Origin: an uncultured Methanoregulaceae archaeon
GTDB taxonomy: Archaea; Halobacteriota; Methanomicrobia; Methanomicrobiales; Methanospirillaceae
Assembly (NCBI GenBank): GCA_963841015.1
Contig: CAWJAX010000004.1
Coordinates: 64,001 to 128,000, forward strand
DNA: 64,000 nt
Reading direction: 5' to 3'
Below, in pieces: positions 1-64,000 of this stretch; position 1 is the first letter of the stretch, and each line of letters opens with the position of its first letter. The translations under genes and the position numbers were made by a program. The notes under the pieces were generated by a model. It did not search any database, was not told the DNA's origin, and saw only the letters and a list, made by a program, of their open reading frames with translations.

Positions 1-1
1 T

Positions 2-688
2 ACCGCAAAAGCCCCCGGCGACGACGAACTGAGAAAAATGAAAGGGTTCGTTGACGAAATCCGGCTTCATCCCCCTCATGAATGCTGGAATGACATACTC
101 GATACTGATTACATCCGATCAGCAAAATTGGCACGGGAAATGGGATTTGATATCGGCATCGAAGTACCTGCACTTCCGGGTCTCGAAATGCTCATCCCTG
201 CACTTCCCTGCCTTGACTTCCTCAATATCAATGAACTCGAATGGGGAGAGACTAATGCGTACGAGATGCGGGAGCGGGGGTATGAACTTGCCGATGAACT
301 GCATAATGCAATTGAGGGAGCAAAAGGCTGGGCTGAGGAATTGTGCAGGCACGACAAGGTTCACTGGTGCTCATCTGCGTTCAAGGATTCGGTGCAGCTG
401 CGGGAGCGGTTGAAGCGAATCGCAGAAAATACTGCCCGACCATTTGATGAAATTACACCGGACGGAACTATTGTCTATGGTGTGCTTGAACCTCCACTCC
501 TTCAAAAAAAGAAATGCACTCAGTTCTGTGAGCAGAAATTTGATCCGGGAAGTTTTGAGGATTATAATGACCGGATAGAGATGGCATGGTGGCTGCTTGA
601 AAAAAATATCGATGATCTGCCGGGGAAAAAATACGTTGTGGAACGCTATCCCAACGGGGGTATGGTTGTTGAGGTGACACCGCTATGA
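2..688 (+). CDS. Radical SAM-family protein (archaeal, pyruvate-formate-lyase-activating-like), 5'-partial
   Basis: Frame is open from the window start (TAKAPGDDELRKMKGFVDEIRLHP...). DEIRxHP, GIEVP and FLNINELE motifs match archaeal radical SAM proteins. The CxxxCxxC motif would lie upstream of the window. Confidence 0.7.
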   Translation, partial: TAKAPGDDELRKMKGFVDEIRLHPPHECWNDILDTDYIRSAKLAREMGFDIGIEVPALPGLEMLIPALPCLDFLNINELEWGETNAYEMRERGYELADELHNAIEGAKGWAEELCRHDKVHWCSSAFKDSVQLRERLKRIAENTARPFDEITPDGTIVYGVLEPPLLQKKKCTQFCEQKFDPGSFEDYNDRIEMAWWLLEKNIDDLPGKKYVVERYPNGGMVVEVTPL

Positions 689-1446
689 TCCTGCGGTCGC
701 TGATTGAACCACTCTATGAGAGGTACCTGAAGATGCAGTTCCAGCGTGTGCCCAACCATATAGCCATCATCCAGGATGGTAACCGGCGCTATGCAAAAAA
801 ACTGGGGATCGACACTCCGAAGGGGCACCGTGCGGGAGCCGATAAAACTGAGGAAATGCTTGACTGGGCACATGAACTGGGCATTAAACATATCACATTA
901 TACACGTTCTCCACGGAAAATTTCTCACGAAACAAAGAGGAAGTCGACCATCTCTTTGCCCTGTTCCGTGAAAAGTTCATTTCAGTCCTGAACGACGAGC
1001 GTGTTAAGAGATACAGGATTCGTGTCCAGATGGTGGGAGACCGTTCACTCCTCCCCCCGGAATTAAAGGAAGCCGTGGATGCAGCAGAAGAGGCAACAAA
1101 GGACAATACGGGATTCAATCTCAATATTGCCCTTGCCTACGGGGGAAGAAACGAGATCGTGCTCGCTGCCAGAGAAATACTTGCCGATATCGAGCATAAT
1201 AAGGTCGCGCCCGGGCGGATCGATGCTGCAATGGTGGAAGAACACATTCATGGGGGCAAAGGGATCCCCCCGGTTGACCTTATCATCAGGACAGGAAACG
1301 AGTGCCGCACGTCAAACTTCCTCCCCTGGCTCGCCAACGGCCATGAATCCACAGTCTACTTTTGCGCCCCATACTGGCCCCTTTTCAGGAAAATCGACCT
1401 CATGCGTGCAATCCGCATCTACGACCAGCGCATGTCGGCGGGTTAG
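685..1446 (+). CDS. uppS: cis-prenyltransferase (polyprenyl/undecaprenyl diphosphate synthase), catalytic-type subunit
   Basis: HIAIIQDGNRRYA, YTFSTENFSR, YGGRNEI, DLIIRTG and RTSNFLPW motifs; ATGA overlap with the upstream gene. Confidence 0.93.
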   Translation: MILRSLIEPLYERYLKMQFQRVPNHIAIIQDGNRRYAKKLGIDTPKGHRAGADKTEEMLDWAHELGIKHITLYTFSTENFSRNKEEVDHLFALFREKFISVLNDERVKRYRIRVQMVGDRSLLPPELKEAVDAAEEATKDNTGFNLNIALAYGGRNEIVLAAREILADIEHNKVAPGRIDAAMVEEHIHGGKGIPPVDLIIRTGNECRTSNFLPWLANGHESTVYFCAPYWPLFRKIDLMRAIRIYDQRMSAG

Positions 1447-1508
1447 CGTTTCTCTGGCAGGAAAAGATCGCGTACTATATTTCTCCCGGGGACAGATCAA
1501 CAGTAAGG

Positions 1509-2195
1509 ATGGCAGGAAAAAAAGAGAGCAGCACCCCGTGGCGTCAGATATCGATTGTGATCAGGGCTGATATCCTTGAGCAGGCCCGCCAGAAAAAAAT
1601 CGATGTCAGCGAGGCGTGTAACAGGACTCTTGCGGAGAGGCTGGGAATCGACTTCCGCCAGCAGAAGATTCCGGACGGAATCGTGTTGGAACCGGTAATC
1701 ATCGCAGCAAACGGAAAACCTGTATTGCCAGATCCTGTATCTCCTGAACCTGGAGTTTTGGCGGTCCCGGCAATCATCAACGCCGATGATCCCAAGGCGG
1801 CAAAAGCGTTGAAGTCACAGCATCCCCCCAAAGGAAAACCTGCACGGGACGCACTGGCACCTGCCCCTCTGCCGCCTCCTGCTCCGGAAAAAGAGATAGT
1901 ACCCCTCCGTGCACCCGCTTTGACGACAGGAAAAGCAAAAAATCCTGCACCCAGGAAGAAGAAGGATGATGCTGTGAAAAAGTTCTTCACTTCGATGATC
2001 CTCCGTGAAGATACCGAAGCTGCACATCTGGTAAAAGACGATATGTACTATTCGTTCGAACGCTGGTGCCGGGATCACCGCGTACTTCCGGTCCCTGATA
2101 AAAAATCTTTTTCTGTCACCTTAAAAAACCAGTTCGCTGTGAAGGAAAAGATGGTAAATGGGACCCCAACGTGGATTGGCATCAGGTTAAAGTAA
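1509..2195 (+). CDS. Hypothetical DNA-binding protein: CcdA/RHH-like N-terminus, Pro/Lys-rich linker, primase-C/RFX-like winged-helix C-terminus
   Basis: ORF 1362..2195 with likely ATG at 1509 (MAGKKESS). Contains ISIVIRADILEQARQKKIDVSEACNRTL and DMYYSFERWC...KKSFSVTLK...NGTPTWIGIRLK segments. Confidence 0.6.
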   Translation: MAGKKESSTPWRQISIVIRADILEQARQKKIDVSEACNRTLAERLGIDFRQQKIPDGIVLEPVIIAANGKPVLPDPVSPEPGVLAVPAIINADDPKAAKALKSQHPPKGKPARDALAPAPLPPPAPEKEIVPLRAPALTTGKAKNPAPRKKKDDAVKKFFTSMILREDTEAAHLVKDDMYYSFERWCRDHRVLPVPDKKSFSVTLKNQFAVKEKMVNGTPTWIGIRLK

Positions 2196-2268
2196 AATTT
2201 TAATTTTCGTGAGGTGTAATGAAATGAGCGACCAGAAAAAAACAGGGTTCTCCCCCAAAATTAAACAC

Positions 2269-2898
2269 TCACTTCCCAAACCTGCGTATCCGTGACTGGT
2301 AATCCCGGAGAACCCGTAAGAAATCTACCTTCCTCAGGTATTTCCAGTTTACATCCGAAAAGAACAGCTCAGAATAAACCGACTGCCATATGAGGAAATC
2401 TGTCAGGTGGTCCCCACCGCTCTTGACAACAACATCAGGAGTGTACTTAAAGGTCAGGTAGGATTCAAGCATCTTCTCGTCCACATCTGACGGGTGAACG
2501 TGGTCCTCCGCCATCTTCCGTATACAATCGGTGATCTCCTCCTTCCCGCTTTTCCCGATCGCGATAACAACATCCATTCCACTGCCGGCAATCTCTTCCT
2601 TGTCCCTGATGTGGAGAACAAGACGGGCAATAGTGCTGATCTTCCGGATCTCAGGGAGGTATGCTTCCATCGCCGAGGGGTCGGAAGTGCTGATGTGGAA
2701 GGTTAAACCGCGGATGATAGTCTTTCCTGAAGGATGGGATTTTTCCACGTAGTTTGATATCTCGCTGCTCCATGACGTGATATTAACCAGGTTGGCGGGT
2801 GCATCCGCCATATCCTGCCCGCTGATCATGAAGCAGACATGCCCCGGCAACTCAGTAATCTGCCGTTTGAGCAAATATTCATAGAGCCAGTAAATCAT
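2269..2898 (-). CDS. cis-prenyltransferase-like protein (Nus1/NgBR-like, degenerate N-terminal catalytic motif)
   Basis: PDVVVKSGGDHLTDFLIWQSVYSELFF and C-terminal RRFGK (RxG). DGNRR is replaced by HVCFMISGQD. Confidence 0.82.
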   Translation of the reverse strand: MIYWLYEYLLKRQITELPGHVCFMISGQDMADAPANLVNITSWSSEISNYVEKSHPSGKTIIRGLTFHISTSDPSAMEAYLPEIRKISTIARLVLHIRDKEEIAGSGMDVVIAIGKSGKEEITDCIRKMAEDHVHPSDVDEKMLESYLTFKYTPDVVVKSGGDHLTDFLIWQSVYSELFFSDVNWKYLRKVDFLRVLRDYQSRIRRFGK

Positions 2899-3052
2899 CA
2901 GTACCCCAGAAACACCCGTAAAAATTATTCTATTATTTTTTATCTTTTGATTTGTTTATACCTTATAGTATTGCAACGATTTCCCTGATAGTGCAACCCT
3001 GATCCAAATCAATAAAGTCGTCAGGAGACTAAAACTAGTCAAGAGTACTCCT

Positions 3053-3727
3053 ATGCTGCCCTCCCTGCGGGAAGATTACCTGGAAGCCATCCAGCAGTTC
3101 TCAGAAAAAAATGCTCATTCCCCTCGCTACGCAGAGCTGGCGGTAATCCTTGGTAAACCCGAATCAGTGGTGAGTTCTGATATGAAAGACCTTGTTTCCA
3201 GCGGGGATGTCTCCATTATACGGGGGGAGGTGATAGAGCTCACCGGGCAGGGAAGACAAACCGGGGAAAGTGTCATAAAAAAACATGAGACACTCCAGTG
3301 TTTTTTGTCAGAGATTCTCGGTATGGATACCAGCTCTGCATCAGATGAGGCATGCACTCTTGAACATGCCGTATCTGATGAAACTATTGACCGTTTAGGC
3401 CAGTTAATTGTAAAACGGGATGGCCTGCGGCACTATGGGCGGGGAAGACACGGCAGGCAGATGAGTACCACCCAATACACCGAGAAGGATTATGACTGTC
3501 AATGTCCCAGCATTTCTGATTGTGCAGAGGGGGAAAACGTCATCATCCACTGTATTCATGGCAGGGCATGTGCAAAACGTCTCCTTGATCTTGGCATGGT
3601 ACCCGGGGAGCGTGCCTCAATTAAACGAAAATTATCCAATGGTGCTCTTGTTGTTCAGGTGAAAGGATGTGATGTCGCTCTGAGCCCCGAGATCGCTTCT
3701 GCAATCGGTGTGGAACGCTCATCATGA
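3053..3727 (+). CDS. DtxR/IdeR/MntR-family metal-dependent regulator with C-terminal FeoA domain
   Basis: REDYLEAI, KHETLQCFL and EACTLEH motifs; C-terminal RLLDLGMVPG...VALSPEIA is FeoA-like; directly upstream of feoB. Confidence 0.88.
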   Translation: MLPSLREDYLEAIQQFSEKNAHSPRYAELAVILGKPESVVSSDMKDLVSSGDVSIIRGEVIELTGQGRQTGESVIKKHETLQCFLSEILGMDTSSASDEACTLEHAVSDETIDRLGQLIVKRDGLRHYGRGRHGRQMSTTQYTEKDYDCQCPSISDCAEGENVIIHCIHGRACAKRLLDLGMVPGERASIKRKLSNGALVVQVKGCDVALSPEIASAIGVERSS

Positions 3728-5574
3728 AGATCGCACTTCTGGGCAATCCCGGTGCAGGAAAATCCCTCATTTTCAACCAGCTCACCGGCCTTGGTATTGA
3801 AGTGAACCGCTATCCCGGATCCTCCGTTTGCCTGGAATGCGGGAATGTCTGTTATAAAAAAGAGAAGATCGAGATAGTTGACCTGCCCGGAATTTATTCC
3901 CTTGACGGGATCTCCGAAGAAGAAATACTGGTGCGGAAATTCCTTGAACAGGGGGGAGCAGATGTCATTGTCGCAGTTCTCGATGCCACAAAACTCGAGC
4001 GAAATCTCTACCTCTTCACCCAGGTGACTGAATTCTCACCAAAACTCATTGCCGTAGTCAACATGATTGACGAAGCAGAACGGCAGGGACTCATCATCGA
4101 TGTTGGTCAGCTTTCATCTCTTCTTGGAGTCACGGTTATTCTTACTGCTGCGTCTGAAGGAAGAGAGATTGACCGTATTCTTCCTCTTGCACTGGGTTCT
4201 GCAAGAGTTGCAACCCTGCAGGTGCCCTACGACCACCATATTGAGGCAGCACTCAACAGCCTCGAAAAAACTCTGGGAGCTCCCCGGTACAAGAGCCTGC
4301 TGGCCCTGCAGGGTACCGGAGATGAGAGGATACTGCTCGATGCTGCAGGAGCTGTCGCTCACGAGATCGAACTGCGCCACAGGATGTCGGTCCGCCAGAT
4401 CATTGCAACGAACCGCCATAATTTGTCCCGGAAGATTGCAGCTGCAGCAGTCAGGCAGGGAGATCGGAAAAAAACCTATGATCTGGACAGTCTCCTCACA
4501 AGGGTAATTCCCGGAGTCCCTATCCTTATAGCCATCCTCTTTTTTCTGCTCCTGTCCGTCTTTGTCATCGGTTCATGGATGCAGGAGCTGATCGTCCAGA
4601 CATTTACCACCTACATCATCCTGCCGTTTACCGCGTTGGAATTGCCGCCTTTAGCGGAGAGAATAGGATTTTCTGTCCTGATTGCACTGGAAGCCGGTTT
4701 CGGTATCGCATTCCCGTTCATCCTGACGTTTTATATCGGACTCTCACTGCTTGAAGATACGGGATACATGACCCGTGCTGCATTCCTTGCGGATCGTGCA
4801 ATGCACCGGCTCGGCCTTCACGGTGAGGCGATCATCCCCATGGTGATAGGGTTTGGATGCACGGTGCCTGCAGTTATGAGTTTGCGCATCTTAAAAACAC
4901 GCCGTGAACAGACCATCGCGGCATTTCTTATCAGCATGGTCCCCTGCTCTGCCAGGACGGTGGTAATTGCAGGTATTGTTGCTGCTTTTGTCGGGATTTT
5001 CTGGGCGTTTTCCATTTATGCTATCGTGTTTATTCTCATTATTCTCACAGCAGTCATACTGAGCCGCATCACCCCAGGAGAGCAGTTTGGCATGATCGTT
5101 GAGATGTCTGCCCTCCGCAGGCCCCAGGCTCGTCTGGTGCTGGCAAAATCCTGGCTCCGGATCAAAGAGTTCCTCTTCATAGCAATGCCGCTGTTGATCA
5201 TCACCAGTATAGGACTCGGGCTTCTCCAGTATTATGGTGTGACCGACGCCTTCGAGCAGCTGCTTGCTCCTGTAACGGTCACCCTTCTCGGGTTGCCTGA
5301 GTATGCATCAACAGCGCTGTTATTCGGCATCTTCAGAAAAGAACTCGCTTTTGAGACGCTCGCAGTCCTGTCCGGTACTGCTGACCTTGGTTCGGTGATG
5401 ACCGCTGGACAGCTCTATACCTTTGCTATCGTCAGTGTCCTTTTCATTCCCTGCATTTCCACGATTGCCGTTCTGTATCGCCAGCTGGGAGCACGAGTTG
5501 CCATTCTTATATCGGTGTATTCGGTTTTTCTGGGTTTAACAGTAGGAGCGATTATCAACATGCTGGTAAAATGA
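3724..5574 (+). CDS. feoB: Ferrous iron transporter B
   Basis: G-domain (GNPGAGKS, DLPGIYSL, NMID) plus gate motifs (LEDTGYMTRAAF, GFGCTVPA, VPCSAR, FIPCIST). Confidence 0.93.
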   Translation: MKIALLGNPGAGKSLIFNQLTGLGIEVNRYPGSSVCLECGNVCYKKEKIEIVDLPGIYSLDGISEEEILVRKFLEQGGADVIVAVLDATKLERNLYLFTQVTEFSPKLIAVVNMIDEAERQGLIIDVGQLSSLLGVTVILTAASEGREIDRILPLALGSARVATLQVPYDHHIEAALNSLEKTLGAPRYKSLLALQGTGDERILLDAAGAVAHEIELRHRMSVRQIIATNRHNLSRKIAAAAVRQGDRKKTYDLDSLLTRVIPGVPILIAILFFLLLSVFVIGSWMQELIVQTFTTYIILPFTALELPPLAERIGFSVLIALEAGFGIAFPFILTFYIGLSLLEDTGYMTRAAFLADRAMHRLGLHGEAIIPMVIGFGCTVPAVMSLRILKTRREQTIAAFLISMVPCSARTVVIAGIVAAFVGIFWAFSIYAIVFILIILTAVILSRITPGEQFGMIVEMSALRRPQARLVLAKSWLRIKEFLFIAMPLLIITSIGLGLLQYYGVTDAFEQLLAPVTVTLLGLPEYASTALLFGIFRKELAFETLAVLSGTADLGSVMTAGQLYTFAIVSVLFIPCISTIAVLYRQLGARVAILISVYSVFLGLTVGAIINMLVK

Positions 5575-5730
5575 TCACCCGGTACATGTCATGGAATACA
5601 GCAGAAATGAAATCTATTGATCAGTTTACAACAGGTTTAAAAAAGGGGGGACCGGGGTAATGTTTTTATTAACCATATATCCTGCAGAGGGGGATGATTC
5701 ACCGGTCTGCCGGGGAGGGGGTGTGAAACG

Positions 5731-6480
5731 ATGCTGACATTTATCGGACTCGGGCTCTATGACAAAACTGATGTTTCAGAAAAAGGGCTCGCCAGTATCC
5801 GCAACGCTGACCACATCTTCCTTGAAACCTACACTTCACGGCTCATGGGCACATCATATGAAGAGCTCGCGGCATATTATGGAAAGCCTGTGCGCCTCCT
5901 CGGCCGTGAAGATGTAGAACAGCACCCCGACGAACTCCTGAACACAGCTGCGAGCCAGAACGTAGTATTTCTCTGTGCAGGAGATCCGATGATCTCCACA
6001 ACCCACGCAGATCTGCGGATGCGTGCCGCTTCACGGGGGATTAAGACTACAATCATTCATGCAGCATCCATCTCAAGTGCAGTCTGCGGTCTTTCCGGGC
6101 TCCAGAACTACCGGTTCGGGAAGTCCTGTTCAGTGCCCTTCCCGCAGAAAAACTGGTCCCCTACATCATCCATCGATGTCATCGCGCAGAACCTGTCTCT
6201 GCAATTGCACACGCTTGTGTATCTTGACATCCAGGATACAAGGTTCATGACAGTCCCTGAGGCAATCCTCCTTCTTGAAAGAATGGCAGAAGAAAAAAAA
6301 ATTCACCTGCCTCTCTATGTCGGTATTGCACGGGCAGGCTCGGATAATCCCCTGGTAAGAGCCGGGCCTGCAGCTGCCCTGAAACCGGTGAATTTCGGTC
6401 CACCACTTCATATCCTGATTGTCCCTGCTGACCTCCATGAAATGGAACGCGCTTACCTGGAGATGTTTGCTGGTTTATGA
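5731..6480 (+). CDS. dph5: Diphthine synthase
   Basis: [41 protein letters not shown] and FGPPLH motifs. Confidence 0.95.
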
Positions 6481-7052
6481 AGATTACCGATTGCCAAATC
6501 CTGCTGACAACAACGCTCTCCAGGACAAAAAACTCAGCACCCGAGAGTACCCATTTCAACAAAACTGCAGCAATAGTCCTTGAAATGGCGGGTGCCTATG
6601 AAAGTGACGGGATCTCATTTTTTGCGTCCGGCGATCCCGTCAATGCGCTCGCAGGTTTTTATTACGGGTCTGGCTGGCTGCATTTTGGCTTGACATCCGG
6701 ACTGCTTGCGATCTCAACCTCTCCCGGGTGTCCTTTTTTGGAACAGCAGGAGGAACTCCAGCCACAGTTCAGGAAGAGACTTGAGGAGAAAGCGTATCGC
6801 TATGCACGTCTGCTGGATACTGCCCTGTCGTCAGTGAAATATGCCCCGGATCCTGCTACGATTAGTCATGGTTTCGCTGAGCGTATTCACTCTGTGGCTG
6901 TAGTGTATGCCAGACGTGGGAATTACTTCCTGAAATCCGGCTCTTTGGAAGATGCCCTTGCAAGTTTCAGTTATGGACATGGATGGCTTGATGCCGGGGT
7001 TACCGCAGGATTCTTCCACATACTGGCAGAGCGGGATCTCTTCACTGTCTAA
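6477..7052 (+). CDS. DUF357-domain protein (tandem duplicated domain)
   Basis: Two copies of the AYxxDG..F...GD..NALA...YGxGWLD-type motif; coupled to dph5 as in other archaea. Confidence 0.8.
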
Positions 7053-7112
7053 ATGTGATGACTGACACGCTCCTGGCATCAGTCCCGCTGTCCGGACACA
7101 GATTCAAGTCAT

Positions 7113-7127
7113 AAAAGCGTTTATACT
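7113..7127 (+). promoter_or_regulatory. Putative archaeal BRE-TATA promoter
   Basis: AAAAGCG-TTTATAC about 70 nt upstream of the ATG at 7194. Confidence 0.4.
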
Positions 7128-7193
7128 ATGTCTTAATAATCTGTAAAGATACCACGACCAAAAAATTGTGCTCTGTCTGACGAGGGAAAAACC

Positions 7194-8213
7194 ATGGAAA
7201 AGTCACAGGTAAAATGGCTCTACATTTCAATCGGGTTTTCCCTGCTTGTTTTAGTAATCATCCTGTTCCTCACCATCAATGAAAATACAATCCTGATTCT
7301 GAGGGAGATCAATCCAGTCTTCCTTCTTCTCGCATTCCTTGCCCATATACTTACGATGTGCTTCTGGGCATGGCGCATCCAGAAGATGTCCGGCTCGCTG
7401 GGATATCGTATCGGTTTTTTCTACAGCCTGAACCTTGTTTTTGCCAACCTGCTTATGGCAGCCATAACTCCCTCACAGGCGGGAGGAGAGCCGGTGAGAA
7501 TTCACGAACTCTACAGGGCTAACGTGCCACTTGGAGATGCAACTGCAATTGTAATCATGGAGAGGGTGCTGGATGGCATCGTTCTTGCCCTGCTTGCAGC
7601 TTTTGCGATGATTGTCCTTGCTGATCAGTGGAAAAGCCTGGGTGTAATCTCGCAGCTCATGGTTTTTATAACCTGGATCTTTGTAATAGGATGCCTGCTT
7701 CTCTTTTACCTTTCAACAAGGCGGCCGGACAAGGTAAAAAAGGTCGTCCACCGTATTGCTCGTTTCTTCACCCGTACCTGGGAGAGCCCCCGGGTGGAGG
7801 TATTCGTCGCGCGGACTGACAAGGAGATTGATAATTTCAATGAGGCAGTCATCAAGTTTGTGAAAAGTGCCAAAGGTGGACTTTTATGGGGATTTCTGTT
7901 TACCCTGCTCTACTGGATCTCAGAGATTTTAATTGCTTCTCTTATCCTCCTCGGGCTTGGGCAGCCACCGCTCATTCTTGAATCTTTTGTGATTCAGCTT
8001 GTTCTCACAATCCTGATGATGATCCCGCTCACTCCCGGCGCTTCCGGTATAGCTGAAGTGGGAGCCACATCGATGTATGCGCTGTTTATTCCCTCATCGA
8101 TAGTCGGGATATTCGTTGTCATCTGGCGGACGGTTCTCTTTTACTTTAATATTGCACTCGGAATTCTCTCAAGTTTCCTTATTGTGCGTCGTGAAGTAAA
8201 ATCCAAGAAATGA
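7194..8213 (+). CDS. Flippase-like membrane protein (UPF0104 / lysylphosphatidylglycerol-synthase TM family)
   Basis: ITPSQAGGEP, ERVLD, TPGASGIAE and WR motifs; multiple TM segments. Confidence 0.85.
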   Translation: MEKSQVKWLYISIGFSLLVLVIILFLTINENTILILREINPVFLLLAFLAHILTMCFWAWRIQKMSGSLGYRIGFFYSLNLVFANLLMAAITPSQAGGEPVRIHELYRANVPLGDATAIVIMERVLDGIVLALLAAFAMIVLADQWKSLGVISQLMVFITWIFVIGCLLLFYLSTRRPDKVKKVVHRIARFFTRTWESPRVEVFVARTDKEIDNFNEAVIKFVKSAKGGLLWGFLFTLLYWISEILIASLILLGLGQPPLILESFVIQLVLTILMMIPLTPGASGIAEVGATSMYALFIPSSIVGIFVVIWRTVLFYFNIALGILSSFLIVRREVKSKK

Positions 8214-8272
8214 CGCATTTTTTTCCTGACCTTAACTCTTATCACTCATGACAGCAACCATTGTGAACAGAT

Positions 8273-8725
8273 ATGACGCAAATAAGGTGCGAAGTAAAAG
8301 GTGTCTTTGTCACCATGAATGATGCTACAACAGTCCCCCTTGTAGTACTGTCTGACGGGGGTGAACAAAGTCTTCCGATATTTATCGGGCTCTGGGAAGC
8401 AGTTTCCATCAATAGTGCGAAAAACAAAGAGGTTCTGTCAAGACCATTCACTCACGATCTTTTTTTGGATCTGATTGTAAAATTTTCCATATCTGTCCAT
8501 TATCTGCAGATTGACAGCATTGAGGATGGGGTTTATTATGCCCAGCTTGTGCTCTCGGCAGATCATCACAAGGAGTATCTTGACTGTCGTCCCAGCGATG
8601 GCATCGCCCTTGCGCTCCGGGCAGATGTTCCAATATTTGTTGATGAAAACGTACTTGCGTCAGCTGGCCAGAAAACGGCGGATCTCCCCCCCATGATTGA
8701 CCTGGCCACATTTTTAAGAAAATAA
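8273..8725 (+). CDS. Bifunctional nuclease family protein (DUF151)
   Basis: LPIFIGLWEA, RPFTHDL and DCRPSDGIALALR motifs. Confidence 0.92.
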   Translation: MTQIRCEVKGVFVTMNDATTVPLVVLSDGGEQSLPIFIGLWEAVSINSAKNKEVLSRPFTHDLFLDLIVKFSISVHYLQIDSIEDGVYYAQLVLSADHHKEYLDCRPSDGIALALRADVPIFVDENVLASAGQKTADLPPMIDLATFLRK

Positions 8726-8800
8726 TTACGAGCCATTTTCGATCCTGGGGAACCACCAATCATTCGATCCGGTTCACCCTTTTACTAGGTAATTTTTACG

Positions 8801-8910
8801 AGGGGCTTCCAGCTCAGGACCTGTCCGAGTCACGGCGGGCAGAGGTTTTTTTTGAATGGTTTGTTACTGATCCGCCGCGGGGGCAACCCTTCGGGGCGGG
8901 GGCAATTATC
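8801..8910 (+). repeat. Intergenic repeat family 3, copy 1 (twin-hairpin element)
   Basis: CGAGTCACGGCGGGCAGAG-T-tract-GTTACTGATCCGCCGCGGGGGCAACCCTTCGGGGCGG; similar to 57471-57588 (-) and 63251-63367 (+). Boundaries are approximate. Confidence 0.7.
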
Positions 8911-8960
8911 GTACAGGGAAGAGTGAAAAAAAATATCGTATCATAGCTGAATAGTTCAAT

Positions 8961-9162
8961 TTTCATGGGAAACGCTCAAGCTAAACGCTCAAGGGGGTTT
9001 CACCCCCGCCGCTGTGGCTCCCCCGATGCGATAAATCCCGAACAGGTGCTACCTCATCATCGCTCAGCGCAGGGGCGGCATGGGAGGACAGGCTCATGTC
9101 CCCTCCTTCATTCATACCAGCATCTTAAATTTCATATCCATGGAAAAGGAATTACCATGAAA
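8961..9162 (+). mobile_element. MITE-like repeat family 1, copy A (variant ends TTTCATGG...CCATGAAA)
   Basis: About 200-bp core (GGGGGTTTCACCCCCGCCGCTGTGGCTCCCCCGATGCGATAA...CATCTTAAATTTCATATCCATGGAAAAGGAATT) shared with the copies at 20.5, 26.0, 26.9 and 62.9 kb. Confidence 0.8.
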
Positions 9163-9294
9163 GACCCACGATTATTCATCATGTTTGCCTGAGTCCGTGA
9201 CTCATGCTCGTTTCTACAGAGCAAAAATTTTCGTTGATCCGCAACAGAGACCCCCCCTCAGGGGTTATGTAAAAAAAAATAAATTCTGCACTTC

Positions 9295-9600
9295 CTATTT
9301 CCGGCGCCGTGCAAGTTCCTGCATCACATCGGCAAGGTCTATGTCAGCTGCCCGCAACGCAACCAGAAGGTGAAAGATAAGATCAGACGCTTCCTCGATA
9401 GTACGCTCCTGCACACCATTTTTTACGGCTATAATAAATTCTGTTGATTCTTCGCCGACCTTTTCGAGCACCTTATCGATTCCCTTATCATCCGTGAGCA
9501 GGCGGCTTGTATAGGATTCCGGTGAGGGGGTTTTTGCCCTTTCTGCAATAACTGACCAGATTGTTGCGATAACCGCAGGATCAACCGTACTTTTCATCAT
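9295..9600 (-). CDS. hisE: Phosphoribosyl-ATP pyrophosphohydrolase
   Basis: SYTSRLL, KVGEESTE and EASDLIFHLLV motifs. Confidence 0.95.
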   Translation of the reverse strand: MMKSTVDPAVIATIWSVIAERAKTPSPESYTSRLLTDDKGIDKVLEKVGEESTEFIIAVKNGVQERTIEEASDLIFHLLVALRAADIDLADVMQELARRRK

Positions 9601-10037
9601 TCCTCCTGTTCAAGGAGAACTTCCCCGACATCAAGCCCAAAGAATCTCCTTGAAAGGATACGCGCTTTTTCTATATTGCATCCAGCCTTTCCGATAGCGA
9701 TACCGAGGTCACTTCTCTGCTTCACAAACACATTCAATGGACCGTTTTCTGCATTCCGTTCAATACTCACCACTTCAGCGGGTTTGAAGATGTTGATAAT
9801 AAATTCCTCCGGTGTCTCCGCGTACTCCACCATCTCGATCCGCTTGCCAAGCACACTCTGAAGACGTTTGATATTATCCCCTTTTTTTCCAATCGCAAGA
9901 CCCATATCACCCTTGCGGATCACGTAGATCACCCGGTCAAAACGATCATCGATCACGCAGTCGAAGGCAGTGGATTTTGTCAGAATTCTTAATTCCTCAA
10001 TGTACCTTCGCTCTTTAAAGCCGATATTGCGTTCCAT
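9597..10037 (-). CDS. nusA: Archaeal NusA-like KH-domain protein
   Basis: Two KH motifs (GLAIGKKGDNI, GIAIGKAGCNI). Confidence 0.9.
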   Translation of the reverse strand: MERNIGFKERRYIEELRILTKSTAFDCVIDDRFDRVIYVIRKGDMGLAIGKKGDNIKRLQSVLGKRIEMVEYAETPEEFIINIFKPAEVVSIERNAENGPLNVFVKQRSDLGIAIGKAGCNIEKARILSRRFFGLDVGEVLLEQEE

Positions 10038-10184
10038 ATCAAAATCATTCCTATTGTATCCGCAATTTTTGGGATATTCGAAATTTTTTGCTGGCTATTT
10101 TTTCCGGAAAACCCGGACCATGCATTGTGCTTTATGAGATAATCACACGCTGCTTATGTAAAAAAGTTTTGAAGAGATCCTGCA

Positions 10185-10922
10185 TCATGAACGGATTGTA
10201 TACGTGACCGATACCTGTGCAGTCACGGTAATATCCCCGGGCTGTATCGGTGTTGGCGCTGCCGATTTTACCATAGCGTCACCAGCCTGGTAGTTTTCAA
10301 ACAGTACCGGGGAATACCCTCCGCTGATATCGGCATTTTTAACTCCGGTAACCGAGGTACCGAGGGCAGCTGCAACGGTGTCAGCATCTGCGCGGGCACG
10401 GGAAACAGCTTCTTCGAGAGCTGCGGTTCGGAGTACCTGAGCCTGTTCATCGGAAAGCAGAAACTGAATTGAATTTGCCTGGTTTACCCCGTTGGCCACA
10501 GCGATATCAATCACTTCACCGGTCCTGTTTACATCATGGAGCGTGACCGTCAGGGAGTTTGTCACATGGTACGTTCGGACTTTCTGGTCCAGGAGAGGTT
10601 TTGTGTAGTCATCATATACCAGATAAATTGAATACCCGGTCGTTTTGAGCGCATCTTTTGGCAGACCTGCGGAAACGAGTGCATCGATCACCTTTTTCAT
10701 CTGCGCAGCATTTGCCTGCTGTGCGACTTTTACATCCGGATTCTCGGTACCGACGGCAAACGTAATCTGAGCCCTGTCAGGAGTGCCGATCACATTTCCG
10801 CTTCCGGTCGAGTGAATCACATTTTCGTCACAGGTTGCGGTCGTTGCAGCTGTAACGCTTCCGATGCATGCCATTCCCAGAATGACCATGAAAAGAGTAA
10901 GGGAAAAGATCTTTTTCATCAT
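10185..10922 (-). CDS. SIMPL (DUF541) domain exported protein
   Basis: Signal peptide MMKKIFS...; PDRAQITFAV, AVSRARADA and IQPGDITVTAQV motifs. Start trimmed from the longer ORF. Confidence 0.88.
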   Translation of the reverse strand: MMKKIFSLTLFMVILGMACIGSVTAATTATCDENVIHSTGSGNVIGTPDRAQITFAVGTENPDVKVAQQANAAQMKKVIDALVSAGLPKDALKTTGYSIYLVYDDYTKPLLDQKVRTYHVTNSLTVTLHDVNRTGEVIDIAVANGVNQANSIQFLLSDEQAQVLRTAALEEAVSRARADADTVAAALGTSVTGVKNADISGGYSPVLFENYQAGDAMVKSAAPTPIQPGDITVTAQVSVTYTIRS

Positions 10923-11055
10923 TATTATCACTTGAACTTGTCTGGATTGGAGTTTAATGATTACCTTAACTACGAAAAAACTGGCAGTTATCGATGCAAA
11001 CCTGCTGACTCCCAAACTACAATATAATTGAGCACTTATAGTACCCCGATAAAGC

Positions 11056-12307
11056 ATGGGAGCAACAATCGTAGAGAAAATATTTTCCCGGAAATGTGGC
11101 AGGGATATTCAGGCTGGTGAAGTAGTCATGTCGCCCCTTGATGGTGCGATGATCCATGATATTACCGGCCCCCTTGCGATCCAGAAGTTCTACGAGATGG
11201 GGGGATCAAAGGTTTTTAACCCCGAACGCGTTATCATGCTCTTTGATCACCAGATACCGGCAGACTCTATTCCCGCTGCGGAGAACCACGTCTACATGCG
11301 GAGATTTGCCGCAGAACAGAAGATCCACAATTATGATATCAATGAAGGGGTCTGCCATCAGGTAGTAGTGGAAAAAGGACGTGCAGCACCGGGCGAGATC
11401 GTGGTTGGGGCAGATTCCCATACCTGCATGTATGGGGCAGTCGGCGCATTTGCTACCGGCATCGGATCAACCGACATGGGATTTGTCCTGAAGTATGGCG
11501 CTCTGTACTTTAAAGTACCCTGAGACCATCCGTGCGGAGGTCTACGGAAAATTCCCCCGGCGTGTCGGGGCAAAAGACCTGATCCTCTCCATCGCAGCAG
11601 ACATTGGTGCCGATGGAGCAACCTACAAGGCGATAGAATTTGTTGGAAAGACTATCTCAAAAATGGATATGCCAGGGCGGATGACCTGCTGCAATATGGC
11701 CATTGAAATGGGAGCAAAAGCGGGTATAGTCGCTCCGGATAAAATCACCTGGGATTACATGAAAGGGAGGCGAAAAATGAAACCGTTCCCGCTGGAGAGC
11801 GATGAGGATGCAGACTATCTTGCAAAACGGTCCTACAACGTCTCGGATATGGAGCCACAGGTGGCAGTGCCACATAATGTGGATACCGGGGTTCCTGTAG
11901 GTGAAGTTGCCGGAACACCGGTAGACCAGGTGTTCATCGGTTCATGCACGAACGGGCGGTTTGAGGATCTGGAGGAGGCCGCTGAGGTACTGGGCAGGAA
12001 GAAGTTCAACCCGAATGTCAGGGTTATCATCATTCCGGCATCCCGGGATGAATATATCAAAAGCCTCCGCGCCGGCCTCATCGAAAAGTTCGTGAAAGCC
12101 GGATCACTCGTGGAAGCACCGTGTTGCGGTCCCTGTATGGGCGGAGCATTCGGGTTGCTGGCGCCAGGAGAGGTATCCCTGTCAACATCGAACCGGAACT
12201 TTAAGGGGAGACAGGGAAGCACTGAAGGTAAGGTGTACCTCTGCTCCCCGGCAACTGCTGCTGCAAGTGCAATCACCGGTGTGATCACTGATCCCCGGGA
12301 GGTCTGA
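11056..12307 (+). CDS. leuC: 3-isopropylmalate dehydratase large subunit (apparent +1 insertion at ~11518-11521)
   Basis: Two overlapping ORFs join into a full aconitase-family subunit: HDITGP, DH, EGVCH, GADSHTC | KVP/ETI | [23 protein letters not shown]. Confidence 0.88.
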
Positions 12308-12309
12308 GC

Positions 12310-12807
12310 ATGAGAACCTGGAAGTTTGGAGACGATATCGATACGGATGCAATAATACCGGGCAGGTTCCTGACGATTTATGATCCCAGAGAGCTGGCAA
12401 AGCACGCCTTTGAGGGCACAAGGGACGAATATGCAAAACAAGTAAAAGCGGGTGATATCGTTGTCGGAGGAAAAAATTTCGGCTGTGGATCTTCCCGTGA
12501 ACACGCCCCTCTTGCCTTCATAGGAGGGGGTGTCAGGGTCGTTGTCGCGCAATCGTTTGCCCGTATCTTCTTCCGGAATTCAATCAATGTCGGAGTGCTG
12601 CCCGTAATCTGTAAGGATGCTGACAAAATCGCTGATGGGGCAAAAGTTACCCTGAACCTCAAAAAGGGTTTCATTGATGCGGATGGGAAGAAATTTACGA
12701 TCGAACCGGTGCCGGAGTTTATGCAGGGAATCATCGATGCCGGTGGGCTTGTGGAATATGCAAAGAATCTGAAGGAATTACCGGTATGTACAAAATCGCA
12801 GCAATAG
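12310..12807 (+). CDS. leuD: 3-isopropylmalate dehydratase small subunit
   Basis: [21 protein letters not shown] and SFARIFFRN motifs. The loop reads FLTI and lacks the Arg of the homoaconitase YLRT motif. Confidence 0.85.
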
Positions 12808-13904
12808 GCGGAGACGGGATCGGCCCTGAGATCGTGGCCGAAGGGAAGAAGGTACTTGAGGCAGCAGGAGAGCGGTTCAATTTCGATATCCAGTGGACTG
12901 ATTTTGATCTCGGTGCCGACCGGTACATTCATTCAGGAAAACTGGTAACCGAGGATGAACTGGAAGAACTCTCGAAATTCAGGGCGATTTATTTTGGCGC
13001 TATTGGCGATGAGCGGGTGACACCAGGTATCCTTGAAAAAGGCATTCTCCTTGCGCTCCGCTTCCATTTCGACATGTACGTCAACCTCCGGCCCATAAAG
13101 CTCCTGAGTGGGGTAGAAACACCTTTAGCAAACAAGACTCCTGAGGATATTGATTTTGTCGTGGTCCGGGAGAACACCGAGGACTTCTATGTGGGAATCG
13201 GGTCGCGGTTTAAGAAGCACGAGAAGAAGGAACTGAACGTTGCCCGCGACATGTATAGTGTTAAATTTGGCCTTGACGTGGAGAGTGATGCCGAGGAAAT
13301 TGCCTACCAGATCGGGGTTATAACCCGCGAGGGGTCACGCCGGGTCCAGACCTATGCTTTTGACCTTGCTCAGGCACGGAATAAGAAGCTCACTTCAGTT
13401 GACAAGGCCAACGTGCTCTCGGAAGTATACGGACTGTGGCGGGATGTTTTCACAGAAACGAAAATAAAGTATCCCGATGTAACAACCGAATTCACTTTCG
13501 TTGATGCCATTACGATGTGGTTTGTTAAAAACCCTGAGTGGTTCGATGTTGTAGTTACCCCCAACATGTTTGGTGATATCATTACCGATCTTGGTGCAAT
13601 GATCCAGGGAGGGCTCGGACTTGCACCGGGAGGAAATATCAACCCGGAGGGTACCTCAATGTTTGAGCCCATTCACGGTTCAGCACCGAAGTACAGGAAT
13701 ATGGATGTGGCAAATCCCATCGCTACGATCTGGGCCGGGTCATTACTGCTCGACCACATTGGTGAGCCCCGGGCAGCTGCTGCGGTCATCGCTGCTATCG
13801 AGCAGAGCATAAAAGATGGAGTGGTAACAAAGGATATGGGCGGTACGGCACGGACAACAAAGGCAGGATCGTATATCGCCGAGTGCGTGAAGAAAGTAAG
13901 GTAA
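12786..13904 (+). CDS. leuB: 3-isopropylmalate dehydrogenase (isocitrate/isopropylmalate dehydrogenase family)
   Basis: [29 protein letters not shown] and FEPIHGSAP motifs; operon with leuCD. Confidence 0.88.
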
Positions 13905-14010
13905 TATTTTTTTTCGAATAATGTAATTTATTCAGCTTGGTAGAATAGGCTGGATTGATTCTTTATCTTTTTTCACCGTTGAACCGCCAGCCTTGCCAAA
14001 ACCACGGGTT

Positions 14011-15033
14011 TTAGTCCCGGATGAGCTTTTTTAAGTCTTTGGGAAGTTCAGGAAATTCTTCATCCTCATCCTCTTCTGAGCCGCCTGATATAATATACCT
14101 GAAATAATTAACCGGCCCTTTTGTACCAGAAGATGTAACTTGAGTCTCAGTGCGTTTTTTGACACCGAAATCCCTGAAGAGATCTTCAGCCTCTGCTACT
14201 GCTTCCTCCACCAGCTTTTTCTCGGTAATATCAATTATGGAGCCCACAATTGAGACGGTTTTGCCGTTCTTTACAACCGGAATCTCGTTGACTTCAACCC
14301 AGATGATGCGTCCATCCTTTCCGTTAATCTCAAGCCGGTAGGGTGGTTCCCGTCTCCCGGATGAAATTGCCCTGATCGTTCGCTCAAGACCCACGGCATT
14401 CACCGGATTATCGGTCAGGTAATCAGTCCACACGCGTTTTCCAGCATACCGATGGCAACCCAGGAGTGTGCGAATTCTCGGACTGACGAATGTCACCACA
14501 TGATCAGGATTATGGGAATAGTACATCTGGTTCCCACTCTCAAGAACGAACATCAGCTCGTCATCTTTCTTTTTAATTGCCTTCTGATCATGTTTGATTC
14601 GGGTGATATCACGACCGGATGCAACGATTGCCAGAACCGTAGTCCCATTTTCAAGAATCGAATGCGCCGACCAGCTGATGCATCGCATACCTTTTGGTGT
14701 ATGTATCCACTGTTCAACAGTACAGGAAAACGGGGGCCGGAAAAGTTTGGTCATCTGCGTGGCAATAACATCAGAATAACGTTCCCCGGTAACCGGCATG
14801 AAAACGCTGCCGATAAGGTCCTCCCGGGTTTTCCCGAGTATATCGCAGTACGCGGAATTTACATAAAGAAGACGACCCTCCGGACTGAACTTGACGATAA
14901 GATCCTGCAACGACTCGACAAGGTCCTGGTAAAAATGCTCCGTATCTGCGATGATTCCCGCCCCCTTCATGCGTTGTTGAACAAGATGTTCCCTTTCATA
15001 AAAAAAGGTAACTCTCTCTTTACTCAGGATCAT
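14011..15033 (-). CDS. Tandem PAS/PAC-domain sensor protein without output domain
   Basis: Two PAS-PAC units ending in GRDIT and IIDITEKK; acidic C-terminal tail. Confidence 0.85.
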   Translation of the reverse strand: MILSKERVTFFYEREHLVQQRMKGAGIIADTEHFYQDLVESLQDLIVKFSPEGRLLYVNSAYCDILGKTREDLIGSVFMPVTGERYSDVIATQMTKLFRPPFSCTVEQWIHTPKGMRCISWSAHSILENGTTVLAIVASGRDITRIKHDQKAIKKKDDELMFVLESGNQMYYSHNPDHVVTFVSPRIRTLLGCHRYAGKRVWTDYLTDNPVNAVGLERTIRAISSGRREPPYRLEINGKDGRIIWVEVNEIPVVKNGKTVSIVGSIIDITEKKLVEEAVAEAEDLFRDFGVKKRTETQVTSSGTKGPVNYFRYIISGGSEEDEDEEFPELPKDLKKLIRD

Positions 15034-15088
15034 CTGTTGCAGGACTATTAATGTTGTACGATTTGAGCAAATACAGGTTCACTCAGGA

Positions 15089-15505
15089 TTAGACTGTTAC
15101 TGATATCCGTTTCTGATCCTGAGATACTTTTCGCGTCCTGTACAGCTGCAGGGTCTGTTTCGGTATTTTCATGATGAAAGCATGCCGATCTTTTCCGTAC
15201 ATAACGTTTCGGAGTGCTCTGAGGGAAACGGTGAAACATCCGTCATTGAAAAGATCAATATTCAGGGCTTTTCCTGACACGGAGATCTGGGCAAGACCGC
15301 AGGTGGATCCCAGATAATAATTCCAGTTATGGGTCAGCTCTTCGACCTGGACAAATACCCGGCCGGTAATAGCACCGGCAAGACCGTCTCTGCGAATTGC
15401 ATATCGTAGACCATGGATATGTATCTCGATTACTTCGTGCATGACCCCGTCATTGTCAAATGCCCTGATTCCGGTCCTTTGGAGATATCCTGCTTTTTCC
15501 ATCAT
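15089..15505 (-). CDS. Hypothetical protein
   Basis: 138-aa ORF co-oriented with its neighbours, with a GAAGGTGG-like RBS upstream; no recognised motif. Confidence 0.6.
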   Translation of the reverse strand: MMEKAGYLQRTGIRAFDNDGVMHEVIEIHIHGLRYAIRRDGLAGAITGRVFVQVEELTHNWNYYLGSTCGLAQISVSGKALNIDLFNDGCFTVSLRALRNVMYGKDRHAFIMKIPKQTLQLYRTRKVSQDQKRISVTV

Positions 15506-15644
15506 ACACGACCACCTTCTGTCGTACTACGGCGTTGGGATTATGGGTATATAATCCATCAGCCTGCGCGGGGTGAAAGTGATCACAGGGTTCTTCGGGA
15601 GGGATGGCAACGACAATCGGAAATGTCATGAAACGCTTTCTTTG

Positions 15645-16766
15645 TTATTTTTCCCGGTCCATGCATGCATTCAGGACATTCTCGACAAAGGAAAGGGTGC
15701 CGGTAATACCTGCAACAGAATGCGGGGCCAGCTTCACCATCCCCCTGAGTGGGGGTGTAAGCCCGACAAAAGCAGCCTTGCTTTCCACAGACCGCTCAAA
15801 CGAGGACCCTATGACGAGATCAGGATTAAACTGCCGGATAAGTGACGTTACACGGGAAAAACCCTGCACGTGCTCACCCGGATAGGAAGAGATGCCTGGT
15901 TCGTTGCGGGAACCAACATACAGGATATCTGCATCAAGGTAATGCTTCAGGGTCCTCGCTGCAAATGTTGCATACGAAAAACCACCAAAAATGATTGCCT
16001 GAGGGGGATTGAACCTGCGGAGATATTTATCACATGCCCTGACAATTCTTTCATCTTCCCGCTCAATTTCTTCGTTAACCGGACTGATATCTGCTTCCGG
16101 ATATACCAGGGCAATTTTCTTAAATGTAGCACGTATTTCTTCAAATCCGAGCGTGCCTCCAAGCCACGTTCCGACACCACTGGAAAAATCCATGTTTGTT
16201 CCCATTGTATACCTGGCTGCATGCCCCACACGCTCAAGCCGGTCCGAGCAAAAAACAGTGCCCACGGATACTGATGCACAGCCCAGCAACCGCACAATTT
16301 CCCGCACATTACCGCAGGAAAATGGATCGAAAAGACAGGCGCCATCAATATTTATCCCTTCTACACCTGGATCAACCATCGGTTCAAGAACGGAGAGTGC
16401 CTTTTTATATCCTGTCTCTACATCTCCCGAAAAACCCGGGCTGTCAACAAGGATCACATCGTACTCTTTGAGCATCGACCGTACATCCTCACCAAGTATT
16501 GCGGGAACGCAGGTCATAACCACAGCAATCTTTTTGCTCTTCTCAGAAAGCCCGTCAAGCACTTCATGAAGTCGCTGCTCTGAACCGAAAATTACCTCGT
16601 TCTCCATGATAAAGGTGCCATGGAGGGGAACATGGAGGAGCGTTGCAGGATAAAAGTAGCATCCGCTCGACCCATGGATCACCACAGTTATACCCTCAAA
16701 ACCCGCCAGACATGCTGCAGCTCCGGTCATAGCACATGGCCAGAGGGGATTTTCGCAGTCAGGCAT
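15645..16766 (-). CDS. Nitrogenase component-1-like oxidoreductase, subunit 2 (NifK/NflK-like, ~373 aa)
   Basis: Likely start [15 protein letters not shown] overlaps the upstream stop. HGSSGC, ENEVIFG and TCVPAILGED motifs (three Cys). Confidence 0.85.
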   Translation of the reverse strand: MPDCENPLWPCAMTGAAACLAGFEGITVVIHGSSGCYFYPATLLHVPLHGTFIMENEVIFGSEQRLHEVLDGLSEKSKKIAVVMTCVPAILGEDVRSMLKEYDVILVDSPGFSGDVETGYKKALSVLEPMVDPGVEGINIDGACLFDPFSCGNVREIVRLLGCASVSVGTVFCSDRLERVGHAARYTMGTNMDFSSGVGTWLGGTLGFEEIRATFKKIALVYPEADISPVNEEIEREDERIVRACDKYLRRFNPPQAIIFGGFSYATFAARTLKHYLDADILYVGSRNEPGISSYPGEHVQGFSRVTSLIRQFNPDLVIGSSFERSVESKAAFVGLTPPLRGMVKLAPHSVAGITGTLSFVENVLNACMDREK

Positions 16767-17778
16767 GGATTGCACGCCTCCACCTGTGGAGCATCCGCAT
16801 GACACCGGTTGTCCCCACGGGGGGTGATATCTCCAGGGGAACCCTGCATCCATCACGATCAATCGTAATATCGATCTCGTCTGCAATTTCGCAGGCCAGC
16901 CTGAAGGTATCAGAATCCTTAAGGGCAGGATCAAATGCTATGGAGGTACCGGTTATATCGTTAAATTCCGTAAGGATCTCTTCCTGCAGGACTTTTTCCT
17001 CGTGTACGGCTCGCAGGTATTTCACACCAAAACTATCTGCAACCGATTCGAGAAAGCTGATTGTCCCTGAAAGTCCAACCGGAAAGGATGGAATAAAAGG
17101 TGTAGCGAATCGTTGGTGAAGCCGTTCTCCGACAGGACGCAGATCATCGTCACGGAGAATGTTGAGCCGCGCAGCACCGAGACGGGTTATGTCAGTCATG
17201 GAACAGTCCCGCACGAACCGCAGATTTACGGATATGCCGAGTGCGGAAAGTAACCGGGAAACTTCTGCATAGTTCTCTTCAACTTCATATTCGAGATTTT
17301 TTTCACCGATAATATTCACGCACCAGCCCTTTGTGCAGGGTTCAGCGGTATCAGCGAGGGCATTGAGGGCATTATTCACGCCATTCTGGAAAGTACCCCC
17401 AAGGAATCCCCCGCTTGGAACCGGGAGAACAGGCACTCCACGGTCCCTGCGGCAGAGAGCTGCAACGTCATCGCCAATAGTGTCAGCGATGCAGGTTGAA
17501 AGAACGAAAACAGCGCCAATATGTCGCTTTGCAACCGCATCGAGAGTCCTTTCGAGCGCCGCTTCACCACCAAAAATAATATCACTTTCGGATAACCCTG
17601 TTGAGATCAAATCCGGCATGGTAATATGATCGTTATTAAACCCCGTTGCATGTAAAAGAGAAAAGTTATGATGGGTGCACCCTTTCGGCCCGTGTATTAT
17701 GGTAACGCTATCCCGTACATGGGTCGTCACCGAGAGTGCTCCGGTAAGCGTGCACCCCCCGTACCTAGATATATTCAA
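16759..17778 (-). CDS. Nitrogenase component-1-like oxidoreductase, subunit 1 (NifD/NflD-like, ~340 aa)
   Basis: [38 protein letters not shown] and VNIIGE motifs. Start uncertain (TTG 17778, ATG 17799 or 17808). Confidence 0.85.
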
Positions 17779-18577
17779 TGGCAAGGGATTCGAGGTCATC
17801 AATTTCAAGGGGGGTCGGGATAGAGAACCGGGTGTTTTTCATAATACGTGCTGCAAGGGACCTGTACTGTGCTGCCTGATCAGAGTCCGGATCATACTCA
17901 AGCACCGTCTTCCGGTTGAGTTCTGCAAGCTGCACAACACGATCCCGGGGGATATACTGTATAAGTGAACTGTTCACCCGCTGTGCAAATTCACTCACGA
18001 GCTCTTCTTCGCGAGGCTGGTTCTTTGCATTACAGATAACCCCGGCAAGCCGGCACGTGCTTTTTGTCCTTGAGGAAAGGCGTTTTATCGCCTTACAGAT
18101 ATTATTCGCAGCGTACAGCGACATTAACTCCCCGGAAGTAACGAGGTAGATATCCTGAGCATAACCCTCACGCATGGGCATGGCAAATCCACCACAGACG
18201 ACATCCCCGAGGACATCATACACGATGACATCCCCTTTGAGTGCCCCGAATTTCTCAAGAAGCTGGAACGTGGCGATAATCCCCCGTCCGGCACACCCGA
18301 CACCTGGTTCCGGTCCTCCCGCCTCAACACACCGTACCCCGTTAAAACCAGTATACACGATATCTGAAAGAGAGAGTGCGGCTTCACCCCGGACCCTGAC
18401 CAGATCCATGACAGTGGGAATGAATGTCCCGTGCATCAGCATACGTGTGCTGTCCCGTTTGGGGTCGCATCCGATCTGCATGATATCCAGGCCCTGAAGG
18501 GAAAGAGCAGCGGACAGATTCGCCGAGGTAGTTGATTTCCCGATGCCTCCCTTTCCATACAGGGCTATCTGCTTCAT
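17765..18577 (-). CDS. NifH-like Fe protein (nitrogenase reductase family, non-canonical)
   Basis: [34 protein letters not shown] and [11 protein letters not shown] motifs. Confidence 0.92.
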
Positions 18578-18729
18578 CACCGTACTATGGTACGGCAATT
18601 TATATTAGATCTCCTGATGTTAAGAAAAGTAAAGTTGCGTTGATTTTTTTGGTATGTTCTTCCCCATTTATTTTAAAAAGGAAAATACCAAAAAAAGGAG
18701 GATTCCTTTATCGGTAATTTCTCGTAGAT

Positions 18730-19725
18730 TTATGATAGATAGACTGGAGGAGGTATTTGTATAAAGCGGGCAGCATTCTTCAGGCTGAAAATATGTTTAT
18801 ATGCCAATTCAATTTGTCGTTTACTCAGTTTCGTGCTTTTTTGGACTATATCTGCAGGCAGATGGTTTTCATCAGCATATAAAAGCTGGTCGAGGATAGT
18901 ATAGGGTAACCTCATGGAAATTTCTTCGTCCGATGTGTAGTGACTCCAGGTGTCCGGGCTTGGTGCCCTTGCTATGATCCTTTTGTCAACATGTAATAAT
19001 TCTGCAAGTTTATAGACCTGTGATTTATAGCAATTTGCAATAGGTTCCAGATCAACTCCCCCGTCTCCATACTTTACGAAAAATCCTGTGAGCGATTCAG
19101 TTTTATTCGTAGTTCCACATACGGCATAATTCCTTTTCTCAGCATGCATGTACTCAACAATCATCCGTGTTCTCTGTTTCACATTCTGGAGACTAAGAAC
19201 GGTAAAGAACTGTTGTGCGGTCAATCGTTTTGTGCCGATGGTTTTTCCGTTTTTCAACAGAATAAGCGAGGGTATATTGAGCATTTCCGCAGATGCCATC
19301 ATTGAGGGGCGCAATAATGATGTGGTATGATATGCCGGATCATACCCGGGGAACAACTCGCGGATCAGTGATTCTTTTTTAGAATAGATATTGAATGCTT
19401 CAAGCATGGGGGTGATCGGAACTTCCTCATACCTGATTTTTAACGCTTTACAATGATCTATCCCCAGTTCCCTGCTGGAAGGAGCCGATTCCTTCTCTGG
19501 AAGGATTAGGCCGTATACCCTCTCAGGGCCTAGAGCATCAACGGAAAGAGCCGCAATTACTGCAGAATCAATTCCTCCTGATACACCAATCACAATGCCA
19601 TCTTTCTTAAACTGATCACGTACTGTTTGCTTAATAAAAGTGGATAATTTTTCTTTGAGATCTTCACTATTTTTAAGCATCTCTTTTTTTATATCAAACC
19701 CGTCTTTAAAGGTTCTTTTAACCAT
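18730..19725 (-). CDS. nadE: NAD+ synthetase-like N-type ATP pyrophosphatase (NadE paralogue with insertion)
   Basis: GVSGGIDS, NVKQRTRM, GTTNKTE, GFFVKYGDGGVD, YKSQV and APSPD motifs. Confidence 0.8.
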   Translation of the reverse strand: MVKRTFKDGFDIKKEMLKNSEDLKEKLSTFIKQTVRDQFKKDGIVIGVSGGIDSAVIAALSVDALGPERVYGLILPEKESAPSSRELGIDHCKALKIRYEEVPITPMLEAFNIYSKKESLIRELFPGYDPAYHTTSLLRPSMMASAEMLNIPSLILLKNGKTIGTKRLTAQQFFTVLSLQNVKQRTRMIVEYMHAEKRNYAVCGTTNKTESLTGFFVKYGDGGVDLEPIANCYKSQVYKLAELLHVDKRIIARAPSPDTWSHYTSDEEISMRLPYTILDQLLYADENHLPADIVQKSTKLSKRQIELAYKHIFSLKNAARFIQIPPPVYLS

Positions 19726-19830
19726 AGTTCACCATATTTTAATATACTTGTTACTAGAAATACTATACCAAACACTTTATTTAAACATTTGCCTTACACT
19801 TCAATTATATAGCAAACGATGTGAACCACC

Positions 19831-20079
19831 ATGAATGAAATACAAGGAGATATACTGGAATTTTTGAAAACGCAGGGATTTCTGAATGAAAAAATTTCAT
19901 TACAGGAAAACGACTCCTTATCAGAAACGGGTGTAATCGATTCAATCACCTTACTTCAGCTTATTGATTTCCTTGAGAGTAAATATCACATTCAAATTCC
20001 TGTAGAAATGATAACTCCTGAAAATTTTGATACCCTGGCCGGAATCAGTCAATCGGTCATGAAATTGAAAAAAAGCTGA
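19831..20079 (+). CDS. Acyl carrier protein (phosphopantetheine-binding)
   Basis: 82 aa, acidic; GVIDSITLLQLIDFLE contains the carrier-Ser motif; C-terminal ITPENFDTL. Confidence 0.88.
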   Translation: MNEIQGDILEFLKTQGFLNEKISLQENDSLSETGVIDSITLLQLIDFLESKYHIQIPVEMITPENFDTLAGISQSVMKLKKS

Positions 20080-20275
20080 ATAAAAAACTGCAGGGTTCTG
20101 ACATATGAAGAACCGGAGATGATCTCATCGCAGATACCTGCCTGTTGACCGCTGGCTTTTCCAACAATTATTTGTGATCAGCATATCTTTTTATCAGGAT
20201 GGGACACTGTTCATTCTCCCGATGATATTATATTTCATATCATTTGGAGCCGGTATTTTGTTCTTTAAGATACTG

Positions 20276-20481
20276 AACCGGGGAGAACCGCTAAAAAAAC
20301 ATTGAATCCCGGTTGGCTTCATCCCACCGGTTTATCCACCCCACAATGCGATCACTCCACAAAAAGGAAATATATCATCATTCCAGGTGCAGGGATGTAA
20401 GGAGGTACAGGCCCAAATCCCTGCTCTGCCTTACCTGTGCCTTTTATTGCCTGCCCGGGATAAACGGGATTCTCCAAAGTC
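20276..20481 (+). mobile_element. Divergent MITE-like copy F (family 1/2-related)
   Basis: GGCTTCATCCCACC...CCCCACAATGCGATCA, GGAGGTACAGGC and a TIR-like right end GGATTCTCCAAAGTC; strongly diverged. Confidence 0.5.
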
Positions 20482-20516
20482 AGAACCTGAGTTTTTTTAA
20501 AAAACATATTTTTTTT

Positions 20517-20724
20517 GGCTCTGGAGAATTCCTTTTCCATGGATATGAAATTCAAGATGCTGGTACGAATGAAGGAGGGGAGAGTGCCTGTCCCCCCATG
20601 ACGCCCCTGCTCTTAGCGATCATACCAGGCACCTGTTCGGCAGTTATCGCATCGGGGGAGCCACAGCGGCGGGGGTGAAACCCCCTTGAGCGTTTGGTTT
20701 GTAATTGAGCATTTCTGCAAAGCA
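20517..20724 (-). mobile_element. MITE-like repeat family 1, copy B
   Basis: Begins with TIR GGCTCTGGAGAATTCC, carries the full core, ends with GAGCATTTCTGCAAAGC; flanked by T-runs. Confidence 0.85.
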
Positions 20725-20743
20725 TTTTTTTAAACGGAATATT

Positions 20744-22205
20744 TCAGTCATATCCTCTGAACAAAGCCATAAAGAGCATTACAACAGGAATCACTTCCAG
20801 TCTTCCCACCCACATCACTCCAATAAAAATCCACTTCGAAATGATGGGCATATCAGGGGATACATACCCGGTATTGGTACCACATGTTGAAAAGGCCGAT
20901 ACAACTTCAAAGGCGATGTCAGTTATGGAGTATGTTGTAATATGGAACTGCAACACAAGAAGGGTAGCAATAAAGATGGTTACTACCGAGAGGATAATGA
21001 TAAGCATGTTCTTTGCAGCCTCCAGTTCTGCAGTCGCTCTCGGGATTACCCGCCCTTCGATCTTGAAAGGCAGAAGCACCTTACCGCTTACAAAGAGCCT
21101 GCGGAACCACCAGAACAGCGTACGGAAAGCAAGAGCTACCCGGTTTAGTTTGATACCTCCGGCAGTGCTGCCGGATGCTCCCCCGATAAGCGTTAGCATG
21201 GTAAGGAATAACAGGGTAATACCTGCCCAGGAATGAATATCTGCGTTCTGGAAACCGGTAGTTGTGAGAGTCGATACGGTCATAAAAAGACCCTGTTCAA
21301 GTGCCGCCATGAATTCAAGGTTCCCGAAAAAAATCAGATCATAGGTTATTACCGCTACCCCAATACCCGTAAAGAGAAAGAACAGTTTTACCTGTTCATC
21401 CCCAAAAAGGCTCCAGCGCCGGTTTTCCAGGATGAGATAATAGAGCTTAAATGGCAGGGCACCGGCGATCATTATCGGGATCAGGAGGATTTGAAGTGCA
21501 CTGTTATTGTAGTAAAGGATACCCCCTTCATGGAGGGTAAACCCCCCGGTTGATACTGCCGCAAAAGCAAGATTCACCGATTCCCATAAAGAAAGCCCGG
21601 TGAACAGGATAAGACTAATGGCAATAAATGTTATTAGTCCGTAAATTTTCCAGAGCGCACGCCCCGTGGCAATCACACTGGGCATCAGCGGTTCTTCTCT
21701 CCCCTCGGACCGGAAGATCTTTGAACCCAAAAGACCGGTACTGCTTGCTAATGCGATAATAAATGCAATGATTCCAATGCCCCCGATCCACTGCATATAA
21801 GATCGCCAGAAAAGGAGGGCGTGGGGGGCTGTATCAACCGAACGGATCATCGAAAACGCTGTACCCGTCCATCCTGCCATCCCTTCGAAGAATGCGTCAG
21901 TGAATCCCATATGCAACCCGAGCATGAACGGTATACCACTGACCATAGCACAGGTAAACCAGAAAAGCGCAACCGAACACATTGCCGTAGAGAGCCTGTA
22001 CACCCTTGCTGGTGCGGGGTAGTTTTTTAAAGAGCATCCCCGTGATAAAGAATACGGCAGGGACTGCCGCCATGGGAAGGATCATATTCCACTCGGAGAA
22101 GAGAATCGCAACAATGATAGGAACGGCGGTTATCGGTGCAATAAAGGTGAAAATATCCCCCAGATCAGCAAAAATCGTGGAGATATGTTCAAGCCGCTGC
22201 ATCAC
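20744..22205 (-). CDS. trkH: TrkH-family potassium uptake protein (apparent +1 insertion at ~22003-22005)
   Basis: N-terminal ORF 21897..22205 joins 20744..22003. Pore motifs STGGF, TTTG, GSTAGGIK and MWVGRLE. Confidence 0.88.
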
Positions 22206-22286
22206 TAATGGGTTACCACTGGTTCTCTATTAGTATTTGCCTGTCAAAAAAAAAAGAAAAGAACAGTTGTGTTGTGCATTTTAATA

Positions 22287-22667
22287 CTATATCTTGTTTG
22301 TCCAGAGTCCGTGGACATTACAGTATGCCCGTGCTTTTACACTGGTATCAGCAATACAGAACTCCGTTTCGGGAGTTTCCCCGGGTTTGAAACCCCTGAC
22401 ATATACATTCTCGCCGGTCCTTACCTCAACCCACTCGATATAGTGCTTCTCCTCCATGGGGTGGGGAACGGAGCCGATTTTGACCCTGATTCCTTTTTCG
22501 GATTTCTCAACTACCGGGACATGTTTTTCCTTACCCGCATCAGCCGTCTTTTCCTGTTGCAGGATCATGGGTTTGCCGCAACAGACAAGGAGCCCGGCAG
22601 AATTATGTACCACTTTTGTTATATTCCCGCACACTTCACATTTATACACTTCAAACATTTTCGTCAT
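22287..22667 (-). CDS. dfx: Desulfoferrodoxin (2Fe superoxide reductase)
   Basis: CEVCGN...CCG, EKHVP, HPMEEKHYIEW and CNVHGLW motifs. Confidence 0.95.
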   Translation of the reverse strand: MTKMFEVYKCEVCGNITKVVHNSAGLLVCCGKPMILQQEKTADAGKEKHVPVVEKSEKGIRVKIGSVPHPMEEKHYIEWVEVRTGENVYVRGFKPGETPETEFCIADTSVKARAYCNVHGLWTNKI

Positions 22668-22683
22668 ACCAAAACCTCCTTTC

Positions 22684-23868
22684 CTATACGATATTACTTT
22701 CCCGGTGCTTCTTTAAGATATCGTCCGCCAGCCGGTTGAGTGCCTGAAATGTCGTTTCATCCGGGAGACCCTTTACCATGACAGGTTCGAGGATCTCAAC
22801 TTTAACATGGTCAAGCATTTTTACGATAGTTTCAACCGTCTTCCCCCCCCAGCCAAAGGATCCGATCACCGATGCAAACCGGACTTTGGGTTTGAGCAGG
22901 TTTGCAAGATAGGTGGCATATACGACCTGTGGGTGGGGACCGAAAAGCACCGTGGGGGTTGCAATAACCACGGTTGCTGAATCCACAAGGGACTTTGCAA
23001 GCTCCCCGATATCAGTCCGTGTCAGGTTGAAGGGTTTTACGGTGACCCCTCTTGCGATTAGTGCATCGGTGAGATGTTCCACCATTTTCTGCGTACTTCC
23101 ATGCATCGAGACATACGCTATTACGACTTCATTTTTAACCGCGTCTGATACCCAGTCAGCGTATGCATCAAGAATGAACTGCGGTCTCCGGTAGATTGGC
23201 CCATGGCTGGGCGCGATCATTGCAAGCGGGAGTGCCTTTACCATCTCAACGTACCCTTTGATACTGTTGCGGAACGGCATCATAATCTCGGCATAATATC
23301 TCTTTGCGGACGGGTAAATCTCAGCTTCGTCAGTCACATAGAGGTCGCTTTTTCCCGTGTGGGACCCGAAGAGATCGCAGGGAAAGAGGATCCTGTCCTC
23401 ACGCAGGTAGGTGATCTGGGTCTCAGGCCAGTGTGTCCACGGGGTAAGGAAAAATTCGAGGGTACGATCGCCAAGAGACAGGGTTTCTTTGTCTTTGATT
23501 ATCCTGAAACGGTTTGCCGGCAGGTGAAGATGTGTGATAAGAAGGTCTTTGCACTTCTCGTTTGTCACAACAAGCGCGTCGGGGAAAAATTCCATAATCA
23601 TCGGCAGGGAACCCGAATGATCCTGTTCGGCATGGTTGACAACTACATAATCAATACGGTCGACATTCAGCTTGACAAGGTTTGAGATCAGTTCGTATTC
23701 CTTGGTGGGATCGACCGTGTCAATCAGTGCTGTCTTCTCACTGCCCTGGATAAGATACGAATTGTAACTCGTACCATCCGGGAGCGGAATCAGCTCGTCA
23801 AAGATCCTCCGGTCAAAATCAATCGCCCCCACCCAGTGGATCCCATGAATAATTTCTCGTGATACCAT
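22684..23868 (-). CDS. fprA: Flavodiiron protein (FprA, type A flavoprotein)
   Basis: GTSYNSY, NHAEQDH, HWPE, PSHG motifs; flavodoxin domain SMHGST...GSFGWGG. Confidence 0.93.
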   Translation of the reverse strand: MVSREIIHGIHWVGAIDFDRRIFDELIPLPDGTSYNSYLIQGSEKTALIDTVDPTKEYELISNLVKLNVDRIDYVVVNHAEQDHSGSLPMIMEFFPDALVVTNEKCKDLLITHLHLPANRFRIIKDKETLSLGDRTLEFFLTPWTHWPETQITYLREDRILFPCDLFGSHTGKSDLYVTDEAEIYPSAKRYYAEIMMPFRNSIKGYVEMVKALPLAMIAPSHGPIYRRPQFILDAYADWVSDAVKNEVVIAYVSMHGSTQKMVEHLTDALIARGVTVKPFNLTRTDIGELAKSLVDSATVVIATPTVLFGPHPQVVYATYLANLLKPKVRFASVIGSFGWGGKTVETIVKMLDHVKVEILEPVMVKGLPDETTFQALNRLADDILKKHRESNIV

Positions 23869-23880
23869 ACTATCAGCCGG

Positions 23881-24039
23881 TTACTCCTTCGTGAAATTTT
23901 TCTTTGATGCGCCACAGATAGGACACTGCCAGTCGTCAGGCAGGTCTGAAAATTCCCTGCCGGGGGATATGTGCTGTATCGGCTCACCCTTGTTCGGGTC
24001 GTAAATATGACCACAGATAGCACAGGTATATTTTTCCAT
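23881..24039 (-). CDS. Rubredoxin
   Basis: MEKYTCAICGHIYDP...LPDDWQCPICG. Confidence 0.95.
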   Translation of the reverse strand: MEKYTCAICGHIYDPNKGEPIQHISPGREFSDLPDDWQCPICGASKKNFTKE

Positions 24040-24144
24040 CAAATGAAAAGCCTCCGAGTGTTTTTTGGACCGGTACAGAATTACGTGGATATTTGCATTA
24101 ATCATTTCGATGCTGCACCACTCCTGTGAAAAACAAAAAGGAAT

Positions 24145-24696
24145 TTATTGAATCACATGATCTCCCGCAGGATCTGCCAGATGATACCGTTCAATAAAAA
24201 ACCTGAATGAATGGTTTTTCTTTCTCGCTGAATCTATGGAGAAGTACTTGAGGATTTCAAACATAAAATCGATACGGGAATCATACTTTTTCGGAATAAG
24301 ACCATTAAAATCCTCCTTGATGAGATCATCGGTGAAAGGGAGGTCAGGAACATCAAGGCTCAGGGCAGATTCATGCGTTAGCCCGGCATAGTACCAGCTT
24401 TCAATCTCCTTAATCACCACGATGATGCTTCCTCCGTCAATGTGACTGAAGTGGGAGTGGAGAACCTGTTTTTTGTCCCGCACAGAATTTTCTGCGTCAA
24501 TATCTGCAACAAAAATATAGTCGTTATTCATGAGCCTGATGCTCTTTAAAAAATTATCCACTTTTGTGCGTTTGATACTTGCATAGGGGATAATCTCCAC
24601 TGCATCATAACGGTTGATCAATAATGGTTTGATAATGCGCCCGAAAAAACGGACATCATCTTCGCCTTCAACCAGGATAAAAATGCGGGTTTTCAT
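24145..24696 (-). CDS. TOPRIM-like hypothetical protein (DUF4435/DUF4276/RloB-like)
   Basis: ILVEGEDD, FVADID (DxD) and KEIESWY motifs; 2 nt downstream of an ABC-type ATPase. Confidence 0.65.
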   Translation of the reverse strand: MKTRIFILVEGEDDVRFFGRIIKPLLINRYDAVEIIPYASIKRTKVDNFLKSIRLMNNDYIFVADIDAENSVRDKKQVLHSHFSHIDGGSIIVVIKEIESWYYAGLTHESALSLDVPDLPFTDDLIKEDFNGLIPKKYDSRIDFMFEILKYFSIDSARKKNHSFRFFIERYHLADPAGDHVIQ

Positions 24697-24698
24697 AC

Positions 24699-25964
24699 TT
24701 ACATTCCCAACAGGTTCTGGACGTAAAGTTCCTCAATGCCGATCTCATTTTCCAGAAATAACCGCACCTCTTCCTTGTCAGCGGGCCGGGAAAGAACAGA
24801 GAATCCTTCCACGTCCCGTGAAACAAGAAGAAGATGCTCTAAAGAGGCATGTTTTACTACTTCGGTGGTATGGGTTGTAATCATAACCTGCTTTCTTTTC
24901 GAGGACTCTTTCATCATGGAAATAACCCGTGCAACCAGAAACGGGTGGATATGGCTTACTGGTTCCTCGATGATGATTAAGGGCTTTTTTTCGAAATAGA
25001 GCGCAATGATGAGGGCAAATATTGTCAATGTTCCGTCAGAAAGCGAGGGTGAAGGGAGGTTGTGCCCTTTTGAATATTTTTCGCGGAGCGTGAGTACCAG
25101 CGAAATGTCCATGAATTTTTCGACCGAAAAATCTTCTATAAAGGGAAGTACATCCCGTAAAAGGTTTGAGAATTTCCGCTTTTTTTCCGGGTCCCCGATA
25201 ATATTTTTCAGGACGAGTACAAGGTTCCCGGCATCCTCTTCAAGTTCCCTTTTACCGGTTATTGCAACTCCTTTTTTCATGAGTTTTGGGTCGATATCAT
25301 AGACAGCAATGCGATCAAAGAATTTTTCCCCGTGGGATAAAGGATATGCGTACGGAGTTTCCAGAAGGAGTGTTTTTTCAGGCAGGTGTTTCCCCCTGAA
25401 ACAGAGAGGGATAACGTCCTGTTCGGAAAGCGGGCAGCCTTCCGGCAGATCGACTTCATAGGTGATTTTTCCGGCATCATTGGTCACCCGTATCTCACCA
25501 TGTCCGATGTTCTTTTTTTCGTTGTTATGGTCATTTTTATGTCTGCATGAAAAAACCTCACATCCAAGAATGATCCTGTCCTTTATGATGGAAAATCCGT
25601 CACCCCTGGAAGCAAACCTGAGAGCGAACTCATAGGAAGACAGGCACGATTGTATGACGAGGAGCGGGGCATCCTTATCCTGACGCTCAAGAATCTCTGA
25701 CTTTTGATCGGGCACATAAACAACCTTAATCTGAAGGTCTTTTAATGGGCCGATCTTTGTATTCTGGATATATTCTGACCCACCCTGCATTGCGATCGCA
25801 TTGACAACCCCGTGTTTTGCGATATCCCGCAGGAATTTGAATATGTTGATGAAATTGGACTTTCCTGCGGCATTAGAACCGATCACTACATTGAACCGTG
25901 ACAACTCGATATCAAGTTCAGAAAAACTCTTGAAATTTTCCACGTGAATACGCTGAATTGGCAT
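24699..25964 (-). CDS. AAA_21/AbiEii-like ABC-type ATPase
   Basis: IHVENFKS, Walker A GSNAAGKS, signature LSDGT, Walker B IIIEEP, H-loop ITTH. Start taken at MPIQRI; the longer ORF runs through a repeat. Confidence 0.88.
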   Translation of the reverse strand: MPIQRIHVENFKSFSELDIELSRFNVVIGSNAAGKSNFINIFKFLRDIAKHGVVNAIAMQGGSEYIQNTKIGPLKDLQIKVVYVPDQKSEILERQDKDAPLLVIQSCLSSYEFALRFASRGDGFSIIKDRIILGCEVFSCRHKNDHNNEKKNIGHGEIRVTNDAGKITYEVDLPEGCPLSEQDVIPLCFRGKHLPEKTLLLETPYAYPLSHGEKFFDRIAVYDIDPKLMKKGVAITGKRELEEDAGNLVLVLKNIIGDPEKKRKFSNLLRDVLPFIEDFSVEKFMDISLVLTLREKYSKGHNLPSPSLSDGTLTIFALIIALYFEKKPLIIIEEPVSHIHPFLVARVISMMKESSKRKQVMITTHTTEVVKHASLEHLLLVSRDVEGFSVLSRPADKEEVRLFLENEIGIEELYVQNLLGM

Positions 25965-26038
25965 GGGAACTCCGCATGTCATCGTCACCTTTGAACAAAA
26001 AGAAGATATTGGTCTTTGGATTGCGAAAAGATTTTTCA

Positions 26039-26243
26039 GATCTGTTGAGTCCTTTTCCATTGTTATGAAATTCAAGATGCTGATACGATCAAGGAGGGGA
26101 CAGTGCCTGTCCCCCCATACCGCCCCTGCGCTGAGCGATGATGACGTAGCACCGGTTCGGGGGTTATCGCATCGGGGGAGCCGCAGCGGCGGGGGTGAAA
26201 CCCCCATGAGCGTTTATCTTGTAATTGAGCATTTCCCATGAAA
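26039..26243 (-). mobile_element. MITE-like repeat family 1, copy C (degenerate left TIR, variant CCATGAAA end)
   Basis: Core CCTTTTCCAT..ATGAAATTCAAGATGCTG...TTATCGCATCGGGGGAGCCGCAGCGGCGGGGGTGAAACCCCC. Confidence 0.82.
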
Positions 26244-26356
26244 ATCAACCAAGTTAAATTTATCATTCATACCAAAATAAAAACAGGGTATTCGATTTTC
26301 ATGATTTGTGTGTGAACCCGATCAGTTCATGCTCGTTTCTACAGAGTCGATTTTTT

Positions 26357-26890
26357 TTAAAATGAAATCCCGAAGAGAGCTGGATTCAGTACCAGAATTG
26401 CATAGTTGAGATACCCTGCAAAGGAGACCCAGACAAAATAAGGTATGAGCAACACTGCAGCAGGAATGGAAAAACGCCATACCTGGATGATAGTACAGAG
26501 CAGAACTGCCCAGAGCAGCACGATAGCCAGGAAGCCAAAAAACGTTGAATGGAGACCAAAAAAGAAAAAAGACCATCCGATGTTCACCATAAGCTGGAAA
26601 ATAAAAAGGATAAGACCAAATTGAACATCCTGTATCTTTAAATCCGACTGCAGGATCAGGAAAAGAGAAATTCCCATCAGGATATAGAGTGCAGTCCAGA
26701 CGGGAGCAAAAACCCATGAAGGGGGAGTGATATCAGGTTTTTGCAGGCCGGCATACCAGGTTGGAATCGCAGGAGTTGTGTAATAAGAACCGACATACCC
26801 TGCCAGCAGGCAGATACCAACGGCAAATATGAGCGTGAGGATCTTTTTTCCCGTCATTCCTGTCCGGGGTAGTATTTGAAAAGAGGGCAT
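26357..26890 (-). CDS. tspO: TspO/MBR tryptophan-rich sensory protein
   Basis: WYAGLQKP..PPSWVFAPVWTALY and LLIPYFVWVSFA motifs. Confidence 0.93.
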   Translation of the reverse strand: MPSFQILPRTGMTGKKILTLIFAVGICLLAGYVGSYYTTPAIPTWYAGLQKPDITPPSWVFAPVWTALYILMGISLFLILQSDLKIQDVQFGLILFIFQLMVNIGWSFFFFGLHSTFFGFLAIVLLWAVLLCTIIQVWRFSIPAAVLLIPYFVWVSFAGYLNYAILVLNPALFGISF

Positions 26891-26937
26891 AAAAGATTAT
26901 TGGATGGAAAAAGTTTGAGTATAATAATAAAATAATT

Positions 26938-27129
26938 GGCTCTGGAGAATTCCTTTCCTTTACTATGAAATTCAAGATGCTGGCACGAATGAAGGAGGGG
27001 ATAGTGCCTGTCTTCCCATATCTCCCCTGCACTGAGTGAGAATGGTGTAGCACCTGTCCGGGGGTTATCGCATCGGGGGAGTCACAGCGAGGGGAAACAC
27101 CCCTTGTAATCGAGCATGTTTACAGAGTC
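26938..27129 (-). mobile_element. MITE-like repeat family 1, copy D (internal deletion near hairpin)
   Basis: TIRs GGCTCTGGAGAATTCC / GAGCATGTTTACAGAGTC around the shared core. Confidence 0.83.
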
Positions 27130-27213
27130 AAAATATAACATCATTGTTACTGATGAATTACCAGGAGATTGGTATTTTTCTTAAAAAAAACAGGGGGGAG
27201 AAGAGACCCTTGT

Positions 27214-28206
27214 TCAGGTTGAATTTGTAACACGGAATTTTTGGTTCCAGGTCGCCTTCTGCTGGCCGTCTATGTTAAGAACCGTTACATCCCAGTCACC
27301 GGCAACCGCACCTTTGAGATCGAGATTGCAGAGAATTTTTGTCGAATCCGTAGATACCGGGCTGGTACAGACAATTTCAGTCGAGCTTTTCATGATGGTG
27401 ACTTTCACCCCTTCTTTGAAGTTCTGGCCATTAATTATTAAAGACAGGACACTGTTTATTGCACCCTGACCCGGACTGACACCCGAAATGACCGGGATTG
27501 GATCAGTGATGGTAAATGCACCTATCTTGGTATCAGACTGGCCATCAGGATTTGTTACAACCAGGTTATAACTCCCTTTTTCCGCTTTGAAGAGACTGAA
27601 AGCACAGTCAATAGTTGTCGCAGAAGATACTGATACACCGGTTGCATACACCGGCATGTATCCGGCTCGCATCAGCTTTGCGGTTGCTCCACTCCGGAAG
27701 TTATCCCCGGTAATCGTTGCACTCACGGTCGCATTCGTGCCTCCTGTGGCTGGGGAAATACCGGATATGCCGGGTGCATTTCCGGAAAGCGCTGTGGTAA
27801 CAGTAGGGGGAACGGTTGGGGTGATAATAGGGATAGCAGCAACAGTCACGTGGGATATTTTTACCGGATAGACTTTCTCAACAAGGGTTCTTTCAGCCTT
27901 TTCAGTGCGGTTATTGATAAAATACCCCCAGGATCCATTCGCATTTTTATAGAGTAATTGTCGCGTGTACTGATCGGTCGAAATGTCGAACTTGAGTATG
28001 ACATAAGCTGAATTTTCCGTTGCAGATGTGGTTTTTCCAATAATATCCCCTGAAACGTATTTTGCATTTGATACAGCAGTAGTTGGGAGGGTTGTTGTAT
28101 CGGCGGGAGATTGATCCGAACACCCCGCAATGAACACTCCGGAAATCAGGAAAAGACTGATAAGAATACCATAGCAAAATTTTTTCGTCATACTGGTATC
28201 CTTCAA
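27214..28206 (-). CDS. Predicted lipoprotein with two IPT/TIG-like domains
   Basis: Signal peptide ending IAGC; Thr-rich linkers; two ISGxSP..G...ITGxNF...YNLVVTNPDG-type repeats. Confidence 0.78.
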   Translation of the reverse strand: MKDTSMTKKFCYGILISLFLISGVFIAGCSDQSPADTTTLPTTAVSNAKYVSGDIIGKTTSATENSAYVILKFDISTDQYTRQLLYKNANGSWGYFINNRTEKAERTLVEKVYPVKISHVTVAAIPIITPTVPPTVTTALSGNAPGISGISPATGGTNATVSATITGDNFRSGATAKLMRAGYMPVYATGVSVSSATTIDCAFSLFKAEKGSYNLVVTNPDGQSDTKIGAFTITDPIPVISGVSPGQGAINSVLSLIINGQNFKEGVKVTIMKSSTEIVCTSPVSTDSTKILCNLDLKGAVAGDWDVTVLNIDGQQKATWNQKFRVTNST

Positions 28207-28374
28207 CGCAGGACAGTATAAGATTTTTTATCGGAATTTTTTTAAGATTCATGACGCGTCTATTTTTCAAGATAGTCCGGGAAAATTCAGATCTGACACG
28301 AATCCGGGACCAGCCCCCCCTTTGTCAGTGGGATCAGAGTATTGGACCAGGAGTCTCGGACAATAATGTTCCCG

Positions 28375-29178
28375 TCACGTTGCCGGAATCTTTAAGGTCA
28401 TATAATTTCGTGCAAGATACAGGTGGATACCCATCAAAGCACAGACGGTGAGAACCGCACTCATCCAGACTAAGGGGACAGTATTCTGCACATAAAACGG
28501 GTTGATACGATCTGCCACAGCAAAAACACTGCACACGGCTACGACAACCGTGGTTGCGTATACTTCTCGAACGGCAAAGAAAAAAAATGCCGCAATAATC
28601 CCGATACTGACAGATGAGATAAGCGCATCCTGCTGCATGACGGCGGGAAAGTAGGCAAATGTCGTCATGCCAAACAGCACTGCAGTTACCATGATACCGA
28701 CAGAAATAGAAATAATTGCCCCTCCACTGCGGACTAAAGCCTGCACGTGAGTCCCCATAAGCACCCAGCACACCATCACTGAAGCGATGGCACCGGGTAG
28801 AAGAAGAATAAAGGCGTTTAAAAACGCGAGCCGGTCAGTCCCGAACGGATTGAAAAGGATGACGGTGATGTAGCCGATGCCGCAGGTAAGGGCACAGGCA
28901 AGGAAGGTGTATCGTACTGACCGGAATCCGATATGGAACATGTTGACAGCACCTGAAATAAAGGTGGTCCGGATATAGAGCAGCGGTGCACCAATACCGG
29001 TAATGATGCATGCAACGATTGTGTACAGGAAGATTCCGGAGGGGTCAGGACGCTCAAAAGTGTGTATACTTCCTGTAAGCAGGAAGGTCTCAAGCAACCA
29101 GGCTGCATAGATCGCAAAGGGAATTACGAGCAACCGTAGTGTTGCAGAACGCACTCCAGGAGATTGTTGCCCGGTCAT
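28375..29178 (-). CDS. Hypothetical multi-pass membrane protein
   Basis: 267 aa with about 8 hydrophobic segments. Confidence 0.7.
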   Translation of the reverse strand: MTGQQSPGVRSATLRLLVIPFAIYAAWLLETFLLTGSIHTFERPDPSGIFLYTIVACIITGIGAPLLYIRTTFISGAVNMFHIGFRSVRYTFLACALTCGIGYITVILFNPFGTDRLAFLNAFILLLPGAIASVMVCWVLMGTHVQALVRSGGAIISISVGIMVTAVLFGMTTFAYFPAVMQQDALISSVSIGIIAAFFFFAVREVYATTVVVAVCSVFAVADRINPFYVQNTVPLVWMSAVLTVCALMGIHLYLARNYMTLKIPAT

Positions 29179-29314
29179 GTTAAAAACACCCCGGGGGAAA
29201 TTCCCATTCCTTGCAGGTTGTTATCATAGGAGGTACCCCATAGAGTCACGTTACTGGAAAGAGTTTGTCTGTTATTTCACCATTCATCGCTATCGTGTGT
29301 CTGGGAGTGCCTCA

Positions 29315-30166
29315 TCATGCTCTCATCAGAAGGAGCTCATCGATAGCCCGTTTTCGGTCTTTTGTTGCATTCTCATGTACGGCTATTTTGTCATTAAAAC
29401 TTGGCAGGGACCGGGTAAAAAACGTTCCAAGAGCGATCCGTGTGTCGCTGTTATAGTCCCATTCCCTGGCTTTTATGCACGCGGATTCAAAGTCTGTCGG
29501 GTCATGTCCGGATAGTTCGTATACCCGCGGGGAGTAGTAATCTGCAGCTGGAAAGAAGGTGGCACAAATCTGGAGAACGTCGATAAACGAGAACCCCTTG
29601 TGCGCTATGCCCTCAAGGACGAGCTTCTTTAAAAGATCCATCTTCTTTGTATACCCCCGTGCGACCCGGGTTGCGCCGCTTGCAAGCATCAGCTCGAGGG
29701 GATTGACAGGATATTCTGCAGTACCTGAAGGGGTGGATTTTCCTTTGAAACCAAGGGGTGAGGTTGGAGTATATTGCCCGGTGGTAAGTCCGTACACCCG
29801 GTTGTTATGGATGATCACCGTGATGTCAATATTGCGTTTGGCTGCAAAGATGAGATGATCAAGCCCTTCGGCATAGGAGTCGCCGTCACCTGTACAGCAG
29901 ATAACGGTCAGCCGGGGGTTGCCAAGTTTGATACCGGTCGCTGCCGGGATCGCCCGCCCGTGCAGTGCGTAAAAACTATTGATATTGAGATAATCAGCGA
30001 TTTTTGCATGACACCCTATGCCGGATACCAGCACTACATCGTCAAGCGACTTCCCTGCCTGCTCCATCTCCATGAGAACATTTTTCAGGGTGTGCTGGAT
30101 AGAGAAATTCCCGCAACCCGGGCACCATGTATTCTGTGCATCGGTTATAATCTGGCGTCCCGTCAT
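29315..30166 (-). CDS. 2-oxoacid:ferredoxin oxidoreductase, beta subunit
   Basis: WCPGCG, SGIGC, LHGR, TPP motif GDGD...NNRVYGLT. Confidence 0.93.
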   Translation of the reverse strand: MTGRQIITDAQNTWCPGCGNFSIQHTLKNVLMEMEQAGKSLDDVVLVSGIGCHAKIADYLNINSFYALHGRAIPAATGIKLGNPRLTVICCTGDGDSYAEGLDHLIFAAKRNIDITVIIHNNRVYGLTTGQYTPTSPLGFKGKSTPSGTAEYPVNPLELMLASGATRVARGYTKKMDLLKKLVLEGIAHKGFSFIDVLQICATFFPAADYYSPRVYELSGHDPTDFESACIKAREWDYNSDTRIALGTFFTRSLPSFNDKIAVHENATKDRKRAIDELLLMRA

Positions 30167-31815
30167 ACCGTTACCTCCTTTATCTTTACGAGCAGTTCAT
30201 CAGGAGAGAAGGGGCGCCCGTCATACTGCAGGATCCTTTCGTCGGCAACGATCCCGTACTGCCCTGCAAGCGTGGCAAGTTGTGCTGTTGCATTCTCCTC
30301 GACTGCAATCAGTTTCCTGACACCGTGGATCGCATTTTTCAGTTGAATCTCAGGGAACGGAGAGAGGATTATCGGCTGGATCACCCGCAGTCCAAGGAGA
30401 GATGCGATTTCATTACACACACCTTTTGTGGATCCCCAGCAGAGAAGTGCCGTGGAAGCGTCAGAAACTCCGGACAGCATGACACCCGGATAGTGTTGCA
30501 TCTCCTCTGCCAGGCCTTCCCACTTGCGCAGACGTTTTTTTGTCATCTGAACAACAACATCAGCCCTTTCGCTCGTGATACCTGCCGTATCATGCGCATA
30601 GCTGTTCACCTTGATTACTGCATCTTTCATTCCCGGAATGGCAAGGGGTGAAACACCGGACTGTGTATCTGCGTATCGGAGATAGGGCATACTCCCTGAC
30701 CATGCGGGGGAGTCCTCTCTTGGGACATCTGAAATTGCAGCAGGATCGACACTATAGGTTCCCTCAGAAAGGGTTTTATCGGTAAGGATGAATGCAGGAA
30801 CCTGAAATTTCCATGCTATATTCATAGCGATTTCTGACCAGAACAGAGATTCCTGTGCATCCCCCGGAGCAACAATCAACCGGGGGTATTCTCCCTGTCC
30901 GGCGTGGAGGACAAAAGCGAGCTCGGACTGACCGGTATAGGTAGGGAGCCCGGTTGAAGGCCCGGTCCGCTGGGACACCACGAGCACAAGGGGTATCTCT
31001 GCCATTCCGGCAAGGGAAAGTCCTTCGGTCATCAGGCAGAACCCGCCTCCTGATGTGCCCACTGCGGATCGTTTGCCGGCATAGGAAAACCCGAGTGCCA
31101 TCAGGATTACCGCAATTTCGTTCTCGGGATGCACGACCGTAATGCCAAACCTTTCCTGGTGTTCTGCGAGAAAATGGAGGAGGCTTGATGAGGGTGTCAT
31201 GGGATACGAGACATAGGCGTCAAGTCCTCCTTTTACCATACCCAGGCCTATCGCTTCGTTGCCGGTGAGAAGGGGGCGGGGCGGCTGTATCCCTTTCCGC
31301 ACCAGGTGTCCTTTTTCAACCTGATCATATGCCCTCTTTGCTACTGTCAGGTTAAGGTCAACTTCTTTGGGGATATGGGCTTTAAATACCGCTTCAACAA
31401 CATCCCAATCAATTCCAGCCGCTTTTGCAAATCCACCGATAATTGCCGAATTTCCCATGATTGCCGGGGCTTTTTCCCTGGTCAGAATTGCCTGTACCGG
31501 AATACCCTGACCAGCAGATTTCACCAGATCTGCGTTGTATATGATGGCAGTTTCAGGTGTACATCTGTCACGATGCTGCTCTATTGTTTCATTGTTGAGT
31601 GCCAGGATAAAATCCAGGCTGTTCCAACAGGTCCCGACATTCTGTTCTGAACCCCGGATAATCGCAAAATTATGCCCCCCTCGTATCAGGGAAGGGTAAT
31701 CAAAGTACAGGTAAATACAATAACCACTCTGATTGAGCAACTGGGCAACCAATGCACCTGCACTGTTGATACCATCACCCGCTTTCCCTCCGATCAGCAC
31801 TGAAATGTCTTTCAT
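30163..31815 (-). CDS. 2-oxoacid:ferredoxin oxidoreductase, alpha subunit (gamma-alpha fusion)
   Basis: GGKAGDG, IRGGHN, GNEA, YPMTP, ENEIA, TSGGG and QRTGPSTGLPT motifs. Confidence 0.93.
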   Translation of the reverse strand: MKDISVLIGGKAGDGINSAGALVAQLLNQSGYCIYLYFDYPSLIRGGHNFAIIRGSEQNVGTCWNSLDFILALNNETIEQHRDRCTPETAIIYNADLVKSAGQGIPVQAILTREKAPAIMGNSAIIGGFAKAAGIDWDVVEAVFKAHIPKEVDLNLTVAKRAYDQVEKGHLVRKGIQPPRPLLTGNEAIGLGMVKGGLDAYVSYPMTPSSSLLHFLAEHQERFGITVVHPENEIAVILMALGFSYAGKRSAVGTSGGGFCLMTEGLSLAGMAEIPLVLVVSQRTGPSTGLPTYTGQSELAFVLHAGQGEYPRLIVAPGDAQESLFWSEIAMNIAWKFQVPAFILTDKTLSEGTYSVDPAAISDVPREDSPAWSGSMPYLRYADTQSGVSPLAIPGMKDAVIKVNSYAHDTAGITSERADVVVQMTKKRLRKWEGLAEEMQHYPGVMLSGVSDASTALLCWGSTKGVCNEIASLLGLRVIQPIILSPFPEIQLKNAIHGVRKLIAVEENATAQLATLAGQYGIVADERILQYDGRPFSPDELLVKIKEVTV

Positions 31816-32124
31816 AGGGATTTTCCGTATGTTCTGATACTTTTTTTAAAGACGTAAATAGGTTAGCATACCGTAATTGCGGAGGTTTTTTCCCGTAAGC
31901 GGAAGGATCGTTTCGTTGATACTCATTCCATTTACCGTATTTGTTCACGGATCCGGAGGATACCTGGATGACATCACCTATCCACATTAATATATATTCA
32001 GGGGTCATAAAATTTTTAAAATATGGTCAGTTCAAGGGTGTAATCCTGGCAACACTGTCCCTATTGCGGCCCGGTGTTCATCATAATTGATCTTACTCTT
32101 AAGGGATAGCAAAGAGGTAGCATC

Positions 32125-33027
32125 GTGAAGAATGAGAATCTGATTCTGGATAACAAATCGTTCACCCTGTATTCCACAACGGTTATGGACATGAACGGTC
32201 TTGTCAGGGCAATCCGGCATAACAACCTTGGTGTCCGCTGGCGGGCCGCACTGGCACTGGGAGATCTTGGTGAACCTGCAGTAAAACCGCTCATCCGTGC
32301 ACTCAAGGAGCATGACCAGGACGTTCGCTGGCTGGCTGCACTCGCGTTGGGCAAGATCGGCAGGGATGCTATCCCCCAGCTCATCAGGGCTATGCATGAA
32401 AAAGATTATGATGTACGGTGGCATGCCACCCGTATACTGGCAGAAATCGGGGAACCGGCAATACCCCAGCTCGTGTCCCTGCTCAGCGAAGGAGACAGCG
32501 ATGTTCAGTGGCACAGCGCACTTAGCCTCTCGATGATTGGAAAGCCCGCTGTTGACTCACTGATCCTTGCACTTAAAGATAAACACTGGTGGGTGAGAAC
32601 GCGATCTGCATGGGCTCTGGGTGAGATTAAAGACACGCGTGCAGTGGAACCCCTTATCCAGTCGGTGAACGATCAGGACTGGTATGTCCGCTGGAGTGCT
32701 GCCGATGCACTCGGTAAAATTGGTGACACACGTGCGGCAAAGTGCCTTGGAGCCGCATTGAAAGAGTCGGACTCCTATGTCCAGGTACCTGCTTTGTGGG
32801 CGCTGGGAAAAATGGGGAGCAGTATTTCAGTGGATTCACTGATCGGGTCACTGAAAAATCCTGACTGGTATATCCGCTGGGGTGCTGCTGATGCACTCGG
32901 TAAAATTGGTGACAAAAGGGCTCTTGAACCCCTGAAACGGATAAAAGACGATGATGATGATGATGTGCGCAGGGCGGTTAATGAGGCAATTGAAAAGATC
33001 GTAGCAAATAATTCAGATACCGCATGA
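32125..33027 (+). CDS. HEAT/PBS-lyase repeat protein
   Basis: Repeated VRWxAAxALGxIGD units. Confidence 0.9.
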   Translation: MKNENLILDNKSFTLYSTTVMDMNGLVRAIRHNNLGVRWRAALALGDLGEPAVKPLIRALKEHDQDVRWLAALALGKIGRDAIPQLIRAMHEKDYDVRWHATRILAEIGEPAIPQLVSLLSEGDSDVQWHSALSLSMIGKPAVDSLILALKDKHWWVRTRSAWALGEIKDTRAVEPLIQSVNDQDWYVRWSAADALGKIGDTRAAKCLGAALKESDSYVQVPALWALGKMGSSISVDSLIGSLKNPDWYIRWGAADALGKIGDKRALEPLKRIKDDDDDDVRRAVNEAIEKIVANNSDTA

Positions 33028-33056
33028 GAAGGGTGTCATCCGCTCTATCCGGCTTG

Positions 33057-33458
33057 TTATTTTTTTATAATTTTCTCGAGAAGGTTTCTCATTTCCTGAA
33101 TATTATAGGGTTTGGTAAGTCTTTCACGAAAACCATAGTGTGAAAAATCCTGGACAACGGGATCGTTGGTATAGCCACTGGATACCACAGCTTTTACCTC
33201 AGGATCAACGTTCCTGAGCAGTTCAATCGTTTCTTTACCCCCCAGCCCATTGGGAACGGAGAGATCCAGGATGACAATATCAAAAGGGGATCCGGCGGCT
33301 TTCTCTTTTTTATAGAGATCGATGGCAGCCTGCCCATCCTTTGCAGACATGACATCATACTTGAGAAATGTGAGTATTTCCCCTGTCACATCAAGGATGA
33401 TCTGCTCATCATCCATCAGGAGCACTTTTCCTTTGCCGGACATACAAAAATCCTTCAC
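33057..33458 (-). CDS. Stand-alone response regulator (receiver domain)
   Basis: LLMDDE, ILDL, SSGY and KPY motifs. Confidence 0.9.
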   Translation of the reverse strand: MKDFCMSGKGKVLLMDDEQIILDVTGEILTFLKYDVMSAKDGQAAIDLYKKEKAAGSPFDIVILDLSVPNGLGGKETIELLRNVDPEVKAVVSSGYTNDPVVQDFSHYGFRERLTKPYNIQEMRNLLEKIIKK

Positions 33459-33488
33459 GATTCTACTGACACTGTGTTTACATCGGAT

Positions 33489-33764
33489 TTATTTCTTAAA
33501 TGTTCGTAAACGGGCTGCTTCAGCAGTATCCTCCATACGGAGAAGAAATGTTCCATGACAGGGTTTTGTGTACGGGAAAATGATGAAATCATTTTCGAGC
33601 CCTATTGCAATCGGGGGGATGCCGATGAGGTGGATATCAAAGACCTTGAAACCCGGTTGCACATCGATATGCTCTTTAAAATGCTGCCGGACATATTCCC
33701 TGCATTCCTTAAACGATTGATCCCGCAGGAGGATTTCATAGTTCATTGATTCTACGCAGCCCAT
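33489..33764 (-). CDS. DUF1894 family protein
   Basis: FPYTKPCHGTF motif; paired with DUF1890. Confidence 0.8.
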   Translation of the reverse strand: MGCVESMNYEILLRDQSFKECREYVRQHFKEHIDVQPGFKVFDIHLIGIPPIAIGLENDFIIFPYTKPCHGTFLLRMEDTAEAARLRTFKK

Positions 33765-34225
33765 GGGGTTACCTCATCAAGTGCTTTTTTCAGGGGCAGG
33801 GGATTATGCACGGCTTTTGCTGCAATGATTGTGCAGGGAAAGTCAATCTGTTTAACCAGATCATCATAATGTTCTCCGTACACGAGCGTGAAGACCTTCG
33901 CTCCGGAAATCGCACCCATAGTCGCTGCATAACTGATACCGGCGTCGTTGTGGATGAAAACAAAGCAGCGGTCAAAGTCCCGTTTCTTGTCGGTTATCAT
34001 CGCAACCGCACGGTCGAGATCCATGACCTCACCAAGATAGTGCCGGTCCGGGTCTGCGATAACAAGAAGCGTATTTGCAGCTTTATTTCCGGCAACGACC
34101 GGGATAAAGCCGGATTTTTTAAGCCGGTTGATCAGGTACAAGGCGATGCTCGTCTGCACAGGTACCTGCGGGCACCCGAGCACGAGGAGTGCCGATCCCG
34201 GGGATGTTGGTGGTTCACCTGACAA
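33752..34225 (-). CDS. DUF1890 family protein
   Basis: LGCPQVPVQ, ADPDRHY, FIHNDAG and AVHNP motifs. Confidence 0.82.
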   Translation of the reverse strand: MSGEPPTSPGSALLVLGCPQVPVQTSIALYLINRLKKSGFIPVVAGNKAANTLLVIADPDRHYLGEVMDLDRAVAMITDKKRDFDRCFVFIHNDAGISYAATMGAISGAKVFTLVYGEHYDDLVKQIDFPCTIIAAKAVHNPLPLKKALDEVTPWAA

Positions 34226-34291
34226 ATCTACCAGTTCCTGCCGTTTTGTATAGTTTCATTTTTTCAGCCACAGGGAATAACTTTTGCTTTA

Positions 34292-35047
34292 TCACATTGT
34301 TCGGAATGATGGTATCTCTGAACCCAGGATACGCTCCGGATGCGTGTAAATCGTAAACCGGTCCCCGCGGGAGAAACATACCAGGGTAATACCCGCTGCA
34401 TCAGCAGCTGCAATTCCTTTATCCGTCGATGCAGCGCGGGAGATTACTACCGGTATCCCTGCGTTTGCATCTTTTTTCACCATACCGGCAGGTTGTCTTC
34501 CTGTGCAGCCAATCACACACCGGGAGAGGTCAATCCCGTTTAAAATGGCATGACCGACCACTTTGTCAACCGTGTTATGCCTCCCCACGTCACTGCTTTT
34601 TACAACACATTTTCCCTCATAGAACAGGACCGAACAATGGACAGCACCGGTCTTTCGCCATACCTCGGTTTCAATCCCGCGTGTACAGGAAAAAACATCT
34701 TCCGGTGTTATACGGAGATCTGATGAAACTTTTCCCGGTAGCTCGCATATGCTCGTACCTCCCGAAGATCCTACCTCTTTTTTGGATCGCGCTACATCAC
34801 ACCCGCGATCGGCATAGACAAGGATGCGATCACCATCTATTTTCACCTTGTCCACACACCGGGTAAGTCCTTCCGTTATGACAAAGCCGGCACCGAGCTC
34901 CCGGAGCTGGTCACGGCTGGCAATCATATCAGTCACCGGACAGTCATTAAAAAGAATCTGGAACCGGTCCTCAATTACGATTGCATCAGTAATTTCTGAT
35001 ATCTCACCATTCCTGACCTGGATGCCGAGATGTTGGTCAAGGTTCAT
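34292..35047 (-). CDS. fdhD: Formate dehydrogenase accessory sulfurtransferase family protein
   Basis: TGAVH, DVGRHNTVDK, TGR, SRAAST and IYTHPERI motifs. Confidence 0.88.
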   Translation of the reverse strand: MNLDQHLGIQVRNGEISEITDAIVIEDRFQILFNDCPVTDMIASRDQLRELGAGFVITEGLTRCVDKVKIDGDRILVYADRGCDVARSKKEVGSSGGTSICELPGKVSSDLRITPEDVFSCTRGIETEVWRKTGAVHCSVLFYEGKCVVKSSDVGRHNTVDKVVGHAILNGIDLSRCVIGCTGRQPAGMVKKDANAGIPVVISRAASTDKGIAAADAAGITLVCFSRGDRFTIYTHPERILGSEIPSFRTM

Positions 35048-35366
35048 CCAGCGTCTCCTCAGTTACCCAGTCCAGGTAGGGCAGGTAACCGGCAATAACC
35101 GGAAGTGCTATGATCTCCGGCACTTGATAAGGGTGGAGATCTTTTATTGCTTCAATAACCTTTCCCGCGTTTTCCCTGGTTGTCTTTGCAATAAGCAGGT
35201 GTTCCTGTTCATCACAGAACTCACCTTTCCAGCGATAGCATGAACGGACGGGAACGATATTGACACATGCGACAAGACGTTTCCCGACAAGCATCCGTGC
35301 GAGTAATTCTGATTTGTCTGACGGAGCAGTAGAGAAAATCACGATCATATCCTTCTGCATGCTCAT
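35037..35366 (-). CDS. cutA: Divalent-cation tolerance protein CutA
   Basis: LVACVN, YRWKG, HPYQVPEI and YLDWV motifs. Confidence 0.93.
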   Translation of the reverse strand: MSMQKDMIVIFSTAPSDKSELLARMLVGKRLVACVNIVPVRSCYRWKGEFCDEQEHLLIAKTTRENAGKVIEAIKDLHPYQVPEIIALPVIAGYLPYLDWVTEETLDEP

Positions 35367-35566
35367 GAACGTGCTCCCGACAGCTGGTTTGGATAATCAT
35401 ACCAACTGAAGAACCGGTGTACTTTGATAGTCTCCTTCTTTTTCTCCATAGGGCTCATTTTTTTATTTCGGATACATAAGCATAACCATTCTGCCTGATG
35501 AGGGGAAGGCCGGGAATACGCGGGAACGGTAATTACAATAAATCCGGACACCTACAGGTACTACCT

Positions 35567-36716
35567 ATGTACGCAGCACGAATGAGCAATCTCCCTCCGT
35601 ATCTTTTTGCCCGGATTGACGAGATGAAAGCGGAACAACAAAGAAAAGGTGTTGACATCATCGATCTCGGGGTCGGGGACCCTGACCTTCCTACTCCGTC
35701 CCATATTGTAGCATCTCTCTGTGAAGCGGCAAAGAACCCGGAAAACCACCACTATCCATCTTACACCGGTATGCCGGCATACCGTGGGGCAGTGGCAGAC
35801 TGGTACAAAAACCGGTTCGGGGTCCCGCTTGATCCGGGAAAAGAGGTAGTCGCTCTCATGGGTTCAAAGGATGGAATCGCCCATATCGCGGAAGCTTTTG
35901 TAAATCCGGGGGACTATGTACTCGTTCCGAGCCCGGGCTATCCGGTATACCGCACAGGAACACTCTTTGCCGAGGGGATTGTGCATGAAATGCCACTCAC
36001 GAGGGAGAATGCATTTATCCCGGTGCTGGATGACATCCCGAAAAAGGTGATTAAATCAGCAAAGTCTTATGTTCATCAACTATCCGAATAATCCAACGGC
36101 GGCGGTCGCTCCGGAGGGCTTCTACCGCGAGGTGGTAGACTTTGCCCATGAGCACAATATTGTTGTCGTTTCGGACAATGCGTACTCCGAGATCGCGTAT
36201 GACGGGTATCGTGCCCCGTCATTCCTGGAGACAAAAGGAGCCAGGGAAACAGGTATTGAGATGCACTCACTTTCAAAGACCTACAATATGACCGGCTGGC
36301 GGATTGGTATGGCAGTCGGCAATGCAGATATTCTTGCCGGTCTCGGGCGGGTCAAGACCAATGTGGATTCGGGAGTCTTCAATGCAGTACAGCAGGCTGC
36401 AATCACCGCTTTGCGCGGACCGCAGAATTGTGTGGAAGAAGCCTGCGTTATCTACCAGGAGCGGCGGGACGTGCTCATTGCCGGGCTGCGGGATCTTGGT
36501 TTTGAGGTACCTGCTCCCCGGGCAACCTTCTATGTCTGGCTGCCGGTACAGGACTGCATGGCATTTTCCGCAAAACTGTTGAACAAAGCAGGTATTGTGG
36601 CAACACCGGGAATAGGCTTTGGCTCAAGCGGAGAAGGGTATGTGAGGTTCGCCCTTACCCGACCCGTTGCCCGGATACAAGAGGCAATCGAACGCATGCG
36701 GGGGCTTGACCTGTGA
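35567..36716 (+). CDS. dapL: LL-diaminopimelate aminotransferase (apparent +1 insertion at ~36065)
   Basis: LPPYLFA, LGVGDPD, GSKDG | [23 protein letters not shown] motifs; coupled to lysA. Confidence 0.85.
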
Positions 36717-38005
36717 AACTTCCTCCCCACCTTCACATAAAAAATGGTCATCTGCATATCAACAGCGTTGACTGCGTTGCACTCGCTCAGCAGTATGGGA
36801 CACCCCTGTACGTTACCAGCGAGGACCGGGTCTGCGAGCAGTTCAGGAGTTACAAAAAAGCCCTGACCAGCCGGTACCCGAAAGTCAGGATACTTTTTGC
36901 GGCAAAAGCAAATGGTAACCTTGCCGTGATGCGGGCTCTTGCCCGGCTGGGCGCAGGTGCTGATGTTTTTTCCTCAGGAGAACTTCATCTCGCTCTCGAT
37001 GCCGGAATGCATGCAGAAAATCTCCTTTTCAACGGCAGTTCAAAAACACAAAACGACCTGAAACTTGCAGTCGAAAAGGGCGTAAAAGTATCGGTAGATT
37101 CACTTGACGAACTCCACCAGCTCGATGCAGCGGCAAAAGCAGCAGGAAAAACCGCTAAGATTGCATTCCGGGTGAATCCGGCACTCGAAGTACCGACACA
37201 CCCGAAGATCGCAACCGGGCTGGCAACCAGCAAGTTTGGCATTCCCCATAAAGAGATCCCTGCAGCATACCGGGAAGCCCTGTCATGTAAAAATATCCAG
37301 CCGGTTGGTATTCACTGCCATATCGGTTCACAGATCCTTGATGTGGAGCCATTTGTCCGGGCTGCGGAAGTTATGGTCAGGATTGCCAGGGAACTTACAG
37401 ATATGGGGGTCAGGCTTGAATTCATCGATCTGGGTGGGGGGCTTGGGATTCCTTACCACCATGACACGGACCCGGCTCCTGCTCCAGAGGAGTATGCGGC
37501 AAAAGTGGTCCCGATATTCAAAGCCGGTGTCGAAGCATGCGGAATTACCCCGGAACTCTGGGTTGAGCCCGGGCGCTCGCTCGTGGCTGACTCGACGGTT
37601 CTCTTAACGGGCGTCAACTCGACTAAATCCGCACACAAGAAATTTGCCAATGTGGATGCCGGGTTCAACCTCCTCATTCGTCCTGCAATGTATGATGCCT
37701 ATCACGAAGTCATCGTTGCAAATAAAGCGGATGCCCCGCTGACCACAGAATATACCGTCACCGGCCCCATCTGCGAGACCGGTGACATTCTTGCACCGGA
37801 CCGGAAACTTCCGCAGATTGCTGCCGGGGACATCATTGCAGTACTGGATACCGGTGCATACGGGTTTGCAATGTCCTCGCAGTATAATTGTCGTCCCCGT
37901 TGCCCTGAGGTGCTGATACAGGGAACACAGGTATCACTGATGCGCAGGGGCGAAACTATCGGGGATATCACTGCCACCATGCAGTGCCCGCCCTGGCAAC
38001 GGTAA
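36713..38005 (+). CDS. lysA: Diaminopimelate decarboxylase
   Basis: FAAKAN, SKFG, HCHIGSQ, DLGGG, EPGR, GPICE and GAYG motifs. Confidence 0.95.
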
Positions 38006-38022
38006 GGGGGCGAAATAAACCT

Positions 38023-39321
38023 GTGCTGTTCCACTACGCTCTGGTCGATGACCTTATTTCAAAAGAGGAGTTCGAACGGCGTGTAGAAACCAAGATCGAA
38101 GAGTGCGGGGATCTTGTTGATGAGCCGACAGCGGCCATGCTCGTAGTCGGTGAACTGGGCCGTCAGCATGTGAAGATACGGGGTTTAGGGGGAAAATCCA
38201 GCCTCTTTTCATTTTTCGGGAAGGTTATCGACAAGACTGAACCAAAGGAATTTGACCGGAATGACGGAGAGAAAGGCTGGGTAGCTACCCTTCTTACTGG
38301 TGACGAGACCGGAACAACACGAGTAGTCCTGTGGGATGAGAAAGCAGGGGCTGCCAATGACATTGCAATCGGGGATGTACTGGAGATCATCGGGCGCCAC
38401 CCGGGAAAGAGCACGACAGAGATTTACGCACTGGCCCTGCGCAAGGCAGGATGCGAGATCATCTGTGCACTGCCCGCGAACGGGGCTGCCATCGGGAGCC
38501 TTTCATCCGAGCCGGTGGAGCTTGATGCGATCCTTATTGCATACGAAGAGCCGCGTACCTTCAACCGCAGGGACGGCACGAGCGGTGAGCTGACAGAAGC
38601 TGTTATGGGGGATTCTCTGGGAACTGCCCGGCTTATAGCATGGGTTCCGGACCTGTTTGCAAATATCCTCCCGGGCACTTCCGTTCATATCACCGGTGCA
38701 AAACCTGACAGGCGCAGTACAGGAAGAGCATACAGCCTTGATGAGAAGAGCTCAGTGGGGGTCACTGATCAGTTGATCACCGTGCCGTTCACGCCCCTTT
38801 GTTCCGTGAGCGAAGAGGGGATCTATTCAATTACGGGTAGCGTAAAAGAGGTAAAAGAACCGCGATCGTTTACAACCCGCAACGGTTCAGTGTCCTGGGT
38901 AAGAAATATTGTTGTGAGCGATGGCAAAGATGACCTGAAAGTGGTTCTCTGGGGCGAGAAAGCGTTAGTTCCGGTGCTTCCCGGGGATCAGGTTAACGTC
39001 TACCATGCCACTGCCAAACCCGGTCGTTACGGGGGCATTGAGCTGGGTGTCGGACGGGGGAGTTCATTCCAGGTGCCAGAAGAAGAGACACACCCGATCA
39101 TATTTGAAGGAACCATCATTACCGGGCAGGGATGCACCTTTATCGATAATGGTACCGAACGCTATATTATTGAAGGAAATCTCCCGCATGGGATTGAGGT
39201 GCAGGTAACCGGTATTCTTTCAGGCAATCGGATCACCGCTGAATATACCCAACCGGTTGATCTCAAACCGGAGATCCTGCTGGTGCAGCTCCGCGGATTT
39301 ATCGAAGAACTCGACAAATAA
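38023..39321 (+). CDS. Replication protein A-like multi-OB-fold ssDNA-binding protein
   Basis: Repeated FxRxDG..G.V.....DETG..RVVLW OB motifs; upstream of radA; GTG start inferred. Confidence 0.85.
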   Translation: MLFHYALVDDLISKEEFERRVETKIEECGDLVDEPTAAMLVVGELGRQHVKIRGLGGKSSLFSFFGKVIDKTEPKEFDRNDGEKGWVATLLTGDETGTTRVVLWDEKAGAANDIAIGDVLEIIGRHPGKSTTEIYALALRKAGCEIICALPANGAAIGSLSSEPVELDAILIAYEEPRTFNRRDGTSGELTEAVMGDSLGTARLIAWVPDLFANILPGTSVHITGAKPDRRSTGRAYSLDEKSSVGVTDQLITVPFTPLCSVSEEGIYSITGSVKEVKEPRSFTTRNGSVSWVRNIVVSDGKDDLKVVLWGEKALVPVLPGDQVNVYHATAKPGRYGGIELGVGRGSSFQVPEEETHPIIFEGTIITGQGCTFIDNGTERYIIEGNLPHGIEVQVTGILSGNRITAEYTQPVDLKPEILLVQLRGFIEELDK

Positions 39322-39402
39322 ACCTCACTTTCGCCCCGCGCAGTCCGAGAGCATATATGCCCATGTTTAACATCTTGATGTGCCATAGGAGATGTGCAAG
39401 AA

Positions 39403-40377
39403 ATGGCTGAACGAGCTTTAGAGATTGAAGATTTACCGGGCGTAGGCCCAAGCACCGCAGATAAACTCCGTGAAGCGGGATACCTCTCGGTAGAGAGTAT
39501 TGCAACTGCATCACCGGCAGAGCTTTCCGAGATCTCGGAAATCTCCGAATCGGTAGCAAAAAAGATTGTCAAAGCTGCACGCGAAGCCGCAGATATCGGC
39601 GGGTTCAAGACCGGAAAAGACATCTTCGAACAGAGAAAGGACATCAGGAAACTATCGTTCCGTGTTCCCGAACTCGATACCCTGATGGGTGGGGGTCTGG
39701 AGACCCAGGCCATCACCGAGATGTATGGTGAGTTCGGCTCCGGTAAGAGTCAGATTGTCCACCAGATGGCAGTTAATGTTCAGCTTCCTGAAGATCAGGG
39801 GGGGCTTAACGGAAGTGCCATCTACATCGATACCGAAAACACCTTCCGTCCCGAGCGTATCGAGCAGATGGTGCACGGACTGGGGATTGATAATGCGGAT
39901 CCGCAGGATTTTTTAAACAATATTCACATTGCACGGGCACATACCTCAGATCACCAGATGCTGCTTGTGGATAATTCTCGTGATCTTGCAGCGGAACTGA
40001 AAGACAGCGGGCGTCCGGTCAAACTCTTCATCATTGATTCCCTCACCGCACACTTCAGGGCTGAATACGCAGGGAGAGGTACCCTTGCGACACGCCAGCA
40101 GAAGCTGAACCGGCACATGCACGAACTCTTCAAGCTCATTGATGAGCACAATGCTGTTGCACTGGTAACAAACCAGGTAATGTCCAACCCGGCAGTCTTC
40201 TTCGGTGACCCGACAAAGCCGATTGGAGGTAACATTGTCGGACATACTGCAACCTTCCGGCTCTACCTGCGCAAGAGCAAAGGCGGTAAACGTATTGCAC
40301 GCCTTGTCGATAGTCCAAACCTCCCCGAGGGGGAAGCCCCGTTTATGGTAGAAGAGGCAGGTCTCAAATCGTGCTGA
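39403..40377 (+). CDS. radA: DNA repair and recombination protein RadA
   Basis: EDLPGVG Hh[26 protein letters not shown] and PIGGNIVGH motifs. Confidence 0.97.
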
Positions 40378-41087
40378 AGGCGCTCCTTACTGATATTGAC
40401 GGGACGATCACTGATTCGTCCCGCCGGATAAACACCGGTGCAATCGACGCCATACGATCGCTTGTTGACGGGGGGGTAGAAGTAGTTCTTGCAAGCGGGA
40501 ACACTTCCTGTTTTATGGATGCTCTCTGCAAGATGATAGGAACGGACGGGACCTTCATTGCAGAGAACGGCGGGGTATTCCGGGTGGGATTTACCGGCCC
40601 GCTCCGCATCAAAGGAGACCAGACTCCCTGCAGGGAGGCACTGGAAATCGTTCAGGCTTATTACCGGGAACGGGGGAAAGAACTGGAACTTTTCAGCCCT
40701 GCATACCGCTTTTCTGATCTTGCATTTGCCCGGACCGTTCCTCCTGATGAGGTGAAAAAAATCCTTATAACCTCCACGGTTAAGGTGATCGATACCGGCT
40801 ATGCGATTCACCTGCAGTCACCCGGCATTGACAAGGGAACTGCACTGGAAGCACTCGCGCAGGAGATGGACTTGTCACCCTCAGATTTTCTTGCAATCGG
40901 GGATTCCCTGAATGACATCCAGATGCTCAGGACGGCAGGTATCGGGGTCACTGTGGCAAATGCCCATCCAGATACCAAGGCAGTTGCTGCATTTGTTGCA
41001 GAAAAAGAATATGGAAATGGATTTGTTGAAATAATTACTCAATATTCTTCTTATTTTTTGGCAAGGAAGCGGTCAACAACAATATAG
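40371..41087 (+). CDS. Phosphoglycolate phosphatase (HAD family, archaeal type)
   Basis: DIDGT, ASGN, DKG and GDSLND motifs. Confidence 0.88.
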
Positions 41088-41305
41088 TCCTTGATGTCCT
41101 TGACCGCTTCAAACGGTATTACCAGGAGTTTATCGTCTTCCATGGTATATCCATCAGTTACAAATGTCTGGTCAGGGTGGACAATCATTGCCTGAACCTG
41201 GCCGGAATCAAAATCAACCCTGATATTTTTTAGCGTTCCAATGAGCTTCCCATCATTGCTCATGATCTTTTTTCTTGAAAGGCTGCGGGCAAATACGCGA
41301 GACAT
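41051..41305 (-). CDS. PRC-barrel domain protein
   Basis: KKIMSNDGKLIGTLKNI...[15 protein letters not shown]. Confidence 0.88.
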   Translation of the reverse strand: MSRVFARSLSRKKIMSNDGKLIGTLKNIRVDFDSGQVQAMIVHPDQTFVTDGYTMEDDKLLVIPFEAVKDIKDYIVVDRFLAKK

Positions 41306-41391
41306 AAAAAAATTATGACGCGTATAAATATTTAAAGTGTTCTAAAATGGCGCGGAAAAAGAGTGTTTTTTGTATAAATAACCCATTTGCG

Positions 41392-41604
41392 TTATTTGAA
41401 AATTTCAGCTGCCATCTGGATATCAGATCCCCGCAGCGTCTTTCTTCCCGCATGATCCGACATTTTTTTTGCTTCCTTTGCCAAAAATAACCCATAATCT
41501 TCCATTAAAATCGCAAGGGTTTCTGTGGCATCGGCACTTATACGTTCGGCACCGGCTTTTTTTATGATACGTTCAACTGCTGCCTGGGATAATTCTGTCA
41601 TCAT
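41392..41604 (-). CDS. Archaeal histone
   Basis: ELSQAAVERIIKKAGAERIS...HAGRKTL..DI histone fold. Confidence 0.93.
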   Translation of the reverse strand: MMTELSQAAVERIIKKAGAERISADATETLAILMEDYGLFLAKEAKKMSDHAGRKTLRGSDIQMAAEIFK

Positions 41605-41653
41605 ACACACATCCTTGCATTCAATTTGATTTATACTATCTAAAGATATTGGA

Positions 41654-42532
41654 TTATAACGAGGGGAATACCCGGATAATATCAGACTGCGTGAGTATTC
41701 CCACAGGAATGCCATTTTCGACAACAATCAGTCGCCCGATCTCCAGTTCCTTGAACCTGCGGATCACTTCGAAGAGTTTGATATCTGAGGGAGCTTCAAC
41801 AACATCGGTAGTCATGATTGCAGAAACTTTTGTGGTTAAGGACAGATTATTTTCCACCGCCCGTGCAATATCACTCATGGTGATGATCCCGGCGAGTTTT
41901 CCGTTGTCGATGATGGGGGCACCATGGATATGATCCTTATTGAAAAGGACCAGAGCATCATGGAGTGTATCTGACCCTCTCAATGTCTTGAGCGGACTGC
42001 TCATGTAGGTTTTTATCGGTTGTTTGGGAAGCGAGATCATCTCGGTGGTTGCAAGAAGGAGCATCTGTTTCGATTCATCTTTCCCGAACACTTCTCCGCG
42101 GACCAGAAGTTTATTGACAGGAGTGGGACCGATTGTGATCTGATCTCCGATTTCAAAGAGCTTGGCACTGCCAAAAAGTTTGATCTCTGCATGACAGATA
42201 TCCGGGTGGCAGAGTGTCGTAAAACCAATTTCCTGGACCGTTGCTCCTGAAATAATTTCCCCGTCCCTGCTGATACAGACATCATAGTCACCTTCGGTGA
42301 CATTCAGGCTGAGTTCCTTGTAGGCAAGCGCGGTGGGGATGTAGCCCCCCTTAGGGCCGGGTACGCCATCAACAAGACCTATTGTTTTGAGCGCCTGCAT
42401 CTGGTTTCGCACGGTCCCCGGATTCCGCTGGATCACGTCAGCAATCTCTTCGCCTTTGATAGAGTGGGAGTGCTCCTGGTAAAGCGTGATAAGCGTGATG
42501 AGGATATCTTTCTGGATCAGGGACAGGTCCAT
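41654..42532 (-). CDS. HTH (HrcA-like) + CBS-pair transcriptional regulator
   Basis: IKGEEIA...NPGTVRNQMQ...GPKGGY N-terminus; two CBS domains. Confidence 0.88.
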   Translation of the reverse strand: MDLSLIQKDILITLITLYQEHSHSIKGEEIADVIQRNPGTVRNQMQALKTIGLVDGVPGPKGGYIPTALAYKELSLNVTEGDYDVCISRDGEIISGATVQEIGFTTLCHPDICHAEIKLFGSAKLFEIGDQITIGPTPVNKLLVRGEVFGKDESKQMLLLATTEMISLPKQPIKTYMSSPLKTLRGSDTLHDALVLFNKDHIHGAPIIDNGKLAGIITMSDIARAVENNLSLTTKVSAIMTTDVVEAPSDIKLFEVIRRFKELEIGRLIVVENGIPVGILTQSDIIRVFPSL

Positions 42533-42579
42533 AACGATAAACCGTATAACTTCCCATACTATAAATAGGTTGGAGATTT

Positions 42580-43665
42580 GTGGAATTCGAAAAAATACCT
42601 ACCGTACCAACAGCAGATGAGATCCTTGACCGGAGCTTCCGCCGTGCGGCAAAGAAAATGAAAGAAAAAACCAATAAAGATCGCGCCAATGAAGAGTTTG
42701 TGCGGGCGGTTGGCGCAGCAGTTCATGACCGGCTGGTCTCTATCATCCGCGGGTTCCCTGAATTTGACCAGATCCCCCGTTTTTACCGGGAGATGGCCGA
42801 TATCCTCTTTGGCATGGACAGGATAAAACAATCGCTGGGAGCTGTTGGCTGGGCGGCAAAACACACAAAAATGGTGGGGAATCAGCTTGCCGTACAGTCA
42901 CGGAGATCCGACGATACGACATTGGTGCGTAAAAGAACGGTTGCCCGGCTTGCCTCCATGGTGCACCAGATAGATAAGGACCTGCGATTCTTAAACGAAG
43001 TGCGGAATGTCCTGCGGAAGCTCCCCCATGTTGAGGATGCTTGCACGATAGTCATTGCCGGATACCCCAATGTAGGTAAATCTTCATTCATCCGGCATGT
43101 CTCCTCAGCAGTTCCCCAGGTTGCATCCTATCCGTTCACGACAAAAGGCATCATTGTCGGACACCGGATTATAGGACGGGAACGGATCCAGTTTGTAGAT
43201 ACACCCGGTATTCTTGATCGACCGGCAGATGAACGAAATGCCATCGAAAAACAGGCTCTTTCTGCAATGATGAATGTCGCTGATATCATCCTCTTCATTC
43301 TTGACCCGTCAGAGCACTGCGGGTACCCGATGGAGGTTCAGCTCAACCTGCTCGAAGAGGTGAAGGGCCTTATAGACGTGCCTCTTGTCATCGTTTCAAA
43401 TAAGTCGGATATTACGGCAGCCGAAGGGTATCTCACCATGTCTACACAGACGGGAGATGGAGTCGAGGCAGTACTTGCGGAGATCCTTATGCATAAACCG
43501 GAACCGCTGGCAACGGTGAGTGATACGGTTCCCGACATTCGGTCGCCCCTCCCCCATGAACCTGAGGAGAGGGTCATGGACGAATTTCCTTACCCGGAAG
43601 AGGAAGGCAGACATGAGCCAAAACCGAAACCCAGGAGGCCCAGGAAGCCCCGGACCGTAGCGTAA
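42580..43665 (+). CDS. NOG1-family GTP-binding protein
   Basis: GYPNVGKS, YPFTT, DTPGILDR and NKSD motifs. Confidence 0.92.
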   Translation: MEFEKIPTVPTADEILDRSFRRAAKKMKEKTNKDRANEEFVRAVGAAVHDRLVSIIRGFPEFDQIPRFYREMADILFGMDRIKQSLGAVGWAAKHTKMVGNQLAVQSRRSDDTTLVRKRTVARLASMVHQIDKDLRFLNEVRNVLRKLPHVEDACTIVIAGYPNVGKSSFIRHVSSAVPQVASYPFTTKGIIVGHRIIGRERIQFVDTPGILDRPADERNAIEKQALSAMMNVADIILFILDPSEHCGYPMEVQLNLLEEVKGLIDVPLVIVSNKSDITAAEGYLTMSTQTGDGVEAVLAEILMHKPEPLATVSDTVPDIRSPLPHEPEERVMDEFPYPEEEGRHEPKPKPRRPRKPRTVA

Positions 43666-43744
43666 CAGGATAGTAAACAATTTTAATAACTTTTTCGTTT
43701 TCTGTTTTGGTCTGCAATAAAGTATTGAGGAAATATGATCGATA

Positions 43745-44641
43745 CTATCCCATCGACATCATTATTGCCCACCCGGCGAGGAATCCGAGGATCGTCCCAC
43801 CATTTAACGGCGGTAGTCCTGCCTGGGGTTTTCCCGAAGACACAAAGTGTAAAAGGACAGCAAGTCCGGCAAGGGAACCGATCATGGCACCAAGTGCCGG
43901 AAGGTTGATAATTCCAAAAAGCCGCCATCCCTGTAAAAAGACATTCGCAGAGACAACAAGTATGGAGGGCATGATCAGGTCGCCCATCCCGATAATGAAT
44001 GCTGCACGTTCGCCGCCATCATCCAGCTTTCCAACCCCGTCACGTATGAACGAGTAGTCACGCCGCTTTGGTATGACAAAGAGGATCGGGGTTTTGAGAT
44101 CGATTACCCCTTCGGCGAGCGTGATCATATGTTTTGTTTTATACACGGAGATTGCATCGTAGACCGCAAGAAGTACAAGCAGGATTACCACAAGATACCA
44201 TACGAGAGAAGAGCCAAAAATCGCTGCAACTCCCGCAGCAATCAGAATTCCAAGACCGTCAATCACGTACCATTCAGGGTATTTATAGAGAAGGACCGTC
44301 GCAAGTATTGAGAGGGTGAACAGGATGATGAGCCCCCAATCTGAATCACCTGCTATAGCGTATACGAGTGCCCAGAAGATATACACAAAGGTGAGGAAGA
44401 TTGACAGCCCGATAATTACTGCAATGACCTTTTTTAAATTAAATTTTATCAGCAGCAGTAAAAAGGCGGTGAACACCAGCAGGATCACAATAAAGATGAA
44501 CGGATTAGCCAGTGACTCGGGATCTTCAAATGCGGTGATTCCTGCAGCCTGCACAGGAAGCGAGATCAGGATTGCCCCGATTTCCACGGCAAGGAGCAGG
44601 AGTGGCATCACAAGGAAGGGAATTATGCGTTTTATATCCAA
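43745..44641 (-). CDS. Presenilin-like intramembrane aspartyl protease (PSH)
   Basis: YD, GMGD and QAGLPPLN motifs; TTG start after GGAG inferred. Confidence 0.92.
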   Translation of the reverse strand: MDIKRIIPFLVMPLLLLAVEIGAILISLPVQAAGITAFEDPESLANPFIFIVILLVFTAFLLLLIKFNLKKVIAVIIGLSIFLTFVYIFWALVYAIAGDSDWGLIILFTLSILATVLLYKYPEWYVIDGLGILIAAGVAAIFGSSLVWYLVVILLVLLAVYDAISVYKTKHMITLAEGVIDLKTPILFVIPKRRDYSFIRDGVGKLDDGGERAAFIIGMGDLIMPSILVVSANVFLQGWRLFGIINLPALGAMIGSLAGLAVLLHFVSSGKPQAGLPPLNGGTILGFLAGWAIMMSMG

Positions 44642-44693
44642 GATGCATCTCCATGTAGTTAGATTAATTACTGTGCTCTCATCATCTAAAAGT

Positions 44694-45008
44694 ATGGACA
44701 TACGTGAATACTGGGTCGATATCCTGCTCACTATCGTTATGATCGTCTCCACACTCGTCCTCATCAACAGGTTCTGGCAGGATCTTACTATTGCAATTGC
44801 CGCAGGTCTCATGATGCTGGCACTTGGAGGACTCTTCCTCTCACTCCAGATCAAGATGCGCCACCTGGAGCGGAGTATTGTGCTGCGTGAACGAATTTTA
44901 CGCAACAATCTCGAGGAGATCTCCCGGCGGATGGCGGAAAAATTCGATATGTCAATGACCCACCTGGATGAACTGGTCGGGGAATATTCAAAACGTACCT
45001 ACCGTTAA
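44694..45008 (+). CDS. Small membrane protein with C-terminal coiled coil
   Basis: Two TM helices followed by a charged helix; immediately upstream of fen. Confidence 0.7.
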   Translation: MDIREYWVDILLTIVMIVSTLVLINRFWQDLTIAIAAGLMMLALGGLFLSLQIKMRHLERSIVLRERILRNNLEEISRRMAEKFDMSMTHLDELVGEYSKRTYR

Positions 45009-45033
45009 ATTTTTTATACGTTCGTGAGTCGTT

Positions 45034-46035
45034 ATGGGCGTCGCAATACGGGACATTGTAGCTGATTACAAGACTCCGGTGACCTGGGATTCACTGCCAG
45101 GTATCGCAGCAATCGATGCAAACAATGCACTCTACCAGTTCCTGACCATCATCCGGCAGCCCGACGGGACACCCCTCATGGACCGGCAGGGGCGTGTCAC
45201 CTCACACCTCTCCGGCATCCTGTTCAGGGTGTCGAATTTTATGGAGAAAGGAATAAAGCCGGTCTTTGTCTTTGACGGGAAACCCGCCGCTCTCAAGCAG
45301 ACGACAATTGACGGGCGCCGTAAGATCCGGGACGAGGCCGGTGAGAAATGGAAAGAGGCGATTGAGCGGGGCGATGAGGCTGAGGCCTACAAACAGGCGC
45401 GTTCGTCATCAAGGGTCGATACCACCATTATAGAGACATCAAAGGAACTCCTCCGTTTTATGGGTCTCCCGACCATCCAGGCACCGGGCGAAGGTGAAGC
45501 CCAGGCAGCCTACATGGTAACAAAAGGGGAGGCACGGTACGTAGTGTCGCAGGACTATGACACGCTCCTCTTTGGTGCTCCCAACCTTGTCCGGAACTTA
45601 ACGGTCAGTGGCAAGCGGAAGATCCGGGGACGGCAGATCACGGTAAACCCGGAACGACTCATTCTTACGGATGTGCTCGACGGGCTGAAACTGACACGCG
45701 AACAGCTGATAGAGATCGGTATCCTCGTCGGTACGGATTTTAATCCTGGTGTCGAGGGAATCGGGGCAAAGACCGGGCTTAAGATTGTGCAACGCGGGGA
45801 GTTTATGACAAAAGTCCAGGAGAAGCTGCCGGATTTTGATCCGGCACCGGTTATGGATCTTTTCCTGCACCCGGATGTGACGGACGACTATACACTCGTA
45901 TGGGGCCATCCTGACATCACCGGCATCAAGAAAATGCTCTGCGGGGAGTACGATTTTTCCGAAGAGAGGGTGGAGAAAGCCATGGAGAATTTCTGCGTCA
46001 AGGCCGGGCAGAAGACACTCGAGAGCTGGTTTTAG
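45034..46035 (+). CDS. fen: Flap endonuclease 1
   Basis: [29 protein letters not shown] motifs; C-terminal PIP box QKTLESWF. Confidence 0.97.
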
Positions 46036-46545
46036 GATTTTCTCCGGATTTCCTGAATAAATGGGGGGGTGTTCCCCACACGGGTATCACCTGTGATGAA
46101 ATCGAGTGAAATAAGCCCTGTAAGAGCTCCGATTTTCTCCTGGATTCGTACCTGCCCTGGGAAAAAACCTGTAAAACCCCCTGTTTCGGTTCGTGTAGAG
46201 AATACGCCAAATTTTAGCCAGGTTAGCCAAAATACGGCAGGTTTGCACCTCACCTGTCGGCGTGTTCAGCACTTTAAATCGAGCAGTTTTTTGCCACATA
46301 GTTTTTCCCATCAGGTACCTGCAAACCCTGCCAGAATACCAATATGAGGCTCTTTTTTCCGATGGATGTTCCAAAAAAGGGGTTTTTGGAAAAAATGGAC
46401 AGAGGGACGGACAGGCCCGTTCTCTGTAGCAGGTGAGATAATAAAAAACAGAATCACCAGAAAAAGAGAGATCCCTACGCTGACTCCATATTGCAATTCC
46501 TGAAATCAGAACAATTGCACCAAGGGGTGAGCACAAAAGAGGGAT

Positions 46546-47115
46546 TTATGTTTGTTTTTTAAGAGCCATTTTCCGGTTCAGTTTCACCTCAGCATAATCC
46601 GGGTTGATGGCAAGAGCTTTGTCATACGAACCGACCGCCTCTGCATATCTACCGAGTTCATGGAGCGCCACTCCGCGGAAGTTCCATGCATAGGCATCAT
46701 CCGGGTTGATAGCGATTGCCTTATCAAACGATGCGAGTGCTTCAGTATGCCGTCCGAGAATACCCAGCTCGGCTCCGCGGATAAACCACGCGCTGGCGTC
46801 ATCCGGGTTGATCGAAAGCCCTTTGTCATACGAGTTAACTGCTTCTGCGTCCCGTCCGAGCTCAACGAGTACCCATCCGCGGTTGTTCCACGCATCCGCG
46901 TAATCCGGCCTGAGGGCAAGTGCCTTGTCATACGAAGCGAGCGCTTCGGCAGGTTGTCTGAGTTCAGCGAGGGCGACTCCACGACCGTTCCACGCTTCAG
47001 CATAATCCGGCCTGTGGGCAAGTGCCTTGTTGCAGGAGGCGAGCGCTTCAGAAAAATGACCTTTTTTGAAAAAATCAGACCCTTCCTTGTACAGTTGCTG
47101 TGCTTGATCTTCCAT
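46546..47115 (-). CDS. Tetratricopeptide repeat protein
   Basis: Five 34-aa TPR units (AW..RG..L..LGR..EA...YDKA), visible as ~102-bp DNA repeats. Confidence 0.9.
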   Translation of the reverse strand: MEDQAQQLYKEGSDFFKKGHFSEALASCNKALAHRPDYAEAWNGRGVALAELRQPAEALASYDKALALRPDYADAWNNRGWVLVELGRDAEAVNSYDKGLSINPDDASAWFIRGAELGILGRHTEALASFDKAIAINPDDAYAWNFRGVALHELGRYAEAVGSYDKALAINPDYAEVKLNRKMALKKQT

Positions 47116-47278
47116 GAGTTATGATATACGGTGCGGATAATCACAGTTGTGTTCGAACCTCACCAATCAAAGTGTATAAACCCCGGCACGGAATATTTTT
47201 AGTAATAACCTGTCACCCGGTTCCTGCAAAGAATCCGGCGTCCTGACCATTCCCCACAATACAACACCGGTGACTCCC

Positions 47279-48490
47279 ATGCAGTTGAAATCCTGCAAAA
47301 AGACCTACAATCTCGAAACCCAGCGTGCATCCCCCCTTGATGAGACGCTGAGGCGCATTGAGCCGAAAGTACCTGCCGCAGGGATAACACGCGTCGCAGA
47401 TATCACCAACCTTGACCGGATCGGTATTCCGGTCTTTTCCTGTATCCGCCCGACTGCAGAAGCAGGATCGATTACCGTATATAACGGTAAAGGGGCGACG
47501 GTTGAGGAGTCCCGTATCTCGGCGATCATGGAAGGAATCGAACGATATTCCTCAGAACTGCACGACCGACAGGTTCACCTCGCACCTTACCAGGAGATGT
47601 TCGCGCATGGACGGGTGCTTGATCCTTCAGATCTGATCCTTCCCGAGAACGCAGAGGTGGATCGCCTCATGCCATGGGTCGAAGGGTTTGATATCGCCAA
47701 TAATGTGCCCATTATCGTTCCGGCCCATGCAGTCTTTCACCCGCTTCCCCAGAAATTCCGCCAGCTCTTCCGCACGAACACGAATGGGTTAGCGTCCGGG
47801 AATACCATGGAAGAGGCCATCTTCCATGCGTTGTCTGAAGTGATTGAACGGGATGCCTGGTCACTGGTCGAGGCTTCACGGGATACCGGGGCAATGGTTG
47901 AAAACATCGATGACCCGACCTGCGTCGAGATGGAAAAAAAATTTGCCGATGCACAGGTCGAAGTCAAAGTGAGAGACATCACCAGTGATATCGGGATCCC
48001 CACAATGGCTGCCGTCGCTGATGACGTGCTGCTGAAGGACCCGATGCTTCTTACGATCGGTATCGGGACCCATACCAGTGCACGGATCGCCGTCATGCGG
48101 GCGCTTACTGAGGTTGCGCAGAGCCGGCTTACCCAGATCCACGGGGCCAGAGAGGACACGACCATCGCCGATCTTCGGAAAAAGATGGGCTATGACCGGG
48201 CAAAGCGGATCAACGCATACTGGTTCAAGGACAACGGCCACGTTGACTATAACCGGATCGCTTCCTGTGACAGCGATGATTTCCTCACCGATATCCGGTT
48301 TGTTATTGATGCGCTGGCAAAGAAGGGGCTCGACCGGGTCATCGTGGTTGACCTGACCCGGGAAGAGATTGGGATTCCCGTCGTGAGAGTGATTGTTCCG
48401 GGGCTTGAAGTCTTTGCGATGGACCCGGAACGCCGCGGAGAACGGGTGAAAAATGCAAAAGATCATCGTCTTTCTCGGGCCAAGTCTTGA
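47279..48490 (+). CDS. ycaO: YcaO-family McrA-glycine thioamidation protein
   Basis: ITRVADITNLDRIGIP, GKG, EGIER, TNGLASGN and EVIERDA motifs; coupled to TfuA. Confidence 0.92.
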   Translation: MQLKSCKKTYNLETQRASPLDETLRRIEPKVPAAGITRVADITNLDRIGIPVFSCIRPTAEAGSITVYNGKGATVEESRISAIMEGIERYSSELHDRQVHLAPYQEMFAHGRVLDPSDLILPENAEVDRLMPWVEGFDIANNVPIIVPAHAVFHPLPQKFRQLFRTNTNGLASGNTMEEAIFHALSEVIERDAWSLVEASRDTGAMVENIDDPTCVEMEKKFADAQVEVKVRDITSDIGIPTMAAVADDVLLKDPMLLTIGIGTHTSARIAVMRALTEVAQSRLTQIHGAREDTTIADLRKKMGYDRAKRINAYWFKDNGHVDYNRIASCDSDDFLTDIRFVIDALAKKGLDRVIVVDLTREEIGIPVVRVIVPGLEVFAMDPERRGERVKNAKDHRLSRAKS

Positions 48491-49104
48491 CCTTGCAGCT
48501 GCAGAGAAGATCCTTCCAGCTGAATACCATCCTCCTGCAAAGCGGGGTGACCTGCTCGCTGCAGTACATGATGGCGCAACCATAATCGGCCTGATAGATG
48601 GTGTCTTCCACCAGGAATCCGCAGTCGCCCACCGTGAGATCCTGACCGCAGTAAAAAAAGGTGTCAGGGTCGTGGGGGCATCGAGTATGGGAGCTCTCCG
48701 GGCAGCGGAAATGGACACCCTTGGTATGGTAGGTATCGGGGAGATCTACCAGATGTATAAGAGCGGGGAACTTGAATCGGACGATGAAGTTGCGCTCGTC
48801 TTCGATCCCTCATCAGGTCTGGCGCTCTCAGAACCGCTCATCAATATCCGCTTTACCCTGAAACGTGCACGAGAAGAGGGCATCATCAATGATGCTGAGC
48901 ATGATGCATTTCTTACCTCTGCTCGTGCCCTGTTCTATCCAAAGCGTACCTACCGGACAATTGTTTCTCAGGCCGGTGATTTGGTTGATAACAGGATACG
49001 CGAACGGTTTCTGGTATGGGTGGAGAACCAGGCAGTGCGACCAGAAGAGGGACGATGCGATCGCAGCACTGGAGTATATCAGGAAAATAGTCGGGGAAAA
49101 ATAA
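48453..49104 (+). CDS. tfuA: TfuA-family McrA-glycine thioamidation partner (apparent +1 insertion at ~49037-49038 before DQKRDDA)
   Basis: FLGPSL, IDGVF, HREI, GASSMGALRAAE and DDEVA motifs. The conserved C-terminal DQK..DA is in the shifted frame ending at 49104. Confidence 0.88.
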
Positions 49105-49567
49105 ACCGATAGAAGCCTCAGCCGTGAGTTGACTTTTTTTGTTCAAACCCTATTAGGTTGTTTGCTCCAAATCTCTTTGATTCTTTGTCCGATTGTTTTA
49201 CTTTTCAACAAACTGTCACGAATGCTTAGGGATATGTTGATGAACAGGTTCATTCCCTGAGATATTTCACTTTTCACCGGACTATTGCTGATATTTTGCC
49301 ATCTCTCATATGTATCCTGCTGGAATAATCTATCTTGAATTTTTTATCGGTTTCAGATATCGATCAAAACAGGGATTCTTTTCCAGAAGCAGGAGTAAAG
49401 GGTGATCACCATGGAGATTCGCTCTCCAGACTAAAACCAATTAGGACCCGTTTAAACGGATATCGACAACGATGGGGTGCAAAGTGTATCTTACTGTGAT
49501 TGAAGAAGTGAAAAATAAGGATCCGGAAGTATTATACCGGATCTCTGGTCACCTTCCCGGGTCCAGG

Positions 49568-50180
49568 TTACTTGGGGGGTAAGATGACTTTATCGATAAC
49601 GTGGATCACGCCATTTTTCGTCTGAATGTCAGTAATTTTTACCGTGGCATCATTGATTTTTACAACGCCATTGGTCACGGTGATATTCACGTTCGATCCC
49701 TGAAGCGTTTTTGCGGAGCTCAGCTTGACTACATCAGCAGCCATTACTTTCCCGTCAACAACATGGTACAGGAGAATCTGCTTTAACTGTCCCTCTGGTG
49801 TCTTTAACAGGGATTCAACAGTTCCGGGCGGTAAATTTTTGAATGCATCATCCGTTGGTGCAAATACCGTGAACGGACCGGGTCCGCTGAGTGCTCCATC
49901 GAGTTTTGCTGCCTGAAGCTGCTGCAACAAGTGTCGTGAAACGTCCATCTGCAACAGCTGTTTCCACTATGGTTTTCATGGGTGGTGCAGCAGTCGGGGT
50001 AGCCGTCACGTTGACAGTCTTGATGATTGCGACTCCCTGTTGGTTTTGGACGTAGGTTTGTACTGCGGTTACCGCGGGCGCTGGCGTAGATGTTACTGCA
50101 GGCTTTTGCTCTGTGCATCCGGCAATCAACATAGTTGAAATGACTACCAGTAAGAGAAATACAAGTGTTGTTTTTTTCAT
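49568..50180 (-). CDS. Fasciclin (FAS1) domain lipoprotein (apparent +1 insertion at ~49919)
   Basis: IAGC lipobox; FTTLVAA|[21 protein letters not shown] and [10 protein letters not shown] motifs. Confidence 0.88.
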
Positions 50181-50224
50181 CGATTCATCACCAGTTTATT
50201 ATTAAAATCCTTGTGGTATGTGGC

Positions 50225-50241
50225 ATATATAATACCTTTCG
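50225..50241 (-). promoter_or_regulatory. Putative BRE-TATA promoter of the fasciclin gene
   Basis: Minus strand reads CGAAAGG-TATTATATAT, about 45 nt upstream of the start codon. Confidence 0.55.
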
Positions 50242-50293
50242 ATTTGAATTCAGTTGGTATATCAGAAAACAATACTGATAGATAGTAAAATAA

Positions 50294-50541
50294 GGCGATT
50301 CATCATGTGGCACCACAAAAATTTTTCATGCGTTTGATATTCCCCATAAATTAGCGCCCGATCAAGAAAATTCGGAATATTTCAAGAGATTAGGTAATAC
50401 AGCGTTATCGCAATGTGGGGGATGCCCCAGAGGCGGGGGCGAAACCCCCAGGAACGTCTTTAAATTGAAAAATAGATGAGATTCTTTGAATTTTTTTCCA
50501 TAATAGTACAGATTCATAGTAGTCTTTATTGAGTAATTACC
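50294..50541 (-). mobile_element. MITE-like repeat family 2, copy 1 (248 bp)
   Basis: Highly similar, inverted, to 63421-63668; imperfect TIR-like ends GGCGATTCATCA / TGAGTAATTACC. Confidence 0.85.
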
Positions 50542-50636
50542 CTATTATTAATCAAATCCTGTTTTTGATGGATACACAATTTACCAATTAATAATTGAAA
50601 AAAATATCGCTTTAATGGTAAGAAACCCCCACAAAA

Positions 50637-51233
50637 TCACTTCACATTCGCCCACACGTGTGCAAACCGCTGGAATGCGGTGATGTGCCCGAAGACGCCA
50701 AACAGCATCATAAGCCAGCCCAGCCAGGTGAGCCCATAGAAGGTTAAGGGAAATATCAGGCCAATGATGCCGACAACCATAATCAGTACAAGACGGTCAG
50801 CCCTGCCGAGCATCCCGCCATAAAACCTTCCGACACCTACTGCCTGAGCCTGCGTGCCAAGGTAGGATGACATCAGGACACCGGTCAGGGCAAAGACGCC
50901 GACAGGCCAGGGAACAAGTCCGCCGGCAAAGAGACCGCAGATGATGAAAATATCAGCATACCGGTCTACTGCATGATCGAGGAAATCCCCTCGCAGGCTC
51001 TGGATCTTCATCTCCCGGGCAACTGCACCATCCATCATATCACAAAATGCGTTCACCGCAACAGCCACAATTCCCCAGAGCTCCAGCCGGAGATAAAACA
51101 GGATTCCTGCAGCTGCTGATGCCAGCAGTGCTGCTATGGTAAGAATATTCGGAGTAATCCTGAGTTTTATGAAAATGGACACCAGAGGGTCGGTGAAGAT
51201 TTTTGCATGGGAACGATAATTGTCTAGGGTCAT
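50637..51233 (-). CDS. CDP-alcohol phosphatidyltransferase (archaetidylinositol-phosphate synthase-like)
   Basis: TPNILT and DMMDGAVAR...GDFLDHAVDR motifs. Confidence 0.9.
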   Translation of the reverse strand: MTLDNYRSHAKIFTDPLVSIFIKLRITPNILTIAALLASAAAGILFYLRLELWGIVAVAVNAFCDMMDGAVAREMKIQSLRGDFLDHAVDRYADIFIICGLFAGGLVPWPVGVFALTGVLMSSYLGTQAQAVGVGRFYGGMLGRADRLVLIMVVGIIGLIFPLTFYGLTWLGWLMMLFGVFGHITAFQRFAHVWANVK

Positions 51234-51742
51234 CCGTGCACCTCAAGGAACCCGGACCAGTCTATTGTGCCGAACCCGGCCGGGATCTCGCTCCTCACAA
51301 ACCCTTCTATCTGGTCAGCACAGGAAACAACGTCCCTTTCAGTCGTATCCAGTTCAAGGATCTGTTCAGGACTGAAATTCTCAACGGTCTCGATCAGGCA
51401 GACATCAAGGGATTCCGCATCGGCATTTTCCTGGATCTTTTTCGCCGGGTAGTTCCTCCGGGAAAGACGTTTTTTCAGCTCATCGGGACGGCACCGGAGT
51501 ACGACGACCCGGTCACAGGTGAGCAGGTGGGCGATGTGTCCTTCGACAAATCCATCCACGGGGACGAATTCCGCAGCCCAGCGGTCCACATCGATGATTT
51601 GGGCGTCCCGATCCTCGTCATCTCCGATACCATATGGCCCGACCGTGTCGGTAAGGTGAACTACCGTATGTCCCCGCCGGGCAAGCTCCTTCCCCACCAG
51701 TGATTTCCCGGTACCCGGAGTACCGGTTATACCACACATCAT
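51230..51742 (-). CDS. Adenylate kinase, archaeal Fap7/AK6 type
   Basis: ITGTPGTGKS, EGH and LRC...RL..RNY...KIQEN motifs. Confidence 0.88.
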   Translation of the reverse strand: MMCGITGTPGTGKSLVGKELARRGHTVVHLTDTVGPYGIGDDEDRDAQIIDVDRWAAEFVPVDGFVEGHIAHLLTCDRVVVLRCRPDELKKRLSRRNYPAKKIQENADAESLDVCLIETVENFSPEQILELDTTERDVVSCADQIEGFVRSEIPAGFGTIDWSGFLEVHG

Positions 51743-52797
51743 AATGAATTGATCACCTGCAGGAACCGTTCGTTCTCCCAGTCCTCACCAATGCTGACCC
51801 GGATATAGTGATCCGACAGACCCGCAAAGCTCCGGCAGGAGCGGACGATAACCCCCTGCCGGGCGAGTTCTTCCACCATCTCATCACTGGTGCGGGGAGC
51901 GATATCAATCATCACAAAATTCGCATCTGAGGGCAGGCTCGGATATTTCACTTCGGTGGTGAATCGCTTTCTCCACCGGTTTACCTGAGCCAGATACCGC
52001 AGGGTATGGTCCTTCTCGGGAAGTGCAGCGGCAGCGGCCGCAGCTGATACCGAATTAACCGTAAAAGGTGTACTGGCACGCTGATACCAGGGGACGAGCC
52101 ATTCTGGCACGAATGCATACCCGACACGCAACCCGGCAAGAGAGTGGATCTTGGAAAATGTCCTGCCGAGAATCAGGTTTTTATATTTTTTTATCAGCGG
52201 AAGGTAATCGTACCCGGAGAACTCGACATAGGCGTTGTCAAGGAACAGGACACCTTCAATCCCTTCCAGCAATTCAGCGACCACATCCACAGGAGTAGCG
52301 TTTCCTGTAGGATTATTTGGCGAACAGACTATGACGATCTTTGCCTGACTGCCTGCTTTGATCATCTTTCCTGGATCGACCGAGAAGTCCTTCTCACGAG
52401 GTACGGTAATTACCTCTGCACCCTGTCCTGTCGCAGCGAGTTCATAGAATGAAAAGGTGGGAGTGGAGATTACCACCTGCTCCCCGGGATCCACCAGCGT
52501 CCTGATCACCGTCTCGATGACCCCATCCATACCGACACCACAGACAAAGGAGTAATCCCCGTAATGTACCATGAGCGCATCTGTCAGAATGCTGGTACGC
52601 TCATCGGGATACCGGTTCACGTTCCGAAGGGCATTCTCTGCAGCTTCCCGTGCAGCTGCTGACAGAGGGTAAGGATTCTCATTGCTTGCAAGTCGTGCGA
52701 TCCGGTCGATACCGTACTCACGGGCTATATCCCCGGCTTTCTGTGCAAAAATGTAGCCGCCATTTTTTTTATAGCAGGATCTAACCAAGCGCTCCAT
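51739..52797 (-). CDS. hisC: Histidinol-phosphate aminotransferase
   Basis: LASNENP, NRYPD, CSPNNPTG and RTFSKIHSLAGLRVGY motifs. Confidence 0.93.
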   Translation of the reverse strand: MERLVRSCYKKNGGYIFAQKAGDIAREYGIDRIARLASNENPYPLSAAAREAAENALRNVNRYPDERTSILTDALMVHYGDYSFVCGVGMDGVIETVIRTLVDPGEQVVISTPTFSFYELAATGQGAEVITVPREKDFSVDPGKMIKAGSQAKIVIVCSPNNPTGNATPVDVVAELLEGIEGVLFLDNAYVEFSGYDYLPLIKKYKNLILGRTFSKIHSLAGLRVGYAFVPEWLVPWYQRASTPFTVNSVSAAAAAAALPEKDHTLRYLAQVNRWRKRFTTEVKYPSLPSDANFVMIDIAPRTSDEMVEELARQGVIVRSCRSFAGLSDHYIRVSIGEDWENERFLQVINSL

Positions 52798-53917
52798 TGA
52801 TCACTCCGACCACACGGTCGATCTCAGCATCAGTGATAACAAGCGGCGGGACCAGCCGCAGGTTCCCGTCGGCTGCACAATTGACCAGTACACCCTGATC
52901 TGCACATTTCTTCTGGACATCCGGGCATGTGTCCCCGAGGGTCATTCCAATCATCAGCCCCCGGACCCGGGGGTTATGCCTGGCAAGACCCTTCCTGAAC
53001 CGCTCACCTTTCCGGGCTACATCCGGGAGTATCTTTTCGATAACGTCAATTGTAGCAAGTGCTGCTGCACAGGCAAGCGGGCCACCGGCAAACGTGCTCC
53101 CGTGTTCACTCTTTTTGAATTCCAGATCTTCACGGGCAACCAGTGCGCCCATGGGAAACCCGCTTGCAATCCCTTTTGCAAGGGTGACAATGTCTGGCTT
53201 CACCTTTGTGTGCTGCAGGGCCAGCCATTTCCCGGTACGCCCCATCCCAGTCTGTACTTCATCAGCGATCATGAGAGCCCCGGCATCATCGCATACTTCA
53301 CGGACACCTTCAATGAAACTGTCGGGAGGGATGATGACACCTGCTTCTCCCTGGATAGGTTCGAAAATGACCCCGGCGGTATCCTCATCCACAACTTTCA
53401 TCAGCGCTTCCAGATCACCATATTCAACAAAGGTCTTTACCATCCCGAGTGGCTCGAACGGTTCCCGTATTGCGGGTTTGTGCGTGACGGCAAGTGATCC
53501 AACAGTCCGGCCATGGAACCCGTGGGTGAAAGCGACAAATTTTTTCTTACCGGTCCGGACCCGGGCAAGTTTGAGTGCCCCGTCAGTTGCTTCTGCTCCT
53601 GAATTGGAGAAGAAGGCTTTGTGCATACCGGTAATCTCTACGAGTTTCTTTGCCAGATCTCCCTGATGCGGCACGTAATAGAGGTTTGAGCAGTGGATCA
53701 GCTGGTGTGCCTGATCGCAGATCGCTTTTACCACAGCGGGGTGACAGTGCCCGGTGCTGCAGACGGCTATCCCTGCGACACAATCGAGATACTGTCTTCC
53801 TTCCGCATCCCAGACCGTTGATCCCTCACCCTTTACAATCGCCATGTCGCGCGAGAACGCAGGCATAAAGTAGCGTTCATCGAGAGCTTTGAACTGGCTT
53901 GTAGTTTCCATTTCCAT
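52781..53917 (-). CDS. argD: Acetylornithine aminotransferase (class III)
   Basis: NSGAEA, FHGRT, EPIQGE, DEVQTG, LAKG and HGSTF motifs. Confidence 0.9.
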   Translation of the reverse strand: MEMETTSQFKALDERYFMPAFSRDMAIVKGEGSTVWDAEGRQYLDCVAGIAVCSTGHCHPAVVKAICDQAHQLIHCSNLYYVPHQGDLAKKLVEITGMHKAFFSNSGAEATDGALKLARVRTGKKKFVAFTHGFHGRTVGSLAVTHKPAIREPFEPLGMVKTFVEYGDLEALMKVVDEDTAGVIFEPIQGEAGVIIPPDSFIEGVREVCDDAGALMIADEVQTGMGRTGKWLALQHTKVKPDIVTLAKGIASGFPMGALVAREDLEFKKSEHGSTFAGGPLACAAALATIDVIEKILPDVARKGERFRKGLARHNPRVRGLMIGMTLGDTCPDVQKKCADQGVLVNCAADGNLRLVPPLVITDAEIDRVVGVINGALG

Positions 53918-53950
53918 CACAGTAGCTTGTTTATTTGTTGTGTTGAGACT

Positions 53951-54868
53951 TTATTCATACTCTATCGTTGCCGGAGGTTTTGCCGTAATGTCATACACGA
54001 CCCGGGCAACACGGGGAATATCAGCGGTGATGCGTGACCCGATTCTCAGTAAGTGCTCAAAGGGGATGTCGAGCGGATCGGCAGTCATCCCGTCCCGTGA
54101 GTTCACGGCACGGATCGCAACAATCCAGCCATGTATCCGGTTGTCCCCCTTGACACCGGTCCCCAGACCAAGCAGGGCTGCAAAACACTGCCAGGGGCGG
54201 TACTGTTCAACCAGTTCGTCTTCAACGATCCAGTTTGCCTCCCGTATGATCGCAACCTTCTCCCGGGTAACTTCACCAAGCACCCGCACGGCAAGCCCTG
54301 GTCCGGGAAACGGCATCCGGTGCTGGATCTCTTTTGGCAGGCCCAGGGCTCCTGCCACTTCCCTCACCTCATCCTTGTAGAGATCGCGAATCGGTTCAAT
54401 CACTTTGGTAAATTCCATATGCAGCGGCATGCCCCCGACATTATGGTGGCTCTTGATACCCCCTTCGCTCTCGATCCGGTCCGGGTAAATGGTGCCCTGA
54501 AGCAGGCATTTCGCTCCCTGTTTCCGGGCTTCCCGCTCAAAGACCCGGATGAACCGTTCACCGATTGCTTTTCGTTTGGCTTCAGGATCAGTGAGCCCTT
54601 GGAGTGCCGCCAGGAACTCATCACCGGCATCAACAATCTGGAGGTGGATGGAAGCAAACGTCGTCCTGATCCGTTCGGTCTCACCTTTGCGCATGAGGCC
54701 GGTATCAATATAGATCGGAATAAGATTATCCCCGATGGCTCGGGCTGCAAGTGCGGCACAGACCGAGCTGTCCACACCACCGGAGAGAGCCATAACCACT
54801 TTTTCTGTGCCGGCTGCAGTCCGGATTTCTGTAATGGACTGGCTGATAAATTTCTCTGTATTGACCAT
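53951..54868 (-). CDS. guaA: GMP synthase, ATPPase subunit (subunit B)
   Basis: [31 protein letters not shown] and KPPATIE motifs. Confidence 0.93.
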
Positions 54869-54880
54869 GATCTCGTTCCT

Positions 54881-56461
54881 TTATTTTGTCCGTTTGTTCG
54901 CCCGGCATGCTTCCACAAAGCCCAGATACGGGGGAGACGGGCGGGTCGGACGGGACTTGAACTCCGGGTGGAACTGGGAGGCAAAGAAGTAGGGGTGATC
55001 GGCCAGTTCCAGGCACTCCATGCGGTTTTTATTGACCGCCGAGAAGATTAATCCCGCTTTTTCCAGCTTCCCGATATACCGTGGGTTTACTTCATACCGG
55101 TGCCGGTGCCGTTCAGTGATCTCTGTCTGGCCATACAGGTCCATTGCCCGGGTTCCTTCCTTAATGGTGGCAACATAATCACCCAGCCTCATCGTACCGC
55201 CAAGTTCATTGAGCCCTTCCTGTTCGGGAAGGAGGGCAATTACATGGGATCCCTCACCGAATTCTTCGCTCGTGGCATCAGCAATATCGAGTTTATTGCG
55301 GGCATATTCGACAACTGCCAGCTGGAATCCCAGGCAGAGCCCGAGGAAAGGAATCCTGTTTTCGCGGGCAAACCTGATTGCTTCCACTTTTCCCTCGATA
55401 CCACGCTTGCCAAATCCACCGGGTATTAATATCCCGTCGTAATCCTTGAGCTGGCAGCGCTCGTAGCGTTCAGCGTCCAGCCACCCGATCTTCACTTCCG
55501 TCGAAAGCGCCCTTCCTGCATGCTTGAGCGCTTCCTTGATGCTGATATACACATCTTCAATACCGTATTTACTCACTATTGCAACAGACACCCTGCTGGT
55601 GTACTCTTTTGTCACGAGCCGGTACCAGCTGGTATCGACATCCCGCTTCTCCAGCCCGAGATGTGCTGAAAGAACTTCAGCAATTCCTTCTTTCTCCATC
55701 TCCATGGGGACCTCATAGATGTCCGGTACGGTAGCTGCAGAAATGACTGCATGCTGGGGGAGATCACAGAATGCGGAGATCTTGCGCTTTGTATGGGCAC
55801 TGATCGGATGCTCGCTCCTGCCGACAATGATCTCTGCATGGAGTCCCAGCTCCCGCAACGCTTTTACCGAATGCTGTGTGGGTTTTGTTTTCAGGTCCCC
55901 CATGGTATCTTCAGGTATGAGCGTAACATGCAGGAGGATGTAGTCCTGCGGCGGCAGATCCCCTCGCATCTGACGGATAGCTTCCAGGAATGGCATGCTC
56001 TCAATGTCGCCAACAGTACCGCCAACTTCAACAAGGCAGATGTCAGCCTTCGTTCCATCAGGAAATTCTTCTTCTGCCGCCTGACGTATACAGGTCTTGA
56101 TCTGGTCCGTAATATGGGGGATGATCTGGACAGTCTCCCCGAGGAAGTCGCCCCTCCGCTCCTTTTCGATAACCGTGCGGTACACCTTACCAGTGGTGAT
56201 GTTATGAGCAGCGGTAAGTTCGATATCAAGGAAGCGCTCGTAGTTACCAAGGTCGAGGTCGACCTCGCTCCCGTCCCTGAGCACAAACACTTCACCGTGC
56301 TGTGCCGGGTTCATCGTTCCTGCATCGATATTCAGGTAGGGATCGATCTTGACAGCGGTGACCCGGTAGCCACGGTTTTTCAGGATGCGCCCGACAGAAG
56401 CTGCGGTGATCCCTTTCCCCAGTCCGCTCATCACACCACCGGTAACAATAATGTACTTCAC
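54881..56461 (-). CDS. pyrG: CTP synthase
   Basis: [32 protein letters not shown] and QFHPEF motifs. Confidence 0.97.
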
Positions 56462-56652
56462 ACAGATCTCCCCGATTGCTTTACATTTTGCTCATAATAC
56501 CTATTAGTGTTATCTTATCGTGAGAGAAGGAGGATTTTCACACGGATTCCATCTGGGTTTTTCCTGGGAGGTTGGGTTCACTGCACGATATGGGCAGCGT
56601 TCTCTGCCCGTTCAAGGAACTTTAATTTGTCCTAAAACCGTACATACTAGGT

Positions 56653-57426
56653 ATGAAAATCAGGCAATGTACGCATATTCTGGCGGTTCTTCTCTTGATA
56701 CTCGGTTTTGTCCTGCCGGTTATGGCTGCCGAAAATGAAACGGCGGATGCAGCCACGGCTTTTTACAATAGCGGCGTACTTCTTCTTGAAGAAAAAGAAT
56801 ATGCAAGAGCAATAGCAGCTTTCGATCGAGCACTCGCATCAAATACAACCATGATCCGGTGGTCAGATGCTCTGTTGTATACGTACCAGAATAAAGCGTA
56901 TGCATTGATTCAGCTGAATAATTACACCGGTGCAGTCCAGACGATTGATCAGGGTCTGGCACTCTATGAAAATGATGAAAAACTCTGGTACAACAAAGGT
57001 TTTGCCCTCTTCAAACTCGGTATGTACCAGGATGCGATCAATGCCTATGATAAGGTACTGCAGATAAACAGTCAGTCGGTTCCTGCCCTCAACAACAAGG
57101 GTGATACATATTTCCTGATGGGAAGATACCAGGATGCAGTCGATTCCTATATCCGGGCAAAGGAGATAGATCCCGGGAACAGTTATGCTGCTGCCGGACT
57201 CGAAAAGGCTCAGCGTGCACTGGCAACGGCGACGCTGCCCACTATCCCCGGCACCCGGACAACAGTTCCTACTGCGTTGCCGACAATGACTCAAACGACC
57301 CCGACCTCTCCAACAGACATTCCTGCCACACTGCCGACAAAGACCCAGACGCCACTCTCTCTCATAACGGTTGTGGCAGCTCTCTCTGCGTTGGGATTAC
57401 TGTCCATTCTTACGAAAAAGCGATAA
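56653..57426 (+). CDS. Exported TPR protein with Thr-rich linker and C-terminal membrane anchor
   Basis: Signal peptide; TPR units; Thr/Pro-rich stretch; TPLS-TM-KKR tail. Confidence 0.85.
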   Translation: MKIRQCTHILAVLLLILGFVLPVMAAENETADAATAFYNSGVLLLEEKEYARAIAAFDRALASNTTMIRWSDALLYTYQNKAYALIQLNNYTGAVQTIDQGLALYENDEKLWYNKGFALFKLGMYQDAINAYDKVLQINSQSVPALNNKGDTYFLMGRYQDAVDSYIRAKEIDPGNSYAAAGLEKAQRALATATLPTIPGTRTTVPTALPTMTQTTPTSPTDIPATLPTKTQTPLSLITVVAALSALGLLSILTKKR

Positions 57427-57470
57427 ACACTATCAATCTTTTTTTTTGCTTACCTCGCTATCCATCAGAG

Positions 57471-57588
57471 ATGCTTATTGACGCCGCCCCGATGGGGCAT
57501 CTTCCGCAACGGATCAGTAACCAAAAAAATCAAAAATTAATAAAACACTCTTCCCGCCGTGCCTCGAAAAGGCCGGGAGATGGGGGTC
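57471..57588 (-). repeat. Intergenic repeat family 3, copy 2
   Basis: Minus strand reads CGAGGCACGGCGGGAAGAG-T-tract-GGTTACTGATCCGTTGCGGAAGATGCCCCATCGGGGCGG. Confidence 0.7.
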
Positions 57589-57657
57589 AAGCGTATAAAG
57601 AACGAAGTCAAGGCGAGAACCTGAATCGATTCAGCCTGTTTCCAGGGTGCGTTTGTG

Positions 57658-58077
57658 TTAATTTTTACTTGTTGTCACGGCAAATGCTGCTGAAGTCCGG
57701 GAAAGCAGCATCTTCTCATCGTTATCAACAAATACCTCGCCCTCCGCGAATGCAACCCGCCGCCCCTTCCTGATTACGCGGCCCTCTGCAATAATGAAAC
57801 CTTCCTGTATTCCCCGGATGAAACTGGTGGATTCAGAGATGGTTGCAATTCCTTCAGTATTGGAAAGTAACGGGTAAAGAGCAAGCGCCATCGCTTCATC
57901 GGCAACAGCCGCGAGGATCCCTCCCTGTAACCAACCGACACCGTTGTGCATATCCGGCCGGACCTGCATGGTCAGCACCGCTTTCCCCGGCTCAACACTG
58001 ACCACATCAATCCCCATAAGGCAAAAAAAGGGGTTGGCGAATTTCCCGTCTTTCTTGATATTTTCCAGGTATGACAT
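57658..58077 (-). CDS. PaaI-family hot-dog thioesterase
   Basis: HNGVGWLQGG...ADEAM motif. Confidence 0.88.
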   Translation of the reverse strand: MSYLENIKKDGKFANPFFCLMGIDVVSVEPGKAVLTMQVRPDMHNGVGWLQGGILAAVADEAMALALYPLLSNTEGIATISESTSFIRGIQEGFIIAEGRVIRKGRRVAFAEGEVFVDNDEKMLLSRTSAAFAVTTSKN

Positions 58078-58175
58078 GATCCTTACACCTGATGTTGGCA
58101 TAAAAAAGGGATTAAGATTGTCTTTTACCTTCCTGTGCAATCGGTTTATATTGTCCGCACAATGACGTATCTTCC

Positions 58176-58406
58176 ATGAATGACCAGGAAATTAAGGAGA
58201 TGCTCGCTGATTTGATCTGGCTGAACGCCCTCATTGCTACAGAACTTATCCAGGTGACCGAGAATAGTTCGGCAATCCTCAGGAAATCCCCGCCGCCAAA
58301 AAGCTGCCTGGAGGAGCACCAGTCACTCCGTGAAACCGCGCTTTCTATGGCGGAGAAATACCGGCCCGGTACCATGCTCTCCCGGCACCTCACACAACAC
58401 CAGTAA
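58176..58406 (+). CDS. Small hypothetical protein
   Basis: 76-aa ORF downstream of a TTTATA box; no recognised domain. Confidence 0.6.
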   Translation: MNDQEIKEMLADLIWLNALIATELIQVTENSSAILRKSPPPKSCLEEHQSLRETALSMAEKYRPGTMLSRHLTQHQ

Positions 58407-58551
58407 TGTTATTGGGAGACTCTGCGAAACGTACTGCAATGAACCAGCCCGATTGTGTACACATGGGTGTGTATACCCGGGAGACTGCTACCCGCCTCAA
58501 GGACAGGGAATTTTACACGTCATCCGGCGATCCATACAGTTAGTCTTCATC

Positions 58552-59259
58552 ATGACCACCACACCTGAGGCACCATACAGCCTTATCATCCCGGCTTATA
58601 ATGAGGAACACAGGATTACACCGCTCTTTGATGCCATAGGCAGCTTCGAGGGGGAACTCATTGTCGTGTGCGATGGCGGGGACAGTACAGCAGACATTGT
58701 CGATCGCATTGCGGTGCAGAGACAGGATCTGACTATCCGGTGTCTTCGGTTTGACCACCGCCTCGGAAAAGGGGGGGGAGTGATTGAAGGACTCAGGGCG
58801 GCCCGATCCACCCTTGTCGGTTACTTCGATGCCGATGGCTCAACAAGCGTTGATGAGATGAAACGGCTTTTTTTCTCGCTTTCAACCGCAGATGGTGCGA
58901 TTGGATCCCGCTGGATAGATGGCTCAACCCTCAAAGTACGCCAGAGCATCCTGCGGCAGATGGAAAGCCGGGCATTCAACCTGATCATACGGATCTTTTT
59001 CGGGTTGAGCTATCATGATACGCAGTGCGGGGCGAAGGTTTTTAAAAAATCAGCAATTGACGCTGTATTGCCCAATATGATTTCCCGGGGTTTTGAATTC
59101 GATGTCGAGCTTCTCTGGAGACTAAAGAGAGCAGGATTCAGGATTACTGAAGTTCCCATCGAATGGCAGAATAAAGGGGATTCACGGGTTCGGAAAAGAG
59201 ACATGATAGGGATGCTCTGGGGTCTTTTCAGGGTGAGGTTCGGGGTTGGAGGACAATGA
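58552..59259 (+). CDS. GT2 glycosyltransferase (dolichyl-phosphate hexose transferase-like)
   Basis: IIPAYNEE, GKGG, FDADG, DTQCGAK and FEFDVE motifs. Confidence 0.9.
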   Translation: MTTTPEAPYSLIIPAYNEEHRITPLFDAIGSFEGELIVVCDGGDSTADIVDRIAVQRQDLTIRCLRFDHRLGKGGGVIEGLRAARSTLVGYFDADGSTSVDEMKRLFFSLSTADGAIGSRWIDGSTLKVRQSILRQMESRAFNLIIRIFFGLSYHDTQCGAKVFKKSAIDAVLPNMISRGFEFDVELLWRLKRAGFRITEVPIEWQNKGDSRVRKRDMIGMLWGLFRVRFGVGGQ

Positions 59260-61070
59260 TTCCGGCATCGCGTGAAGAACAAAAGAAAGAGGCGTTCAGG
59301 CTATTTGAGGACGGGCGTTACTTACAGTCCCTGCAGATCTGCACCATCCTGCTTGAGGGGGGCAAGGATTCGGCTGTTGAAGTACTGGCTGCCACAAACC
59401 TCTTCTATACGGGTAAACTTGAAGATGCCGAAGTATTTTTCCGGGATCTTACCCAAAAAATGCCGGATTCATCCTATGTCCATAGTTACCTGGGAAAAGT
59501 GCTTGAAGCACGAAAAGATGAAGGTGCAATTGCAGAATTTGCAACTGCTGTTCATCTTGATCCCACCAATCAGGATGCCTTACGAAGCTATGCAGGGTAT
59601 CTCATCTCGCATAAGGATTACCGGGGGGCTCTCCCGGTACTCCGGCGGCTTGTGCAGCTCGGGAAAAAACCTGGGGATGTGCAAAACCTGATGCGGGCAC
59701 TGATTGAGATTGGCGAGCCGGAAGAAGCGCTCGCGACATATAGCGTGCTTGGGGGAGATGCAGCAAAGACCCATGAATACATTGATGCACTGATAAAAAC
59801 ACGGAAGTTCCAGGCTGCTGCTGAATCTGCGTTAAGGATATACCGTGATACAAAAGATCCCGCTATACAGAGAAAATACCTTGACACCCTTTCCCGTTAC
59901 GATGTGCAGGCATCACTGGACGCCTATGCTTCCCACATAAAGGAAAATCCGGATGCGGAAATCCTGTTTGATTACATCCTGCTCTTACAAGCCAACGGGG
60001 AATATGCTCCAGCGCTAGCTGCTACAAAAAAACTCCTTGAACATGCAGATGATCCGGTATACCGGCTTGCCGAGTGCGAGCTTCTTACCAGCCTGGGCGA
60101 GGAAAAAAAAGCGCTTGCAGCCTATGAAAACCTGATCCGTGATGAACTGGTAACCAAAAATGATCTGGATGTTCTCGTCCTTATCATCAGCAAGTACCGC
60201 AATTTCCTCAAGGCACATGTACCCGATGATGAAGCAGGCAGGCGATATTTAACTATTGTATCAAAAGATGTAAACGTCGCAAGTCTCCTTGAAACGGCTC
60301 GTTTCTATGAGGAGGCAGGAAATACGACAGAAGCCCGGTCATGGTATTACCGGGCGTACCGGGCTGACTTTTTAAGCGGGGGTCTTGACTATGCACAATT
60401 TCTCTCAGTTCAGGGAGAAGAACGGGAATGTGAAAAAGTAATGCTCTATATCCTGTCAAACGTCAAAAAAAATGCTGATATCGGACGAGTGGCAGCAGTG
60501 ATCCTTGATAAGCAGGGGGGGATGTGCCGCTTAAAGCGCCTGATGGAGCAGCTGATAAAAAAACTCGAAGAGCGACGCCAGACATTAAACTCGGAGGGTC
60601 TGGAACTGCTTGCCATCGCTTATTTCATCACCGCTGCCAATGCACAGGAAGAGATGGATTATGCGGAGTGCAAGTATTACTGCCTCTGCGGCGTGGATGT
60701 GATGCCGGCGCATTCCCGTGCGATCCGGCTTGAAGATTACCTCCAGCTGATTCGGGCATGTAAAGAACGATCAATTGCCGATCGGCCGATAATGAATGCA
60801 GCGGAGACAAAAAAACGTACAGTTCCGGTTCCCCCGGTCAAGGTCATCACGGATCAACTCGGGCTTTCAGAACAGGAAAAAAAGATTGTTGAATTCCTCA
60901 GGTCTCACCGCAGAGCAAGCGAGATGGACCTGCGTAAACTGCTGGGGACCCGCAGGGTTGTCGGGATAGTGAACCAGCTCATCCAGAAGGCGACATTACA
61001 GGGAATATCGATCATCGAAAAGAAAGGGGTTGGAGAGGATGGAGAGGTCTATGAATATACCGGAACCTGA
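59256..61070 (+). CDS. TPR-rich protein with C-terminal winged-helix-like domain
   Basis: N-terminal TPR-like helices; C-terminal LSEQEKKIVEFL...SEMDLRKLLG...; ATGA overlap with the GT2 gene. Confidence 0.72.
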   Translation: MIPASREEQKKEAFRLFEDGRYLQSLQICTILLEGGKDSAVEVLAATNLFYTGKLEDAEVFFRDLTQKMPDSSYVHSYLGKVLEARKDEGAIAEFATAVHLDPTNQDALRSYAGYLISHKDYRGALPVLRRLVQLGKKPGDVQNLMRALIEIGEPEEALATYSVLGGDAAKTHEYIDALIKTRKFQAAAESALRIYRDTKDPAIQRKYLDTLSRYDVQASLDAYASHIKENPDAEILFDYILLLQANGEYAPALAATKKLLEHADDPVYRLAECELLTSLGEEKKALAAYENLIRDELVTKNDLDVLVLIISKYRNFLKAHVPDDEAGRRYLTIVSKDVNVASLLETARFYEEAGNTTEARSWYYRAYRADFLSGGLDYAQFLSVQGEERECEKVMLYILSNVKKNADIGRVAAVILDKQGGMCRLKRLMEQLIKKLEERRQTLNSEGLELLAIAYFITAANAQEEMDYAECKYYCLCGVDVMPAHSRAIRLEDYLQLIRACKERSIADRPIMNAAETKKRTVPVPPVKVITDQLGLSEQEKKIVEFLRSHRRASEMDLRKLLGTRRVVGIVNQLIQKATLQGISIIEKKGVGEDGEVYEYTGT

Positions 61071-62352
61071 ACAGATGGGCCGGCGCCGGCTTGAAAGTAT
61101 TAACATTATCAACGCGCTGAGACGGGGAACGGTTCCCGCAGGCGGCCTTGAGCGGATCGTTGTCGGGCTCGAGGTTGAGGAGGGTGTAATCGGGAAACAG
61201 CTGGATTATGTGTCACAGGGAGGCGGCGACACAAAATTCATAAGGGGCGAATACGGAAGCGGCAAGACCTTTCTCGTTGCCCGTGCTCTTGAGATCGCAC
61301 GTTCCAAGGGTTTTGTCACCTCCCATGTTGTGATCTCTTCCTCAACACCCCTCTATAAACTTAAAGGAATATACCAGCAGATCTGTGCAAACCTCAGGAT
61401 TTCAGATGAAGAGCATGCCCTCAAAACTATCATCGACAACTGGCTCTATTCTATTGAAGAGCGCCTGATTTCCGTGGGTGGGGGCGAAGCTGATGACGCT
61501 GCTCTTGAAGCCGGAACCGAACGGGAGATCGAAGCAGCACTTTCCGGGATCAGCGAGATGAACACCGCACTTGCTGCAGCATTACGCACCTATTACCGGG
61601 CAAACAATGCCGGTGAATTCCAGCTTGCCCAGTCCGCGCTGGGATGGATCGCTGCCGAACCCAATATCGGAAGGGATTTCAAACAGAGGGCAGGGATCCG
61701 GGGAGATATCGATGATACCATCGCCTTTATTTTCCTCCGCGGGCTTGTTGCTATTATCCATGGGGCTGGATACCGGGGCATCGCGATAGCGGTTGATGAA
61801 ATGGAAACAACGCAGGGGCTCCAGCGCAACCAGCGCGAAAAAGGCTACCAGACACTCGTTCAGATCATCGATGCACTTGACCGGGGGGATATGCCACGCT
61901 GCTACTTCCTTTTTACCGGGACTCCTGCCATGTATGACGGGTCACGGGGCATACGTTCCGTTCCCCCGCTCTATGATCGGATCAGCGTAGTGCAGACCGA
62001 TGCGTACCGGAACCCACGGCAGCCCCAGATTGTGCTCTCGAAGTTCGACACATCAAAGCTCGAACTGGTTGCACTCAAGGTAGTTGATGTTTACGCTCAG
62101 GCATATGCAGAGCCGGACCGGGAGAGGGTGTCGCACCGCTTCATCCGTGCGATGATTAAAAAGATCACCACGCGGTTTGGCGGGCGGGTAGATGTGATCC
62201 CCCGGATATTCTTAAAAGAGTTTGTCGATGTGCTTGACAAGTGCGAACTCTATGAGGATTATAATCCCGCAGATACCTATGATTTCGACACCGAGCATCT
62301 CAAAGGTGAGCTGAAAAAAGAAGAAGAGGCGGTTATGGTAGTCAGGTTTTAA
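61051..62352 (+). CDS. brxD: BrxD/DUF2791-family P-loop ATPase
   Basis: IINALRRGTVP..GL, Walker A GEYGSGKT, Walker B IAVDE, TGTP, NPRQPQI and PRIFLKEFVDVLD motifs. Confidence 0.82.
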   Translation: MNIPEPEQMGRRRLESINIINALRRGTVPAGGLERIVVGLEVEEGVIGKQLDYVSQGGGDTKFIRGEYGSGKTFLVARALEIARSKGFVTSHVVISSSTPLYKLKGIYQQICANLRISDEEHALKTIIDNWLYSIEERLISVGGGEADDAALEAGTEREIEAALSGISEMNTALAAALRTYYRANNAGEFQLAQSALGWIAAEPNIGRDFKQRAGIRGDIDDTIAFIFLRGLVAIIHGAGYRGIAIAVDEMETTQGLQRNQREKGYQTLVQIIDALDRGDMPRCYFLFTGTPAMYDGSRGIRSVPPLYDRISVVQTDAYRNPRQPQIVLSKFDTSKLELVALKVVDVYAQAYAEPDRERVSHRFIRAMIKKITTRFGGRVDVIPRIFLKEFVDVLDKCELYEDYNPADTYDFDTEHLKGELKKEEEAVMVVRF

Positions 62353-62399
62353 AAACCCGGCCTGACAAGATTTTATGTATTAAATTACAAGGTACCGGT

Positions 62400-62939
62400 A
62401 TGAGATGGTTGTGCATCCTGATAATCACGCTTGCGTTCCTCGGGGCTTTTGTAATGCCCGTTGCAGCAGCAACAAAACTCACCATCTCTGCATCACCGCA
62501 TCAGGCGCGAATCGGCGATACCATCACCATGAACGGCACAGTGTCGGGCATTACCACGATTGCCGTATATCTCTTTGTGATAGGCCCCGATCTTGATACC
62601 CGGGGAGTGACCCTTGATAATCTCAATATCCCTGCGGGAAGGGGATTATTTACAACTGCACCAGTAAAGCTGAACGATGGCAGCTGGACATATACCTGGG
62701 ATACATCGGTGATTCTTGGAGACATGAAACCAGGAAAATATACCGTATACGTGGTAAGCTCCCCTCTCGATCGCTCTCGATATGCCCGGGAAGATTTTGC
62801 AACAGCAGAAATCGAGTTTCTCCCTTCGGACAAAACTGCGGCTGAAACACCACTCGAACCTGCTATACCGGTTATCGCTGTGGGATTGGGAGCCGTACTG
62901 GGACTTTGTTCGTTCCGGATGCAGGGAAAAAGGAAATAG
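62400..62939 (+). CDS. Exported hypothetical protein with C-terminal membrane anchor
   Basis: Signal peptide, beta-rich body, TPLEP-TM-KRK tail. Confidence 0.75.
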   Translation: MRWLCILIITLAFLGAFVMPVAAATKLTISASPHQARIGDTITMNGTVSGITTIAVYLFVIGPDLDTRGVTLDNLNIPAGRGLFTTAPVKLNDGSWTYTWDTSVILGDMKPGKYTVYVVSSPLDRSRYAREDFATAEIEFLPSDKTAAETPLEPAIPVIAVGLGAVLGLCSFRMQGKRK

Positions 62940-62940
62940 T

Positions 62941-63149
62941 GACTCTGGAGAAATGCTCAATTAAAAGCATACGCTGGAAGGGGTTTCACCCCCGCCGCTG
63001 TGGCTCCCCCAATACAATAATCCCCCCGAACAGGTGCTCCGTCATCATCGCAAAGCGCAGGGGCGGTATGAGGGGACAGGCACGGTCCCCTCCGTGATCA
63101 TACCAACATCTTGAATTTCATATCAATGGAAAAGGAATTCTCCAGAGCC
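62941..63149 (+). mobile_element. MITE-like repeat family 1, copy E (209 bp, intact TIRs, 8-bp TSD)
   Basis: TIRs GACTCTGGAGAAATGC / GGAATTCTCCAGAGCC; direct repeat GAAATAGT at 62933-62940 and 63150-63157. Confidence 0.9.
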
Positions 63150-63250
63150 GAAATAGTAGCGGTTTTTAAAGTGGATTGTAGAACTTTTTTTCTGAATTTT
63201 ATATCTTTGCAGGATCTTTAAAAAAATCAATTAAAAAACATTAATTCGAT

Positions 63251-63367
63251 GGAGTTCCGGTTCAGGGCCTCTCATAGGCACTGTGGACAGGGATGTGTAA
63301 TTTTTTTTTAATTTTTTGGTTACCAATCCGCGACGGGGGCGCCCCTTTGGGGGTGGCAGTATTCATC
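63251..63367 (+). repeat. Intergenic repeat family 3, copy 3
   Basis: TTCCGGTTCAGGGCCT...GGCACTGTGGACAGGG-T-tract-GGTTACCAATCCGCGACGGGGGCGCCCCTTTGGGGGTGGC. Confidence 0.65.
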
Positions 63368-63420
63368 ATATTCGATGAACAGACGGGTGACAATTCTCAA
63401 ATCGAAGGAAAAAAATTCAA

Positions 63421-63668
63421 GGTAATTACTCAATAAAGACCACCTTGAATCTGTACTATTATGGAAAAAATTCAAAGAATCTCATCTATTTTTAAATTTA
63501 AAGACGTTCCTGGGGGCTTCGCCCCCGCCACTGGGGCATCCCCCACATTGCGATAACTCTGTATTACCTAATCTCTTGAAATATTCCGAATTTTCTTGAT
63601 CGGCCGCTAATTTATGAGGAATATCAAGCGTAGGAAAAATTTTTTGTGGCGCCAAATGACGAATCGCC
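63421..63668 (+). mobile_element. MITE-like repeat family 2, copy 2 (248 bp)
   Basis: Reverse complement of 50294-50541 with scattered substitutions. Confidence 0.85.
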
Positions 63669-63710
63669 AAAAAGAATATTTCAAAATCAAATCCAGCTCT
63701 TTTCTTTATC

Positions 63711-64000
63711 TTAACACTGCCGGCGGATCTTTACAGACTGGGCATGGGCATGCAGACCTTCTGCTTCTGCAATCGTCTCTACAATATCCCCGATTGCCTC
63801 AAGACCGGTCTTATCGATCATCTCAACCGATGCGGTCTTGCAGAAGTGCGCAACATCAAGTCCGGAATACATCTTTGAATACCCAGCAGTTGGCAGGACG
63901 TGGTTTGTACCAACAGCATAATCCCCGCAGGCAACGGCAGAGTATCTGCCAACAAAAATTGCACCGGCGTTTTTCACCCGGGTGACAACCGACAGGGGAT
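63711..64000 (-). CDS. hisD: Histidinol dehydrogenase, 5'-partial
   Basis: NAGAIFVG, GDYAVGTNHVLPT and AEGLHAHA motifs. Confidence 0.93.
   Translation of the reverse strand, partial: PLSVVTRVKNAGAIFVGRYSAVACGDYAVGTNHVLPTAGYSKMYSGLDVAHFCKTASVEMIDKTGLEAIGDIVETIAEAEGLHAHAQSVKIRRQC

Follow-up and report, generated by a model that had tools for sequence, protein, structure and literature searches.

A nitrogenase-like H-D-K operon of Methanomicrobiales whose Fe protein may serve both F430 synthesis and a second, uncharacterised reductase

In the genome of an uncultured Methanoregulaceae archaeon, a gene for a NifH-type Fe protein (here H) is followed by genes for two different component-1 subunits (D and K), and the locus raises the question of which reaction such a minimal nitrogenase-like set might carry out, and whether that reaction belongs to N2 fixation, to the synthesis of cofactor F430 or to neither. 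The window, i.e., the whole stretch of DNA that was analyzed, comprises 64,000 nucleotides of contig CAWJAX010000004.1. An original prediction, made from the sequence alone, proposed three overlapping genes here, and three minus-strand open reading frames were indeed found (Table 1).

Table 1. Features of the H-D-K locus, with positions numbered from the first nucleotide of the window
Feature	Position	Strand	Description
H	17765..18577	minus	270 aa, NifH-type ATP-dependent Fe protein; inferred CfbC
D-like, alpha-type (NifE/NifD-like) component-1 subunit	16759..17799	minus	346 aa, domain III reduced
K-like, beta-type (NifK/NifN-like) component-1 subunit	15645..16766	minus	373 aa
Possible archaeal TATA box TAATATAAAT	18598..18607	minus	21-30 nt upstream of the H start codon
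Conserved protein of no known family, possibly operon-associated	15089..15505	minus	138 aa, downstream of K

H and D overlap by 35 nt, as read from the sequence, and D and K by 8 nt (ATGCCTGA). The subunit length of about 373 aa given in the prediction is exact for K, whereas the about 340 aa given for D falls short of its actual length; homologues of D are mostly 346 aa (100% coverage), and those of K are 373 or 361 aa. The H-D-K arrangement is far beyond chance, because orthologues stand in the same order at 63 of 69 related loci, the other six ending at contig ends. The operon is neighbored by TrkH, a NadE-like gene, a PAS protein and LeuB; among the neighboring genes inspected, no sulfur-metabolism gene, transporter gene or nflB adjoins it, and the gene context holds no pointer to a substrate of D/K. 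The 138-aa protein comes after K in Methanoregula loci and has no Pfam, NCBIfam or usable Atlas match. As had been stated, tblastn (E ≤ 1e-3) detected within the window no match to NifI1/I2, NifB or CfbA/B/E and no further NifDKEN or CfbD-like gene. RNA-library contigs from four sediment runs (two studies) cover parts of H, D and K, and two of them span the D/K junction; none crosses the H/D junction with 31 letters on both sides. These are weak evidence, being assembled contigs in which DNA carry-over is possible and depth cannot rank genes. A search of the literature returned no description of this H-D-K operon, only general remarks on further methanogen nitrogenase-like proteins with no assigned function.

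H displays the hallmarks expected of a NifH-like Fe protein, namely the Walker A motif GKGGIGKS and both cluster-binding cysteines, Cys95 and Cys128, all of which are invariant in 21 of 21 order-wide sequences. It scores 357 bits against Pfam Fer4_NifH, 389.2 against the nifH model TIGR01287 (cut-off 394.35) and 416.3 against NF033200 F430_CfbC (cut-off 402), a model that a bona fide NifH (L142; 458 bits on the nifH model) also passes with 410 bits. H is the only strong PF00142 match and the only NifH-family gene in this genome (94% complete). The same applies to two complete Methanoregula chromosomes (G002, G003), and the genome G001 has one extra copy, within a true nifHI1I2DKEN cluster; the genome survey counted exactly one NifH-family gene in 77 of 121 genomes of the order. 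H is 54% identical to Methanoregula NifH and 46-50% identical to the cfbC products encoded inside cfbD-cfbC-cfbB clusters of other families, and in the tree H and cluster-borne cfbC form separate clades. This tree, built without the CfbC of class I methanogens (Methanococcales, Methanobacteriales), places H as sister to CfbC with SH-aLRT 79, a support to be read beside a rival topology that is 3.5 lnL better and not rejected (p-AU 0.64). A grouping of H with NifH, displacing canonical cfbC, was considered and dropped, as three groups on an unrooted tree define no grouping and, once a fourth group is added, the rival topology is not rejected (p-AU 0.64).

The F430 genes lie elsewhere in the genome, as a cfbA-cfbE-cfbD-cfbB cluster on another contig (C3), with all four genes above their cut-offs and no cfbC among them; NifB, also above its cut-off, is on another contig as well. 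The CfbD of this cluster scores 491 on the CfbD model TIGR03282 (cut-off 268.4), and its N-terminus, MKYMHPRPSSIVAALY, carries the PRPS..AALY motif, the PRPSxIxAALY-type sequence that had been noted as missing from D and K and is missing there. Of a separate cfbCD pair outside the operon, only cfbD was thus found, the genome having no cfbC candidate besides H; H is its sole cfbC candidate, and D and K are not its sole candidates for cfbD. Because H is the only NifH-family gene and the cfb cluster lacks cfbC, H would have to serve as the F430 Fe protein, and we infer that it acts as CfbC, passing electrons to CfbD. The proposal that the locus takes part in neither N2 fixation nor F430 synthesis consequently fails for the operon as a whole.

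Within the family of G004, to which the Methanocorpusculum MAGs belong, canonical CfbD was detected in 35 of 41 genomes, and among the other genomes checked in 6 of 10. It was not found in five of the 41 (G004, G005, G028, G035 and G040), in which D and K are present. These five also have no cfbB above cut-off and, since cfbB is absent along with CfbD, the whole cfb cluster appears to be missing from them. The cluster is often on short contigs, so that incompleteness of the MAGs accounts for the absence just as well as true loss would, and assembly gaps are the most likely cause. A CfbE protein query, run without a positive control, gave no match. Replacement of CfbD by D/K in Methanocorpusculum was considered and set aside as doubtful, given the concurrent absence of cfbB in the five genomes and the presence of CfbD in three other Methanocorpusculum MAGs.

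The two subunits encoded after H belong to the nitrogenase component-1 superfamily by profile, D matching Oxidored_nitro with 190 bits over profile positions 1-255 of 399 only and K with 114 bits over positions 1-398. All the motifs originally quoted were located: GC (15-16), HGPKGC (36-41), STC (101-103) and LNILRD (212-217) in D, and PC (10-11), HGSSGC (31-36) and TC (85-86) in K. When aligned with NifD, NifK, NifE and NifN of the same genus, Cys16, Cys41 and Cys103 of D and Cys11, Cys36 and Cys86 of K coincide with the P-cluster ligands of Methanoregula NifD/NifK. The three cysteines of D, with Cys116, are invariant in 21/21 order-wide sequences and those of K, with Cys4, in 20/20; across six families, 42 residues of D and 30 of K are invariant. 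The full 3+3 set of P-cluster cysteines is thus kept, in support of the P-cluster-like center that had been suggested. A passage in PMC13474568 names Cys275 and His442 of NifD as the FeMo-cofactor ligands. The first is missing from D as predicted, with LNILRD opposite LNLVQC and Asp at the Cys275 position; the His442-bearing region is missing in the alignment, and most of domain III is gone.

None of the curated family cut-offs tried (Nif, Vnf, Anf, Bch, CfbD) was passed by D or K. The best NCBIfam match of D was nifE, at 116.6 bits against a cut-off of 505.1, with 78.7 on nifD (cut-off 653.55); K reached 45.4 on nifK (427.3) and 33.7 on nifN (326.8), and scores on the vnf and anf models were lower still than those on nifD/nifK and below the cut-offs. 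On the CfbD model, D and K scored 41.3 and 48.7, and D/K scores on BchB and BchN were 71.2 (cut-off 490) and 49.4 (cut-off 420), respectively. Searches against solved structures gave D 94 bits (single sequence) and 260 bits (profile) on NifEN (9i0g), and 48 and 153 bits, respectively, on the Mar chains (9d9u, 9fmg), below NifE and NifD; the K profile reached merely 27 bits on NifN. The nearest relatives of both subunits are uncharacterised bacterial proteins. By every test run (cut-offs, motifs, alignment), D/K is not nitrogenase, NifEN, CfbD, Mar or Bch and remains uncharacterised, in agreement with the original prediction.

AlphaFold2 modeling yielded confident folds for D (pLDDT 91.7) and K (pLDDT 92.3). 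The top Foldseek match of D was NifE (9i0f_A, 2.6e-19) and those of K were NifK, VnfK, NifN and BchB (TM ~0.8); against the PDB, the nearest fold among NifE, NifD, BchB and MarD was not separable, all lying at ~1e-18. A structural check of the pair, as had been proposed, was carried out: the D+K complex model scored 0.72 and the best of three controls 0.00; 58 of 80 solved complexes attain that mark, as do 2 of 110 mismatched pairs. Its runs agree in at least 91% of contacts with a partner pLDDT of at least 88, and all invariant cysteines of D and K are located at the predicted D-K interface. This pass may reflect the likeness of the pair to solved NifDK and NifEN structures.

To describe the distribution of the operon, 121 Methanomicrobiales genomes were sampled. 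D-like genes are present in 119 of them (118 at E ≤ 8e-73, and G082 at merely 3e-26) and K-like genes in 118, one copy each. A D-like gene turned up in none of the 213 genomes sampled from the phylum's other families; every named member of the D clade belongs to Methanomicrobiales. H-D-K is a single-copy, near-universal core feature of this order. H stands directly before D in all 20 loci fetched from six families, and K comes next in 18. In one genus K has moved 2-15 kb off and is still kept; the genes between D and K, annotated by eye as USP-like, membrane protein and tautomerase-like, give no functional hint. A natural loss is seen in G098 (99% complete), in which the arrangement is TrkH-H-138aa, a homologue of the 138-aa protein (35% identical) following H directly, and D and K are absent. 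This genome retains H and CfbD, the latter type being its only Oxidored_nitro match, and H is likewise the sole NifH-family partner for CfbD. The arrangement implies that H works without D/K and that D and K were lost together; D/K is therefore dispensable in at least one lineage, which fits poorly with an essential cofactor step.

Considering these observations, we favor, at a probability of about 0.6, the reading that D/K is a second component 1 that has a P-cluster-type site but neither an M- nor an L-cluster and shares H with the CfbD of F430 synthesis. H would be a NifH-type homodimer that binds ATP and a bridging [4Fe-4S] cluster, delivering electrons to CfbD and, as its position in the operon suggests, probably to D/K as well. 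D and K would form an alpha2beta2 protein of the NifDK/NifEN kind, with six invariant cysteines, three per subunit, as a putative P-cluster-type site at the interface and one extra invariant cysteine in each subunit; the six are compatible with a P-cluster and likewise with one or two [4Fe-4S] clusters, among which sequence cannot discriminate. Because D has no M- or L-cluster ligand and only a reduced third domain, H would pass electrons by way of the interface cluster directly to an organic substrate in an opened pocket, as in DPOR and CfbD. Our leading guess for this substrate is a housekeeping cofactor, with a tetrapyrrole or a compound related to F430 as the likeliest kind, rather than a salvage substrate, because the genes are single-copy, near-universal and co-transcribed by position with H and have no transport or sulfur linkage. 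The near-universal distribution looks unlike that of an accessory sulfur-salvage system.

Known systems share parts of this design. CfbCD is connected through H itself, as the genome offers its CfbD no other candidate Fe protein, and D/K would by analogy use the same ATP-driven one-electron delivery, likewise without an M-cluster; however, CfbD is built from one kind of subunit and has 2+2 Cys (a passage in PMC13474568), against the 3+3 Cys of the heteromeric D/K pair. DPOR and COR (Group V) offer a comparable case of a likely interface cluster feeding an organic substrate directly, with no second metallocluster, but the DPOR cluster site consists of three Cys and one Asp, D/K is far below the Bch cut-offs and the host is not a phototroph. 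NifDK, VnfDK and AnfDK (Groups I-III) have the six P-cluster Cys positions and the H-D-K gene order in common with the operon and differ in the features missing from D, the Cys275 equivalent, the His442 region and a complete domain III; the D and K genes are also ~130-200 aa shorter, and no nifI or nifEN is nearby. Group VI NFL proteins of Elusimicrobia have, in the description in PMC13474568, at most four of the six P-cluster Cys, whereas D/K has all six. The closest description is that of a NifE/NifN-related class, Archaea included, in which the alpha and beta genes are neighbors, each subunit has three conserved Cys and both FeMoco ligands are absent (Dos Santos 2012, PMC3464626); D/K fits it exactly, as a match by description and not by tree membership, and the text of that paper gives no function and no link to cfbC or to one archaeal order.

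The position of D and K in an operon with the only CfbC candidate, together with order-wide conservation of the pair, invites the idea that D/K is a second heteromeric F430-pathway enzyme, either a CfbD isozyme or a reductase whose target is a precursor, a variant or an oxidised form of F430, with H as the driving Fe protein in both cases. The five genomes with D and K in which CfbD was not found could be taken in its favor, and lactam ring closure in vivo still has open questions according to a passage of a 2026 review (PMC13474568). We consider this unlikely: those same genomes are also without cfbB, so that incomplete MAGs are an equally good explanation, D and K reach only 41 and 49 bits on the CfbD model (cut-off 268), canonical CfbD is kept in most of the genomes checked (35/41 and 6/10), and G098 has CfbD and H without D/K. 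Decidedly unlikely, in our judgment, is a NifEN-like scaffold or carrier that, with NifB and H, matures a complex Fe-S cluster, such as an L-cluster-like [8Fe-9S-C] cluster for MCR activation. The best matches of D in sequence, profile and fold are NifE or NifEN (nifE, 9i0g, 9i0f_A), both systems are heteromeric alpha/beta with a NifH-type partner, and NifB is present above cut-off in the genome. Passages in PMC12176620 and the preprint bioRxiv 10.1101/2023.10.20.563283 report NifB as essential in methanogens and L-cluster-like clusters on McrC and Mmp7 of the MCR activation complex. Yet D has Asp instead of Cys at the cofactor position, K keeps three interface Cys where NifN-type subunits keep one of three (stated in a portion of PMC3464626), Methanoregula NifE is ~110 aa longer than D, D and K stay far under the cut-offs of nifE and nifN (K profile against NifN just 27 bits) and the operon has no nif context; moreover, every methanogen needs the MCR activation clusters, whereas D/K is confined to one order and is absent from G098.

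A small-molecule reductase of the Mar/Isr kind, active in C-S cleavage or other salvage and merely borrowing the Fe protein, appears improbable. MarHDK (Group IV-C) and bacterial Groups IV-A, D, E and F are likewise NFL heterotetramers with P-cluster-type Cys and non-nitrogenase chemistry, which in the characterised non-tetrapyrrole systems is of the reductive C-S cleavage type (passages in PMC13474568 and PMC13753814), and the D profile does reach 153 bits on MarD (9d9u_A). However, the bacterial Group IV systems described in the relevant section of PMC13474568 have a Cys275 equivalent for an L-like cluster (Cys270 in MarD), include a NifB homologue in their gene cluster and usually lie beside sulfur genes, whereas here D has Asp at this position, NifB is on another contig, and no nflB, transporter or sulfur gene is next to the operon. 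The Mar/Group IV systems were described from bacteria, and D/K is set apart from them by scores and residues, not by tree; the Mar chains are no closer to D/K than NifD or NifE, and accessory salvage systems are unlike a core, single-copy D/K. We attach very little credence to the view that D and K are decaying, functionless remnants of an old nitrogenase-like operon, retained for no other reason than their position downstream of an essential gene. In D, domain III and all the cofactor ligands are gone, and one lineage has dropped D and K and kept H, but the frames are intact without internal stops in 118-119 of 121 genomes, the 42 and 30 invariant residues extend across six families, K is retained in one genus at a distance from D, and both fold models are confident.

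Going beyond the second component 1 that we favor, a tentative and rather doubtful extension would make D/K a P-cluster-only heterotetramer of new function, taking part in an order-specific step by which a methanogenic cofactor, F430-related or another tetrapyrrole, is made, modified or repaired, with H routinely serving both CfbD and D/K. If true, D/K would be a living intermediate form that links homomeric CfbD with the cluster-bearing NifEN/NifDK. The two subunits, of 346 and 373 aa, provide a compact test case for a P-cluster-type site without an M- or L-cluster, which bears on nitrogenase evolution. Because H scores near the nifH cut-off (389 vs 394), the H genes of the order also contribute to the 'pseudo-nifH' problem of environmental nifH surveys. 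Nearly all biological methane depends on F430 as cofactor, and much methane in wetlands, sediments and animal guts is produced by Methanomicrobiales. If the F430 Fe protein also drives a second reductase order-wide, a piece of cofactor biochemistry would be missing from methanogen pathway maps.

Three overlapping minus-strand genes in the window encode a NifH-type Fe protein (H) and the alpha-type and beta-type subunits (D and K) of a nitrogenase-like component 1. All three ORFs lie where the original prediction placed them, every motif it quoted was found in the window sequence, and its observation as a whole is confirmed. Read from the window sequence, the ORFs overlap by 35 nt (H/D) and 8 nt (D/K); the start positions of D and K are backed by the matching lengths of their homologues, mostly 346 aa for D and 373 or 361 aa for K. 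Against the curated NCBIfam models for Nif, Vnf, Anf, Bch and CfbD, both subunits scored far under the cut-offs: the best match of D was nifE (116.6 bits vs a cut-off of 505), and those of K were nifE (50.5), CfbD (48.7 vs 268) and nifK (45.4 vs 427). By these sequence models, D and K belong to no curated family. Among solved structures, the single sequence of D matched the fused NifEN 9i0g (94 bits), NifD (75), BchB (66) and the Mar chains 9d9u and 9fmg (48), and that of K matched 9i0g (49) and NifK (43). Family profiles ranked the structures in the same order, with NifEN 260, NifD 171-178, NifE 170, MarD 153 and BchB 136 bits for D, and 9i0g 87, AnfK 80, NifK 79, MarK 58 and NifN 27 for K.

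Table. Genes of the H-D-K operon and its neighbours in the window
Feature	Position	Strand	Evidence or context
138-aa protein	15089-15505	minus	after K in Methanoregula; after H in genome G098
K-like	15645-16766	minus	373 aa ORF; Oxidored_nitro 114 bits, profile positions 1-398 (Pfam)
D-like	16759-17799	minus	346 aa ORF; Oxidored_nitro 190 bits, profile positions 1-255 of 399 only (Pfam)
H	17765-18577	minus	270 aa ORF; Fer4_NifH 357 bits (Pfam)
NAD+ synthase-family gene	18730-19725	minus	NF002048 388 bits; adjoins H
Small carrier-protein-like gene	19831-20079	plus	PP-binding 24.6 bits; divergent from NAD+ synthase-family gene

D and K were aligned with NifD, NifK, NifE and NifN encoded in L089, a nif cluster of Methanoregula, and with the CfbD of their own genome. 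Cys16, Cys41 and Cys103 of D fall on the three NifD P-cluster positions, and Cys11, Cys36 and Cys86 of K on the three NifK P-cluster positions; opposite LNLVQC of NifD, D has LNILRD, and NifD's last third is absent from D. Across the six families of Methanomicrobiales, 42 residues are invariant in D (among them Cys16, Cys41, Cys103 and Cys116), 30 in K (among them Cys4, Cys11, Cys36 and Cys86) and 112 in H. AlphaFold2 modeling gave confident predictions for D (pLDDT 91.7, pTM 0.88) and K (pLDDT 92.3, pTM 0.90). With these models Foldseek recovers the component-1 fold without singling out one family: NifE, cofactor-less NifD, BchB and MarD all match D at ~1e-18 to 1e-19 (TM 0.65-0.73), and the beta-type chains NifK, VnfK, AnfK, NifN and BchB match K at TM ~0.8. 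The proposed D/K assembly also passed a modeling check, with a complex score of 0.72 (best of three controls 0.00; 0.72 is reached by 58/80 solved complexes and 2/110 mismatched pairs), which, because NifDK and NifEN are solved, expresses likeness to them and is no independent proof of binding. The runs showed at least 91% contact agreement and a partner pLDDT of at least 88, and the predicted interface (including D 11-16, 38-44, 102-104; K 3-11, 33-36, 86-87) holds all the conserved Cys.

Searching 1.84 billion cluster representatives with D returned 1561 proteins at E<=1e-3, of which 54 reached E<=1e-30. In a FastTree phylogeny of 162 rows, which contains no named sequence of Mar, Nfa, Isr or Group VI, D forms a clade (support 98) of 21 order sequences and 17 representatives, and K a separate one (support 100). 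Named members of ten D-clade clusters are all Methanomicrobiales, labeled only 'nitrogenase component 1', 'oxidoreductase' or 'hypothetical'. Outward from this clade follow unnamed representatives, a group rich in NifH::D fusions and a 7-row group, with low support at the deep nodes; named outgroup members come from Limnochordia/Bacillota, Nitrospinae, Tectomicrobia, Chloroflexota and Desulfococcaceae and are labeled only nitrogenase component 1 or hypothetical. NifH::NifD-like fusions are common among the closest bacterial relatives of D (Desulfococcaceae and others), and fusions of 730-770 aa constitute a further nitrogenase-like system in some Methanomicrobiales (G094:C40, G096:C1:2246047-2247996, G078:C1:569959-570807, G122:C28; proteins P0282, P0283 and others).

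A 2026 review lists nitrogenase-like groups IV-A (Nfa), IV-B (CfbCD), IV-C (Mar), IV-F (Isr), V (DPOR/COR) and VI, with IV-D and IV-E lacking a known function (PMC13474568); groups IV-A, C, D, E and F are treated as bacterial nflBHDK sets in another source (PMC13753814). Dos Santos 2012 had already reported NifE/N-like pairs, some of them from Archaea, that have 3+3 Cys and lack the FeMoco ligands, as well as nifH-nifE fusions (PMC3464626). Other work mentions further nitrogenase-like proteins of unknown function in methanogens (bioRxiv 10.1101/2023.10.20.563283) and reports that the MCR activation complex contains L-cluster-like clusters (PMC12176620). No description of the H-D-K operon was found in the literature searched.

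Of 69 related loci, 63 show the H-D-K order and six are cut by contig ends. Among 121 genomes sampled evenly across the order, 119 carry a NifH-family gene (E<=1e-50), 77 of them exactly one. A D-like gene occurs in 119 (118 at E<=8e-73; the match in the fragmented assembly G082 reached only 3e-26), and a single-copy K-like gene in 118; among high-quality genomes, D and K are each present in 104/105. All six families are represented in a set of 20 loci, in every one of which D directly adjoins H; K comes next in 18. In one genus, D and K are split by inserted genes, with K on the opposite strand (L096 5072-7109, genome G049) and kept 2-15 kb away; judged by eye, the inserts encode universal-stress-like, membrane and tautomerase-like proteins. 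A phylum-wide sample of 251 genomes contained D-like genes (E<=1e-35) in 37, all from these six families, and in none of the 213 genomes outside them. The D/K pair is an order-wide core feature and not peculiar to the source genome. H-D-K is also kept in five of the 41 genomes of the Methanocorpusculum-containing family (G004, G005, G028, G035 and G040; loci L063, L066, L068 and L073 come from four of them) in which a search found neither cfbD nor cfbB above cut-off, reflecting either loss of F430 synthesis or MAG gaps, as the cfb cluster is frequently found on short contigs.

No family match was found for the 138-aa protein downstream of K, a 35%-identical copy of which follows K in another genome (G156, L115). 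The NAD+ synthase-family and carrier-protein-like genes are shared with the two closest relatives only and are therefore probably unrelated to the operon. In two studies, four RNA libraries from sediment yielded assembled contigs that match H, D and K in part, with 90-99% identity. Two of these contigs (534 nt and 191 nt) bridge the D/K junction; none bridges the H/D junction. As DNA carry-over and an origin in relatives are possible, they are weak evidence for transcription.

The descent of H was examined relative to CfbC and NifH. In the phylum's other families, the best matches to CfbC lie inside cfbD-cfbC-cfbB clusters (12 loci) or beside cfbB (3 loci); in the 12 Methanomicrobiales loci the best match lies before D. 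H is 46-50% identical to cluster-embedded CfbC and 54% to Methanoregula NifH. It scores 389 on the nifH model (cut-off 394; canonical CfbC 325-337, true NifH 454-458) and 416 on the CfbC model (canonical CfbC 414-430, true NifH 383 and 410). One protein, L142:1480-2298:-, passes both the nifH equivalog model (458 bits) and the F430_CfbC cut-off of NCBIfam (410 vs 402); this cut-off thus does not discriminate, and automatic CfbC names in the phylum can be wrong. In a tree of 34 order H, 15 canonical CfbC (none from class I methanogens), 4 NifH and, taken from H::D fusions, 25 N-terminal domains, each group forms one side of a branch (SH-aLRT 94, 100, 100 and 97). The link between H and canonical CfbC has an SH-aLRT of only 79, and a tree that instead joins H to NifH gains 3.5 log-likelihood units (p-AU 0.64). 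Two histories are therefore conceivable: cfbC of the order may have been relocated to a site beside D/K, or it may have given way to an Fe protein that belonged to an H-D-K unit.

The source genome (2.28 Mb in 5 contigs, 94% complete) has just three Oxidored_nitro genes, namely D, K and, on contig C3, a true CfbD (491 bits on TIGR03282). This CfbD lies in a cluster of cfbA, cfbE, cfbD and cfbB, each above its curated cut-off, with no cfbC among them. Of a possible separate cfbCD, the genome thus holds an unlinked CfbD and no second NifH-family gene: H is the only real one, other PF00142 matches reaching 44 bits (apparently MinD-like) and 24 bits. Contig C2 carries NifB. In G002 and G003, both closed genomes, there is likewise one NifH-family gene, adjoining D/K, and an unlinked CfbD. 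Closed genome G001 has the same pattern plus a true nifH-I1-I2-D-K-E-N cluster, so D/K coexist with true nitrogenase; this cluster, L089 (G001:C1:1085800-1094200), is a full nifH-nifI1-nifI2-nifD-nifK-nifE-nifN set on a complete Methanoregula chromosome.

A natural loss of D/K was found in G098, a 99% complete genome of the same family in which H is present and searches found neither D nor K. Its locus L147 (G098:C13:21000-34000, ~6200-9100) keeps TrkH, H and the 138-aa homologue in order, with nothing at the D/K site, well inside a 45-kb contig; its sole Oxidored_nitro match is of CfbD type (56.7 bits, profile 6-104). The joint loss fits a joint function of D and K and indicates that they are not strictly essential, and H retained alongside CfbD fits a CfbC role. 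CfbD is described in the 2026 review as requiring an Fe protein (PMC13474568); as the genome's only NifH-family gene, H would therefore have to serve CfbD. The original prediction, partly right, had excluded F430 synthesis, which does not hold for the operon as a whole, as we infer that it is linked to this pathway through its Fe protein; its other part stands, D and K being, from their sequences, nitrogenase-like partners of an uncharacterised kind with a predicted P-cluster-type site.
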